From contig OZ241826.1 of assembly GCA_965202585.1 (NCBI GenBank), positions 23,064,001-23,128,000 on the forward strand: a DNA stretch of 64,000 nt, written 5' to 3'. This stretch comes from Thalia democratica (lineage: Eukaryota). Shown here piece after piece: positions 1 through 64,000 of this stretch. Both the position numbers and the translations under genes were made by a program. Position 1 is the stretch's first letter, and each line of letters starts with the position of its first letter. The notes beneath the pieces were generated by a model. It saw nothing but the letters and a program-made list of their open reading frames with translations. It was not told the DNA's origin and did not search any database.

Positions 1-2970
1 TTGCTGAATGAATTAAACCTGCTTATTTAAAATACATTAGTATATTTACAAGTGAAGTCATTTGCTTTGAGTGTTAGTGGAAAGTCAATATTGTTTATGA
101 TTTTCTAAATTAGATTTTTTTCTTATTTTCATTAATGGTTGCCTAAGACAAAACAATGAAACTAAATAAATTAATTCAATTTAAACTTTTATCTAGATAT
201 AACATCAAGTATAGTTGTTTAATTTGCAGGTAAAATGAAGTTCTCATTGTTTCTTGTTGCATTCTACTTACTGATGATGATTAGTGTGGTACCAGCTGAA
301 TCGATTCCAAGCAAACCAACATCGTCAACAATGCCTGTTTTGTTTGTTAGTTAACTTGAATGTTTATTAAACTTAACAGATTTTAATTAAACCTTCGAAA
401 AAAAAATGCTAATTTTAACTAGCCATCACAAACGTTATACAATATGTTATATTAATTTTGTTTATTAAATCAATATTCTAAAAAGGTTAACTATATTGTT
501 TATGATGCATTTATAAAAAATTAATAAAACAAATACAAAATATTATCTCATTCATTATTATCAAAAAAGTTTAAATACTAAATATTTTCTAAATGTCTGG
601 TGATAAATTTTCGTTAATCTTTTTTTAATAAAATACAATTAAAAACTTAACACAACATTTAAAAATTTTATTTAGATAATATGTTAGTGAACGTAAAAAC
701 TTACTACATTTATGTTTTAGGAAGACGGTTTTTTCAAGAATTTTCAGTTAAATGGATTCTGTAAGTTTATTTGTTTTTGTTTTAGTTGTTGTATTAAAAC
801 AGTCTAACAAGAGCTAATCGATAAAAAATTTACTAACCATTATATTAACATTTAGACATATTCGAGGCGTGTCAAAGCCCGCAAGATGAAAATTGTTTGG
901 AAGCAACTGTTGTTAACTCGGGTGAGTAATAAATTAAAACAATCTTTTACTAAACCTATAATTTTTATAAAATATTTTACAGAAATTTGTAAAAAGAAGA
1001 ACGGCTTATCACTGTACGAGCTTTGAATTAGGATCAATGTTTGACAGGAATTCTTCTTCTTAATCGGAAAAATTATAAATATGTATCCTACAGACCGTAA
1101 GTTATAACTGATATACTTTTCTAGTTTTTATATACCAGTTAAGTATGTTTGATAAATAATATTTAATTATTTAGTTTCAGATTTGTCTTTGTTTTTTGTC
1201 AAATTTAGCAAATATGTAAAATTTTACACTTAGTTTAAGAATTTATCACTTTAATTAGTTCTTTTTTTTTTTGCACTTGGTCTCTCAATAGTTTTAACTA
1301 TAATAAAATTTACAGGAGAATTCTGCAACAATATTTGTCCTTTCGGATGCAACAAAGCATCGATCGAGCTCGGAAGTAAGTATGTGATCCAAAACTTAGC
1401 TCTTTGTGACGTGATGGTATTTAGTTGCTCACAAAAATCTTCATCTGTTACGATGTCTGATGTAAGTTGATTTTAATATTATTTGAAATTAACAATTTTA
1501 AATGCAGTCCTAATAAATGTTTTATCAACTACAAAACTTTAGTTGCTAAATTTCATAGAAAATAAAAAGCTCCTAACTATTATTAAAATATAATTTTATA
1601 TTGTGTATCAATATTAAACGTAACTTTTCAAAACTAGTACAATAAGTAAATAACTTAAATTAGCCTTGTTTTAAAATTTAGCTTAAAACTTTCGTTTTTA
1701 CTTTATTTTTAGGTTTTATTGTTATTACGTTTTGTTTTTAAAGAACTATAATAAGATTAACCTAGTTGATCTTCACAGGGTTTCTAAAACAAAAGAGTAA
1801 AAAATTCCTATTTTCAAATACGCTGAAACTTATGTTATGAATTCTGAGTTTCGTAATAAAACGTTTCTATTTTAATAAGTTGTGTTCTTTTTTATATTTA
1901 TTTTCGTTATAATGTGCTCTTTATTTTGAATTTGTTGTGAAAATATGAATAAACTTGAAAATGCAAAAATGAGCTTGTTTATTTGTTTAATTATAATGAC
2001 CAAATAGCTAAAACAGTTAAATTATTAACTTAAAGTTTTGCAAACGAACGGCTCCAAACCTTAAGTTTAAATACACAATAGTGCTGAACGTTAGCTAGAC
2101 TAATATTAAGTTTTAGAGTTACGAGAAGTGTAATAGACAATTTTGATGATTAAAAAAGAAATTTGTATTTGAACAGTAGATAAAATGACGCTTAAGTTCG
2201 AAAAAAAAAAACTTTTAATTTAATGTTTGTAAATATTTTAACAAAACTTTCAAACGTTAAGCTCGTTTATAAATACATCAATAATTAAATATATTCATTT
2301 TTTCATTAGCTATTCTGAGTTGAGCCTTGATAGTGTCATATCAATAATATTATGGAAACATTTTGTGAAAATACCGACATTATTTTTTTATACAGATAAA
2401 AACTGTTTATAAACAAAAACATTAAAAAATTGACATATCATAAAATCTTTAGCAGTCTTTCACTTGTCAGGTAAAAAATTCTTAAGTTTTATTCAGAACA
2501 AATGAAATTAGTCTAAGGTGTAAAAATAATTTTTATAGCTCTTAAAACACTTAAATACACTGTATGTTATTTTAGTAGTCTTTTTTTAGTCCAGCTCTGT
2601 TTTTCAAACGTAAAAATAAAGTTCGTCTTAAAAAAAAATGATCTATAAATATTCTAATAATTTGTTTATGTAGCTTCTATTATTAATATTTAAACTTTTA
2701 AAGTATAATACATAAATATTCAAACTGATCGTTTAAATTTAAACAACTCGTAAATAATTTATAAATTATAAAATTTTAATAATCTTATAACGAATGTCAA
2801 ATTTAGAAAACTTAAAACATCAAAAACTAAATGTTAAAATGCCAAGATAAAGATAACATAAAAAATATATCACTTTTCTAAAACTTCATACATTTTCGCA
2901 AGTTTTGTGTTTACTATAGTTCTTACGAATTAACACTTTATTTTTATATTTTAGTTAATCAAAGTAATTT
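1..2970 (+). repeat. Segmental duplication copy 1 (paralogous to 16771-19760); extends beyond window start
   Basis: Position 1 ttgctgaatgaattaaacct matches 16771 ttgctgaatgacttaaacct. Colinear high identity continues at an offset of ~16.77 kb until about 2970/19760. Confidence 0.95.
235..1470 (+). pseudogene. 5-exon secreted cysteine-rich protein gene, copy 1, with two in-frame TGA stops in exon 4
   Basis: Exons 235-345, 721-760, 856-921, 983-1096, 1316-1470, all with GT-AG ends and compatible phases. N-terminus MKFSLFLVAFYLLMMISVVPA is signal-peptide-like. TGA at 1024-1026 and 1042-1044 where copy 2 has TGC and GGA. Confidence 0.7.
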
Positions 2971-4422
2971 TATGCCACAATTTTATTATGGAAGATAATT
3001 TTAAGCTAATAAACGTGCCTAATCCAATGTTAAGTTTTAGAAATTTAGTTTTGATTTAAACGAGATACATTAATGTTTTTAGTAATTTTCCATTATTATA
3101 ACACCATGTAGTATAGTACACGAAAGTTTAATAAGTTTAATAACCTACCTAAGAAATAAAATTTAAAACACAATGAAAAATTTAATAATTAAGTTTGAAT
3201 GGTGTCAAGATAGAGAATTATCAAACTTGCCCGTTAATCTGTATAGAATTTTAAAGAATTAGTTTAGTATACTGTACAGAATTTGCGCGTTAAGTGTTAA
3301 AAAATAATTGTGGTGTTAAGTATTAAAGTAATTTGTTAGTAGATACCCAAATGTATACTTAATATTAGCATAATAGTACCACAATAATGATTCAAAATAG
3401 ATAAGTTATAGTAGTATGTTTAGATAAATAAATACTTGGTTCTGATAAAAAAGATTTTACTTTAATTCAATTTTAATTTACTTTTTTCCATTATTTAGAT
3501 TCTTTGTCTAGCTAGACGGATCAAAATTGGTCAAAAGTAATGAGCTTCTTTCTGCAGTTGGTGTTTTTTGTTAATTAATAATAAAGAAGGTACTTGTTTC
3601 ACGACTCAATATCCTAAAAAAAGTTTTCAATGAAAATGATTTTTCTTTAAAAAACCTCAGTAGAGAATTAAACTAAACTTATCACCTTTTAGTCACATAT
3701 TTCACCGTGCAATAAGTAACATTTTGTATAAAATTAATAAGAAAAAGTTAAATTTTATTAGCTGTAATATATAAGCTTTACAAAAACATTTGGTCTATAT
3801 TTTCTTAGAAAATAGACTGCACAAAAGTGTGTAGGATTAGTACCTCAGGCAAATTTGCATGTATTGAGAAATTCAAAACCAGCCCATAAATACATGGCTT
3901 AATATGGATGGAGGTATAATGTTATTAAATTAACAAATTTTGTTATAAAATAGTATACCGTTGTCTGATCTCACCAAAAAGTTTAACATGCAAAAAAGAT
4001 TTAATTAGATGTTGTAGCAGTCTAAATTATTAAACACGTGTTGTCAAAATAACTGTGTAAAACCCTATTAATAAAAAAAAATTGTGTAATTTGTTGTTTC
4101 AAACTTTTGGATTTGACAAAATTAAATCTTCTTTTTTGTAAGTTTTTAAGCTAAACAACTCTCATTCAATTTCAGTATCATAGTTTTATTACCATGTAAA
4201 GAAATTATCTTGTTAATTTTTTTTTTTATACTTTTATAAGGTTTACTTTCAGTCAGGAAACTTAATTAAGGAAACTATGCACCGAGAGAGACTTCAAGAG
4301 ATCAAGCGAAAGTAAAATGAGACAGATAAAGCTCTTCAGATGATTGAGATTGATCGATTTTATTTTACGCAATTAGTTGTGACACAAAAAAAAAAACTTT
4401 AAAAATCTAATGTTCTAAAATT

Positions 4423-5091
4423 CTACAGGAAAACTCTTTGATCTCGTTGGTCTATTTCCAAATCAGCATTGAACTTCAAAAGTTTGTACGAATCAGGTGC
4501 TACGTTTCTTTTGCAGCACGGACATTGTTTACATCTACCCCCAACAATATTGCCAGCACATTTGCAACACAACGGGTGTCCGCAAAATGGCGCTACGATG
4601 TGCAGGTCTTCATCAAGGATCTCCTTGTAAGTGCTGAGACAGACGGGACAGCTGTTTTCATCAAAAAACTTCGCAACTTTGCTGTCTTTGTCGTATTCTG
4701 TCAATTCTCGTGCTATTTCACACTGATCAATCGCACTTTCTCCGGCCGGTACACTTTCGCACTTTCCACATGTCATCACTGGAGGCACGGGAATTTTCAT
4801 TGTTAGTTCGCAGTCGCCCATCAAGTCGTCGTCGTGTAACTCTTCGAAACCTTCGAGTATTTTAGATCGCATTCTGACGAGTCCCGTACCACGCACGAAC
4901 ATGTTAACAATTTGAAAAGCCGCCCTTTCTTCACTGGGGTGTCTGAACTTGATTCTGGAGTAAATTCGAAACCTGCCTCCGTGAAGCAAAAACGATTTCT
5001 TTCCGTCTTTGCGAAGCCACATAATGAATTTTCCGTGTTTGCCCCGGAAGCTACATCTTTTAATTATTATTTTACCAATTGAACCCGACAT
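4423..5091 (-). CDS. Intronless RING-HC (C3HC4) finger protein, 222 aa, putative E3 ubiquitin ligase
   Basis: C148-x2-C151-x18-C170-x-H172-x2-C175-x2-C178-x11-C190-x2-C193. The ORF is uninterrupted and much more GC-rich than its flanks. A ttttacag acceptor lies 16 nt upstream of the ATG. Confidence 0.85.
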   Translation of the reverse strand: MSGSIGKIIIKRCSFRGKHGKFIMWLRKDGKKSFLLHGGRFRIYSRIKFRHPSEERAAFQIVNMFVRGTGLVRMRSKILEGFEELHDDDLMGDCELTMKIPVPPVMTCGKCESVPAGESAIDQCEIARELTEYDKDSKVAKFFDENSCPVCLSTYKEILDEDLHIVAPFCGHPLCCKCAGNIVGGRCKQCPCCKRNVAPDSYKLLKFNADLEIDQRDQRVFL

Positions 5092-5435
5092 TTTGCGTTT
5101 CGATAAACTGTAAAAATGTAAAAGCGTCTTAAGTAATTAAAAGTTATAACTTAAGTATAGCATTGTATGACAAAAAAAAGATGTTTGCATTTTTAGAAAA
5201 CTTGTTAGACTTTTTACGTTATCTTAATTACATGAAAAACAAAACTGAAATTAGAATATTGAAAACTTTACCGAACTCAGACTTATCATTTAAAAATAAC
5301 TTTAATTAATATAGATTAAATAAAAACTACTTAGTTTTTGAACATAAAAATTATTTTATACAGATTCAAAAGATTTTTATCAGTTCATAATAAATGAGTT
5401 TTAAACAATTTTAAAGTAAACACTATGTTTGAAAT

Positions 5436-6305
5436 GGAACACGCTAATTCCAACCTGCGCACAATTCTCACCCGATCAATTTCCACCAATAAAAAAAATA
5501 AAAATTATAAAACAAGAGGAAAATAAAAATACCAACAAAGGGTGAAAACTAGGAGAAATAGTGATATCAGTGAAGATAGTAATCACATAGAATATACTTA
5601 ATATATTAGTACTATTACTCAAAATTATGTGGGAACTTATTTACTTAATACCTTATAAATACTAGTTGCTATTTTAATAAACTTCATACAAATCAGACAG
5701 ACAGTTTGAGTAGTGTATCTTATGTAAGAAAGAACCCAAAACCACTGTTATAGAACCTTTATCTCAAAAATATAAAATATACTTTAAAACAACTTAGGCC
5801 AAATAAAACTTAACAACAACTTAAGTTTAAATTTAAAATATTTTAAAACTCTAACTAATGTGAACTATGTAGTGCTTAAAGAACTGTAAAACAATTAAGT
5901 GCTGTTTAAATAATGATTCGTATACTTAAACTATAAGAGAACTCAAATAAATTTGCATGCAGTTTTCACTATTTAATATAGGTCTAATTCTCAGTCAATA
6001 TTAAAAACAACAATGACAAAAAGTAAATGTAAATAAAAAAAAAGTTATTCTATATTACGCTTGAACGCACAAAGACTTCATATGGTCTTTTTTACTCTAG
6101 ATATTTGACATTCAAACAATGAAACAACAAGTAAAACACAGTAGTTTTATTACAATAGTAGAAAAAAATAAAAGTATAAAAAACAATAATGTTAATAATA
6201 AAATAAATTAATAAACAAAAGTTTCAGTGGGATTTAATAGAATTGGAATTGTGAGGGCTTAAATTGATTCGGGTGGAAATTGACCTGAAGTGGAATTGAA
6301 GAGTA
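5436..6305. mobile_element. Degenerate MITE-like element with imperfect inverted ends (caattccac/gtggaattg motifs)
   Basis: ctaattccaac...tcaatttccacc at ~5443-5487 mirrored by ggtggaaattgac...gtggaattg at ~6272-6298. The interior is AT-rich and no TSD was recognised. Confidence 0.3.
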
Positions 6306-8229
6306 CACTTTATGAAATATACTTGTTCACCTTTTGACATTTGAAATAAGTCTTTTATGTTGACTAACAATCTTACTAAAATAAACTCGTGTTGTGTTGT
6401 TGATGTTATGTAAAGTTTTCAAAACTTTGTAACTAGTATGATAAACATTTCGTCTACGAATTTACATGTAAAGTAATTTTAGTAACCACACAAAAACTCA
6501 TTTATATATTAACTGTATTAAAAATCTAATGTTTTTAAAACCTTGTTTTTTTTTTTGAAACCAGTTAATTGGTGAAAACTAAAATTTTGATTATACAAGT
6601 AAAACAAAAATTAAAAACTTGTTACAAACTGTAAAGTTAAAGTAAAATCATAAGTTTAGTATTAATGAAAGAAGTTAAAAGGTGTTGATTTTATAATTAA
6701 AGTTGCATATTTAAAATACATAACTAGTTTTATAGTAAACACATTTCTAAAGTATAAGTTACACTTAATGAGATAAAAGCATATTTAATGTAAAAACATT
6801 TGAGATTTAAAATTAATAACTCTTTCAACGTTTTGAGAGTTTTATTGTTTAAACAGGGATGGAATGCTAAAAACTAGTTTAAAAGGCTTCTAATTTAAAT
6901 TTTATTTCAAACAAATCTTTAAAAATTTAAGTATTACACGGATAGTTTAACAATGAAATAACACTAATTGTAGAACTTAAATAGTTGTAAAAACTAACTA
7001 AATAAAAAGATGAAAAGACCGGAACACTAGTTAAGTAAAACCAAGCTTAGTGTAATTCAAACGGTCATGACTCTTTAGAAAAATAATTTTTTGAATTTCT
7101 AAAACTGCCTAACAGAGTAGAAAATATGTAAAAACTTAGGCTTATTTAAATAAAGGAGTTTTAAAATTAAACATATATTTCACAATTGTGTAAAATATTA
7201 ATACATAAATATTATTAAATCATAAAAAAGTATAAACATAAAAGAAAGGCGGCTATTTATAAAAATATTGCACTTAAACTAAATGTTAACTAAGACAATT
7301 TTTTAAATAATTTAAGTTCTTGAGAATTATTATATAAGATGAAGCTTATGTTGTATTTGAACTAAGTGAAATCATTTTATATTTGAAAAACACAAATTGT
7401 TTTAAAAGGTAAAAACTATTCTAAAATCCTTGTTATCTTTTAAGCTATGGTGGTGAATGGTATATAGTTTTTAAATTTAGACCAAATACTAATTAATAAA
7501 GTTATTTATATCCAATAGTGTAGAAATTTTGCACAAAAAACAAAATATTTAAAATTTTTAGATATTATGTTTAAAAGTACATTTATTAGTTTATTTTTAG
7601 TATATGTATTTGTACCTTTTTAAAACTTAATTAAAAATGCACGAAGTAAAAATACAAACATAAGAATCTTTTTTTTTTATGATAATAAGTATATATAGAT
7701 TAATCAAAATTTTGAAATCTAAAGAACTTTACTTGTTTTTTAACTAATACAAATAAGAAATTTATACTGCCATAAATAAAAATAACAAGATTTTAAAGCA
7801 CTATTTCTTGACCTAACAACTCCAAACTAAAATAATTTTATATTTTATTTTTTGATACTTGATAATTCATAGCTTTATTTTACAGCTTGAGTAGTTAATA
7901 TCTTTTTTTTAGTTAAATTTAGTTTAATTGTTTTGTGTCAGTACAATAAGTTGGATATTTTGGCTTTTTTAATTTTGATAGAATGTTTTACCAAATTGGA
8001 TTCTAAGTGTTCTCTAGTTGAAAAATACTAAAGCAAGGTTTTCTGAATTCATTACTAAAATCCAACATTTGACATGAGTTTTAAAAGTTATGATCATCTT
8101 ATTTGTTATATGTTTTAATATAAAAACTTAAAATTTTTCTTTTAAACTCGTTTTTAATAAAGAGCTTAATAATGATACTTTATAAAAAATAATTTTTTTT
8201 GCTTATTCAAATAGATTTTTTGTTTAAAC

Positions 8230-8640
8230 CAGCGGTCAGCAAACTGCGGCCCGCGAGCACGTTGTTTTTGTTTTTTAATAGAATGCGGCCCGCAAAACAA
8301 AATTTAATGGACCGTGAGCTTGTAAATATAGCAAGCTGAGTAAAAATTTATTTTAAATTAAATTTTTTCAGTAGTTTTGTTTAATTTGATTATTTAAGCC
8401 CCTGTATAAATTTTAATTAAAACAATTAAAAGACTTTACTGCTTTGGCTTAAAAATGTGAATAAGACAGATGAGCATTCGACCGGTGATTTTTTCCAATT
8501 TCACAATAAATATCTTTTTACAACTGAAAGTAATTATCTGAAAAAAAGAGTGTGAGGAGAGCTTTGATTCTATAAGTTGTATATATAAACCTACTTAGTA
8601 AATAAACTAAACGCAAATGTTTCCCATTGTGTACAAAAGT
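8230..8640 (+). mobile_element. hAT-type DNA transposon 5' end (truncated)
   Basis: Begins cagcggtcagcaaactgcggcccgcg with a repeated gcggcccgc subterminal motif, typical of hAT termini. No matching right TIR seen. Confidence 0.5.
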
Positions 8641-8708
8641 AATTCACTGTAATTATTTAAAATATAATTTTCTTACAATCTATGTATTTTGTTTGACATG
8701 TAGTTTAT

Positions 8709-9189
8709 GGGAACGGGTGTAAATTGCAAAAAGACAAAATTGCTCGAGTTTACTAAACTGCACGAGGGGACTAAATTGCACGAGAACAAAATTGCACGAG
8801 TGCTCAAAATTGCACGGAGCCAAATTTGCACAAATTATATTTTTACACGAGAATAAAAAATACAAAAAAACAAGAAGAAAAAAAAAAATAATTTGTTAAA
8901 TAAAAAAAATTACCGACCGAAGTTAAGGATTATGGGTAAAAGTGATAGTAAAAAAATAACAATAAAATAATAAAGAATAAATAAAAACAAAAATTAAAAC
9001 CTTTATAAAAAAATTTTAACAACCGAGGGTAAGGGTTAGGGGTAACAATGAAAGTAAGAAAGTTAAAATTAATAAAGTTTACAAAAAATTAAAAAAATAA
9101 TAAAAAAAAGATTAACTCGTGCAAAAAAGTCTCCGTGCAAGTTTATATTCGTGCAATTTCGTCCCCTCGTGCAAATTTGACAAATACCC
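8709..9189. mobile_element. Non-autonomous foldback/MITE with ttgcacga subterminal repeats
   Basis: Left arm repeats aaattgcacga, right arm repeats tcgtgcaaa (inverted). Ends are gggaacgggtg...tttgacaaataccc. It shares its motif family with 13652-15785. Confidence 0.65.
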
Positions 9190-10524
9190 ATATTATTTAC
9201 CTAAGTTTTTTTGTAGATGTTTTATCACTATAAGTTATAATTGAGGATGCGCAAAAACATTTAAGTAAGATAATAATAAAAAATAAGGTTTATTTTATTT
9301 TGGTTTTGACATGTTTTGATTTTTAGGAAATTATTTGTGCATTTTAAATTTATTTCAAAGCTGATGTTTTTTAACCAATGTAATTGTTATAAATTAGTTG
9401 AAGTTACACTAGGCTTACAAGTGAATATTCAAATATTTAATAACTGACAAATCTCTAACTTCATGATGAGCAAACATGTTGGGAGACTTTAGGCAAATAA
9501 ACTTATACAGTGCAAATTCACCTTACAAAGAAGGGTGTTTCTAAATTTTTTCTCAAGTTTTAAAGAGAGAAACAAAATTATATTTTCATATATTTTTTAA
9601 TATCAACTAAATCTAAGTTATTTAAGTACTGTAGTTTTTAAATGATTAATTTTTAAGTTGTTACTGTAAGTAATACGTATACTTAAAAAAAAACTTTGAA
9701 AAAATTTTGATTTTGTTTTTTTTGATATTTTGCTTATTTTTAACTGAGTAAACAATTTTTAAATCTTAAGAAAATGTCCGTGTGTAATAAGAAAATTTTA
9801 GAATAAAAAACGTAAAGTTTTAAATTAATATTTAAATACTGTAATGTCATTAAAACACGGAAAAAAATTTAATTAAATTCCAAATTAGTTATATGTTCGA
9901 AAGCAACTCCGTAAATATTTAATGCTACTAAAAATAATAGTTTGTATAAAAAACAGCTTACTAAACGTATATAGTTGTCTTAACAGTTTCTTTTTAATTA
10001 GTTTAAGTATGTAGAAAGATTTTGTTGTGTAAAACATCGCACACATTTTAGCTTTTAAATGTTTTATTTAGTACCTAACCATAATTGCCACAGTTTTTAC
10101 TTTTTGTTTATCTTGTGTTTGTTTTATTAAAGCATTTAGAATATTTTGGCGTATTTCATGTTTATACCTTTAATTTATTAAACTTTTTGCTACTTTTAAC
10201 GACAGTGTTGTCTACTTAAGAAGTTATGCAATAAACGTTAACTTACTACTTATGTATTCTTTACGGAACTTTCTAAACAACATTTAAAAAAAAGGATTAT
10301 GTCTCTAACTAAACATATACGTTAACGTTGAAAAGTATACATTACCATCTAATTTGTTCTTTATGTAGTTTTTTTTCAAGTATTACTTAAAGCAGCGTGT
10401 TTCTTTTATAGGGTTGCTTTCTTTTGTTTCAAAACAAGTTTTAATTATATTCTAATTTTTCGATATTAGTGGCGCTTATAAACATTACTTTTCATTCAAA
10501 AAATTAAGTACAAGGGAATCTTGA

Positions 10525-11715
10525 TTATTATTATTTTTATTATTATTATATTGTTTATTGTGCAATGTTGGACTCTGGCATCAAAACCTGAGCCAATTAA
10601 ACAGGACACACAAAAAAAAAAAAGAAAAAGAAAATAAACTTATATTCAAAACTTTAATATAAATTATATATATATATATATAAACATAATTTAAATGAAA
10701 ACACAAAGTTAAACACAATATGATATACAAATGAACTAAATTTAAAATTCAATTCAAAAAATTCAAACTTATATATTACTTAGTACACAGAACAAAGAAG
10801 TTTGTCTAAAATCATCGCTTATAAAACAAAATTCATAATTACAAAATATATAAGTAAACTAATAGTTTTTAGGGGGGAGGCGTAGGGAAACGAATATTTT
10901 TTTCTTTTTGTTTATAGTGGAAAATTAGTGAATTTTACTGATATTTATTGTATTTAAATCAAATCTTTTTAGATTTAAACGAAATTTTTCTACCCCTCAC
11001 AAGATACTATATCCTGAGGTAGTCTGTTCCACATAGCTTTTGATCTGTGAAAAAATGCGCCTTGCCACTGACTGTTTTGAAAATCATGTTTACATTTTAT
11101 TTTCACATCATTTCCTCTGAGTTGATATTTATTTTGGGAAAAATTAAAAAACTGGTTAAAAAAACTTTGATATTTGCCATTGATAATTTTGTAAAGAATT
11201 AATAGATCAAATTCCCATCTTCTATATTCCAATGATTTCAAGCCAAGTTTAATCATTCTATCATTATATGATGTGTAAGATATGTTGCAACGACTACAAA
11301 TATGACGGGTAAAACTCCTTTGCACAGATTCAATTTTATTAATATCCTTTTTTAAATGGGGTGACCAAATTTGGGTACTAAACTCAAGTTTAGGGCGAAC
11401 GTATGTTTTAAATAGTTTTGTCAGAATTGAAGCAGAATTAGTTTAAAAACTTTTTAATATATGATAACATGTAGTTTTTGCAATCTTATATAAATATTTG
11501 ATATGTTCATTCCATTTGAAATCTTCGGAAATATAATTTCCCAAATCTTTAAAAACATTAACTTCTGGTAACTTGATGTTATTGATTAAGAGGTCAGTTG
11601 GAGAAGATTTTTTTTTGTTAATGGTTAGAATTTTACATTTGCCAAGATTTAAGTTTAGTTTTCTTGTTTTTAACCATTTGTAAATATTATCTAAATATAG
11701 TTGTAACAAAGTATT
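10525..11715 (-). mobile_element. 5'-truncated CR1-group LINE (RT C-terminal part, 3' UTR and (AAT)n tail)
   Basis: ORFs 11443-11709 and 10990-11325 plus the intervening RPKLEFSTQIWSPHLKKDINKIESVQRSFTR...LKSLEYRR match the CR1/L2 RT C-terminus. An aataataat tail lies at ~10525-10550 on the minus strand. Confidence 0.85.
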
Positions 11716-12180
11716 TGAATATTATGAATTTTTATTAACAAAAAAAAGTTTTGACTTTCTTCCTACATGTTGAAAATATTATAAAGTTTATTAACTTTTG
11801 AACTAAAATAAAGTTAGATTGTAATATACTATAGTTATGTTGTATACTTAAATAAAGTAACAAATACAAAATTTAAACATAAATTCAGTCCCAATATATA
11901 TTGTTTAAAGCATTCGTTTCCTGTAGTAAATAGTTACTACCTAAATATGTAGAACTAACTAACGCATTTAAAAGATAATCTTTATACTACGTTTATAAGT
12001 GTATTTAAGATAACAAACCTATTAGGTAATATAAAGCTACCTTAAAACATTTTTTTAATAAAAATACCATACTGAATGAAAATAATTTTTAATAAAAATT
12101 ACTAAATCGAACAACCATATCTTTATTATTTTAAGCTTAAATAAATCAAAAAATCTTTAATCAGTTCATGATATTGTTGT

Positions 12181-12305
12181 TTATTGAACGACAAAAATAC
12201 GCTCAAAAGATTTGGTCTAAGGACATTGTGTACAAAAAGACCTTTTGGTTATCGAGTCATACAACAGAACAGTTTAACGTCATGCCCAGGACAAAAATAT
12301 GACCA
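12181..12305. repeat. Dispersed ~120 bp repeat, copy 1 (other copy ~27461-27580)
   Basis: ttattgaacgacaaaaatacgctcaaaag...gtcgagtc..tttaacgtc is shared between the two sites with moderate identity. Confidence 0.55.
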
Positions 12306-13651
12306 AAACTTATACAAATTAATTAGACATTAGTAACTTGATTTCGTTATTTTTATATAGTTAGTACTTACATTACAAGCCAGTAAGAAGTAAAAAAAGA
12401 TAAACCTAAATACTTTACATAATTACACGCATAAAGTTCATACTTAAATAAACAACTTTCAGTATATGCAAAAGTCTATAAAACACATACAAACATGATT
12501 TTGTTTTTACTTTGTCGCTTACTTTTGGATACCTGTTCAAAATTTAAAACAGATTTTATAAGTTCTATGGAAATATTACAATGGAAATTAAATAATATGC
12601 ATTAACTTAAAAGAATATTCCTTTACATATTATTATTGTTATTATTTGTTTATTATGTTTAACAAAGCCTTATAATTTTGATTTAAATACATGAAAAATT
12701 CACGCTGAATTAAATGAAATCATATGTGTACTGTGAAAGTGGGTATGTTTGTTTGCATATAAAAATTCAGAAAGTACACCTTAATAACCCTGTTGTGACT
12801 GTTGTATACGAACCGCCTAAACATGTATGTCAGCAGTAATGGGTATCTAATAACAATTACTACTTTTTATTAAAAAAGAAAACTTACACACTGATATATT
12901 AGGTTTAGTGTTTCCACCAGAGTACTAAAAAAAAACAAGCGATTGTTTATAGCATAATGTTGATGTAAATTGCTTCATAACAAACATTAATAATAAATAT
13001 AAAAAGAATACTTTAACTAAGACGTTTTTATAAAATGATGTACAGCTGAACTTTCAAGTTTTTGCTTTGTCAGAAAAAGGTATTATAAAAGAAAAAATAA
13101 CAAAAGAAAATATTTTTATCTTAAACCAAATTTTAGTTATGGATAAAACAAAAATAATTAAGAAATTTCGAAAAAAAAAACACAAGTTTAATTTGAAATT
13201 TTCTAGAAACCAACTTCAAATTTATGAAAGGAAAGGTCATTCAAGTTTTTAAGTTAAAACACTCAAAAAATTCAAACAGATTAAAAATATGTGTTTCCAG
13301 TTTGAACTAAATATTCACCAATCAAAAATTTGACGTTCTCATTAAGTCTTGTTATAGAAGTATCAAAAACAGTTGCTTGCTTTAATAAATTGCCTGAACA
13401 TTTTCGAACAAAAATAAGAATTATTAGAAACTAATAAATAAATTCGACTTAGTCACTTTTTAAACAACTTATAAATTAGTTACTATATTTTTTCAACAAA
13501 ATCGAAAAAAATAAAATAAATTTCAGCTATAAAATTTCCAACAAAATTAATCTCTTGATCATGTTAAGTTTTTTTAATTTAACTTTAATTACATTTTAAA
13601 CACTTAATTGTGTATTAAAACAAGACCGAAAAAATTCATAAGTATGGGCTA

Positions 13652-15785
13652 GGTAACGGGTCACTTTAGCACGAGGAGACACTTTTGCACGAGGGTCACT
13701 TTAGCACGAGGAGACACTTTTGCACGGCGTCACTTTTGCACGAGGGGACACTTTTGCACGGCGACTCTTTTGCACGAGGGTCACTTTAGCACGAAGGGAC
13801 ACTTTTGCACAGCGACTTTTTTGCACGGAGGGTCACTTTCGCACGAAGGGACACTTTTGCACGGCGTCACTTTTGCACGAGGAGACACTTTTGCTTGGCG
13901 ACATTTTTACACGGCAAAACTTTTGCACGACGTTACATTTGTATAGCGACATTTTTGCAAAGCGTAATTTTCGCACGGCGTTATATTTTCACGGATATAC
14001 TTATAAACTGCGAAAATTTTAAACAATCAGCCAATTTTGAACGGAGCTTCACTTTTGCACGCTTATAATTTTTATTTTCTCAAATAGAAATTTAAATCAT
14101 TTTTTTTTTCAGTCAACTTAAAAAATGTTTGCTTTTATACGCAAGTTTTTTTAAATAAATAAAGTGTTGAAGTTTTTTCATAAAGTTTTAATGTAAAGTT
14201 TTAATTTGAATTTTTACGTAGAACATTATAATAACGTAAAAAAATTCACTAATTTATATTTATTATCTTAATTTAAAAAAACTAGATGAATACACAACTT
14301 TAAATAAAAACAATTTTGAATACGTTAAATGAAAATAATCTGAATTTTGTAACTTTTAAAACAGAAAGATAAACTTAGTTTAGTAAGGCTTTTAAAATCA
14401 AATTTTGAGTATTATTGTTTATTTATTTTCTCTTGAAGTTAAAATTAGCATTATATAGTTGTTAAAAAGATATTTTAAAATTATCTTAATTTCAAACAAT
14501 TGTTAAATTTAAAAAAAAAGATTTAGTTAGTTTATGAAGTGCAAAGGTATTTCAGACTTCACTTGATGTTTATTTTTATTTTTTAATTTAGCGTGAGAAT
14601 AAAAAAAAACAATAAAACAGCGCATTTTTCATGATTAAACTTAGACAATTTCATTACTATAATGTTGCAGATCATGATAAGCCAATAAGAGAGTGACATT
14701 TGGAAGTTTGAACTTATGTTTAAGTATTATGAAGTATCAAGAGATGCTTACACCAGCATTTGAGAGCCAATGAAAGCCAATGAGAGCCTAACTTTAAAGT
14801 CCTTCGAGCGTTAAATTTTTTTTGAAGTTGTTAGTCAATGCACTTAAATATTCAATGTTGATCGTTCTACATCAAGGCGTAAATAAACATAAATTTGTGG
14901 TTAAAATTTTGCTTTTTATGTTAACCTATAAATTTTACATCAAATTATGTTTTTTATCTTTGTTATAATAAATAAATTATTTGTGTTAATTTATTTTTTC
15001 TTTATGTGTCTTCCAATTTAAGTGGTCTCGGTTTTGATGCCTAGGTTCATCATATGAACAATAAACTTGTAACTGTATAGTAAAATATATAAAAAGGCAT
15101 AGTTGTTGATTAATATATTAAAATTCAAAATAAACTAGAACAATTTACTCACACTTGAAGAATTTTTTATCGTAGTTTCTAAATAAATTAACTTATTTGT
15201 CCCTGGTATGAATCTTGTAAAATGATTTTATTTTATCTTTGTGTTAGTTTGTTTCTAACATTAACGTTTGCTGTTTAAGATTTTAGATCTTTAATTTTTT
15301 GCCATTAATAAAGGTATATTATAAAGTTTTAGTTTGAAATTTCTTTTCATGTTACAGATTTGGTAGTAGATAAAAAACTTTTAATCGGCCAACATGTAAA
15401 ATTGATTTTCCTTGCAAAAAAGTCATCGTGGCAAATTTCGCTGTGCAAAAATTTCATCGTAAAAATGTGACGTTGTGCAACAATGCTGCCGTAAAAAATT
15501 GTCATCGTGAAAAAATTTCGCCGTGCAAAAGTGTCCCCTCGTGCAAAATTGACCCTCCGTGCAAAAGTGTCGCCGTGCAAAAGTGACCTTCCGTGAAAAA
15601 GTGTCGCCGTGCAAAAGTGTCCCCTCGTGCTAAAGTGACCCTCGTGCAAAAGAGACGCCGTGCAAAAGTGTCCCCTCGTACACAAGTTACCCTGCGTGCA
15701 AAAGTGACGTCGTGCAAAAGTGTCCCCTCGTGCAAAAGTGTCCTTTCGTGCAAAAGTGACGCTCGTGCAAAAGTGACACCCGCCC
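13652..15785. mobile_element. 2134 bp foldback/Mutator-like non-autonomous element with modular TIRs and 10 bp TSD
   Basis: Perfect direct repeat gtatgggcta at 13642-13651 and 15786-15795. Arms of ~400 bp are built from tandem acttttgcacg units and their inverse cgtgcaaaagt. The ORFs called in the arms are repeat artefacts. Confidence 0.9.
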
Positions 15786-16770
15786 GTATGGGCTAAAATA
15801 AGCAATTAATAACAACGAAAAAATTAGCTTAAATGGTGACTACTTTCGCAAAAATCAAACGATATATTTAAGATTAGGCATTTGAATAACAGTTAATTTA
15901 CAAAATGATATGTCTGCAAGAAGTATATGCTAGTTTATATGAAATAATATTTTTGACAGAATACTATATTTAAAAAAGAAAACTTAAATCGAGAATTATT
16001 TTTATATGTATTTTTTCATCAATACAAGTTAATGTTATTAGATCCTGTAGATTTATCTTCATTAAAATTGAAATAAACCATTATAAATATCTTTTTTATT
16101 AGTAATATATCGAATTTTTAAATGATCACTTGTAATACATCAGGTTGAAAAAAAAAAGTAATTTAAATATAAGAATACTTTAGAATTTTAAGATTGTGCT
16201 GTTGCTTTTTCGATACAGGTAAAAGAACTATTACTGAATGAAATTATAATTATAAATGATTGATTACTGTTAACTAATTTGGCATTATAAAATTAATTAT
16301 GTTATAAGCTGAAACACTTGAAAACATTACTTGTTAAAAGCTACTGTCAAAAGTTGTTATTATCAAAGAATATAAATATTATAATCAGTAGTTAATGTAA
16401 AATAAATAGTTTTAGATCATGGTAGACTAAATTATAAAAAAACAATGAATTTCATTTAAATAGACTTATGGTGTTAGTTATATTTAGTATGCTAAAAAAA
16501 CTATTCAGCTCTTTTATTAGCAAGTGAACGTTTTAAACTATCTATCAATTAATTATATAATGAAAGGAAATACAAATAGTTGTACATTTTTCTGGTGTTT
16601 TGTATAACAGTGCTTCAGTGTATTGGACTGAAACTAAATGTTTTTAGTGTTTCACTAATGAAGGTATAGTTGAAAACTTACAAAAAGGTTTAACCTAAGT
16701 AAAATAGACACAAATGCTTTTTAGTTCAACTGAATTCGGATAAACAGAGTACATAAACGTATCCGTTTTG

Positions 16771-19760
16771 TTGCTGAATGACTTAAACCTTCTTTTTTAA
16801 AATACATTAAAATATATATAAAGTGAAGTCATTTGTTTTTAGTGTTAGTGGAAAGTCAATATTGTTTATAATTTTGTAATTTAGATTTTTTTCTTATTTT
16901 CATTAATGCTTGCCTAAGACAAAACAATGAAACTAAATGAATTAATTCAATTTAAATTTTTATCTAGATATAAAGTCAAGTATAGTTGTTTAATTTGCAG
17001 GTAAAATGAAGTTCTCATTGTTTCGTGTTGCATTCTACTTACTGATGATGAATAGTGTGGTACCATCTGAGTCGATTCCAAGCAAACCTACATCGACAAC
17101 ACTGTCTGATGAGTTTGCTAGTTAACTTGAATGTTTATTAAACTTAACAGATTTTAATTAAACCTTCGAAAAAAAAATGCTAATTTTAACTAGCTATCAC
17201 AAACGTTATACAATATGTTATATTAACTTTGTTTATTAAATAAAAATCAATATTCTAAAAAGATTAACTATATTGTTTATGATGCATTAATATAAAATCA
17301 ATAAAACAAATACAAAATATTATCTCATTCATTATTATCAAAAAAAAGTTTAAATACTATATACTTTCTAAATGTCTGGTGATAAATTTTCTTTAAACTT
17401 GTTTTAATAAAATACAATTAAAAACTTAACACAATATTTTAAAATTTTATTAAGACAATATGTTAGTGAACGTAAAAACTTACTACATTTATGTTTTAGG
17501 AAGACAGTTTTTTCAAGAATTTTCAGTTAAATGGATTCTGTAAGTTTAGTTATTTTTGTTTTAGTTGTTGTATTAAAACAGTCTAACAAGAGCTAATCGA
17601 TAAAAAATTAACTAACTATTATATTAACATTTAGACATATTCGAGGCGTGTCAAAGCCCGCAAGATGAAAATTGTTTGGAAGCAGCTGTCGTTAACTCGG
17701 GTGAGTAATAAATTAAAACAATTTTTTACTAAGCTTATAATTATTTTAAAATATTTTGCAGAAATTTGTAAAAAGAAGAACGGCTTATCACCATACGATT
17801 TTTGCATTAGGATCAATATTGGACAGGAATTCTTCTTCTTAATTGGAAAAAATACAAATATGTATCCTACAGACCGTAAGTTATAACTAATATACTTTTC
17901 TAGATTATATATACCAGTAAAGTATGTTTAATAAATAATATTTAATTATTTAATTTCAGATTTGTCTTTTTTTATCAAATTTAGCAAATATGTAAAATGT
18001 TACACTTAGTTTAAGAATTTATCACTTTAATTAGTTCTTTTTTTTTTTTGCACTTGATCTCTTAATGATTTTAACTAAAATAAAATTAACAGGAGAATTC
18101 TGCAACAATATTTGTCCTTTCGGATGCAATAAAGCATCGATCGAGCTCGGAAATAAGCACGTGATCCAAAACTTAGCTCTTTGTGACGTGATGGTATTTA
18201 GTTGCCCACAAAAATCTTCATCTGTTACGATGTCCGATGTAAGTTGATTTTAATATTATTTGAAATTAACAATTTTGAATGCAGTCCTAATAAATGTTTT
18301 ATCAACTACAAAACTTTAGTTGCTAAATTTCATAGAAAATAAAAAGCTCCTAACTATTATCAAAATATAATTTCATATTGTGTATCAATATTAAACGTAA
18401 CTTTTCAAAATTAGTACAATAAGTATATAACTTAAATTAGCCTTGTTTTAAAATTTAGCTTAAAACTTTCGTTTTTACTTTATTTTTAGGTTATATTGTT
18501 ATTACGTTTTGTTTTTAAAGAACTATAATAAGATTAACCTAGTTGATCTTCACAGGGTTTCTAAAAGAAAAGAGTAAAAAATTCCTATTTTCGAATACGC
18601 TCAAACTTATGTTCTGAATTCTGAGTTTCGTAATGAAACGTTTCTATTTTAATTAGTTGTGTTTTTTTTTATATTTATTTTCGTTATAATGTGCTCCTCA
18701 TTTTGAATTTGTTGTGAAAATATGATAATGAATAAACTTGAAAATGTAAATGAGCTTGTTTTTTTGTTTAATTATAATGACCAAATAGCTAAAACAGTTA
18801 AATTATTAACTTAAAGTTTTGCAAATGAACGGCTCAAAACCTTAAATTTTAAATACACAATAGTGCTGAACGTTAGCTAGATTAATATTAAGTTTTAGAG
18901 TTACGAGAAGTGTAATAGACAATTTTGATGAATGAAAAAGAAATGTGTATTTGAACAGTAGATAAAATGACGCTTAAGTTCGAAAAAAAGTGAAAATTTA
19001 AAATTAAATGTTTGTAAATATTTAAACAAAACTTTCAAACGTTAAGCTCGTTTATAAATGCATCAATAATTAAATATATTCATTTTTTCATCAGCTATTC
19101 TGAGTTGAGCCTTGATAGTGTCATATCAATAATATTATGGAAACATTTTGTGAAAATACCGACATTATTTTTTTATACAGATAAAAACTGTTATAAACAA
19201 AAACATTATAAAATTGACATATCATAAAATCTTCAGCAGTCTTTCACTTGTTAGATAAAAATTGGTTTTAAGTTTTATTCAGAACAAATGAAATTAGTCT
19301 AAGGTGTAAAAATAATTTTTATAGCTCTTAAAACACTTAAATACACTGTATGTTATTTTAGTAGTCTTTTTTTAGTCCAGCTCTGTTTTTCAAACGTAAA
19401 AATAAAGTTCGTCTTCTAAAAAAAAAGTGATCTATAAATATTCTAATAATTTGTTTATGAAGCTTCTATTGTGAATATTTAAACTTTTAAAGTATAATAC
19501 ATAAATATTCAACCTGATCGTTTTAATTTAAACAACTCGTAAATAATTTATAAATTAAAAAAATTTAATAATCTTATAACGAATGTCAAATTTAGAAAAC
19601 TTAAAACATCAAAAACTAAATGTTAAAATGCCAAGATAAAGATAACATAAAAAATATATCACTTTTCTGAAACTTCATACATTTTCGAAAGTTTTGTGTT
19701 TACTATAGTTCTTACGAATTAACACTTTATTTATATATTTTGATTAATTAAAGTATTTTT
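16771..19760 (+). repeat. Segmental duplication copy 2
   Basis: Colinear with 1-2970 throughout. Confidence 0.95.
17006..18247 (+). CDS. 5-exon secreted cysteine-rich protein gene, copy 2 (161 aa if spliced as modelled); first donor is GC
   Basis: Exons 17006-17116, 17500-17539, 17635-17700, 17762-17875, 18093-18247 give an open 486 nt CDS with 9 Cys. The intron 1 donor is gctagt (gttagt in copy 1), and there is an Arg in the signal h-region. The last exon contains a gtaagt, so the gene may continue. Confidence 0.6.
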
Positions 19761-21314
19761 ACGCTAAGATTTAACAAAGTTAGTTATACAATTATATTAA
19801 TAGTGTTTAAAGGCGCATTTTTCTAGTAGCGATTATAATTAAGTGTCAATCAAAAGATAAACTAATTTTAAATCAGGAAATACCTGGGGGTCGAACTACC
19901 AGAGCTTTTGCTTAAACTAAATAAAAAATTTACATTAAGTTTCACGTTTTATAGCTTAACCTTTATAAACGTTTCTTTAAATAAACCCTGTTTCAATTGT
20001 ACTGATACTCTGCAGGCTACTATGGTCTTTAGCTTTACGTGAAACTGCCTTTCTAACTGGTTCTGCAGTCTCGACAGGAGCCAGATTTGCAGTAGTTTCT
20101 AGGAAATATTTATTTTTGTTTGATACATCGATCTGCGACCGATTTTGAGGTGGTTTATTACCTTTTTGATACATTTTAATGATTTGTATAACTTTATCAA
20201 TAAATCAGCAGAGTTTCTTAGATTAGCATTATAATGGTTGAATTGCTTATCTTTGTTGTTCAAGTTATACACTTTTGCTTCAAAATTGATTTTATAAAAA
20301 ATATAAAATAAAGATTCCTTACACTTAAATAATAGAAAATTAACAAACTATTTCAATCTCAAAAACTATTTAAAGTTATACAAAAAATAAAAAATGGCTT
20401 GTAGATATTGATAAGACTTACATACAAACTTTTATTTATTCTAAATGTACACTTTTTTAAGTTGTGGCCCTTTAACTTTTCTTTGACATTTTGAATTGTC
20501 AGAATTTTAACATCCGAATTTAAATAGTCCTACACCCCTAAGAGAAACGATTTACACACAAATTTAAAGAAATATGACATGAATTGTGGCCTTGAATATT
20601 ACCGTTTAAGCGCTATTTTATCCATTTGTTTTAATACTACTAAAACCTGTCAAGTGTCAATACTACGTAAATAGTATGATATTATGCGTAAATTAGTAAA
20701 AAAGAAATAATAACAAAGAAAAATATTAAAAAGTTAATAAACATTTGACTTATCCAAAATTTACCGGTTTAAGTTAAATAAAAAGAATTCATGCTCACCA
20801 AATCATGACCACATTAGTTTAGGCTTGCTTTCTCATATATTTTTATCCCAGGGTTCTGTACAATAAAGCGAGATTTTACCTAAACATCCTAATATGACCT
20901 TTTTCGAAAATGGCCTGTGCGTACCAGGGAACTACTTTTATAATTATTATTATATCGAATAATAGAAAGTTATTATATTTGGACAAATTTAACTATATTT
21001 ACCTTAATTTTTTAAATAAAATTATTCTAGCTAAAACAATAACATTGATAGTCAAAACATATAACAACAAGTTTACAACTAAAACAAATAAAAATAAACT
21101 TTCAAATTTTTGACTTAGTTAGACCTTACTTTTTAAAATAAAACAATTTGTTAAGTATTCAAATTTTTTACATAAGATCAAATCCTGCTTTAACAAAAAA
21201 TTTAAACGTAAGATCATTTCTTTCAGTAAATTTTATTAGTGAGTAAAGCAGAAAGAAAAAAAAAAAGACCATCAAATTTAATCTCTGAGGGACCTCAAGT
21301 CGCTTAAAGACATT

Positions 21315-22538
21315 TTATCCAATGAGGAACACTCGCTCAGCTTTCTGCCTTTTTTCTTCTGAAAGCTTCTCTATCGAACAGTGTTTAGAGGCGGCCATCC
21401 GAAACTGAAACTCATCGCCTTTCATTTCCAAGAACTCACCGCAATGGTCGCAAAATCTGACCCCGGCGTAATCGGACAGCGTCACCAACACCTTGTACTT
21501 ACCGCTGTTCAAAGTTGCTCTCAGAGAATAAGTGCCATAGTTGTATGTTTCGCCGGACTTATTGGTTTCTAAAAATACTGAAGCAAAAGTAATTTCGTTG
21601 TCAGAGTTGACAATAAAAATTGTGGGGTCCACTTCGAGATCGTGTATTGTGATCAGGTTTATCAGCACCTCCGTGTCGTCCTCATCAACCACCAGGTCGT
21701 AACCCATGAAATTTATATCAAACCGCGGTTTCAGCGCAGGCCAAGTTTCGTTGATCTCCACAGAAGTTTCAATTTGCGCCATTCTGAATACACTGCTTTC
21801 GTTGTAAGAAATGTACAGCGCTTCCAGATTTTCGTAGAAGTCGCTTTCGGTAATGCGATGGTATGTGCCGTGCGGGTTGTAAACCTTCGCCACACCGTCA
21901 CTCACGTCAAGCAGAGTGTAACAATGATACTCGTGCGAGTTCTCTGGCTTCTTGAACGTGACCAGCATCGGAGAATTGGTCTTTAAACCGTGGTTGACAA
22001 CGTCGCTTGCTTGGAACGGCAGCGTGGTTGAAAAAACCGGAAACTCTTCGAAGTAGCCGTTGGTGAGGCTGGTCAGTACGGTGGTGGCGGGCACCGCTCT
22101 GCAGGACTCGTACTCGCCGTCAAAGTGCAGATCGACCAGGGCTTTCTCGAGCAGCGGGCCGACAACGTCATCGTTCGCGCTCGTCGAGTAAACCAACTTT
22201 GAGTTTGTCCTCGGCAAGCTGTCCACGTCGACCGCGACCCGATGAAGTTTTCCGAGCTTGTGAATGTTGAATTCAAACTGTTCGTCGCCTCGTCTGAAGT
22301 TCACCACTTTGTTGTACAACTCGGCGTTGCTCGCCAACGTGGCCATTGAGGCAACGAGACAGCAGTTTCCTAAAGCTTTGCTTTGCACAAAGCTTTTCTC
22401 GCTGATGACGTCATCAAAGTTTTGGCCAATGTAACGTGAATCCGTTGCAAGAACACCATTGTAACTTGGGCTATTTGACAACAGCACTGTCAAAATTGAG
22501 AAAACTAGAAGTAGTTTATTTATGTTAAGCTTAAACAT
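21315..22538 (-). CDS. Intronless atypical calpain (CysPc plus C2-like/CBSW domain, no PEF) with N-terminal signal peptide, 407 aa
   Basis: QSKALGNCC (QGxLGDCW), LLEKAL, HCYTL and YNPHG give a Cys70/His216/Asn232 triad (numbered from ORF Met 22571). The C-terminus is beta-sandwich-like. The second Met (22538) follows a ttttcag acceptor by 2 nt and starts MFKLNINKLLLVFSILTVLL. Confidence 0.85.
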   Translation of the reverse strand: MFKLNINKLLLVFSILTVLLSNSPSYNGVLATDSRYIGQNFDDVISEKSFVQSKALGNCCLVASMATLASNAELYNKVVNFRRGDEQFEFNIHKLGKLHRVAVDVDSLPRTNSKLVYSTSANDDVVGPLLEKALVDLHFDGEYESCRAVPATTVLTSLTNGYFEEFPVFSTTLPFQASDVVNHGLKTNSPMLVTFKKPENSHEYHCYTLLDVSDGVAKVYNPHGTYHRITESDFYENLEALYISYNESSVFRMAQIETSVEINETWPALKPRFDINFMGYDLVVDEDDTEVLINLITIHDLEVDPTIFIVNSDNEITFASVFLETNKSGETYNYGTYSLRATLNSGKYKVLVTLSDYAGVRFCDHCGEFLEMKGDEFQFRMAASKHCSIEKLSEEKRQKAERVFLIG

Positions 22539-23551
22539 TTCTGAAAAGAAAATTGTAGAATCGTCTGGCATATTTTCTAACTATTCTAAACTTAAAATTT
22601 TAGGTTTAGTATCTGTATAATTTACAAAATAAATAAAATTAAAAGTCATCAGATATAAACGGGAAAGACTTTGCTACTAATAAATGTACGACTCTATATA
22701 TGAAGTATAAAAAAATATTTAATAGTTATTATTAAACAAACATAAAGTGAAAAAAATATTTAATAACTTAAAAAACTTATTTATACGACTGTTTTAAAAT
22801 GAACACAAATTTAATACTTTAATTGTTTAAAATCCCTTACAAAGTGTAAGTTAGAAAAGTATCTTTTTATTTAATGATTGAAAAAGTATAAATATTTTCA
22901 ATGCCTATAGTTTATAAACTAAGACTTACTAAATCTTAATTTTTAAATATTTTATATATAAAGAAAGGCCGCATGACGATCAAAGCTAAAAAACATAAAA
23001 CTAACAACAGCTAGATTTTAAAAAGTTCCAAAAGTAGCAAGCTTTATAGCAAATTCAAGATAGTGAATATCTGTGCACATTAAACTTGATAAAAAAGTGT
23101 GCACCTTAAATTTTACTTTAGTGGCTTACTAGTTTTAGTTCAACCCAACACTTTTAACTGGTCACACGACCAAATACTTTAAGCTGAAGCCTGATAAAAG
23201 TTCGTTTGTCTTAACTCACAAAACTTTAACAAAATGATGATAGAATTAATCTGTTATTTATCTTACTAAAGATTATTTTTATTTTACTGTTTTTATTATA
23301 GAAAAAGTTTTTTATTTACATTGCCCACGTCTAACAAACTCAAACAAACTTACATAGTCTGTGATACCTACTGTAACTTAGCACTCTTAGTGTGCTCTTA
23401 TTAGGTATTAGTTTTGTATAGTCAACTTAATGTTGAAACAATAAAAAAAACAACACAAAATAAAAAAATGTAAAAATAAAGTATATTAAGGCGCTGTATG
23501 TTGTAAAAAAGTTATTAGTAACCAAGTCTGTGTACTTGAAGAGAATGAGGT

Positions 23552-23949
23552 TGTAGGGTTATAGCGTACAATTACACTAAAAACCATAATTAATTTTAAA
23601 CTTAAATTATACTAAATGCTGATATTGAAAAAGTAATAAGGGCTCTTCTACATAAAATGAATGAACATATTGTATTAAAGAAGAATTGCAAACACTTACA
23701 AATATATAAAGAACATCATACTTTAGAAATTACTTTAAATGTAGTCAAAATTTAAACATAAAACAATCTAACAAGAATATATTTTAAGAATGTAAAAATT
23801 AAATAAAATTCAATTAATTAGAATTTGAAAAAAAACTATTATAAAAAGCAACATTGTTAAAAAAATACTTTAAATAACACAATTAAACAACATAAGTGTC
23901 TATTCAACATGAATAATATGTTAACTGCAGCTGGCTGTGGCTAGAATGC
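23552..23949. repeat. ~400 bp duplicated segment, copy 1 (copy 2 at 25790-26188)
   Basis: Shared tgtaggg...aaatatataaagaacatcatactttagaaattactttaaatgta...ctgcagc.ggctgtggctagaatgc, at an offset of ~2.24 kb. Confidence 0.85.
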
Positions 23950-24479
23950 TAGAAAGAGAATCGTCACTCTATTTATCCACTGCATTTTCGTTGGAAGATA
24001 TACAATAACCTTTTTTCATAAACAAGAAAAAAGTTAAACATATCAAGCTTTAAACTGGTCTAAAAAATACTCATTTTTTTTATACAAAGATTTAGGCAAA
24101 CTAAAAATAAAATAACTAAGCAATTTTTACAAACAGTCTTTCAGTTATAAAATTTTTATACTTTTTCATAATCAAAAAAAAGCTAATGTGTTTTACTAGC
24201 TTCAACAATTTATTTTATCTTTCGAAATAATATTAAACATGTGTCTGATTCTACTATAAAGATTGCAGAACTTTAAAAAACAGTTAAATAAAAAAATTAC
24301 TAAAAATTAACTTAAATGTCATGCCTATCCCGTAAGATACAAACTCCTAAAAAATTTCAGCAGTTTTTGTTGGTCTTCGCTGTCTTAACTTAATACGTAA
24401 TTTAGATTTAAGATACTTTCATAGATTTTAACATTACTCACTGTGACTTAAGTTGGTTTTCAACCCTTTTTTTACTTAT

Positions 24480-25420
24480 TTGGAGTTATATTTGCCAAAA
24501 TTTGTTACTGATTTGGGCTTATAGTTTGCTAATATTTTGTGAATTTGGCTTATAGTTTTCCAATGCTTTTGGATTAAGCTTTTGGTTTGCCAATACTGAT
24601 TTACGCTTATTGTTTGCCTGTAATTTTTGGCTTGGGTTTGTAATTTGCCAATACTTTTGTTAGACTTAAAATTTGTCAGTTCAAATTTGACTTGTGGACT
24701 TAAAATTTGTTAGTTCTATTTTGACTAATGGAATAAAATTTTGTGAGTTCTAACTTGACTATGTAGAAATTAAATTTTTCAGTTCTGTTTTGATTTATAG
24801 ACTAATAATTTGTTAGTTTTATTTTGACTTGAAGACTTAAAACTTGTCAGTTCTACCTTGAATCAGGGTTGCCACTCGTTTTTACAAAAAAAAATCCAGG
24901 TTTTCCAAGTTACTCGAGGTTTTTAAATTTACGCATTGTTTGGTCTATTTTAGTTTAAAGTTAAGTTTAAGGTAAGAAACTGTTTTAAATAGTTTTAAAA
25001 CTTTAAAAAGATATTGTAAAGCATTTAAATATATTTTTTAGTAAAATAATTTTTGGTGATGACAAAAATTTTTGTTAATATATATATTAGACCTTAGAGT
25101 TAAATTAAAATTATACTACTTAAAATGTTAAAATTTTTTAAATCTCAGGTTTTTTCAGGCTTTTTTAAATTTATTAAAATTCCAGGTTTTTCCATTTTTA
25201 TTCCTGCTAAACTTTCAAATTCCAGGTTTTTTTAAGGTTTTTCAAGGTTTCCAGGTAAAGTGGCAACCCTGTTTGAATGTTTGGACTAAATTTTGTCAGT
25301 TCTAATTTGACTTTTTGAACTTAAAATGAGATAATACCCTTTGTGAATTATTGATCAAATTTTGTCACCTACTTTCTGTGATTTAAAGACTTAAATTGTG
25401 TCAATACCCTGTGAGCTTTA
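24480..25420. repeat. Degenerate ~30-34 bp minisatellite interrupted by a MITE
   Basis: Repeated unit gtcagttctaatttgacttgtggacttaaaattt at 24677-24863 resumes after 25272. A variant unit (ttgccaata..ttgggctt) occupies 24480-24670. Confidence 0.75.
24864..25271. mobile_element. 408 bp hAT-like MITE
   Basis: Perfect 12 bp TIR cagggttgccac / gtggcaaccctg, flanks cttgaat / tttgaat (imperfect TSD), and subterminal ccaggttttt repeats. Related right ends occur at 57765-57776 and ~62407-62416. Confidence 0.9.
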
Positions 25421-28399
25421 TACTTTTTGTTCATAATGTGCGTGGTATTTTATAAGTATAACTCCCTATTTCCTGGTATTTTCAAGCCTCTGTCTTTCTG
25501 GTTATGCTTAAACCTAAAGGGCTATTAAAAGGGCAGATACTAAATGTGAATATTGCTTTTAAAAAATTCAATGCAGGCTTTGTTGTAAAATTTACCTAAA
25601 TCTGATATTTAATAAAATCCACTATAAAATAAAATGACAAAAACCTAAAAAACGTGAAATAAATATATGATAAATACTACGTTAAATATAAGAGGTAATG
25701 TACTTATAAAAAAATTATGGTAAAATATTGTCTTGGTTTTATTTAACTGTCACCTAAAAGACTAAATATTCATTACCTGAATGACGCCATGTAGGGTAAT
25801 AGTGTAAAGTACAAAAAAACCATAATTAAATTTAACTTAACTTATACTAACTGTTGATATTAAATAATAATTACTCTGTATAAAACTAGGCAAGACAATA
25901 AATGAGCATATTATGTTGAAGAACAATTGCAAACATTAAAAAATATATAAAGAACATCATACTTTAGAAATTACTTTAAATGTAATCAAAACTTTCCTGA
26001 GGAATCAACCAAACAGGAATAAAAATAAATAATTTTTAAAACAAAATAAGATATAACTACTTAAGATGTAAACAAAAATTAATATAAATGTAACATTGTT
26101 AGAAAAACACTTTAAATAACACAAGAAAATAATACAAATGATTCAACATGAATAACATGTTTACTGCAGCAGGCTGTGGCTAGAATGCCCCCACCACTCT
26201 CTGTGGCTGGTTTATAAAGCAATGTTATAAAATTTATTCAACATTACATTATTCTCCTTATGTAAACTTGCATCAGTATAACACTTGACCTTGCGAGCTT
26301 TCTCTTAAACGCTTGGATGAACATGGATTTTAGCTCAAAACTTTACATTAAATTTAAACAGTAATCGAGTGAAATTTGATATCCTGTTACAGGGTGCTGT
26401 TCATTGCAGTTTATTAATGCTCGATGCTTTAACTATTGTTTTTTGAAAATAACAAATTAGAAATTAACTAGTGTTTTTTTTTTCTGATTAAGTTTGTTTA
26501 CCCTCTTTGTAAAGTAAAAAAAACCACTAATAACATAATTTGAATCAAATTCGCTGAAATAGTTGACTTAAGCGTCTTATAATTTTTAGTCAAATTTTGC
26601 AAAGAAGTTTTGTTGTTTGCATGAAGCTAGAAGCTGATAACAAAATGGCATGTGGTGCAATTGTGTTTGATGTTTTATAGAACTCACTGATAACTGAAAA
26701 TTTGATTATAAAGTTGCTTATAAGAAGGTGAAAAAAAAATTTTGGGAGGATGTTCTGAAAACCTTTTACCCCAAAGCCTAAGTTAGTTGATAAGTATAAA
26801 TTTTACAATTAAAAGTATTTTCTTAATGTAAACTTTGAAAATAAATTATGTTTTGTTATTTAAAACATCATGGGTTATTTTGTTATTTTAAATCGTAAAA
26901 AGTCTTCATTAGTTTTGATCTTCACAAAACAAAAATTTAACATTGTGTCAGTTTTTGGAAAGGCAGTTTTCAAGTTGACTTGTTTCAATTTGTACAACAT
27001 TTGCGTAGGAATACGACCTATATATATATATTTTTTTTTAGAGACTGCTAAACTTTTAGTAAGATTTTCTTTTATAAAATAGTTAATTAATACTTTATTG
27101 GCTTATATTTCAAATATTTGTACAATAAAAAACAATGTATCTAGACAAACTATAAGTAATTTATTAAAATATAAAAAAACAATTATTCACAGGTAGTTCG
27201 TAAACTAAAAAAAAAAGAAAAATAAAATCTTCATATTCGAATAATTGAAGTTGCACCACTGAATAACACTCCTTGAATATTCATTGAACATTTTCCATAT
27301 CTGTTGAAAATTTATGGTTTTATTTAAAGAATGTTACACAAATCTTTTTAATCAAATAAATTTAAAAATACTTTCGCAAATTTTTAATTTTTCTCTAAAA
27401 TTTGACTTAAATAATATCTTAAGTTGGAAAGTAAAATATATATATATACATGTATATAGTTTATTGAACGAAAAAGACGCTCAAAGCATTCGATCTTAAG
27501 AACTAGTGCATGAAAACCTTACGATTGTCGAGTCGCACACCACAGATACCTTTTAACGTCTTGTCAACGAATTAAAGCGGTTTGTATGAAATGGTTGAGA
27601 AACCCTGGTGTACACATGCTCATTACGCACTTTATACAGAAAAATTTATTCTGTTACTGGTATGTCTGAAAAATACTATCCAGTATATTAGGCGGTGTAA
27701 CAGTTACAAAAAAGATATATGAAAATAATTAGACACATGATTTTTAAAAATTACAAAACTTTACAGCACACATTAAGGAAACTTAGGCTCCTGAAAAAAT
27801 ATCTCGTAAATCTACTTTTTGGTAGAAATTGGGAAAAACTTCATTTTCAAAATTTTTTATACAGTTGTGGTTTGTCACGAAAGAACAAACATTTTGAACA
27901 CAAAAAACCAAGAAGCAGGTCTTGGTTTTTTAGTTGTGTGGAAGTTTTCAATAAAATCTGGCAAAATTAATCAGACGATTAAAGTAAGCATTCCATAGTT
28001 TGCCTTTGGTGTTAAAAGAATCGCAAGTGGGTATGGTGATCTAAATAACCACTTTTAATTTTTAAATGAAATTCTGGTCAAAGATAAGATAATAAAACTT
28101 TAACATATGATAAGAACTAACAAATTAGTTTTGTAAAACACAACTGTATATGAAGAAATATGCATTTAGTTTTTTTAAGCTTTCTTAAAAGCTCACTTTG
28201 AAAACTATCTAAGCATTTAAGTTTAGTTTGAGAAAAATTAGTTACAATATTCTAACAGAACAATATATTTCTTGCTCTTTAAAACTACAAGTTTGACTAA
28301 TTGAAAAAATTTTGGCTCAAACGAATGTAATTGAAAATATTGTAATTTTTTAATGTTAAATTAAGTAAACTTCTTTAGTCATCTTAATAAAAAAGTTAA

Positions 28400-29124
28400 T
28401 AGGAGTCTATTCTAGAGATGTTTGACGCGAAGAACCTGATTGGGCTTCATTTGAATGTGCAAGACTTGAGTATCTAGTTAAGATACCTCAAGACTATAAC
28501 AATCGTGTTGAAAACTACAGATGAGTGTGAGATGGTCAAAAAGAAAATGGCGAATTTAGTATTTTTCATGATGCTAAATAATAAGAAAACAACAGAAGAG
28601 GCCATAACTTTACTAATTACATTAGATACAGTGATACATTGCAATAAAGAAATTTAAGAACTATGATGATGGAAATATGCTTTAGCTTCTTGATAGATTT
28701 TAAAAAGATATTAAGTCCAGACTGGAGCTTTGTGTTAGCAGAAAGCTAGCCATATTTGCGATGAAAAGTTGTCAGTAAATGAAAAGGCATATGACAGAAA
28801 ATTCTACCAAAGCCTGACACATCGTTCCTTCAATGATTGATTGAAGACTTGCAAGTTCACGTTGATTCTTTTTATTGTAGATACTTGAAAGACAAGTACC
28901 TAAAAACTGATAAAAATTGTAAGCATAAGTTAGCTTCTAAATTGGTAGAAGCTGTGAGGAAAAGAGGAGGAGATGTTAAAAGAAAAAAAATTTCTATTTT
29001 CCATGACAATTTAAAGAAATTGCAAAATTTGAATCATTGTTATGTTGGATATTTCAAGGATAAGAATGTAATGACAGAGAAATATGATTCGGCCAAGAGA
29101 AAAGGAATGTGGCTAAAATCTTGA
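28400..29124 (+). pseudogene. Degraded coding-like island of unknown origin, possibly an additional viral gene fragment
   Basis: Purine-rich composition similar to the downstream L element, broken reading frames and a residual 95 aa ORF (28837-29124). No motif confidently recognised. Confidence 0.25.
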
Positions 29125-29192
29125 TGCCATAATTACAAATAGAATAGTATATAAGATTTATTTAAGAGACAATACAATAGATTACTTTAGAG

Positions 29193-29330
29193 TAGGGGTA
29201 GGCAACTTACGGCCCGCTGAGTGAAAATGACCGGCCCCCAATTTTTTTTAAATTTAATTTTAATCAAGCCCGCATAAAAATTTGACTAGACCCGCGATAG
29301 GGTTATTCTGCCAGCTAAGCATTTTCAAAA
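29193..29330 (+). mobile_element. hAT-type transposon 5' terminus
   Basis: taggggtaggcaacttacggcccgc followed by cggccc/gcccgc subterminal motifs. Confidence 0.5.
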
Positions 29331-31327
29331 TTTATATGAAATCCGGCCAGTCAATGTAAATAATTAAAAATTTGTACAAAACCTTTTTTTGAATTTTTTC
29401 CAGAAAACAAAACCGTATGACTTTGACCCTAAAAAGGTTTTTGCAATTGACTTTTAATTTTTGTGATGATAAAAACACCTTTTTATAATAGTATCTTGTT
29501 ATATAAATATTGTAGAGCTATACAAATAAATACTTCAATTTAATAATAGGTTCATAATCAGGTATCAAGTATATACAATTGGTGTTCCAGCTCACGACAC
29601 AGGCAGGTTTTATATGAAAATCATTACTAAAGGATACATGGAGGAATTCCTAAACGTCTCATATTTCCTGGGTCAGCTCGTTTGCTCAGTATTTATGAGG
29701 CTAGCCAAAGATTAATTGTGTACTGGGGTTACCTTAAGTTGTTTTTTGAAGAGGTTTATAAAACAGGGCTTTAAAAATAGGCTTTAAAACATTTAAGTTT
29801 GTAACAAATTAAAAGTTTTAAACAGTTTTGTGAGACAGAAAGATGCTCACAAGCAAATAGAATAGCCAGCTTGCTTAAAAATACAGAGGTATTTATATAG
29901 ATTTCTTTTCTTCTGCTTGTTGTACAAAAAGTAAGTGTATATTATAAACCATTAATTATAATGCAGAGTTTATTTCAATATGTGTATTTTGAAGGTTAAT
30001 AATTGCAATAAATTTATTTAATCAGAATAGATAGTTCCATTGAGCCTTTATAGCCAGCTTGAGACATGCACAAGGCACCTTAAGTTAACTTATGTTGATC
30101 CTGCATCAGGTAAAAAAATAAACAAGTTTTGTAGTTATATAAAACAAGACTTACCTCCATTTTTGCTAATTTTATTTGAGGTTAAGTAAAGTAATTCTTT
30201 TTAAAACTTATTCTCCACTCCACCTTAAAAGAAGTATTGTTGACTTAATTCAACTTAGTTTTTAATAACTGTAAGAACTACGACTTGAAAGGCCAACTAT
30301 AAGTGTCAGACTACCTGCAGAGCGTGAGTTAACAAAATTAGGTGTCGTCCAGCAGAACAGAGTAGTTTGCATTTGCTAGTTTCTAAAATCAAGTATGTAA
30401 TTTTTTGTAACATTAACAACTAATTACACTAAGCGTTGGCACTAGATTCCCAGTTTTTGAAACCTTTTTTTAGTATAGTGTACATCAGACATGTTAAAAA
30501 GCTTTGCTTTGTTTACTCAAGCGTGAAATTAATAACTTAAAACAAACTAAATTTTATACGCTTCATTGCTGAATTACCATAGTAATAATTAGCATTTTAA
30601 CAAGTCTGGTGTACATAGTTTAATACACACAAGTTTTAATGAAAATATTGTTTCTATAGTATTTGAATTCTAATAGATCAGATCTACTTGCAAGTTGTAT
30701 GTTATGAGCCTCGTCAAAGAACTTAAAGCACGTATTCCTAAGTGTTTGGACTTAATCAAAAGTATCTCAGTACTTAATAAAGTGAGCTTTTTCAGTTTTT
30801 AGTAGAATTCGGCTGTAAGTTAAATTGATCTGAACTGTAAAATAATAGGTATTTGAGTTTCCTTTGCCTGAAATTAGTCCATTATTAAATAATAAAATAG
30901 TTTAGAATATGACTTTACAAGAAGAACGTGACTTTAATGAAAATTAATGGTCCTTCTTGTCTGCTGAATATCATGAAGCAACATGTTGTCACTTATCATG
31001 TTTATACATTTTCTAGAGCATCATTATTAATAAACTTTGTTAATACTATAAATAGAATTGTCAATTTAACTCTTAGGAAATCAGTTGTTTAAATCTCAAA
31101 AGTTTTAACAACACAAATAAAGTTAAATGAGAAAAATGAATAAAAAAAGTTGTGCGATAGATGCAAATTTTTTTGTGAATGACGTAAAAACACAGCCAAC
31201 ACTTTAAGAGTGCTTGAACTAGGATCAACAGAAAGTTGTAAATTAGAAATTTTTGTTTCAGTTTTTTTAAGTAATCTAACTGATCAAGCCAGGTTAAATT
31301 AAGTTGGTAAAAGTGAGCGAAGCTTAT

Positions 31328-33418
31328 ATGGATTTTGAAGAAGATTATATAGAATGGGAGACAGCGAAGTCCTCACCTATAACGCAGGTAGACTACAATC
31401 TAAACTCTCCGTTGATGATACGGGATGATGACTACATGAGAGATTTCCTTTTGTGTGGAAGAAGTGTTCCTCCAGACTTCAATTCTAAGCGGAAACTTTG
31501 GGAATTAATGAAGGCAGATAATCCACTTAGAGAAAGAGACAAGTTAATACCATATCAGGATTATCATTCGACGATGGTTGAAATACTCAATGAAAGATGG
31601 TCTGGATATTCTAGAAAGAATGTATTGACCATGTGGGAGGATATCTATGATATCGCACAGGAGCCCGTCAAGGTTATATCTGAAGCCCTCAATTTAGAGC
31701 ACAAAGACAAAAGCTTAAAGGGTAGATTTAAGAAGCTGTTAGATCCTGTCGATCATAGTTACAACAAGATCTCAGAATATATGTTTGGTAGCATCTTATT
31801 TTTTTTGATGACTCTGATTATCAGTTCTAGCGACTTTGGAACAGTATTTTCCAATGTGAGACGTTATTTTATGAAAATTAGCAAGGATCCCAAATTGGAT
31901 ATAGTGTCGGTAAAGAACAAGGAAGAAGAAGTTATTATAAAAAGATATCCCGGAGCTGTGTATTTCCGAAAATGGAAGATGGTGGTTTCTAGAAATTTCT
32001 TTTTGATGATTAAAGATATATTGACAGCAAGAGGAAACGGTCTCGCATCTCTCATAGATAGACAAGATCTCGGTGATGAACTGTATAATATACAGACTAT
32101 ATTATCGATGTATAAACATGGAGATGAGATCTTAAAACAGACTGGATGTCACGGCTATAAAGGTATCAAGCTTTTGGAGCCCATATGCAATGACAGGATG
32201 GCAGAGCTGGCAGATGGAATGAAGCTATTTCCTCGATTCGATGCCCTTTACAAACATATAGGAAAGACAATAACTGAATTGCCCTTGGGTGACCTGACAA
32301 GCAAGCTATGGTCATTAGTCAGAGATCAGACCAATCCTAAGTTAATTGCTAATATGTTTGGATCCTTTCGTCACTGGGGACATCCCTACATCAAGAGCTT
32401 AGAAGGAATATCTGATCTTTATGACAGAGTCACCTCTAAAAGAGATGTGAATTCAGAGTATGTTGAAAAGCTAGCAAGTGATTTTGCAAGAAAAATATTG
32501 CGGAGTGTCTTTTTGAAGCAAAGAAGGTGGAGTGTGGATGTTGAAAAGATGGATGAGTCAGATCCCTTATACAGTTTCATCAAAAACAAAACATGGCCTA
32601 CTAAGAAGGTGATCTTAGATTATGGCGACAAATGGCATCGATTGCCCATAACCCAGGCATTTGAATTGCCAGAAGCTATAGATATGTCTGATTTGTACTC
32701 TGACAAATCTCATAGTATGGATAGATCTGAATTCTTAGAAGCTTTGAGGACTGGATCGGGAGAGTTCTTCAAGTCCAAGAAAGTAATGAAAACGTTATTG
32801 GAAGCTCCAGACCTCTGTCTAAAGGATAAATTTGAACAATGGAGTCGTGTGGGAATACCGGATGAAAATAAAATAATCGGATTAAAAGAGAAGGTAAGAG
32901 AATTGAAAGAAAAGGGGATATTCTTCTCATTGATGAGCTGGGAATTGAGACTGTATTTTGTGGTGACGGAATACTTGATCAAGGAAAATTTCCTTCCTTT
33001 GTTTGACGGTTTGACTATGGGTGACAGTCAATCATCCGTCATACAACAAATGGCGAAAAACACCAGAGGACACGGGAGAGATGACTATAAGCTGATATTT
33101 GTCAACAACAGTCTAGACTTTGAAAAGTGGAACAATCTGCAGAGACATGAATCAAATAGTCCAATTTTTAAAGTTATGGACCAACTCATGGGTTTAGATA
33201 ATGTCATAGAAAGGACCCATGATCTGTTCAAAGAGTGCTGGGTTTATTATGCAGGAGGTAGGCAAATGATGACGATCAACGATGATAATCCAGAAAATTT
33301 ACATGGTGTGAGGGTGTTTTGGGAAGATCAAGAGGGAGGTTTTGAGGGAATTAGGCAAAAGGGATGGAGCATAACTGGTTTTTATATGTTAGAGAGAGGC
33401 AATGCAGGAAAATGCTGA
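31328..33418 (+). CDS. Intact 696 aa N-terminal portion of the viral L gene (ends just before motif C)
   Basis: ATG at 31328 (MDFEEDYIEW...) is in frame with the ORF-track ORF 31304-33418. It is terminated by an apparent 2 nt loss in a GA run at 33391-33398. Expression is unknown. Confidence 0.55.
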   Translation: MDFEEDYIEWETAKSSPITQVDYNLNSPLMIRDDDYMRDFLLCGRSVPPDFNSKRKLWELMKADNPLRERDKLIPYQDYHSTMVEILNERWSGYSRKNVLTMWEDIYDIAQEPVKVISEALNLEHKDKSLKGRFKKLLDPVDHSYNKISEYMFGSILFFLMTLIISSSDFGTVFSNVRRYFMKISKDPKLDIVSVKNKEEEVIIKRYPGAVYFRKWKMVVSRNFFLMIKDILTARGNGLASLIDRQDLGDELYNIQTILSMYKHGDEILKQTGCHGYKGIKLLEPICNDRMAELADGMKLFPRFDALYKHIGKTITELPLGDLTSKLWSLVRDQTNPKLIANMFGSFRHWGHPYIKSLEGISDLYDRVTSKRDVNSEYVEKLASDFARKILRSVFLKQRRWSVDVEKMDESDPLYSFIKNKTWPTKKVILDYGDKWHRLPITQAFELPEAIDMSDLYSDKSHSMDRSEFLEALRTGSGEFFKSKKVMKTLLEAPDLCLKDKFEQWSRVGIPDENKIIGLKEKVRELKEKGIFFSLMSWELRLYFVVTEYLIKENFLPLFDGLTMGDSQSSVIQQMAKNTRGHGRDDYKLIFVNNSLDFEKWNNLQRHESNSPIFKVMDQLMGLDNVIERTHDLFKECWVYYAGGRQMMTINDDNPENLHGVRVFWEDQEGGFEGIRQKGWSITGFYMLERGNAGKC

Positions 33419-36400
33419 AACTAGCGTATTATTACAAGGCAATAATCAGATCATAACAAGGAAATATAAAGTTAATGCGGCAGATGAGAAAGGTATATTA
33501 AGAGAATTAGACAATATAAGAGCTAATAACAATATAATGTTAAACAAAGTAAGAGTGGGTAGTGGAAAGTTGGGCTTGACTCTAAATCAGGATGAAGTTA
33601 TGACTTCTTGCGAGTTTATAAATTACGGAAAGTTGTTAAAATTCTGAGACAAAACTATACCTTTAGAAATCATAAGGCTCTCGAGGGTAATGAGTGTTAC
33701 CAATGGACAGTTACCATCTTTTAGTGCGAATTTGTCTTCTACATCGACAGCTGCATTGACTATATGCCAGTACTCAGATTCTCCTGTGTACTCAATGTTG
33801 GAATACTCATTCTTCGGAGCTTTGACTTTCTTGCTTTCTATGATACACAGTGTCGTCCTAGGAGAATCTTACATAAACACCAAGACAAAATTTGATGACC
33901 CTTCAACATACAAGTTCATCATAAGATATCTGTATAAGAATCCAAGTGTAGGGGGCGTATCAGGAATGAATCTGTATCGTTTTATGCTCAGGGGATTTCC
34001 TGATCCTGTCACAGAGTCACTTTCCTTGTGGAAAATGATATACGACAATGGAAACTCTATCCTCAAGGAACTAGCCATAGAGGCGGGAAATCCGATGTTA
34101 GGGCCTGTGGATCAAAGATCCTTTTATAGACTGTTAGAAAAACCCGAGTCTTTAAACATACCAGGTGCAATATCTTATAAAACAACTTTAAAAGAAGAAG
34201 TAAGGAAGGGGCTAAGAGATCATCTTCCAAAAATTCACAACAATTTTCTTATAGAGGCAATTAATTACAATTTCGACAATACACATGACACAGTCAATTA
34301 TATCATGCAGATTAAGCCCCTGTTTCCGAAATTTAACTCAGAATTTTACCAATCAACGTTTCTTAAATTAGCTGATTCTGTGATAGGACTGTTTGACAAC
34401 TCAAATACGATACAAAGAATATTTTCTGAAGAATTAAATTGACATATGGGAAGTGGTGAGAAGGAGTGAAAGAGACTCTCTCAAACAATTGATAGATCCT
34501 AGGGTCGGGAGTTTCAGTGAAATTTGGGGATGCTCTTCTAGCAGAGCAGACAGACTAAGAGAGTCTGGTTGGGGATCTAAAGTGGTAGGAACTACTATAC
34601 CTCATTCTTTTGAGATGTTTCAGAGGATAAAAGTAGAAGATTGAGATATCATATCTGAACCTCATGTCTTGGTCAAAAAACAGGGTATATCTTGGTTGGG
34701 GGAATGGAAGAGGGGCCCCTTGCATGCCTATCTAGGTTCTAGAGCCAAGGAATCCACTTCTTTATATCAGCCCTGGGAGCGAGATGTGGAGGCTCCTACT
34801 CTAAGAAGAGATTTGAAGCTCCGAGATGCCATAGGATGGTTCATTATGTCTGGGTCCTATCTGGCTAAAACAATATTTAGTAATATTCTAGCTTTATTAG
34901 GTGTTGATATTGAAGAAGAGCAGACAAAATTCTTGAGGTCAGGAAATCCCATACATAGATTTTACTCTTCAAGGCAGAGCTACCAAGGCTCTCCTGGGTG
35001 TGGAATAAATAGTCTCACTGTTTTACGACTACAGATTACTTAGGAGACATTAATTCAGAAAATCACGACTTCATGTACCAGTCAGTTATTATTTGGTCTT
35101 CAGAACTGACCATGTTTCAACCGTATATGAAAGTGAATGTAAAACCGTATATGAAAGGAGTATTGGATGGACTGGTCGTGGAAGCAAGCATAGGCTCTAT
35201 GACCAAGAGATTTACAGAACATAAAATCAATTTTAGATATGTTCATGAAGGAGCTGTTTTATCACTCATAACATCCTTAGCTTCTAATGACAACTTTCTG
35301 CAATGTCTAAAATTGAGTGAATTTGAATCATACATCTCTGATAGATCTGGAACCTTTAGTAAGAACTACCCTCCCACTCTAGGAGACATTTAACATCTGG
35401 TCATGTCATGGTTCATTGATGAGATAATAACATCAGGAATGAGACCATTGAGGCCAGACATGTGGCTGTTCGCTGACTTATGCACTCTGAAAATGAAAAT
35501 TTTATTCATAATATGTAAAGAGTGTCAAGACTGGCTCACAGGAAGAATCTAGATTCTAGAGACATAAAAGTTATAGACATTTTAAGAACTTTAATGTCTA
35601 ATTACGCCAGTTATTTTGGAAGGCCGGAATTATCAGGAGAACTCCACAGAGCTTACCCCGATATGAATTTTATAGAGTTTAAAGGAGCCGATTACCAAGT
35701 ACGAAAGGCGATAACGGCACCTAAATTTAAGAATCCTAAATCCAAGTCCAAAAAGAAGAAAAACAAATTTAAAAGAGAGAGGATCAATTTTTCATCTATC
35801 ACTGAGAATCTAGAAGTTTTTCATTTACCTAGGGAATTAAAAGACGATTCTTTAATGATTGCTCATGATTACTCAAATCCAATCATATCCGGGAAAAGGC
35901 TTGTCTATCTCAATACGGGAGCTCATTACAAATTAAAATCCATGTTGAGAAGAAGGGACAATATCAAAAGGGCTATGATAGTGTGGGATGGTGCAGGAGG
36001 AATAACTTATTTGGTATTGGGGATGTATGATGATTGCAGAGTGTTTTATAACTCCATATTTTCTGTGACTGATAATTTATCAGGCTGATTGTCTCCAGGA
36101 GTCCCAGGAGCTCTCACTGTACTGTCCGATGCTCAATCAGCTCGACGTGTAAACAGAAAGTCTGCATGGAAGCCATCCTCTGACCTCTCAAAATCAGATA
36201 CTTGGGATTATTTCAAAAGCATAGTGACAAAATTCTTTGACGGGCGAAAGTGTGAACTTTGCATATGCGATGCAGAGATAATTTCTGAAGAAATGACTAG
36301 TAGAATAGAAAATCTTATGTATGATCGGCTTCAAGACGTTCTCAAAGTTGGAGGAAGAGTGATACATAAGACATTTTGGAACAGATTGATGAAAAGTCCT

Positions 36401-36484
36401 CCAAGTCTAGTGAAACTTGTGGAATTGTTCCATATCGTGAAGGTTGTAATTTTTTTAAATAAAATCACAATAATAGGTACCTAA
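31328..36484 (+). pseudogene. L: Endogenous viral element: rhabdovirus L (RdRp, capping, connector, methyltransferase), C-terminally truncated
   Basis: Colinear motifs DYNLNSPL, FRHWGHP, K.RELK, DFEKWNNLQR (motif A), QEGGFEGIRQKGWS (B), LQGNNQII (C, GDN altered), GTTIPH, YLGSRAKES, IHRF (HR), WLFAD, TGAHYKL, DGAGG, SDL...TWDYF. At least 8 stops/frameshifts after 33390. Confidence 0.97.
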
Positions 36485-37167
36485 AATTCAGAATCACAAA
36501 TATGTAAGTTTCAAAATACTATCACGGTAAAACTTTCTCAATAAAATACACTAAATATAAAATAGATATTCGTGAAAAACTTGCTTTAAGCATTTAGTAA
36601 AAGAACTAGAAGCGCAGGTTTAAAATTGTTTAAACTTGCTCGAAGGTATTTCTGTTCTAAACAGAGTAAGCATTTTTGTTTAAGTTTAGTGTAAATGTTT
36701 TGGTACTTTTTTTTAGTACACTTTCAAGCAAATCGTCCTTATGGAAAAAAAAATAAAAAAAATACATTTTAAAAATTAAGAATAAATAAGAGAAACAACT
36801 TGAAACGTGCGAAAGAGAATATAAAACAAATACCTATCCTGATATTAAAGTTAAGATATTTCAATAAGTATAAAATATAGTAGATGTATTTTTAATGAAA
36901 ACTAAATAAACAAAAAACATAAGTCAGAAGCTCCTCTTCAAGTTTAGTTATTAAGTTTTCTAGAAAAATATTTTGCTTTGTAAACTTAGTTCTAAAAAAA
37001 CTTTACAACGATAAAGATAAACATTTTAATAATTTATTATCAACACATGAATCTTATATGGTTTCAAAAAGAAAACGTTTAAAGGTCATTAGCTTTCTGG
37101 TGAAACTATTTGTTTCATTCCATTATTAGACAATGCTTTTAACATTCGTTAAAACTGTTGGGTAGAA

Positions 37168-37279
37168 AAGGTCACATGTGATATTTACTATAACGTATTT
37201 AATAAAATATCTATATGACAAGATAATCTATATCACCCACACAGATGAAAATCCAAATAAGTGTCTGATTTGTGGAAAA
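37168..37279 (+). pseudogene. C2H2 zinc-finger relic
   Basis: KVTCDIY..VF...THTDENPNKCLICGK resembles a finger plus HTGEKP-type linker, with a stop and a frameshift. Confidence 0.5.
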
Positions 37280-37611
37280 TAAAGCTATTAAAAATTTGAT
37301 AATGCAATAACTATGAACATAAAAGTAGTGTTTTAAAATAGTACGCCCAGTTTGCGCTGCCTGTGTAAATATTATATTGACCACATGAAACCGAAATTAA
37401 TCATTATGAGAAATTTTTAGGAAGATATTTTATCATAGTACGAAAAAAATAAGTGATGTTAACATGTTTAAAATAATATTTTATTTGACACCCCGACAAA
37501 TTAAAATCTAACTAATTAACTGATTTTAGAGTAAATATATTGCAATTAAATATTCTTTTAAGCAATGATAAGTACAAAAGTATAAGTTTAGTTGAAAATT
37601 TCTTGATTGTG

Positions 37612-37745
37612 ACTGGAGCCGGAGTTCTGCGAAATCTTTGATCAAAAAGAACAGCTTTGTGTGTGAGTATCGTGGAAAACTGTTTAATACAAAGAAACTG
37701 AAAGTTGCAGAAAAGATATACGATGAAAACCCAACTGTTTATTTG
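37612..37745 (+). pseudogene. SET-domain relic (PR-Set7/KMT5A-like N-terminal half)
   Basis: GAGV-AKSLIKKNSFVCEYRGKLFNTKKLKVAEKIYDENPT matches the SET pattern GxGVFA...FVxEYxG, with one frameshift. Confidence 0.6.
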
Positions 37746-38649
37746 TGGATTATTTGGGTTAATCAGCTGAAAATTAAGGTTTTCAAACGCTCGAAGTAAG
37801 AAACCTTTAGAAAAAAAACTTGAAGTTCAATAGAAGTTACAAAAAGTGATAAAAATTACATAAAATTAAGAAATTGCACCATAAAACTTTATTTAAATAG
37901 TTTTAAATTGTTCACAGTGTGTTTGTGTGACAATTATCCACATGTAAAAAAAAAATGAGCAAAAAAGTCCATGTTAACATTTTGCAATAGGGTGGTTTTT
38001 AGAAAATCGGTTGGTGCCAAGGTGAAATTTTTTTCAAATCATCTAAAATTTTTATGAATAGAGTGTTTTTGTGATATTTCCAAAACATTTTTTTTTCATC
38101 TGGAAAATCAAAAGTAGCTGTAAAAATAAGCACTATACTACTGCACATACCACAGTACAGCTCAGACCTTAAAATATTAACCACAGTACAGCTCAGAGCT
38201 TGACAGCAACAATTTAATACTGACAATTATGAGGCACTCTTCTTAGTTTACTTGCAATGCAGAGGAACCTAAAATGGTTTCTACGTCATACTAAAAGATG
38301 GCAATTCGGGGAGGGTCATCATTCAAAGTAGAACCAAATAAAGCTGACGAGGACTGTTAACTAAGAAAAGACATACTGGCATTGATGAGTCCTCATGCCT
38401 ATGTCATTGGTGCAGGGATGACAGCAACCAAAAAAAGGCAGTTTGATAGATCATCAAAAATAGGGGTTAAAAAATAAAATTTAGATTTTTTATTGACGAA
38501 GTCAAAGAGATTTAAAGAAAAATTTAATCTGCTTGCAAAAAGTTATTGTTATAATTATCACTAATAAGTATTCATATAAGTAATAAAAATAGTAAAAAAA
38601 TATGTTTAAAGGGTATAAAATAAGATAATGAAATAATATGTATTTGAAT

Positions 38650-38990
38650 ATTATATTCCAACAATTAGTTGGTTATTTATTAATACAGTAATTCATTGGA
38701 ATACTAAAAGTTATATCTCAATCTGAAATTGACCTCATTTACAATCAATGGTTTAAATTGTCCCCTGTGATTTTTAATTGAAAAAGACAGCATCAGCTCT
38801 CAAGAACTAGAGCTTCTGAGTTCTTTTTTAAATTGTGTTACTTTTATAAAAGTATCAGCTATAATATTATTTTTTTAAGTAAGGTATCTCTAAAGCAAAA
38901 GGTTTGAGAAAAAGCAATTCGAAACGACTTTATTTAGAACCCTAGATAGATGAATCACTTTTTTACCTAATCAAACAAGAACAAGAAAGA
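38650..38990 (+). pseudogene. Unknown-domain coding relic, copy a (paralogues 45985-46810 and 50083-50960)
   Basis: Shared translated segments SQSEID.TYNQW and KDS.SSQ.LE.LS across three copies. Confidence 0.5.
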
Positions 38991-39942
38991 AATAAAGATA
39001 AGAAAATTTTGAGAAATAAAACTATTTACCGTTGAACTTGGATAAAAGAGCATGGCCACTGATAATTTCTACAAAGCCAGGATCAAATATAATGTCCAAC
39101 CGATGGAGAGCTTACAATGAAATAGATAAGTTAGATAGAACATTTACATTATCATTTAACATTTTTAATAAAATTTAAACACATGAGTTTTGCTTGATAA
39201 ACACATCCATCGCAACAATATGCTTTATATTAAAAAAGAGAAAGGTGTTTTCAGGTGCGACAAAGGACCTCGCACCGAGAGGTTTAGTTTTAGAATGTAA
39301 AATTAATGAAAGATATGTAATTTTTTTATGACTGAAAGGAGAGGGAGGCATCTTTATTGAAAGTAAGTTCTATAATAGTATTGTTTTTTTTATTTATGTT
39401 AATACTATTAAAGCCAAAATGAAAAGTGCTGTTTTGACAACTTACTTTAATAGATATTTTAAAATGTTTTAATTAAAATTTAAGCTTGATAATTTTTCAA
39501 TGTTTATATTTTATTCTTTGTATAAAATAAAATAAAAATAGTTGTACTCAAAAGTTTTATTAAACTGCCTCTTTAAAACCTCTTAAACTATCTAAGGACT
39601 AAGACAGTACACGTTTTATAAAAAAAATATTTAATAAGAAACTAAAACATTTAGAGAGCGTTAATAAGCAATTGAAAATAATTCTAGATTAGAATTTTTT
39701 AATTCACATGTCAAATAAATATCTTTAAATTTTAGCAATTTTTACAAACTCTTGACAAAAATCTATGAAGTAGTGAACAAAAAGTTTTAAAATTACACTG
39801 GTATGCTAAATTAAAAAGTATTTATCCTTAGATAGAAAACGTTTAACTATATTTTGTAAACAATTCATTTTGAAAAAAATAATCAAGAATAACGACAGCA
39901 AATCATTTATAACTAACATGTATTATGTATAATGTTAAGATA

Positions 39943-39997
39943 ATGCGCGTGCATCCCGCACCGCATTAAGTCGAATAAAAGCGCGCCGAAGCAGGAA
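39943..39997. other. Conserved CpG-rich ~55 bp motif, copy 1 of ~6
   Basis: Consensus atgcgcgggcgtcatcctgcaccgcattaagtcgaataacagcgcgccgaagcagga. Other copies at 42534-42585, ~42961-42990 (partial), 47777-47825, 54692-54748 and 55013-55069. Confidence 0.85.
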
Positions 39998-40231
39998 ACT
40001 CTGTTTGTTTTTGGGAAGCTGAACGAGAGGTCTTTTCTTTCAGTTAGGTTTTAAGCCGAACTTTTTTTCAGATTTTTTTACTCTTTTTCTGAGTATGCTT
40101 ACAGTATTATATTTTATTACCGCACCTTCGTACTACCTTTTTTATTGCAGCTCTAAAAACCGGTCAGATTGAATATTATATGGTTACAGTAAAACAGGGA
40201 AAAATAAACAACAGAATGAATTAAGGCACTG

Positions 40232-40380
40232 CAAAAATACATAACTGTACAATATATTGATAAAATCTAAAATAAAAGATCAACTTTTTAATCATTTCGT
40301 TCAACATTAAGATAAAAATTCTCATTGTTCTATTTTAAACAAATCGTTTCATACTTCCAATCAATTAGATAAACATAATA
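40232..40380 (+). pseudogene. C2H2 zinc-finger relic (paralogues ~48680-48800 and 51005-51150)
   Basis: Translates to ...DQLFNHFVQH.DKNSHCS..NKSFHTSNQLDKH. The paralogue at ~51.1 kb retains HCYFCDKSFYTSNQLD. Confidence 0.55.
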
Positions 40381-40429
40381 CCTTAGACGATAAATAAGAA
40401 AGGAGATCCAACAATCTGTTTTGATGGCT

Positions 40430-41440
40430 AATAAACCAATTGGTTCGATTAGGCCGAGGATATACGGTCTTCAAAAACTGCATAAAGAACAAACTCCTTT
40501 TAAGGCTTTTCTGTCAAACTATTAAGTCACCACAGCATAAATTAGCCAGATTTTTGAATTAAAAAAACGCTTTTAACTTATCACTCACACACTCACAGTT
40601 TGTTGTAAAAGACTCTTTTAAAGTTATTGAAAGGATCAGATACGCTAAATCAACTAGTATAGTTTTATAATCATTTTATATAGACCAACTATTCACCAAT
40701 GTACCATTAAAAGAATCAATAAAGGTAAGTGTTGATAAACTATATGAAATAAGAAAATCAAACTTGAAAATAAATAATTATATAAAGCTAATGAAAATAG
40801 CAATATGTGATATACAGTTTAGTTTTAATAATAAAATTTACAGTCAGATAGATGGCGTGGTCATGGGATCACAGTTGGGCCCAAAACTTGCTAACATTTT
40901 TATCGGATATTATAAATTCAAAATTGTTGAAGATCTTTCGTCACAGGTTGTCTACATTGGATAAGTTGACGATTGTCTACTTATATCCAAAACAAAAAGT
41001 GAAAACTTAGATATATTTCAAAAATTAAGTTTATTACATGAAAAGATTTCTTTTATTATAGAAGTGAAAGGGAACAACCAACTGCCATTTTTAGATATAT
41101 TAATAACAAAGGTAAAAAAAAAAACTTCCTAACGACTGTCTATAGGAAAACAACTCTCACTGGGCAGTATTTCCACTATAAATAATTTTGTAGTAAGAAA
41201 CAAAAAGTAAACATAATAAAAACACTATGCCATAAAGCCTACAAGATTTGTTTTAAAGATTTTTATTTATAGTTTAGTATAACTGATTATTATTATGATT
41301 ACTTTATACTGATTATTTATTGCGCTTATTACTTTAATAGTTTGAACTTTTTTGGTTGTTATCAAAAAATTACTCATAATTTTATTTTTTGTTCTACTTT
41401 TAGTTTCTGATGAAAAAAAGAGAAATACGTATTAAACTAT
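40430..41440 (+). mobile_element. Penelope-like element relic A (RT domain, EN missing) with 3' hammerhead remnant
   Basis: RPRIYGL.KLHK, LFTNVP, QIDGVVMGSQLGP.LANIF, YIG*VDD, LPFLDI, VYRK.T are Penelope RT motifs, with multiple disablements. Confidence 0.9.
41401..41439 (+). ncRNA. Minimal type I hammerhead ribozyme remnant (Penelope pLTR type), stem II degenerate
   Basis: tagttt-CTGATGA-aaaaaaga-GAAA-tacgta-tt-aaacta: perfect 6 bp stem I, intact core, palindromic stem III ATACGTAT. Stem II cannot pair. Confidence 0.55.
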
Positions 41441-41599
41441 CACAAAAATTTAGAGTATTTTATACGTTTTAATATTTTTATACCATGTGTTATATATTTG
41501 GAAGATTAGAAATTATAAGCATTTATTCGTTCGGTAAACAATATTTTACTCAAGTATGTAAAGTATGTTTCTGTAGTATTAGATATGATAGTTTGTTTA

Positions 41600-41840
41600 C
41601 ATCTTTAAACAGTGCATTAAGGCTACAATTGTGATGTTTGCTTACAATTCACTTCTAACTACCAACACAAGAACCCACACGAGTGAAAAATCTTTTAAAA
41701 GATTTTTTGGTAAGGTTTTAAGACCAGGCAACATTTAAGTAATCACAGCACAAGTCACAGCAGTCTAAAAATTTCCATTTGTGGACAGAATTTCTTCAAA
41801 AAGTGCAGAAAAATGGTAAACGTGAGATGTTTACCTTAAA
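41600..41840 (+). pseudogene. C2H2 zinc-finger relic (paralogues 48500-48680 and 55345-55634)
   Basis: YNCDVC...THTSEKSF...GKV.KTRQHLSNHSTSH, frameshifted. The paralogue at 55392-55634 reads KPFKCLSCGKFFKTRHHLKNHRITH. Confidence 0.65.
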
Positions 41841-42815
41841 GTATCAAAATAAAAATATTCATCTGAAACCTACAAAATTGAAAATTCAATTAGATGTCTG
41901 ATTATAAAGAAAAGATGTATCACTTATATATTTAATAAAGCAACAATAATAAATATTAGATTGATTTTTTTTTGTATTTACAGGACGTGATTTTTTATAC
42001 ACCTTGGCTCAAAAATAACAGTTTCCTGTGTAAGTTTAGTGGAAAATTGCTCAACACAAACATTTATGTTAACATTTATGTGCTCAACACAAACATCTTG
42101 GTATGAAGTAGAAAATGAAAAACGATAAAAAGTTTTGTTTAATAATAAGTTTTTAGAACTGTTTTACATATTTTTAGAACTAAGACAGTATTCAAATAAT
42201 TTTAATACATATATATCTTTGTAAGAAACTAAATGCTTGCAGAAATAGATTTAAGCAAGTAAATATAGTTATAGGATTTGAATCTGTTAATTCACATGTC
42301 AGATAAATACCTTATGATTATTTGCGCGTTTAAAACAAATCCGAGCCAAAAATATATGACCTTGCTAATAAAAAGTTTAAAAAACTATACCATAAAAATT
42401 ATAAACTAAAATTTTTTAATTCTTTGCATGAACATGCAAAACTATTTTCATGAATTTTTTTATTATAAAAAATTTCAAATACAGATAGTAACTGTTTCTA
42501 GACTAACTGTAACTTCATCTTTAAGTTACGAAAATGCGCGGGCGTCATCCTGCCTAGTTGTAACAGCATGATTGCGCTGAAGCATTGTTTGTTTTAGAAG
42601 AAGAGATTGGCAAAGTTGAATTTAATTTCTTGTGGGAAAAATTGATTTTAAGGAAGAAAATAACTTACAAAAGCGGCATTGAGACATATTACACCTGGCC
42701 TTTGGAAGATATAATAAATATGTACGTAGATACTTCGTTTCACGTTAAATTAAATTATTAAAAAGTTACTCGTAAAACGCACAGACTTTAGTATGAAAAG
42801 AAAAAAAAAACAATA

Positions 42816-42905
42816 AATAATTTTCTGTGTGAGTATCGAGGAAAGCTGCTCAAAAAATTGAATTAAAAGTCGCAGAAACATTGAAAACCCGACAGGTGGC
42901 TCATT
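42816..42905 (+). pseudogene. Second SET-domain relic; its 3' part recurs at ~53265-53350
   Basis: NNFLCEYRGKLLKK..LKVAE..ENPTG, paralogous to 37612-37745. Confidence 0.55.
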
Positions 42906-43384
42906 AGTAGTTTTTCAGCTGACCCATTAAGACCCATAATTAAATTTCAATTTTTTAACAATCGAGTAACAGCGTGGTCGCACCGAAGCATAAATGTTTG
43001 TTTTTTGGGAAGAAGAGATACAATCTTTAATTACACTTCCCTATGGGGAAAATTGACTTGAAGGATGATAAGTACATTAAACATTTTTTGACACTTTAAT
43101 AAATTATTTCAAAAAGTATGCATAAGACTCAAATTTTAGAGCAATATATATTTCATGCTTAATTCATCAGTAGTATACTAAGCAATAAAAATAAAGTTTC
43201 TACTCTAGCTTATATAGTTAAAAAGTAATCAACGTAAAAGTAATGATAATAAAGCAAAGGGTAATTAACAACTTGATACTTGACTTGAGACACCTAGTAC
43301 AGTACAAGTACAAGTAAAAACAATTTTCGTAAACTTTTAAAGTTATCAACTAGTTGTGTACGATTTACGTTTAATTCACAAATG

Positions 43385-44430
43385 TATTTGCAACATGATC
43401 GAATAGCCATGGGCTCCCCATTAGGTCAAACTTTGTCAAATGTATTCATGGGCTTTATATGTACTAGGTGAATTAATATAGATATGTCGACGATTGTTTT
43501 GTTTTGTGTTAGGAAAAGATGAGTAAGAGATTGATGAACTCTTTAAAGTTTTGAACAAAACACATTCATCAATAACATTTATACCAGAAAAGGAAAATAA
43601 CGATGAATTGGCTTTTATTGATGTTTTAGTTAAACGACACAAGAACCAATTTTTGACATCTGTTTATAGAAAAAAAAACTTATTAGGAACAACTTAAACT
43701 TTTATTCATTTAGTAGTAAAAAAGAAAGACAAATTTGATTAAAATGCTCTGCCATCGAGCACATGAAATCTGTTCAAGAGAATTATTTGCTGATGAAATA
43801 AAACAGCTAAAATTGATACTAAATAAAAATGTCTATCCACAAGAACTTGTTAATAAAATAAATAATTTACACCTTATAAGTTTAAACAAAGTAAAGCCAG
43901 CAGGGTAGGAGAAATGTTTGATTCCTTTAGTACTACCTTATGTCAATAAGAACTCAAGAATTGTTGAGAAAAATATCTGTCAATTGGTATGTGGGACTTA
44001 TCATTCGGCAAAGCCGATCATTAATTTCTTATCCAAACCAATGATTAGACCTGGGGGCGGCAAAGATTCGATATCAGAATTTAAACAAAGTATGGTAGTT
44101 TACAAGTTTGACTGCTACTGTGAAGCTAGCTTTAAGGCAATTTGGCAAAAGGATAATGGAGCATATTCCAAAAAGTATTAATGAATTTTATAAAATGAGT
44201 AATAAGAAAAGTAATTCTATCAGAGTAGTAAATGCTACAAAAAGATCTGCCGTTGCATAACACCTAGTAAATAACGTTGATTCTGAAAGTATTTATAACT
44301 TAAAAAGATTTAAAATTATTACAAATTGTACTCACATTTCTGATTTAATTAAACTTGATGCTATTTGTATTTTGTCAAGAAAAGCTAAATTGTGTAAACA
44401 TAAATATTTTGAATATACTGTTTCGTTGAT
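43385..44430 (+). mobile_element. Penelope-like element relic B (RT C-half plus GIY-YIG)
   Basis: IAMGSPLG.TLSNVFMG, RYVDDCF, LAFIDV, VYRKK, LPYV, VVYKFDCYCEAS, SAVA*HL. Confidence 0.9.
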
Positions 44431-44755
44431 TTCACAATTTGTTTTATAAGTTGTTACTATGTTTTATTGATTTTTTAGTTGCATTGTAATTAGAAGTACT
44501 TTATATTGTTAATTACCCTTTGCTTTATTATTATTACTTTTACGTTGATTACATTTTCACTATATAAGCTAGATTCGAAACTTAATTTATTGTTTAGTAT
44601 ACAACTTATGAAATAAGCATAAAATATTTATTGTTCTGAAATCTGAGTCTTATGTATATTTATTGATTGATGATAGGAACTTTAAAAAACAACAATTAAG
44701 TATTGTAAAGTGTTTTTTCAAGAATGTAATAGTTACCCAAAAAGTTAGAACATGT

Positions 44756-45975
44756 GTAATGCATCCCTGATGTTGGATTATGAATACCAGGGTGATGCTG
44801 TGCAGCCAATCATAATCAGCACATTACTAATTGGCAAATAACTTATTATTGTGAACAAATGTTGATTGATGGTGCAAGAATAACACACATTTTTTTACAA
44901 CTGGTTTGCAGCCATTTTCTGTGTTATTGGGTCACAGTTTTATATTTGGATTATTGTTGGTATCATTCCACTTACAGTTTATTTGGATTTGTTACTTGTT
45001 TGGACACAAATAATATATTTGAATTTCAGTGTTGGTATCATTCCACTTACAGCTTATTTGATTTTGCATTTGTTACTTATTTGGACAAAAACTCTATATT
45101 TGATTTCGAACAGTTGAAATTCAACTCAGCATTACATTTACAACTGTTTATTTGTACAATTTTATTATGGGCTTATACTATTCCATTGCTAGGTTTTTAC
45201 ATTTAACTTATTTGCTAATTTATACAATCTTGTTGAACTGATAATTATTTATTTTTTTTTTATAATTAAATAATTTGCCAATTTTATAGATATGTATTTG
45301 TTTATTAAATTTGAAGCTTAATAAATTCTTTATCTTGCATTGAATCAATTTATTAAATAAATTATCTTAGTTTCAATCTTATCTAACATGGACCCTAACT
45401 ATAAGCCCCCTACTAGTCTGGATGTAGCAAAGTTACTATATAGAAAACCTTCCCCACGATTTAGCATAGCCACTAATGTGTCCAACATCCCGGGGCACTC
45501 TCCCCCATAAATCACATGGTGTTCCCGGCCCACACGAAGAACTAACCTTCGTTGACAGTCAAATAGAAGTTAAGGGTTCAGATGAGCATCATTTGAGCCA
45601 GTTAGAAAAACCTGTTGCAGAAACATTAATATTTGTAAAAGCATTTGTACCATGAGAGGAAAATTTAGATGGTGTAATGGGGCATTACAACCTTAAGCCA
45701 TGACACATTGTGATAAATTACCTTGAAGAATCTGATGAAGAGTAAAAAGATAGTAAGCAGGTAAAATGTAATGCATTGGTAATGCATCCCTGAAGTTGGG
45801 TTATGGATATCAGAGTGAAGCTGTGCAGCCAATCATAATTAGCACATTACTAATTGGCAAACCATTTATTATTATGCATAAAAGTTGATTAATGATGCAA
45901 GAATAACACACATTCTTTTATTACTGGCTTGCAGCCACTTTCTGTGTTGTTAGGTCACAGTTTTATATTTGGATT
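44756..45975. repeat. 197 bp direct repeats (44756-44952, 45779-45975) bracketing a 75 bp tandem duplication and a GC-richer island
   Basis: Both repeats run gtaatgcatccctga...tatatttggatt, with period 1023 bp. Internal tgttggtatcattccacttacag occurs at 44955 and 45030. Confidence 0.8.
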
Positions 45976-45984
45976 CTGTCATGC

Positions 45985-46810
45985 TCAATCGAGTGGGCTT
46001 CGGAGGAAAAGTTCACTGACAGAATTGTGATTAGGGCAAATACGTCATTGATGCTTGTGTATACCCGTGCGTCAAATATGTACCTAAATATCATTATCCA
46101 ACATCAAGTAGTTTTTAAAAAAATCATAGTAGAAAAAATTCTGTCTCATTCTGAAATAGACATAACTTAGAACGAATGGTTTATTTTATCCGCTGAGGTT
46201 ATTTTTTATTAAAAAAGACAGCGCTAGCTCTCTGAAACTAGAGCATCTTATATAAAAGTATATAAAAGTACCAATTATTTAAAAAAAAAGTTAGGTATTT
46301 CTTAATTGTTAGGTATGAGAAGCAGATATTAGATGAGTTAAACAACAAATAAAGGGGAACTTGCCAACTAGATCTTGAGCGGAATTAAAAGGAAGATAAA
46401 AAATAAATTCAACCTGGCACCTTAGTTAGAGGGTCACCTTAAGCCACTGATTAATGATCATTCATATCAGGTTAATAAAATAATCTACTGTGTCTACCCG
46501 TTCAATATACGATTCCTTATCATACCAATAACAAAATAGACCTACTTGTTTGACACACAAAATCAAACACTCAAAAAGTGTAATCCTCTCTGTAAAAAAG
46601 CTTTGTCAGTTCACCTACTTTGCAACGACAATCCATAGAAAATACTGCAAAAAATCTGAAGGGGAGAACAAAAATATTCGAGGCTCTTGGATTAAAGGTA
46701 ATAGGTACATGACCACCATTTGATCAATCGATAAGTTATCAGGTGTTTTTGCCTATTAGCATACCCGACGAATAGGGGGCATATATGATGTTGACAATTT
46801 ATTTACGGTA
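45985..46810 (+). pseudogene. Unknown-domain coding relic, copy b
   Basis: KYVPKYHYPTSS, IYCVYPFNIRFL, KKCNPLCKKAL, PPFDQSISYQVFLP are shared with copy c, with many stops. Confidence 0.55.
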
Positions 46811-48499
46811 GTGGTGAGTCTATGAAGTATGAACACCGCATGATGAATCGCAAACAGATTTTTTTAATTTTGAGAAATATGTTGATTCAAACTGAAAATA
46901 TTGAAAGACAATGCGGGATGTGAAAAGCAATTCGATGCATCAAAGAATTATTTTTAGAAATGAAAAAAAAAACAGAAAGGTCAATTGTAAAAAAAAACTA
47001 TAAGCAAAAAACTAAACAAAAGAACTACATGTCTACTTGAAAGAAAGTTTTTGCAATGTAAATATAATGGTTAAAAGTGGTACGGTATGTGAGCGATAAA
47101 TCTAACTACAAGTTTTACATAGCTAAATTTACAAGAAAAATTTTGAAACAAACATGTAAAGAGAAAAAATCATCTCGCGCTTTCTGTTTTTTATCAAGCC
47201 AGAGTCAATTATAATGTCCGACTAATGGAGAGCGTACAATTAAAAAGATAAGTTAGATAGAACATTCTCATTAGTTTTTACAATTTTTTTATGCTTTTCG
47301 CCAAAAAAATCTATTTATCAACTCAATCTACTTAGATATGAAAAAAAAAGTCATTAAATGGTAAAGACCACGCTTCAACAGAATGATTATGTTGAGAATA
47401 CCTAAAAGGAAATACTTCATACTGTGCTAAATAAATACTTCGTAATTTTATAAACAATTTAATACAAAAATCTATGACCTTGTTAACAAGTATAAAAAAT
47501 TAGACCATTATGCTAAACCAAAACATCTTTTGCATTCTAGTTTGCATTTTAGTTAAACATCTTTTGCATGAACAAGCATAGTGTACATAACAAAAATATT
47601 TAAAACCAAATTTTAATATAACGACAGTAAATATTTTAAAACTAACTGGATTTTCAGCTTAAGTTTGCACTAACACGCAAAACTATATTTAGCAAACATT
47701 TCATTCAAGATCAAATTCAAGTATAACGACAGCAAATCATTTGTAACTAACTGAATACCAGTTCAAAATTAAGAAAATGCGCGGGCGTCATCCTGCAACG
47801 CATTAAGTCGAATAATAGCGGGCCTAGAAATATTGTTTGTTGGGAAGATGAGAGATGAAGAGTAAAATTCAAGTTTCCTAAGGGGTAAATTGATTTTAAC
47901 GATGATAATAACTTAACAACAGCGTTTAGAGAATCCCGACGAATTACAACTGGCCTTTAGGTATAATATATATGTAACTACATATATACTTCGTTTAACG
48001 TTAAATTATATCCATTTATAATTAGTCATATCAGGTCAGGTACTGTTACAATGTCCGACAAATGTGGAGCACACGATGACATTAATAAACTAGTTTACAG
48101 TAGTGGAGTTTAAATTAATAACGAACACTACAAAAAATTAAACATTGGATCTTAACTATAGAATGATACTAGGCATATTAAAAACATGATGAAACAAAGA
48201 AGATGAGAGAAGTGTTAGAATGATTAAAGTTTTTGAAAACGTATTTAGTAAATACACTTCACCACTTAATGATCAAACTAGGGAATTCGTTCCCTTATTG
48301 ATCACACACCATAAACTAGAGTAACGTTGTAGAGTACAGGTATAAATTTAGAAAAAAAAGTTTTACTGCATGCGATGTAGCGGGAGAAATGCAAGTATTA
48401 TAAATTCAGCTATTACATTGTTTTAATTTCCATAAATTAAAAAGCTAAAATTGAAGAAAATTTTTTATCAGAAATTAAGTTTGTAACTTTAGTATTTGA

Positions 48500-48850
48500 A
48501 ATTTCTCAAACAGTGCCAAAAAAAGGGTGCATCTGTGATGTGTGCTTCAAAGAATTTTGTTAGAAGTCACTGTTAGCCAAACACTCGAATAAAAAACTTT
48601 CAAATACCTGGATTGCAAGAAAGTTTAAAGACCAGGCAACATTTGAATGATCACAGTAAAACTCACAGCACTGCCAAAATACATGACTGTACAATATAAT
48701 GAAATTAAAACAAAAGATCAACTTCATAATCATTCCGTTCAACATAAAGATAACATTTTCATTGTTTTTTTTTTGACAAATCGTTTTATACTTCAACTAA
48801 AAGCAAGGGTTAGAAGCCAAGACAAGTTTTACAAACCACAGAAATGTTCA
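48500..48850 (+). pseudogene. Multi-finger C2H2 relic
   Basis: ICDVCFKEF..KSLLAKH, TRQHLNDHSKTH, KIHDCTI...DQLHNHSVQH, DKSFYTS. Confidence 0.65.
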
Positions 48851-50082
48851 TAGCTCTAAAAAAGTCTTGTAAATTGTAAAGTTTGTATAAAAACATTTTT
48901 TCTACGAAGACCAACCATCTAATAAACTGCTATTCACACGAATAAAACAAAATAATAATATTTAGGGTTGAAAAGTTTTATAAGAAAGGTATACATTTAA
49001 TGATGAAAACCGAGAAAACGTTTTTTAACAAAAAAGATGGGTTTAGAAAATAACATTTAGTTTTAACAACAGAATTTAGCAACTTATGTAAATATTTGAA
49101 ATAAGGTTTAAGGGTTTGTAAATAGCTGTTCTAGTTTATTTATGGTCATTAAATGCTGACTTATGAAGTGGCTTTAATGAAAAAGCAGTAAAAATTTGGA
49201 TTAGTAGATATCTAGAGAAGATCTTTAAGGATTTTATTACCTTTGTTAAAATGAATTCCATGTTATGTCTTTTGCAAAAAAAAAAGAGTTAAAAAACTGG
49301 ATAAACTTTTTTCAAAGATGACGAAGTCTTTAAACTGTCACTTACAATGAAACAGCTTAAAAAAGAGGCTTAGTTTTTATAACAAAACAATATTACAAAT
49401 ATTTAAACAATTAGTTGTATTTAGAGTCCAACAAAAGATAGTACTTCTTTCAGAAAGTAATGTAAAATTTACCAGTGTTTTAAAGTAATTAATTTTAGAA
49501 AGAGATTTAATAGACCTAAAAATTGTTGAAACTTGAAAAAGTAAAACAAAACCAAAGTATAAAAAAAGGGCTACTAACGCTTGGTGATGAAATAAAAGTC
49601 ATCAAGGAAAAACAACTCAGTTGAATATTTAAAACAAATTTTAAATTGTTCTTAAAAATTCAACAAAAATACATAAGAAAAATTATGTATCACTTGTAGA
49701 GAAAAAATCATCTTTCACTTTCTGTTAATTGACAGAAACGTTTAAAAAATGACAAATTTGTTTAAAATGTAGTTTGTACAAGTACATAATTAATTAAAAT
49801 AGAGAATTTTGAAATGAATAAATGAACAATAGACACTTTTTACATTTCTAAATCGTCAGTAATTATTTACTCTTTAAGATATTTTTTATTCGTTTATAAA
49901 ACGAGTTTCTATTATTAAGAACCGAGAGACAAATTCATCCAGAGAAAAAGGAATATTGTGGCAGCTCTTGACAAATTTAGAAAAAATGTTTCACAAAAAA
50001 CATAAAACTAAATAAAAATTGTTAAATTCACAACTACGAAATAATACTAATCTAACTAGTAAACTTTACAAAAGTTTTTTCC

Positions 50083-50960
50083 ATGCATGACCCGCAAAGT
50101 GATGAAACTTTGAAGTCGTTTACACGCGCAATTGAGTGGGCTTTGGAGGAAAGTTCACTGACAGAGATGTGGGCAAAGTTTGGATTATTCAAAGACGTTA
50201 TTGATACTTGTGTACACCTGTGCTTCAAATATGTACCTAAATACCATAATCCAACATCAAGTAGTTTATTAAATAAAATTACAGTACAAAAAGTTCTGCC
50301 ACAATCTGAAATAGACATAACTTACAACCAATGGTTAATTTGATCCGCTGAGGTTATCTTTTATTGATAGACAGCTGTAGCTCTCAGAAACTAGAGCATC
50401 TAAGTCAACCAGCTGTAATTGGTTAATAATTATGAAAGTGAAAAGAATATTCAGGTATCCCAAAATTATTAGGCTTGAGAAGCAGTTGGAAACGACATTG
50501 TTTGCAGACCTGGATATAGATGAGTTTTTATAAAGTCAAACAAGGAAGAAATAAAAATAACTAGATCATGAGAGGAATCGAAAGGGAGAAAAAATATTTT
50601 TATTTAGAACCTTAATTAGAGGACTACCTTAACCCATTGATTAATGATCATACATATCAGTTCAACTTAATTTCGTACTGCGTCTACCCGTTCAATATAG
50701 GCTTCCTTATCATGCAAATAGCATTTTAAACTTGTTTGACATAAAATATTAAAGGTTAAAAAAATGTGATCCTACCGTTGAAAAAGCTTTGTGAGTTAAC
50801 TATTTTGCGACGACAATCCTGATAAAATAGTGCAAAACATATGATGGGAATTAAAGGTGACAAGTAGATGACCACCATTTGATCAGTCGATAACTTATCA
50901 TCAGGTGTTTTTGCCTATTAGAATACTCGACCAATAGGGGGCATGATGTTGAAAATTTAG
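50083..50960 (+). pseudogene. Unknown-domain coding relic, copy c (longest open part 50083-50343)
   Basis: ORF-track 86 aa ORF plus downstream YCVYPFNIGFL and PPFDQSITYHQVFLP. Confidence 0.55.
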
Positions 50961-51219
50961 TTTACTACTACGAAACTTTATAACTACGAAACGACTCACA
51001 GCTCTACCAAAATACATAACTGTACGATATAAAGAAAATTAAAACATAAGATCAACTTTTTAATTATTCCGTTAAACATAAAGATAAAAATATTCATTGT
51101 TATTTTTGTGACAAATCGTTTTATACTTCCAATCAATTAGATTAACAAAATGCCTCTCCAGTCATTACTTAGTCAAAAGTTAACACCAACTTGGCTAATT
51201 AGAAAAAAAGCCCAAAAAA

Positions 51220-51860
51220 TGCTGAAGTATTTGTAAATAATGTGAAAAGCACAGTAAACAAAATCTTTCGAGCGCTTGACAAACAGTCTTTAGAGTCGCA
51301 GTTAAACAAAGCTAAACCTTATAGCCCGAAAAAAATTCCCAATATTATTGAAACTACCATATGTCGGTTCCAATTAAAAATCAATTGAGAAATAGATAAT
51401 TTAATCAAAACAATCAGAATCAATTTTTCAGTAAATCCCAGAATTCTCTTTACTTCTAAACCAATACTCAAACGATCAGGAAAAGACCCAATAGTACCAG
51501 AAGAAAAAATTCTTGTAGTTTACAAGTTTAAATGCTAGTGTGAAAGTAAATTGAATAAAAAATTTTATCACCTAAAAACAAAAATAAAAGAACATGTTCC
51601 AAAATGTATTGTTTTGTACATTAGTGAAAAAAAATAAAAAGAGTGTAGCAGTCAAAAATACGATGAAAAAAGAAGCTAAATTGAACACTTAGTAAATAAT
51701 ACTTGTTGTGAAAACAATTTTGATATTTCAAAATTTAGTGTTATGAGAATGTTCAAATACTTTGGAATTATTAAGATTGAAAGCCATTGTAACACATTTG
51801 AATAAACCTAACTTATGTAAAAAAAGAATTGGACTACACTTTATCCTTATTTACTTTAAG
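51220..51860 (+). mobile_element. Penelope-like element relic C (thumb/linker and GIY-YIG)
   Basis: RILFTSKPILKRSGKD, VVYKFKC*CES, LKTKIKEHVPK. Confidence 0.75.
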
Positions 51861-52269
51861 CTATTTGTGATAATTTAATCTTTAATTTTCCTTATGTTGT
51901 ATACGCTTGAGTTTACTTAGTTGATTAATTGTATATTTATGTAACATATATCGTTTACGTTTAATCTTAGTTTATTGTTCCAATTGTATTTTCCCCGATG
52001 AAAATTGATGAAATATATTTGAAAAAAAAAGAATTTGAGTTATCTTATTTATACAGTAAAGTTGTTTAAACAGCCTGATTTTTAAGCTGTTAAAATCCTA
52101 CTATATTTTACATGTAGAAATATGTAGGGCAAGACCGCTTGATGCAGAACATACTATGATGATAGTTCTATACCACTTGCATTCTGAACAAAGGGCAGGA
52201 GACCTTAATTCTAAAATAAAAACAAAACTGTCTTTTTACAAAATTATACATTCTACATTATGTATTATA

Positions 52270-52800
52270 CATTTTTTAGACACTACTGACATGTTTGACC
52301 AAAAATTCATTTCAATTATAAAGTCAGCCAAGCTTATGGACTACCATAATAACAAAGATAGAATCATAAAATATTTTGACAGCACTGTAAAGGTTAAATA
52401 CGTGGCACTCTATTACAAGTATTCGCTTTTGTTTAACATTAAAAGTGTAGTAAAATTACACTACATTGAACGCTGTTTTACGTTGGTCAGCAAACTGAAA
52501 GACTTTACACAACAAGACTGTGAAGATACTCACCAGCCCAGAATTGGATATCGATTCGGAAATGCAAGTGTTTTAAGTAGCAGTCAATTGCTGTCAGAAG
52601 CTGTTTTAAACCTTATGTTAAAATATAATATTTTAATCTGTGAAGCCGAAGATTGTACTAAGATAATAAAAGAGGCTTAACGGTACAGACATACGCATCA
52701 TAGAAGTAATAGCTTGCTTCATACAAGTAGGCTTTGCAATCAGAGCAAGCTCAACCTAATGATCATTTGTGGACTTGTAGGTATCAAAAAGAAACAAAAT
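52270..52800 (+). pseudogene. BACK/kelch-like gene relic 1
   Basis: LHYIERCFTLV followed by a frameshifted SSQ..IDSE and RLCNQSKLNLMIICG. Paralogous to 56240-56640. Confidence 0.55.
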
Positions 52801-53403
52801 TGCGAGAATTGGCGGTGAAAATTTTATAAGTTTCACCTCGAATGGCTCATCAAAAAATTAGTCCAAAAGTAGTATTTTGCAAAGGCGATTTAAGCGTTTT
52901 CGGAAGCGTATATAAAGAGGTTGAACTCATTGAAAAATTTAGTTTGGCCACCAGGACTTAGGCCATTTTGCGAACAAAATGTTGTAAGGATGTTTTCGGT
53001 ATCAGTAGGGACCATCCGTAAAAAAATTCAAAACAAGATACAACAAACACATGCATAGCTTCAGAAATAAAAATCTGAAAGAATCCACAAAATTAAGCTC
53101 ATTTTTTTAGACCATTTATCCATAGCAATGATTCTTTCACAATTGAAATACTACAGTATAGTTTTAGGAAAATTGAATCAGATATGACTCTGAAGAAATT
53201 GCCTGGTACCTTACCTATAGGAGATCTTATGCTCAAATTTTTATAGTCGCAGAAAAATAAGATGAAGGTCCAACTACTGGTTCATTTGGGTTTATCAGCT
53301 GACCCATTCAGACTCATATTTGCTTTTCAATTTTTAATAACAAAGCAACATTAACAGACCACACAACTGTTAACAGAAATAAATATTATATATAAAACTA
53401 AAA

Positions 53404-54145
53404 GCAAGAACATGGTGGTAAAAGAGAAATTTAAAGGAAAACATAGGGTCTCTCTCGCAATGCAAAAAAAATGTTAAAGATGTAAGAAGCGCAAGGTATA
53501 TGTTGACCTATTCAACAAACAGCAACATGGTGGTAAAAGAGAAATTTTTGTGGTGGATAGAAAAATAAAGGGTCTCTTTCTCTCAATGCAAAAAAAAAAT
53601 AACAAAGTTGTTTGAGGCGCAGGGTATATGTTGACATATTCAACGAACAGCAACATGGTGGTAAAAGAGAAATTTTTGTGGTGGATAGAAAAATAAAGGG
53701 TCTCTTTCTCTCAATGCAAAAAAAAAATAACAAAGTTGTTTGAGGCGCAGGGTATATGTTGACATATTCAACGAACAGCAACATGGTGGTAAAAGAGAAA
53801 TTTTTGTGGTGGATTGAAAAATAAAGGGTCTCTTTCTCTCAATGCAAAAAAAAAATAACAAAGTTGTTTGAGGCGCAGGGTATATGTTGACATATTCAAC
53901 GAACAGCAACATGGTGGTAAAAGAGAAATTTTTGTGGTGGATTGAAAAATAAAGGGTCTCTTTCTCTCAATATAAAAAAATATAAAAGTTGTTTGAGGCG
54001 GAGGGTATGTGTTGACCTGTTCAAAATTGTGGTAAAAGAGAAATTAATATGCCGAATGGGAAATTAGAGGGTCTCTCTTAATTCTCAAAAAATATTGAAA
54101 TTGCTAGAAGCGCAGTGTATGTGTTGACTTATTCAACAAGCAGCA
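53404..54145. repeat. 128 bp tandem repeat, ~6 copies (3 nearly identical, outer copies degenerate)
   Basis: Unit agcaacatggtggtaaaagagaaatttttgtggtgg...gaggcgcagggtatatgttgacatattcaacgaac. ORF-track starts at 53656/53784/53912 confirm the 128 bp period. Confidence 0.95.
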
Positions 54146-55344
54146 TTAAGACATTACACAAATAACAATAAACAATAAATAAATAAAAACATACATCTTT
54201 TAAAAGTTTAAATGCATGCAGAGAGCGTTAATAAGCAAGTAACAATCATTCTAGATTTGAAACTTATAATTCACATGTCAAATAAATTCATAATTTGAGC
54301 AAGTTTACAACAAACTCTTGACAAAAAAAATTGAGCTAGTAAACAAAAAAATTGGAAATTATACCATTATGCTAAATCAAAAAATATCTACCTTTAGCTA
54401 GAAGACGCTAAACTACACTTAGCAAACAACTCATTCAAGATTAAAATCAATTTTACTAAAAATATGTCTTATGACTTTTTTGCATATTTATAACAAAAAA
54501 GAGACATAAATATACCGACTTGTTAATACAAAGTATAAAAGTTTTGACCGTTTTGATAAAGCAAGTGTCAATTTTCAATTACACAATGATACAAAACTGT
54601 ACTTAGCATTTAACTCATTTATAATTAAATTTGACCACAACGACAGCAAACTATTTAAAAATAACTGGCATACCAATTTAAAATAAAGAGAATGAGCGGG
54701 TGTCATCCTGCACCACATTAAGTCGAATAACAATGCGCCGAAGCAGGAAGTATAGAATAAGATGAGAAAATTATACCTAACTTTATATCAAAGATAAAAA
54801 CAACCTAATAACGGCACTAAGAGAACTTTAAAAGGAGACGAATTACACCTCGCCTTGTATTTATTAGAAGATGTAATGGATATGTACGTATATACTACGT
54901 TTTACGTTAATTCAGAAATTCATAAAGAGAACGCATATATTCTATTTGTTTAATAGTTGTAACAATGAAATCGACTTTTAATGAACTCGGATGCCAGTGT
55001 AAAACAAAGAAAATGCGCGGGCGTCATACTGCACCGTATTAAGTCGAATAACAGAGCGCCGAAGCAGGAAATATTGTGTTATTTGGGTTGGTGAGAAGTG
55101 AAAAGTTTAACTTTAGTTCCCTATAGAAAAAATTGATTTTAAGGTAGATACTAACTTAAAAAAAGGGCATTTAAGGAATAATTAAGTATTTCATAGAGAA
55201 TGTAATAGTAACCAAAAAGGTTAAAATATGTTTGTTAGCCAACAACTTAGTTTACAGAACTATACGTTTAAAATATATTGAACTAGAAGATGAAAGTTTA
55301 ATAAGGGTCATCATAATTTTCAAAGTTGTAGTAAACGAAGTAAA

Positions 55345-55634
55345 AACATCTAAAATTTATAAACAGTGCATTAAGGCTACAATTGTGATGTTTGCTTCAA
55401 AGAGTTTACTTACAATTCACTTGTGACTACCCACACAAGAACTCACACGCCAATAAAAAACCTTTCAAATGTCTGAGTTGTGGAAAATTTTTCAAGACCA
55501 GGCATCATTTAAAAAATCACAGAATAACACACAGTAGTCAAAATGTGTATATTTGCGTTTATAATTACTTCAAAATGCGAAAGAAAGGTTACACAAGTGA
55601 CGTTTACTTCAAATTTAATTATATTCAAGGTTAA
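55345..55634 (+). pseudogene. Best-preserved C2H2 zinc-finger relic
   Basis: HKNSHANKKPFKCLSCGKFFKTRHHLKNHRITH (one complete C-x2-C-x12-H-x3-H finger). Confidence 0.7.
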
Positions 55635-56239
55635 CATTTGTTTAAAATCCACTCGTAACAAAAAACCGTTTAAATACCTTGTTTGTGGGAAAGGTTAAAA
55701 GAATGACTATTAATCATAGTAGAACCAAACTGCCAAATAAAGCTAGCTTGAATCCGTAAAAGTATTCTGGGACTGCAGAGCTCTCACGCTTACTTCACAG
55801 CGAGAAGGGATATCAGCAAATATGAAGAGTTTTGTTGTACGGGCAAACCCATAGTTCTAAACTAAAGTCTCACCCTTGGCTAAAACTTCAAAACATTTAT
55901 AACATTGATACACCACGTATCGACTTTACCTGTAACTACAAATACTTTCTAATGAAGAACTAAAAGCTCAAGAGCAACAGTTAAACACAAATCCAATATG
56001 GTTTGAAAAAGGAAGCGTCTGAAGGAAGCTTTGTAGTAAATATATTTATTTATTTTCTATAACAGAAATCAACTAATATAATAAACTGCCAGTTTGTTAG
56101 ATATGAGATATGAAGAGTAAATGTTTTCATGGCTAAGCAATGATTCTGTCGGCGTTGACAGTACTGCCCTCATTACAAGAGTCTAGTTCCTTTGTGAATC
56201 CTTATGGTATTACAATATAGATTTTATTTATACTTTTTC

Positions 56240-57200
56240 AGACACTACGAACATGTTTAACTATAAATCAGTTCAATCGTAAAGTCAGCTAAACTTATGG
56301 ACTATAATCACAACAAATATATAATCATCAAATGCTTTGATAGCACTGTAAAGGTTAAAAACGTGGCACGCTACCTCCAGTATTTCCGCTAGTTTAAAAA
56401 TGTAAAAATATCGCTGCACTACATTGAACGCCATTTTAGTTTGGTCATACTTTACACAAATAGACTGTGCTTGCGTGAAACAGATAATCGCCAGCTCAGA
56501 ATTAAACATCGATTCGGAACTGCAGGTGTTGCAAGCAGCAGAGTCCTGGGTTAAGTGCAACAGAAAGCAAAGAAGCAAGTTTTCCAAAGACCTTGTGTCT
56601 AAAGTACGTCTTACATTAATGTCATGGCCTGCTTAAAACCATATGTTAAAACATAAGGAATTGAGGAGACGGCTTCATCTGTCACATAAGTATCAGTGTA
56701 GCACCAGACTAAGTTGTCCACAATGCAGAGATTTATACTGCTATTGTTTCAAAAACGTGTTTGCTATATGTGAAGAAGTGTAAGACAGACATGTTCTTTA
56801 CAGAGATTCATAACTAATTTAAGTATTTGCTACATTGGCAAAACTAAACAAGATGCTGTACCATTGTGTTTGCACCTAGATGAACCACAAAATAAAACAG
56901 ATACTGCAATATTTGGCTAAACTGTCAAACAAATTCAAAAATTTGGAAATGACAATAAAAAATACGAATTGACTTGGAAAATACTAGAAAGAAAACATAA
57001 ATAAAGACCCAGAATAGAAACGTGCAGATTGTGGTTGAAGGAAGCACTACTGATTCTTCAAGTTGATAAAAATTGCATAAACTGCTTTTGTTTCCAAAAC
57101 ATATTTGCTATTTCTGAATAAATGTGAGACAGACATGTTTTTAAAAGGATTTAAAAGTAATTTAAGTATTTGCTTTACTGGAAATATTACTAACAAACAA
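56240..57200 (+). pseudogene. BACK/kelch-like gene relic 2, interrupted by a Penelope EN fragment
   Basis: IIASSELNIDSELQVLQAAESWVKCNRKQRSKFSKDLVSKVRLTLMS is a BACK-domain signature. A ~110 bp degenerate direct repeat (56745-56855 vs 57083-57205) may be kelch-repeat remnants. Confidence 0.7.
56940..57085 (+). mobile_element. Penelope GIY-YIG C-terminal fragment
   Basis: KYELTWKILERK...TCRLWLKEALLIL resembles the WKIL...CxLCxxE tail of PLE endonucleases. Confidence 0.55.
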
Positions 57201-58486
57201 GGTTTTAAACTGAAAACTAGATAAGAATGAAATAATTAAATAGGTCAAGATTATTTATTGATATCAAATTTATGTCAATTAAATTTGACAATCTATACTT
57301 AAAACTACTAAATAAAAATTTCTCTAATACAAATGAATTAAACAAGTTGTTTAGTAGAAAATTAATTAAATTTGTTACAGTTGCACCCCAAATATCTAAG
57401 CAATTACAGCGGTTACTTGGAAAACGCGAACAGAATCTGACCAATACAACTGCAAGAACTTTTAATAATTTAGTATTACAGTTGTCTTTCGCTGAAGTTC
57501 ACATTCTGAACATAACAGCTACTGAATAGAAAGTTAGTAGCTGAGAATTATTAGTCTAAATAAAAAAGAAACCTGAGCAATCTTTATTTTTAAATCTGGT
57601 TAAAAATTGTGAACTGAATAAGAAGTGCGCACTGAAATGAGTACTTGTCATAATATGTGCACTCAGATTTCGTATTTACCTTTAATTGCGTACTTGAAAC
57701 GCGTACCTAAGGTGAAGGTAATGGCTAAATCGATCAAAATCTTTAAAAATTTACAAAATTTTGTGTGGCAACCCTGTATTGGCTTCCCATATGATAGGTA
57801 TAATTGTATACAGAAAATGTTGTGTGACCATCAAAAAGCTGAACAATTTCATATTAATAGACATGTCTATTACGAACAATAAACGGTCAATGACAAAAAG
57901 AATTTAGTAAACGTTGAATACACACACCTATGTTATATAAAAGACATAAGGGGACATGAAAAGGGTGTTTAGGATGAAAAGTAGGATGTTAGCTGATTTT
58001 ATGAACCTATAAGAGTTTTAGCTGCTGATGACTTTTGAAAAGAATTTGAAAATGCTCTTGTCGTTAGAAAACTTGTTTAAAAGTAAGAATTTTCTAAAAA
58101 CAATTTCAAGTAGAGCACTACAGGAGTATAATGTTAGTTGACTTTCTTAAGTGTACTTCAATTGTTTTAGCTTATAATACAATTTTTTTAAAACAAATTT
58201 TATTCAAATAATACAACAGAAATCAAATAACACAAGTTAGTTTATATGTAATTTTCTTTCAACATGATGGATTTTTTGTTTATTATAAACAGAATCCAAT
58301 GAAATTTAGTTGATAAAAAAAACAAGAAATGATGTTGAACTAGGTAAGCAATTTAAATTAGTAAGACCTTGTGTAATAAACCAAGTTATAATCGATAATG
58401 TAAACCAGGTTCATTTCACCAAGTTTTAAAAATATACAAACTTATGCCTTGGCTACTTTAGTCTGCTTGAAGTTTTTTAACAAGTA

Positions 58487-61400
58487 ATGATAAGTATTTG
58501 TTGTCTTAATGTCTTAATATCAAACAAAGTAAAAGGTATTGACCTGGACCTACTCTTAATTCAACAAAAACGAAAATTAGTTAATCAGTTAAAGGAAATG
58601 GAATTACAAACTAACAATAAAATTTTGTTTCTAAAATTAAATTGTAGTGAAAAGAAATCTGCTAAAAAAGTTATCTTTAATACAAAAAGTAAGTATAAAA
58701 GAAAAATCACGTGGTTAACTACCAAACAATCAAAAACTGCTAAAAGTTCAAACATTACTCCAAAATGTTATCCTGAACCAAAATCCCTCAAAAACAAAAA
58801 AGACCGACAGAGATACTTAAAAAAAAAGAAACAAAAATTACCAACTTAAGAAAATAAAACATTTAATGATCTAATATTAAACAAATCGAAATTAGATTTA
58901 AATAAATTTGACAAGCAACTTCTATCTTTTGGAAAACAATTTATTTCTACTCCTAAGTGGGATAAACGAGTTGTTCAAAAAGAACGTGAAAATCTACTGA
59001 AACACATACGAGCGTTAGAATGGAAAGATATATTTGAAAATAAAGAGAAAGTAGAAGATGATATTAGTTACAACATTAGTGACAAACTCAACGTCCCAAA
59101 TTTTTCAAGACCTGAGAATAACGAAGTATCAGAAAATGTAAAATCTTACATACATGTCATTAAAAATAAGTTTATAAATTTAACAAATGATGTGATACTA
59201 AATATAAAAGAAATAACCTAAATAAAAACTAACTAATATCTCTGAAAAAATTAAAATTAAAATTACAAAAGACAGATATAGTAATAGACTATTCTGATAA
59301 AGATAGTAAAACGATTATAATTGATTACGATGATTACATAAAGATAATAAATGATACTCTAGAAAAGAACAACACAAAACTTCCGTTAAAGGAACTCAAG
59401 GTTAGGGAAATAATCAATAAGAATAAAAAAGAAATAAATAAACTGTAATGAGTCTGTGTGAAAACAGCATTATTGATGAAAATATACTATATAAAACCAC
59501 AGGAATAATAAGAACAAAACTTAGTAATTTTAGAAAAGCCACTAACAGTAAAGCAAAGTTCTTTTCAAACATGAACTGCGGCTATATTTATCTGCTCTGG
59601 AAAACACATAAGCTGTCACCTGAGCAGCTGAAAGAATGGGTTATCAATGTTATTTCTGTCAGAATAGTCCAGGCAGCTGGAAATACCTACCTTAGCAGAA
59701 TAACTGCTATGTTAAATTTACTTTTAGATCTTGTAAGTAGAAAATACTGCCAATTTAGACTTAATGAATATTGTAAAGATTCTAAGAGCTACTTGGAAGA
59801 TTTAAAAGCCTGGAAATTATCAAACAAAGATACAAACTAATAGTGAATACTGCTGACGTTGTTAATTTGTATCCATCACTTGAAGTAAGCCTTATATGCT
59901 TTAGAAGAATCCCTAACACTGTGCACTAATTACAATAATAGTATGATCAAATGTATTATCAAACTATGTAAGATGGCGATACACAATAACTTCATACAAT
60001 TCAGAGAATGCTACTTCAAACAAAAAAAAGGTATAACTACCGGGGACAACAATTCAGTTGCAATTGCTAATATCACATTACATTTCATCATGTTAAAGTA
60101 AAGAATACAAATAAAGTATTTCTAATTAAAAGATTCATTGATGAAATTGTATTTATATCAGAAAACAAAGAAATTGCCAATGAGTTAATCAAAAATTTAA
60201 ATGACACAATTGAAAAACATAATCTTAAAATAACATCAAGTAGAATGTCTGAAGATAAGACAACAATTTCTTTCTTAGACGTTCTAAATAATGATAGTGA
60301 AATCAAATTTTTTAAGACAAAAAGATTTATAAGGGAGACTGCAACAAACGCAGCTTTTCTAAATGGTGGATCATACCATCCACAAAATGTCTTTAAAGGA
60401 ATCATAACCGAAGAAATCAAACGCCTCAAAAGATTAAATGAAGACGAAAAAGATGTTAAGAAAAATTAACTGAAACTAGAAAATAAATGCATAAATCCAA
60501 TTTTAATCCCAATTTAGTTAAAAACCAGTTTAAAAAAGTTAGTGAACTTAACTCCAGTGAGAGTTCAAATAAACAAAAAAACAAAAGTCTAAGAATATAT
60601 ACTGGTCATCTCAATTTAAAACTTTTTTAAGATTTACGAAAGATTATTCGCACTTGCAAAAACATCTTTCACAAAACCAAGTAGTATAGGTCAATTGCTG
60701 AATACATTTAGTTGTATAGCTAAAAAGGGAAGCAACGTACCTAATAATAAGAGCAAAAAATGCAAAAATTGTGCATTTTGCGGAAAATACAGTAATTATT
60801 AAGACATGATAGATGAGAATAGTTACATAAAATCAGTTGAAAACAGAGTAATAAACTTGAAACTAAAATTAAACTGTAAAAGTTACGGAATATATTCTGC
60901 TCAGTGTACAATATGCAAAGAAACTTATGTAGGTCAGACTAAAAACAATTTCAACGTAAGATGGAATGCACATAGAAACAACTGGAAAAAATTCAAAAAA
61001 AATTTAACTTGGTTGGTAAGGGAGACGAATCTGCATTATTTAAATACTACTTTGATAATCATCATATTGATATTGAGATTATAGGATTGGACAGTGCCTG
61101 CAAGATAATGTTTTTAGAACAACCAGAATTTATAAATTTAGACTACAAAGAAAGTTTATGGATAAAGAGTTTAAATGCAAAAATTAACTTGAACAAAACA
61201 ACTTATGAAGATTTAATATTTTAGAACTTGGTATTTTGGGATTATTAGGAAAAGAGCATTTTTGTAAATTGTGTTTTGGCTTGTTTACCCGATGCATTTA
61301 TGAGTTGTTAGTTATTAGAGTCTTAGTTTTAAAAAAATTTTGTATGATAGTTAATTGTTTGATAATATGAAATGTTTTAAATTTATATAGCCTAAAAGTC

Positions 61401-61520
61401 TAGGTTTTAACTTTTATTTAATTTTGTTTACCTTATAACTTAGTTACTATTAATTTTGTTTTTACAACTTCATCCGTTTATCGCTTGATAATGTTTTAAT
61501 AAACGAAAGTACTAGTAAAT
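58487..61520 (+). mobile_element. Near-full-length decayed Penelope-like element D of a divergent type
   Basis: LLSFGKQFISTPK, TADVVNLYPS, QKKGITTGDNNSVAIANI, RFIDEI, FLDV, SYHPQNVFKGII, GIYSAQCTICKETYVGQT. Many stops/frameshifts. Degenerate hammerhead-like motif at 61485-61514. Confidence 0.9.
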
Positions 61521-61696
61521 CAAAAGCATATTATTTGTTAATTTTCAAGACAGTAGAAGCAATATTGTTTTTTTTTACAATAATTTTGTTATATTTGTCT
61601 TAATTTCTTATCATGTTTTTTTTTATTATGTTCTTCAGGATCAAAACTAGTTTTTGTTTCCAATACTTAAAAAGCTAATGCAAAACTAATGGGCTA

Positions 61697-62082
61697 CTAA
61701 GGGTTTTGTGAGCGTGGATTTCCTAATGAACCTGCCTTTTTTGTTTGCATTGTATGTAAAGCATTCAGAAAGTATATCTCAAACATTCTATATGTTATCT
61801 ATTGTTCACAAACCAGCAAAACATACATAAACATACGTTTTAGCAGTTATGGGTATCTGAATAAAGTAAAAAGAATAATGTTAAACATGTGAACAGCATG
61901 TGTTTCAAATTTGAATTAAATAGTAATAAATCAAACTATTAACACTTCTAATAAGTATTTTTATTTAAGTTCTAAATTCAGTTACTTGCTTTACAAAGTT
62001 GTTCGTAACATTTGAATGAAGAGCAATGTGCTTTCCAATAACAATGGAACAGCTAAAAAATATACATATTAGAATAAAAGTC
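61697..62082 (-). CDS. Probable last three exons of a minus-strand host gene (product unknown, possible TM segment)
   Basis: Exons 62082-61986, 61856-61837 (20 nt) and 61787-61697 join in phase with GT-AG ends: ...TFILICIFFSCSIVIGKH...QIPITAKTMFEIYFLNALHTMQTKKAGSLGNPRSQNP*. Confidence 0.4.
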
Positions 62083-63427
62083 CTGAAAAATGAAAACAAG
62101 TTGCATTCAGTAATGTTCTGAAGCATCCACTCTACGCATTTATGAATAAACTTTTAAAACAATCTCGAAACAAGGCTTTAAAGATTTGTTTTATAATATT
62201 AAAGCAGATAATTAAAGCTATTCAGTCCTTTTTTAAATAACTTAGGGTAATTTCTGATATCTTTTGTATATAAGTTACAGTACTTGTAATTATGTGGTTT
62301 TAATATCATACATAGTTTTTGAAAGTGTCAGAAGACTTGAGAAAATCAGAAAGGTAACAAAAAGGTATGTATTTTTAAAAAATCAAATGAAAACGAAAAT
62401 ACAGGCAACCCTGCATGTATACAAGTAGAGAATATTTCTATTATATAAAGATGGTTCCAGGGTTTTCTATTTGATATAGCTCAAATAAAAATAGAGTCAA
62501 GGGTGTCTGATGCAAAAAAATAAATTAATTCAAGAGTTCACTTGAAAGATGAAAACTAACTAAATAAAATTATAAGACCTATATATACTAAAGAATGAAT
62601 TAACTAACAAGCAGAACGATCATTTTACAGATATCAGATTTCAAGTTTTGTCAACTGTTTGAGCATTTCAATAATAATTAACAGATAAAACATAATAAAC
62701 AGTTTTTAAAACTTGTTATAAATGCTAATAACAAAATGTATTTGTTCCAATCAAATTATATAAATTTACAACTTAAAAAAGTTTTTTATATTTGTTTTTG
62801 TAAGCATAACTACTTGCAAAACTTTATTATGTATCACCTTTTTTTGTAATTTTATTTTTTAGAAACAAATACAGCATCAATTTAAAATTTTTCAATAAAG
62901 GTAGTTTACTTAGACTAGAGGCATATTTCAATTTATATATTTTTTTTTGTAGCACAATTGTAAATTTTTTCAAATAAAAGGTTCTTTCTATAAAACATAA
63001 AACTTAGATGTACAGGTTACGAGTTTTCAATAGCTACCAACTAAAAATTCAACTTTGAGTACAAAACTTTGGGCAAAGTCGACTGTTCACTCTCAGAAAC
63101 TGTTTCTTAACTTTTAGTCTTTTAGAACTACTTATGGTGCCAAACCAATCTTTAAATTAAAACAAATGAGAAAAAGCAACAAGACAATGTAAGACTTAGT
63201 AAACAATTTGACATTTTCATAAACACAGGGAGTATTTGGAATAACATACTTACCAAGCTGAAACACTGGTCAAAAAAAGGTTTCTTTTTTGTACAAAAAA
63301 AAGCAAGACATAAAATGATATTATAACTAAAAAAACATCAGCAATACTTAATTGCACGCTCATTTGTAATTTAACATACTTTGGAGCTTCAGTTTTAAAC
63401 TAATCAAACACATGCTTTATAAAGAAG

Positions 63428-63614
63428 ACAACCTTTCATCCCTTGCAAGTTGAAGATGTTCTTCTTCCCTCAGATATTGATGCAGGTTCGTGCTTTCCAC
63501 CCGACGTCACATATCATCCATCCGTCAACAGCTCCATGCTACTACTCATGATTGGTAATGACTGATTGAGGGCTTGTGGCCGATTCAGTATAACCGCTTC
63601 AGAAAATGTTGCTG
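63428..63614 (-). other. GC-richer exon-like block, best frame has an internal TGA
   Basis: gctttcag acceptor then TFSEAVILNRPQ...LLTDG*YVTSGGKHEPASISEGRRTSS. Nearby micro-exon-like units with gtaagt/gtatgt donors. Confidence 0.25.
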
Positions 63615-64000
63615 AAAGCAAATATTTGATATAGTTGGTGATTATAGTATTTTAAAACCAAATTAATTTATTAAGTTTTGATTAATTACATGTTTATTAA
63701 AAATTAAATTCAATTTAAATTTTACGAGTAGTAAAAGCTAACAATAAAACTGTAGCTTAACTTTTAGTAGCAATAAAGAAGAGTAAAAAAAAATTTTTTT
63801 GAATTTTTAAAGCCATATTAATATATAAATAAAAATTTAATTTTTGACATAATTTCAATTTTATAACTTAATTACTTTTTTTGTTGCTCTTTTTAGAACT
63901 GTCTTTATACACTTTTCTTGGAAAGTTATTTATGTCAAAATATTTACTGAAATTTCAGTTTAAAAACAACTTAAATAATAGTGAATTACAGAATATGGTT

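Follow-up and report, generated by a model that had tools for sequence, protein, structure and literature searches.

A single-exon gene in the pelagic tunicate Thalia democratica raises the question of whether a calpain can be routed out of the cytosol, and from where such a gene arose. Textbook calpains are intracellular, calcium-activated, limited-proteolysis enzymes. The gene was analyzed within a 64,000-nucleotide stretch of contig OZ241826.1 (the window), to which all coordinates refer, and lies on the minus strand. Our main reading, held at a probability of about 0.6 from sequence and a structural model, is that it encodes a catalytically competent mini-calpain predicted to be extracellular or to reside in the secretory pathway. 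The protein consists of a papain-like calpain core and a C2-like domain III, nothing more, and is one of a calpain family in this tunicate that is very large, intronless, and lineage-specific.

The first-pass annotation described an intronless calpain frame, and a single open frame of 418 codons without an internal stop does occupy positions 21315-22571. Its first ATG (22571) adds 11 residues (MPDDSTIFFSE; 22539..22571), and a second ATG (22538-22536) opens MFKLNINK-LLLVFSILTVLL-SNSPSYNGVLA. Homologs at other loci and in metagenomes begin with the same MFK(L), and on this basis the coding sequence was placed at 21315..22538 (single exon, Met12 of the frame to the stop codon at 21315-21317; 407 aa). 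The upstream ATG is absent in more distant paralogs and out of frame in paralogs L004 and L006, so Met12 is the conserved start; the extension is probably a non-coding 5′ leader or outron. No exon-like GC peak and no open frame of ≥50 codons with exon-like GC was found in the 8.7 kb upstream of the frame (22572-31300), and AG-to-ATG spacing is 2 nt in some paralogs and 3 nt in others. Splicing to an upstream coding exon, which would make the N-terminal hydrophobic stretch internal, is therefore not indicated. The coding sequence has a GC content of 0.47 and a GC3 of 0.60 in flanks of 0.25, a contrast already apparent in the first-pass annotation. Codon usage was compared with host actin and Arp exons, which have a GC content of 0.40–0.60 and a GC3 of 0.41–0.90; the calpain GC3 is inside this range, so the gene/flank contrast is normal for exons in this genome.

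Candidate expression signals were read in the flanks. A TATA-like element, tatatataaaa (22950..22960, ~410 nt upstream of the ATG), is a candidate core promoter and falls in the upstream block that is most conserved across the four closest paralogs. This block (~23024-22929) is 0.91, 0.97, and 0.86 identical to L004, L005, and L006, respectively, and neighboring blocks are 0.7–0.9 identical. An AATAAA ~80 nt past the stop codon (21232..21237) is a candidate polyadenylation signal. As first described, an acceptor-like pyrimidine tract and AG, ttcttttcag (22541..22550), precedes the start codon by 2 nt (aa). An AG 2–3 nt before the ATG and behind a T-rich tract was found in all 13 clade loci checked, and the strict acceptor motif has a background chance of ~0.045 per 30-nt window. 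With GT directly after it, a 16-nt query that we take to be the ascidian-type spliced leader has 358 copies in the genome versus 0 for a control. These copies make 22541..22550 probably a spliced-leader trans-splice acceptor, as judged from DNA and clade conservation; alternatively, it would be the acceptor of a 5′-UTR intron. The two features of an SL trans-spliced tunicate gene, an acceptor near the start codon and a genomic leader donor, are both present. Fossil cDNA copies with the spliced leader joined to a calpain start were not found in 48 loci, and the leader-plus-ATG pattern matched three sites genome-wide, all unrelated short frames. Three sequencing runs carrying the locus were considered as RNA evidence and rejected, as their coverage is even across gene and intergenic sequence and they are DNA.

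The calpain protease core (CysPc, residues ~41–250; 21789..22418) was delimited by a Pfam match, alignment to calpain-1 and calpain-3 cores, and invariant residues. The profile search proposed in the first-pass annotation matched PF00648 (Peptidase_C2) with an E-value of 6.6e-15 and 55.4 bits (cut-off 23.8), over profile positions 50–194 of 297 only; the same profile matches 41/41 family members. The reported Cys/His/Asn triad is present. Gln52, Cys59 (codon 22362-22364), and His205 (codon 21924-21926) are invariant in the 41 members, and position 221, which is Asn here (codon 21876-21878), is occupied by either Asn or Asp in 40/41. All four residues align with their classical calpain counterparts, including the oxyanion-hole Gln. 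Both active-site Trp residues are replaced, also as reported, with GNCC and NPHG in place of the classical GxCW and NPWG; NPHG is also present in one classical out-group sequence. The core has the two-lobed fold, and the cores of calpain-1, -3, and -9 align to the model with Z 21–22 and rmsd 2.4–3.2 over 207–222 residues, whereas papain-like folds unrelated to calpain reach only ~Z 10. By sequence and model, the gene is classified as a calpain of peptidase family C2.

Core calcium sites were compared with those of rat CAPN2, I89/G91/D96/E175 and E292/D299/Q319/E323 (PMC4631099). Mapped by alignment, the stretch with D299, Q319, and E323 is lost in a 31-column deletion that immediately follows NPHG, and site 1 is degenerate, with Ser49 for Asp96 and Asp124 for Glu175. 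As aligned, the protein does not carry the two core calcium sites that define classical calpains. With the EF-hand domain, the site-2 segment, and both Trp residues missing, use of the classical calcium switch is unlikely, and the enzyme would act independently of it.

An AlphaFold2 model of the protein has a pLDDT of 83.7. Its alignment to m-calpain 3bow_A spans 330 residues of the core and domain III (Z 26.2, rmsd 3.2), and Foldseek matched it to the same two domains with an E-value of 3.4e-17. Model residues 28–386 align to residues 70–506 of m-calpain 3df0_A, of which 356–506 are domain III. Fold alignment therefore places a C2-like beta-sandwich of the calpain domain III type at residues ~255–392 (21363..21776), and the calpain-7 C2-like domain 2qfe aligns to the model with Z 10.3. 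The C2-like domain proposed earlier is thus supported by fold and not by sequence, as Pfam Calpain_III (PF01067) matches 0/41 family members at E ≤ 0.1. In the alignment, the domain carries a family-specific Cys-x2-Cys...Cys insertion. The protein ends 15 residues past domain III in a family-specific tail with a C-terminal helix (residues 394–406; 21318..21359), assigned from the secondary structure of the model and the alignment. None of the family members matched an EF-hand profile in Pfam, in agreement with the first reading, whereas out-group calpains did. Identity to classical calpains is only ~19–25% by structural alignment, and phmmer matched classical calpains over residues 51–170 only, with E-values above 1e-13.

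The N-terminus was inspected for targeting features. A signal peptide is predicted at residues 1 to ~25 (22464..22538), with an n-region MFKLNINK (+2; basic residues Lys3 and Lys8), a 12-residue h-region (Leu9-Leu20) bounded by Lys8 and Ser21, and a c-region SNSPS. The Kyte-Doolittle mean over residues 9–19 is 3.02, and small residues occupy −3/−1 (Ser23-Pro24-Ser25, then Tyr26). The n/h/c features of a signal peptide (h-region 7–15 residues) are thus present by inspection, and their N-terminal position depends on the inferred Met12 start. The model places residues 6–20 in a detached helix with a pLDDT below 50 and has residues 18–40 disordered. The gene falls in a 13-row clade (SH-aLRT 100), and the signal-like N-terminus first noted at this locus recurs as a hydrophobic, signal-peptide-like N-terminus in 13/13 members, with hydrophobicity preserved despite sequence drift. 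Two related proteins have canonical small-residue cleavage motifs (P0003, ACASASS; P0004, AMCAAEN). A third, P0002, shares 74% identity with the window protein at aligned positions and has an extra C-terminal transmembrane stretch; combined with a signal peptide, this stretch would leave the enzyme on the outside in a type I topology. In the proposed mechanism, the pre-mRNA would probably receive the spliced leader by trans-splicing at the AG that precedes the ATG at 22538 by 2 nt, and translation would begin with a classical n/h/c signal peptide that directs the nascent chain into the ER. Cleavage would probably occur near Ser25/Tyr26, and the mature enzyme of ~380 aa may act extracellularly or within the secretory pathway. 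Conditions outside the cell are less favorable for the reduced active-site thiol that a cysteine protease needs, and this counts against secretion. Sequons, of which the protein has three, and cysteine counts were set aside as secretion evidence, as they are non-discriminating in an N-rich proteome. The N-terminal features make entry into the secretory pathway somewhat probable.

Two other destinations are each unlikely, and about equally so. The hydrophobic N-terminus could be an uncleaved signal anchor, giving a type II membrane-tethered protease that faces the lumen or the outside and is not soluble. A sister subclade (L011-L015) has an anchor-like, uninterrupted hydrophobic stretch of 19 residues with the catalytic region within ~15 residues, the second hydrophobic stretch of P0002 points the same way, and C. 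elegans, Trichomonas, and plants have predicted membrane-bound calpain homologs (PMC4631099). The h-region of the window protein, however, is short for a bilayer span and leads into a polar c-region that has small residues at −3/−1. Alternatively, the protein may stay on the cytosolic side, with the N-terminal helix tethering it to an organelle surface or persisting as a remnant with no targeting role. To our knowledge, every characterized animal calpain is either cytosolic or membrane-peripheral. A hydrophobic N-terminus is missing from other clades of the family, and the family is thus not secretory as a whole; one of these clades has a myristoylation-like start (MGNAIS) and others have amphipathic, basic N-termini. 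This variety indicates that several locations are sampled within the family, perhaps from a cytosolic ancestral state. Against a cytosolic location of the window protein, hydrophobicity is conserved across the 13 clade members, and the 15 residues after the h-region are net neutral; with Lys3 and Lys8 before it, N-in/C-out insertion is favored and would place the enzyme in the lumen.

At least 102 scored matches among 262 candidates in the genome are paralogs, 77 of them without internal stops, and a Pfam-model search of the genome gave 335 candidates. Family copies are mostly intact and intronless. Close relatives came only from Tara Oceans metagenomes and none from annotated proteomes in the searches run, and the lineage-specific status first proposed for this calpain is supported. 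The contigs of P0001, P0002, P0005, and P0017 are Tara or marine metagenome DNA, not transcripts, and exact-protein look-up of the 407-aa and 418-aa forms gave no match. It is improbable that the locus is a recent duplicate, unexpressed or decaying, with a frame kept intact by youth and not by function. The nearest paralog (L004) is 238 kb away at a dS of only 0.042 with dN/dS 0.58, about a quarter of scored family matches contain stops, and L007 and L008 of the same clade are broken; with all runs carrying the locus being DNA, the gene could also be weakly expressed or silent. However, dN/dS, which spans 0.28–0.58 over paralogs and the metagenomic ortholog, is 0.28–0.38 against the more distant copies and the ortholog, the catalytic residues are all kept, and the coding sequence is better conserved than its flanks among the closest paralogs. 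Variants listed from the DNA runs number 2 in the coding sequence versus 38 in the flanks. Purifying selection on the window gene is shown at the level of these comparisons.

The first-pass annotation also suggested a retrocopy or a horizontally acquired gene, and this was not supported. The gene is intronless and GC-richer than its surroundings, introns interrupt the conventional calpains of this genome, and the family as a whole may go back to a single ancient retroposition. Horizontal transfer and a recent stand-alone retrocopy of a host calpain mRNA were nevertheless rejected as highly improbable on family size, host-like GC3, a eukaryote-type architecture in which the best matches and nearest structural relatives are eukaryotic classical calpains with domain III, and flanks homologous between copies. 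Segmental duplication gave rise to the closest copies, as their non-coding flanks are homologous along the full 4.2 kb compared. No spliced-leader remnant was found upstream of the gene, and L050, a host calpain that is intronless and less derived, branches basally to the family, on a long branch with unsure placement.

More broadly, and with less confidence than for the window gene itself, we suggest that a chordate lineage, salps or their relatives, may have turned calpains into a calcium-switch-free module of ~400 aa, present as hundreds of genes, with at least one clade of ER-routed extracellular or lumenal proteases. If so, roles of the ER-routed clade could include digestion, processing of the mucous feeding net or tunic, and defense, and the family would count as the first of secreted calpains among animals. 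A compact calpain with no calcium switch, a secretory signal, and >100 genes would widen the known uses of the fold, and the family would offer a natural test of a calpain core working without calcium gating. Clade-specific N-terminal addresses (signal peptide, myristoylation-like, basic amphipathic) would provide a compact system for paralog diversification by relocalization. As the family was found only in Tara Oceans metagenomes and not in annotated proteomes, it could mark a plankton group.

The statement in the first-pass annotation that animal calpains are cytosolic agrees with the literature, in which eukaryotic calpains are cytoplasmic with few predicted membrane-bound exceptions (PMC4631099). 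No animal calpain with a signal peptide was found described in the literature examined, and a literature search for calpain together with thaliacean names found no paper. Classical calpains (CAPN1/CAPN2; PDB 3BOW, 1DF0, 1KXR) share the core fold, the Gln/Cys/His/Asn residues, and, by fold, the C2-like domain III with the window protein. Unlike them, the window protein has no N-terminal anchor helix and no PEF/EF-hand domain, and the small-subunit partner of CAPN1/CAPN2 is not expected for it. It further differs in its deleted site-2 stretch, degenerate site 1, two replaced Trp residues, N-terminal signal-like peptide, and intronless gene.

The PEF domain is also missing in calpains of the CAPN5/6 TRA-3, CAPN7 PalB, CAPN10, and CAPN15 SOL types. 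Calpain-7 has neither core calcium site (PMC4631099), and its distal C2-like domain (2qfe) resembles that of the window protein. These atypical EF-hand-free animal calpains are larger, carry MIT, C2, or zinc-finger modules, are cytosolic, and are encoded by intron-containing genes in one or few copies, whereas the window protein, with its signal-like N-terminus, is ~400 aa long and comes from a family of >100 genes. Precedents for calpain domains at or beyond membranes are C. elegans clec-119, Trichomonas TVAG proteins, and plant DEK1 (PMC4631099), and Schistosoma tegumental calpains (PMC5635006). A text search of the Schistosoma paper gave no mention of a signal peptide (PMC5635006). Such membrane or extracellular eukaryotic calpains have transmembrane helices or no targeting signal; none joins a signal peptide, a core, and a C2-like domain in one short protein, and none is equally amplified. 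Bacterial calpain homologs that carry signal peptides or secretion domains (Rawlings 2015) have C2-family cores and are predicted to be calcium-independent and either secreted or membrane-associated (PMC4631099). They have no domain III, differ in their accessory domains, and are encoded by a single gene per genome, whereas the window protein has the eukaryotic layout of core and domain III, with host-like gene features.

The gene lies in an uninterrupted 418-codon frame at 21315–22571 on the minus strand. A pyrimidine tract and AG (ttcttttcag, 22550–22541, minus strand) are followed by aa and an ATG at 22538, from which direct reading of the DNA gives the N-terminus MFKLNINKLLLVFSILTVLLSNSPSYNGVLA. 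The single open frame and the putative ttttcag acceptor 2 nt before the ATG had been reported in the first-pass annotation and were confirmed. An earlier in-frame ATG at 22571 would add MPDDSTIFFSE. Two of the four closest paralogues have it out of frame, more distant ones lack it, and all relatives start at the MFK(L) methionine; Met12 of the frame was therefore taken as the start (407 aa, numbered from this residue). A putative TATA-like element (22960–22950, minus strand) lies within the best-conserved upstream block, and a putative AATAAA lies 80 nt 3′ of the stop on the same strand.

The protein matches the Pfam model Peptidase_C2 at E 6.6e-15 (55.4 bits, cut-off 23.8) over profile positions 50–194 of 297, in agreement with its assignment as a calpain. 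Sequence matches to PDB calpains are limited to residues 52–166. An AlphaFold2 model built from a 41-sequence family alignment has mean pLDDT 83.7 and pTM 0.83, falling below 50 only at residues 1–5 and 18–40; residues 6–20 form a detached helix. The top Foldseek match is m-calpain (3bow_A, E 3.4e-17, 445 columns). A second structural aligner superposed m-calpain on model residues 28–393, spanning the protease core and domain III (Z 26.2, rmsd 3.2, 330 residues), and gave Z 21–22 against isolated calpain cores and Z 10.3 against the C2-like domain of calpain-7. Calpain_III matched 0 of the 41 family members; the C2-like domain claimed earlier, here domain III, can thus be recognised from the fold and not from the sequence. 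As claimed, the protein has no EF-hand match, and the chain stops 15 residues past domain III. The proposed Cys/His/Asn triad holds across the alignment: Gln52, Cys59 and His205 are invariant, and 40 of 41 members have Asn or Asp at position 221.

With the N-terminal region removed, a maximum-likelihood tree recovers the family as monophyletic on a long stem and places the window gene in a clade of 13 rows (SH-aLRT 100). All 13 rows have a strongly hydrophobic segment from about residue 9, which drifts in sequence (LLLVFSILTVLL, LLTLLIACAFL, FILLLACLFLI) and retains its character. Textbook small-residue cleavage motifs occur in several relatives, and the sister subclade (L011–L015) has a more anchor-like 19-residue stretch. 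In the window protein, an n-region with Lys3 and Lys8 precedes a 12-residue h-region and the c-region SNSPS, and the 15 residues that follow have no net charge, a layout that favours transfer of the C-terminal side across the membrane. Metagenomic relative P0002, 74% identical over aligned positions, has an additional predicted C-terminal transmembrane stretch, which would fit an exofacial enzyme. We put the probability that the window protein enters the secretory pathway at roughly 60%.

Other clades start differently, with non-hydrophobic, myristoylation-like MGNAIS or basic amphipathic MYKIGRR termini. The MGNAISRS start, an N-myristoylation-type motif only ~25 residues before the catalytic Cys, is conserved between species in L021 (G000:C10:17747616-17748704) and metagenomic P0034. 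The signal-like label requires at least 3–4 changes on the tree, and together with the varied N-termini this suggests that the family diversified in predicted addresses, the window clade being the clearest secretory one by this prediction. A lineage-specific, probably secretory protease is plausible; expression, cleavage, secretion and peptidase activity are predictions only.

An AG 2–3 nt before the ATG with a preceding T-rich tract is present at all 13 clade loci, and the strict Y5(N)YAG motif at nine (chance per 30-nt window ~0.045). The remaining upstream sequence is unrelated between subclades. AG–ATG spacing varies between 2 and 3 nt among the paralogues, which argues that the spacer is untranslated. 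The query for a spliced leader was a 16-nt sequence that we take to be the ascidian-type leader. Leader plus GT, as an 18-mer, has 358 occurrences in the genome and the control has 0, confirming these repeats as a tunicate hallmark of this genome. They lie partly in regular arrays, for example C26:7129-84046 at ~15.1-kb spacing and C4:80.16-80.42 Mb, and a one-mismatch copy of the 16-mer is in the window at 8202–8217 (minus strand). Because the leader is present in hundreds of genome copies, its trans-splicing just upstream of the start codon would be the simplest reading. A cis-spliced 5′-UTR intron ending at the acceptor is equally compatible, and under either trans-splicing or such an intron the hydrophobic stretch would be N-terminal. 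An upstream coding exon would make that stretch internal; the 8.7 kb upstream showed neither a GC peak of the exon type nor an open frame.

Searched in six frames with the protein, the 802-Mb genome yielded 262 candidates, at least 102 of them scored matches; 77 of these have no internal stop, and nearly all are single open frames of 390–490 codons. A Pfam-model search gave 335 candidates. Dense tandem arrays at C8:19.25-20.06 Mb and C1:2.98-5.87 Mb hold dozens of mostly intact mini-calpain genes ~10–20 kb apart. Conventional calpains in the same genome have core and domain III split into exons. The copies closest to the window locus are L004 (95% identity, 238 kb away) and L005 and L006 (83%). 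All four are homologous over the 4.2 kb compared, flanks included, which indicates segmental duplication and not independent retroposition. GC3 is 0.60 in the window gene (family range 0.20–0.63) and 0.41–0.90 in host actin and Arp exons; the noted contrast with the flanks (GC 0.21–0.30) is real, but is an ordinary exon property of this genome. The suggested retrocopy or horizontally acquired gene is thus not supported at this locus by the flank homology, the number of matches or the GC3, and a search for leader-tagged retrocopies found none. dN/dS is 0.28–0.58, and the coding sequence is better conserved than the flanks. Three sequencing runs were found to cover the locus, all of them DNA and none RNA. 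Among the variants listed from these runs, 2 fall in the 1257-bp coding sequence and 38 in 3244 bp of flanks, with 8 further beyond those; this deficit is only suggestive.

L050 (G000:C4:52759189-52759959) is an intronless, less derived 403-aa calpain. It retains a Trp next to the catalytic Cys (DCW) but has NPHG, its segment beyond the Asn is partly shortened, and it matches nearly all of PF00648 (E 9.4e-46). It falls at the base of the family on a long branch of unsure placement and could be an intermediate form. L051 (G000:C9:6551130-6551699, 473 aa), a calpain-like frame that is intronless and very divergent, has an N-terminus of ~13–16-residue repeats (…LHEKDVFKMT…) and an extremely long branch.

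A word-indexed protein search returned 32 relatives, all from ENA assemblies and none from NCBI or UniRef, so the family appears undescribed. The four relatives' contigs examined come from marine or Tara Oceans metagenomes, where the gene is a single GC-richer frame in surroundings of 21–27% GC. Across 1.84 billion representatives, an exhaustive search yielded just 113 proteins at E ≤ 1e-3; classical calpains come in only at E values higher than 1e-13 and match solely residues 51–170. The literature searched contained nothing on calpains in thaliaceans.

Elsewhere in the window, a series of five or more consecutive open frames (704, 250, 124, 188 and 131 aa) at 31304–36484 (plus strand, GC 0.33–0.39) match the Mononegavirales L protein, including RdRp PF00946 (E 6.5e-119), capping region PF14318 and methyltransferase PF14314. 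The stretch is an endogenous viral element in fragments. A GC-richer 222-aa frame at 4423–5091 (minus strand) has a C-terminal RING-like cysteine/histidine pattern (CPVC...CGHPLCCKC...CPCC) and no Pfam match at E ≤ 0.1. Two minisatellite arrays (13656–13959 and 15488–15775; units ~17–18 bp, higher-order periods 34/52 bp) have mutually reverse-complementary units, face each other across ~1.5 kb and generate spurious GC-rich ORFs. These arrays could represent the two ends of a mobile element.

The broader result is the family itself: a compact calpain without calcium site 2, in more than 100 intronless genes of a pelagic tunicate, with clade-specific predicted N-terminal addresses. Classical calpains have GxCW and NPWG, whereas the window protein has GNCC and NPHG, so both Trp residues are replaced as first described. 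Rat calpain-2 binds calcium at site 1 through Ile89, Gly91, Asp96 and Glu175 and at site 2 through Glu292, Asp299, Gln319 and Glu323 (Rawlings, PMC4631099). In alignment with classical calpains, a 31-column deletion directly C-terminal to NPHG takes in three of the four ligands of site 2, and site 1 has Ser49 in place of Asp96 and Asp124 in place of Glu175. The window protein thus has neither the EF-hand domain nor site 2 nor the active-site Trp residues of classical calpains, and it is predicted to be calcium-independent.

What the first reader, a model, noticed from the sequence alone, without database searches (positions are those of the whole stretch)
31328..33418. Endogenous rhabdovirus L gene with a strikingly intact N-terminal 696-codon ORF while the rest is riddled with lesions
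Seen: no stop or frameshift in 31328-33390. Between 33390 and 36090 there are at least 8 lesions: frameshifts at ~33395, ~34438, ~35020 and ~35500, and in-frame stops at 33645, 34642, 35391 and 36086. My rough, post hoc estimate is a probability of about 2-3% that uniformly scattered lesions would all miss the first 40% of the element. The open part covers the N-terminal region and RdRp motifs pre-A, A and B but stops just before catalytic motif C. Inference: a host-co-opted truncated L could act as a dominant-negative binder of viral P or RNA, or the bias may be chance. Some conserved residues have drifted (KERELK to KVRELK, GRFF to GIFF), which weakens the co-option case.
Basis: partly seen in the sequence, partly recalled or inferred. 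Interest (0 to 1): 0.8.

Follow-up and report, generated by a model that had tools for sequence, protein, structure and literature searches.

The report
Decaying rhabdovirus polymerase fossil in tunicate
This is a broken copy of a rhabdovirus polymerase gene sitting in the chromosome of what is likely a tunicate (a sea-squirt relative), and its unbroken first 696 codons are most likely a chance survivor of ordinary decay rather than a gene the host has put to use.

Summary
In detail: a 696-codon open frame (31328-33418) begins a single-copy, 5.1-kb rhabdovirus L insertion whose rest carries four frame breaks, four stops, a 0.3-kb gap and a 3' truncation. The host's mitochondrial code points to a tunicate. 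Co-option is not supported. The open part has changed at 5 of 136 strongly conserved positions, like the dead part (3 of 69) and about nine times the rate of replicating viruses (22 of 5072). An orthologous copy in a second organism differs at four visible codons, all amino-acid changing. Sister copies (86-89% identical, probably a separate insertion) break inside the same 5' region in 7 of 10 records. The first break lies in one of only two (AG)4 runs. In VSV the P cofactor docks mainly on domains this fragment lacks. Against my reading: the gap has a face-value chance of about 2%, substitution density against the second organism leans low (ratio 0.45, interval 0.05-1.10), and the sister copies share a break at almost the same spot. 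The lasting interest is a germ-line record of an unnamed dimarhabdovirus-like lineage in tunicates.

The parts
31328..36451 (+). Endogenous rhabdovirus L-gene insertion, single copy; covers residues 3-1825 of a 2133-aa relative, the C-terminal ~300 residues absent
31328..33418 (+). Open frame, 696 aa: N-terminal domain, fingers and part of the palm (motifs F, A, B); last few residues out of frame; two short in-frame gaps and five substitutions at strongly conserved positions, two of them in motif F
33391..33398 (+). (AG)4 run holding the first frame break; one of only two dinucleotide runs of 4 or more units in the 5120-nt element
33393..34427 (+). Out-of-frame rest of the RdRp domain (motifs C-E, thumb); stop at 33645; motif C also substituted at an invariant position
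34441..35120 (+). Capping (PRNTase) domain remains; stop at 34642, frame break at ~35010-35020
35120..35131 (+). Site of a ~0.3-kb gap in this genome; organism B's contig has extra sequence here
35124..35522 (+). Connector-domain remains; stop at 35391, frame break at ~35520
35519..36451 (+). Methyltransferase-domain remains; stop at 36086; homology ends at ~36451
31262..31270 (.). Left copy of a 9-nt T-rich direct repeat, possible target-site duplication (weak: low complexity in AT-rich DNA)
36450..36458 (.). Right copy of the same 9-nt repeat, at the point where L homology ends
29390..31071 (.). Dispersed host repeat on the 5' side (80-88% identical copies elsewhere in the genome)

Best explanation
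This is a rhabdovirus L gene fixed in a host chromosome, likely of a tunicate and likely copied in from viral RNA by a host reverse transcriptase, and it is most likely decaying without selection along its whole length. The open 5' frame would then be the longest stretch that has so far escaped a stop or frameshift in a young insertion (about 2% decay per site, estimated), ended at a slippage-prone AG run. Shown: identity, single copy, positions of the breaks, an orthologous copy in a second organism, equal decay of conserved residues in both halves. Inferred: host group, route of insertion, age, slippage as the cause of the first break, absence of function.
For: (1) Window-only changes at columns at least 80% conserved: 5 of 136 in the ORF against 3 of 69 missense plus 1 stop in residues 705-1043 (Fisher p = 1.0). 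Control: 35 nearest-neighbour comparisons among the database L proteins gave 22 of 5072 (0.43%; p = 6e-4). (2) The five listed differences of organism B inside the ORF fall in four codons and all four change the amino acid, one in the conserved N-terminal motif; P(4 of 4) is 0.31 at omega 1 and 0.018 at omega 0.2. (3) Metagenome pieces differ at 22 of 1165 nt in the ORF and 43 of 2460 nt in the dead part: ratio 1.08 (0.64-1.79). Combined with organism B it is 0.86 (0.55-1.30), where omega 0.2 predicts about 0.4. (4) Sister copies break before residue 690 in 7 of 10 records, and their polymorphisms hit conserved columns as often as variable ones (17 of 270, 17 of 408). (5) The first break sits in one of two (AG)4 runs; a third related lineage without that run reads through the site (P0135, P0142, P0143). 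(6) A gap this long somewhere has P = 0.144.
Against: P(no break in the first 40%) is 0.016 by position and 0.014-0.021 from the estimated decay. Organism B alone gives a 5'/rest substitution ratio of 0.45 (0.05-1.10; p = 0.09 against 1). None of 4 metagenome pieces in the ORF has a gap while 4 of 8 in the dead part do. The ORF's two gaps are both in frame. All 8 sister proteins that reach the site end by a frame change within about ten codons of the window's first break. The counts are small, so moderate selection (omega about 0.5) is not excluded.
Confidence: 0.74

Rival explanations
1. The host keeps the truncated L as a protein. A folded N-terminal domain plus fingers, without catalytic motif C, would act as a decoy that interferes with the polymerase complex or template of related viruses.
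For: Native start and 696 open codons; face-value chance about 2%; folds like VSV L 1-700 (pLDDT 85.4, TM 0.82); the VSV N-terminal domain, residues 43-371, is a self-contained fold (PMC6636387 passage); low-leaning substitution density against organism B; sister copies cut at nearly the same site; precedent for selected L elements (PMC4865735 passages).
Against: Conserved positions decay as fast as in the dead part, in the N-terminal domain (1 of 34) and the core (4 of 101); 4 of 4 visible orthologue codon differences change the residue; sister 5' frames are often broken; in VSV the three ordered P segments bind the CTD, the CTD-RdRp edge with the C-terminal arm, and the CTD-connector groove (PMC7049099 passages), which this fragment lacks.
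Confidence: 0.12
2. The element acts at the RNA level, as a source of piRNAs or antisense RNA against the cognate virus. The open frame is then incidental and every observation of neutral protein decay still holds.
For: It lies next to a dispersed repeat and is shared by two organisms; such a role is known for mosquito elements (recalled, not checked here).
Against: Nothing here shows transcription or small RNAs; nucleotide divergence over the element (130 of 5623 nt against organism B) is not visibly low.
Confidence: 0.1
3. An insertion that could make an active viral polymerase was harmful, so an early break upstream of motif C was favoured in each lineage and everything decayed afterwards.
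For: The window and all 8 informative sister proteins break just before motif C; in the sister set this is the only break shared by all records.
Against: Any upstream break would serve, so selection does not explain the exact site while an AG run does; the window copy lacks its C-terminal ~300 residues anyway; a second L element on C7 has a 718-aa open frame through motif C.
Confidence: 0.03
4. The breaks are assembly errors or the stretch is viral contamination.
For: None found.
Against: Short-read contigs of organism A match 31021-35120 and 35138-36650 with no differences, and organism B's single contig spans the element and both flanks; the element sits inside a chromosome-scale contig.
Confidence: 0.01

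Closest known systems
Non-retroviral endogenous viral elements from rhabdovirus genes in arthropod genomes (PMC5014481 passages)
   Same: Rhabdovirus gene sequence in host DNA, with stops, next to repeats.
   Different: Host is likely a tunicate; nearly the whole L gene from its native start; source lineage has no named member in my searches.
eEBLL-1, the bornavirus L element of Eptesicus bats (PMC4865735 passages)
   Same: Mononegaviral L gene in an animal germ line, orthologous between related hosts, long open frame.
   Different: eEBLL-1 has a 1718-codon frame, intact motifs, transcripts and purifying selection over 11.8 million years; here the frame ends before motif C, motifs have drifted and no constraint was detected.
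Dimarhabdovirus-type L proteins (VSV 6u1x/5a22; vesiculo-, sprivi-, perhabdo-, ledanteviruses)
   Same: 35-37% identity over the ORF, same domain order, same fold.
   Different: Closest relatives are unnamed sequences (P0002/P0111 at 51%, sister copies at 86-89%) that form their own clade with the window ORF (SH-aLRT 99).
Tunicate novirhabdo-like viruses (bioRxiv 10.1101/2024.12.15.628590, section 7 read)
   Same: Rhabdoviruses associated with tunicates.
   Different: Those are exogenous contigs at the base of Novirhabdovirus; this one is endogenous and groups with dimarhabdovirus-type sequences. I could not compare their sequences directly.

Membership tests
Rhabdoviridae L gene | RdRp, capping, connector and methyltransferase domains in order | tested here: met
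   PF00946, PF14318, PF21080 (below its cut-off, E 1.7e-4) and PF14314 in order along the pieces
Rhabdoviridae L gene | Best sequence and fold matches are rhabdovirus L | tested here: met
   Named hits among the 103 are rhabdovirus-type L proteins; VSV and rabies L rank first by sequence and fold
Rhabdoviridae L gene | Complete, catalytically intact polymerase | tested here: not met
   Frame ends before motif C; C-terminal ~300 residues absent
Dimarhabdovirus supergroup / Alpharhabdovirinae | L phylogeny nested among its members with proper outgroups | tested here: inconclusive
   Quick IQ-TREE, 59 rows: nested beside the Bahia Grande / Lone Star tick group (SH-aLRT 95), but midpoint root, no bootstrap, no novirhabdovirus or plant rhabdovirus rows
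Endogenous viral element | Viral sequence joined to host DNA in a chromosome and inherited | tested here: met
   G000:C1; host repeat flank; one contig of organism B spans element and both flanks
Endogenous viral element | Retrotransposition marks (target-site duplication, poly-A) | tested here: inconclusive
   9-nt T-rich direct repeat at both ends, low complexity; no poly-A tail, 3' end truncated
Co-opted L element (eEBLL-1 type) | Purifying selection on the open frame | tested here: inconclusive
   Conserved-site decay equals the dead part and combined density ratio 0.86 (0.55-1.30) rejects strong selection; no full dN/dS possible
Co-opted L element (eEBLL-1 type) | Functional motifs preserved | tested here: not met
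   Two motif-F substitutions, motif C out of frame
Co-opted L element (eEBLL-1 type) | Frame kept in orthologues | tested here: inconclusive
   Organism B's contig has 23 gap letters in 31018-35120 whose places were not listed
Co-opted L element (eEBLL-1 type) | Transcribed and translated | not testable with these tools
   Only contigs, none on record as RNA, were available

The most novel reading that the evidence does not exclude
Two separate germ-line insertions of one marine rhabdovirus lineage were each cut just before catalytic motif C and kept, so that a tunicate makes a catalytically dead N-terminal half of a viral polymerase as an inherited antiviral decoy: a co-opted truncated L in an invertebrate chordate.
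Probability: 0.1. Interest if true: 0.8.

Novelty: new member of a known kind. Interest (0 to 1): 0.33.

Why it matters
As a decaying fossil it is an ordinary kind of element. It does give germ-line evidence that an unnamed dimarhabdovirus-like lineage (P0002/P0111 and relatives) infected what is likely a tunicate, the sister group of vertebrates. The one tunicate virome paper found reports novirhabdo-like viruses there, and three searches listed no report of a tunicate rhabdovirus insertion; the library omits most subscription journals. If the decoy reading were true it would be a new form of inherited antiviral defence, and the orthologue in organism B makes that directly testable.

Tried and rejected
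No RNA holder listed among public runs; not used as evidence. DNA for the sister copies: two scans of JGI metagenome contigs found nothing, and the viral scan gave one 1135-nt fragment of P0002, so their flanks and host are unknown. HMMER search with the methyltransferase piece found only distant relatives. The Atlas gave generic mononegaviral L clusters without taxa. Earlier scan findings: none for sequence or genome, two unrelated ones by words. Hemizygosity or an empty allele: one contig of run X1 joins 31116 to 36570 at depth 43.6 and the element is one unbroken contig at depth 45.7, but the joint does not match the element's ends, its middle is not known, and a 67-75% paralogue of both flanks exists (L026); left unresolved. 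Sister copies as plain orthologues: judged less likely, because window-sister differences avoid conserved columns in both halves (5': 55 of 280 variable, 15 of 272 conserved; 3': 16 of 87, 13 of 250), which points to divergence while still viral. Co-option of the N-terminal domain alone: 1 of 34 conserved columns changed against 4 of 101 in the core, no difference. The careful tree did not finish; the quick tree is reported. One paper search returned no paper; one returned two reviews that I did not open.

Full report
Observation. The frame 31328-33418 gives 696 residues without a stop and matches PF00946 positions 1-698. Downstream pieces match the rest of the RdRp, the capping domain, the connector (below cut-off) and the methyltransferase in order. 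Using the closest relative P0002 (unnamed, 51% identical), frame changes lie at about 33395, 34430-34440, 35005-35020 and 35520, and stops at 33645, 34642, 35391 and 36086. In addition about 108 codons are missing at ~35122, homology ends at ~36451 (residue 1825 of the 2133-aa P0111), and the open frame has two short in-frame gaps near codons 299 and 317. The frame leaves L about 15 codons before motif C. With 8 uniform breaks, P(first beyond 40.4%) = 0.016 and P(any gap that long) = 0.144.

What it is. The element is single copy in G000, follows a dispersed host repeat and has a low-complexity 9-nt direct repeat at its two ends, a weak hint of a target-site duplication. The model of the ORF (pLDDT 85.4) matches VSV and rabies L best (TM 0.82 and 0.81). 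In a quick tree of 59 rows (55 of the hits, plus the ORF, P0119, P0111 and P0143; region 201-690), it groups with four unnamed sequences (SH-aLRT 99) among dimarhabdovirus-type L proteins; the tree has no bootstrap and no true outgroup. The genome's mitochondrial COX1 has 33 AGA/AGG codons that read sensibly as glycine, that is NCBI table 13 (the conserved glycine motifs and the link of table 13 to tunicates are recalled). Chromosomal copies of this mitochondrial DNA at 79% identity tie it to the host. The host is therefore likely a tunicate; two marine metagenomes hold parts of the element.

Orthologue. One 7149-nt contig of run X3 (labelled organism B) spans 31018-36650 with both flanks: 86 substitutions and 23 gap letters in 31018-35120, 44 substitutions and no gap in 35131-36650, and extra sequence at the 0.3-kb gap. 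So the insertion predates the A-B split, the break at ~35520 is shared with B, and the large gap is not. Contigs of organism A match the window exactly over 31021-35120 and 35138-36650, so the breaks are not assembly errors. Metagenome pieces that span three of the 3' frame breaks differ in length from the window, so those breaks may not be fixed. The table listed only 8 differences of B's long contig (218 rows of the table were not shown): 3 in the flank and 5 in the ORF, at codons 13, 26, 58 and 65. All four codons change the amino acid; codon 26 lies in a column 91% conserved. That these are the consecutive first differences is my inference from their order.

Tests of selection. First, at columns at least 80% conserved where the sister copy and P0002 agree, the window differs at 5 of 136 in the ORF and at 3 of 69 (plus one stop) in residues 705-1043; over all columns where those two agree, 18 of 355 and 13 of 225 (p = 0.71). 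The control, 35 nearest-neighbour comparisons among the proteins at over 75% identity with conservation computed without the pair, gave 22 of 5072 (p = 6e-4; reciprocal pairs are counted twice). Two of the five changes lie in motif F, which contacts the incoming nucleotide in VSV (PMC6636387 passages). These rates imply about 1.8-2.1% decay per site, predicting 3.3-3.9 stops in the 3' part (4 seen) and 2.2-2.6 in the ORF (0 seen); with frameshifts, P(none) = 0.014-0.021. Second, substitution density. Of the listed metagenome pieces I used the 12 inside the element (4 in the ORF, 8 beyond) and dropped one that straddles the 5' flank and the flank pieces; 1440 shorter pieces were not shown. The result is 22 of 1165 against 43 of 2460 nt, ratio 1.08 (0.64-1.79). 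Low-depth contigs may add errors that pull the ratio towards 1. Strong purifying selection is disfavoured; moderate selection is not excluded.

Sister copies. A cluster of 14 ENA and Logan proteins is 86-89% identical to the ORF over the aligned parts. Grouped by equal contig length, which is my inference since contig names are not given, they form 10 records. Seven break before residue 690, at about 476, 520, 576 and 582; three are open over the part they cover. Records with the same break share private substitutions (P0105 with P0123 at two columns, P0114 with P0117 at one), which favours real alleles, though one column is shared across groups. Their polymorphisms do not avoid conserved columns (17 of 270 against 17 of 408). 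Their 3' part forms a second frame of 383-408 residues in 5 of 7 records, so there is no 5' privilege. Window-sister differences avoid conserved columns in both halves, so most of that divergence likely arose in replicating viruses and the sister set is likely a separate, younger insertion; its host and flanks are unknown.

The shared break site. All 8 sister proteins that reach it end by a frame change within about ten codons of the window's first break. In the window the break lies in one of only two (AG)4 runs in 5120 nt; sister copies also show length changes in another purine-rich stretch near residue 520-525, and a third related lineage reads through the site. A slippage hotspot is the simpler explanation; it is inferred, not shown, and I could not see the sister DNA.

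Mechanism of the decoy idea. In VSV the ordered parts of P bind the CTD, the edge between CTD and RdRp with the C-terminal arm, and the CTD-connector groove, and the authors call the CTD the adaptor for P (PMC7049099 passages). Residues 1-696 lack these. The N-terminal domain (VSV 43-371) is self-contained and the RdRp domain runs to 866, so the product would be a whole N-terminal domain with a cut-open palm. Other contacts of P are not excluded, and in pneumoviruses P binds the RdRp (same paper).

Literature seen. PMC4865735, PMC5014481, PMC7049099, PMC6636387: passages only. bioRxiv 10.1101/2024.12.15.628590: passages and section 7; its supplements are closed and could list other tunicate rhabdoviruses. 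Other papers: search listings only. Purifying selection on an Aedes rhabdovirus L element is cited second-hand from PMC4865735.

Verdict. A real, well-preserved endogenous rhabdovirus L, most likely decaying neutrally (0.74); co-option as a protein about 0.12. New member of a known kind, with moderate value as a host record for an unnamed virus lineage.

Noticed in passing
L012:1411-2796 (G000:C6, near 67128164-67129129): Rhabdovirus nucleoprotein-like element with an unbroken 461-codon frame (PF00945, E 2e-44), followed by an A-run resembling a gene-end/poly-A signal. Either very young or a better co-option candidate than the L element.
   Followed up: partly
L006:8626-10000 and L007:1-2267 (G000:C7, about 31964600-31968300): Second, distant mononegaviral L element (23-28% identity to the rhabdovirus L proteins tested) with a 718-codon open frame through motif C; 1251 nt of it are duplicated at 99.9% about 2.5 kb downstream.
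   Followed up: partly
L013-L016 (G000:C7:968930-969232; three places on C2 between 67616354 and 67797178): Four further short rhabdovirus nucleoprotein fragments, three of them repeated on C2.
   Followed up: no
L018:147-566: 139-codon frame about 700 nt downstream of the N element with a weak match to Tenui_N (E 2.5e-5, just under the cut-off); possibly another virus-derived piece.
   Followed up: no
window 21315-22580 (-): 421-codon open frame with a calpain-family protease domain (PF00648, E 6.7e-15), 8.7 kb upstream of the element.
   Followed up: no
window 31116 and 36570: A contig of run X1 joins these places at a depth like that of the element itself; may be an allele without the element or a paralogous repeat.
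   Followed up: partly
P0111 / P0002: Full-length, unnamed 2133-aa L on an 11.7-kb contig, the closest intact relative; a candidate extant tunicate-associated rhabdovirus.
   Followed up: partly
P0144: 2588-aa database protein made of tandem, rearranged repeats of rhabdovirus connector and methyltransferase regions; unrelated source, perhaps a concatenated element or an assembly artefact.
   Followed up: no
G000:C4, 56.84-56.95 Mb (L010, L011): Nuclear copies of mitochondrial DNA, 3-4 kb long, 79% identical to the mitochondrial contig.
   Followed up: partly
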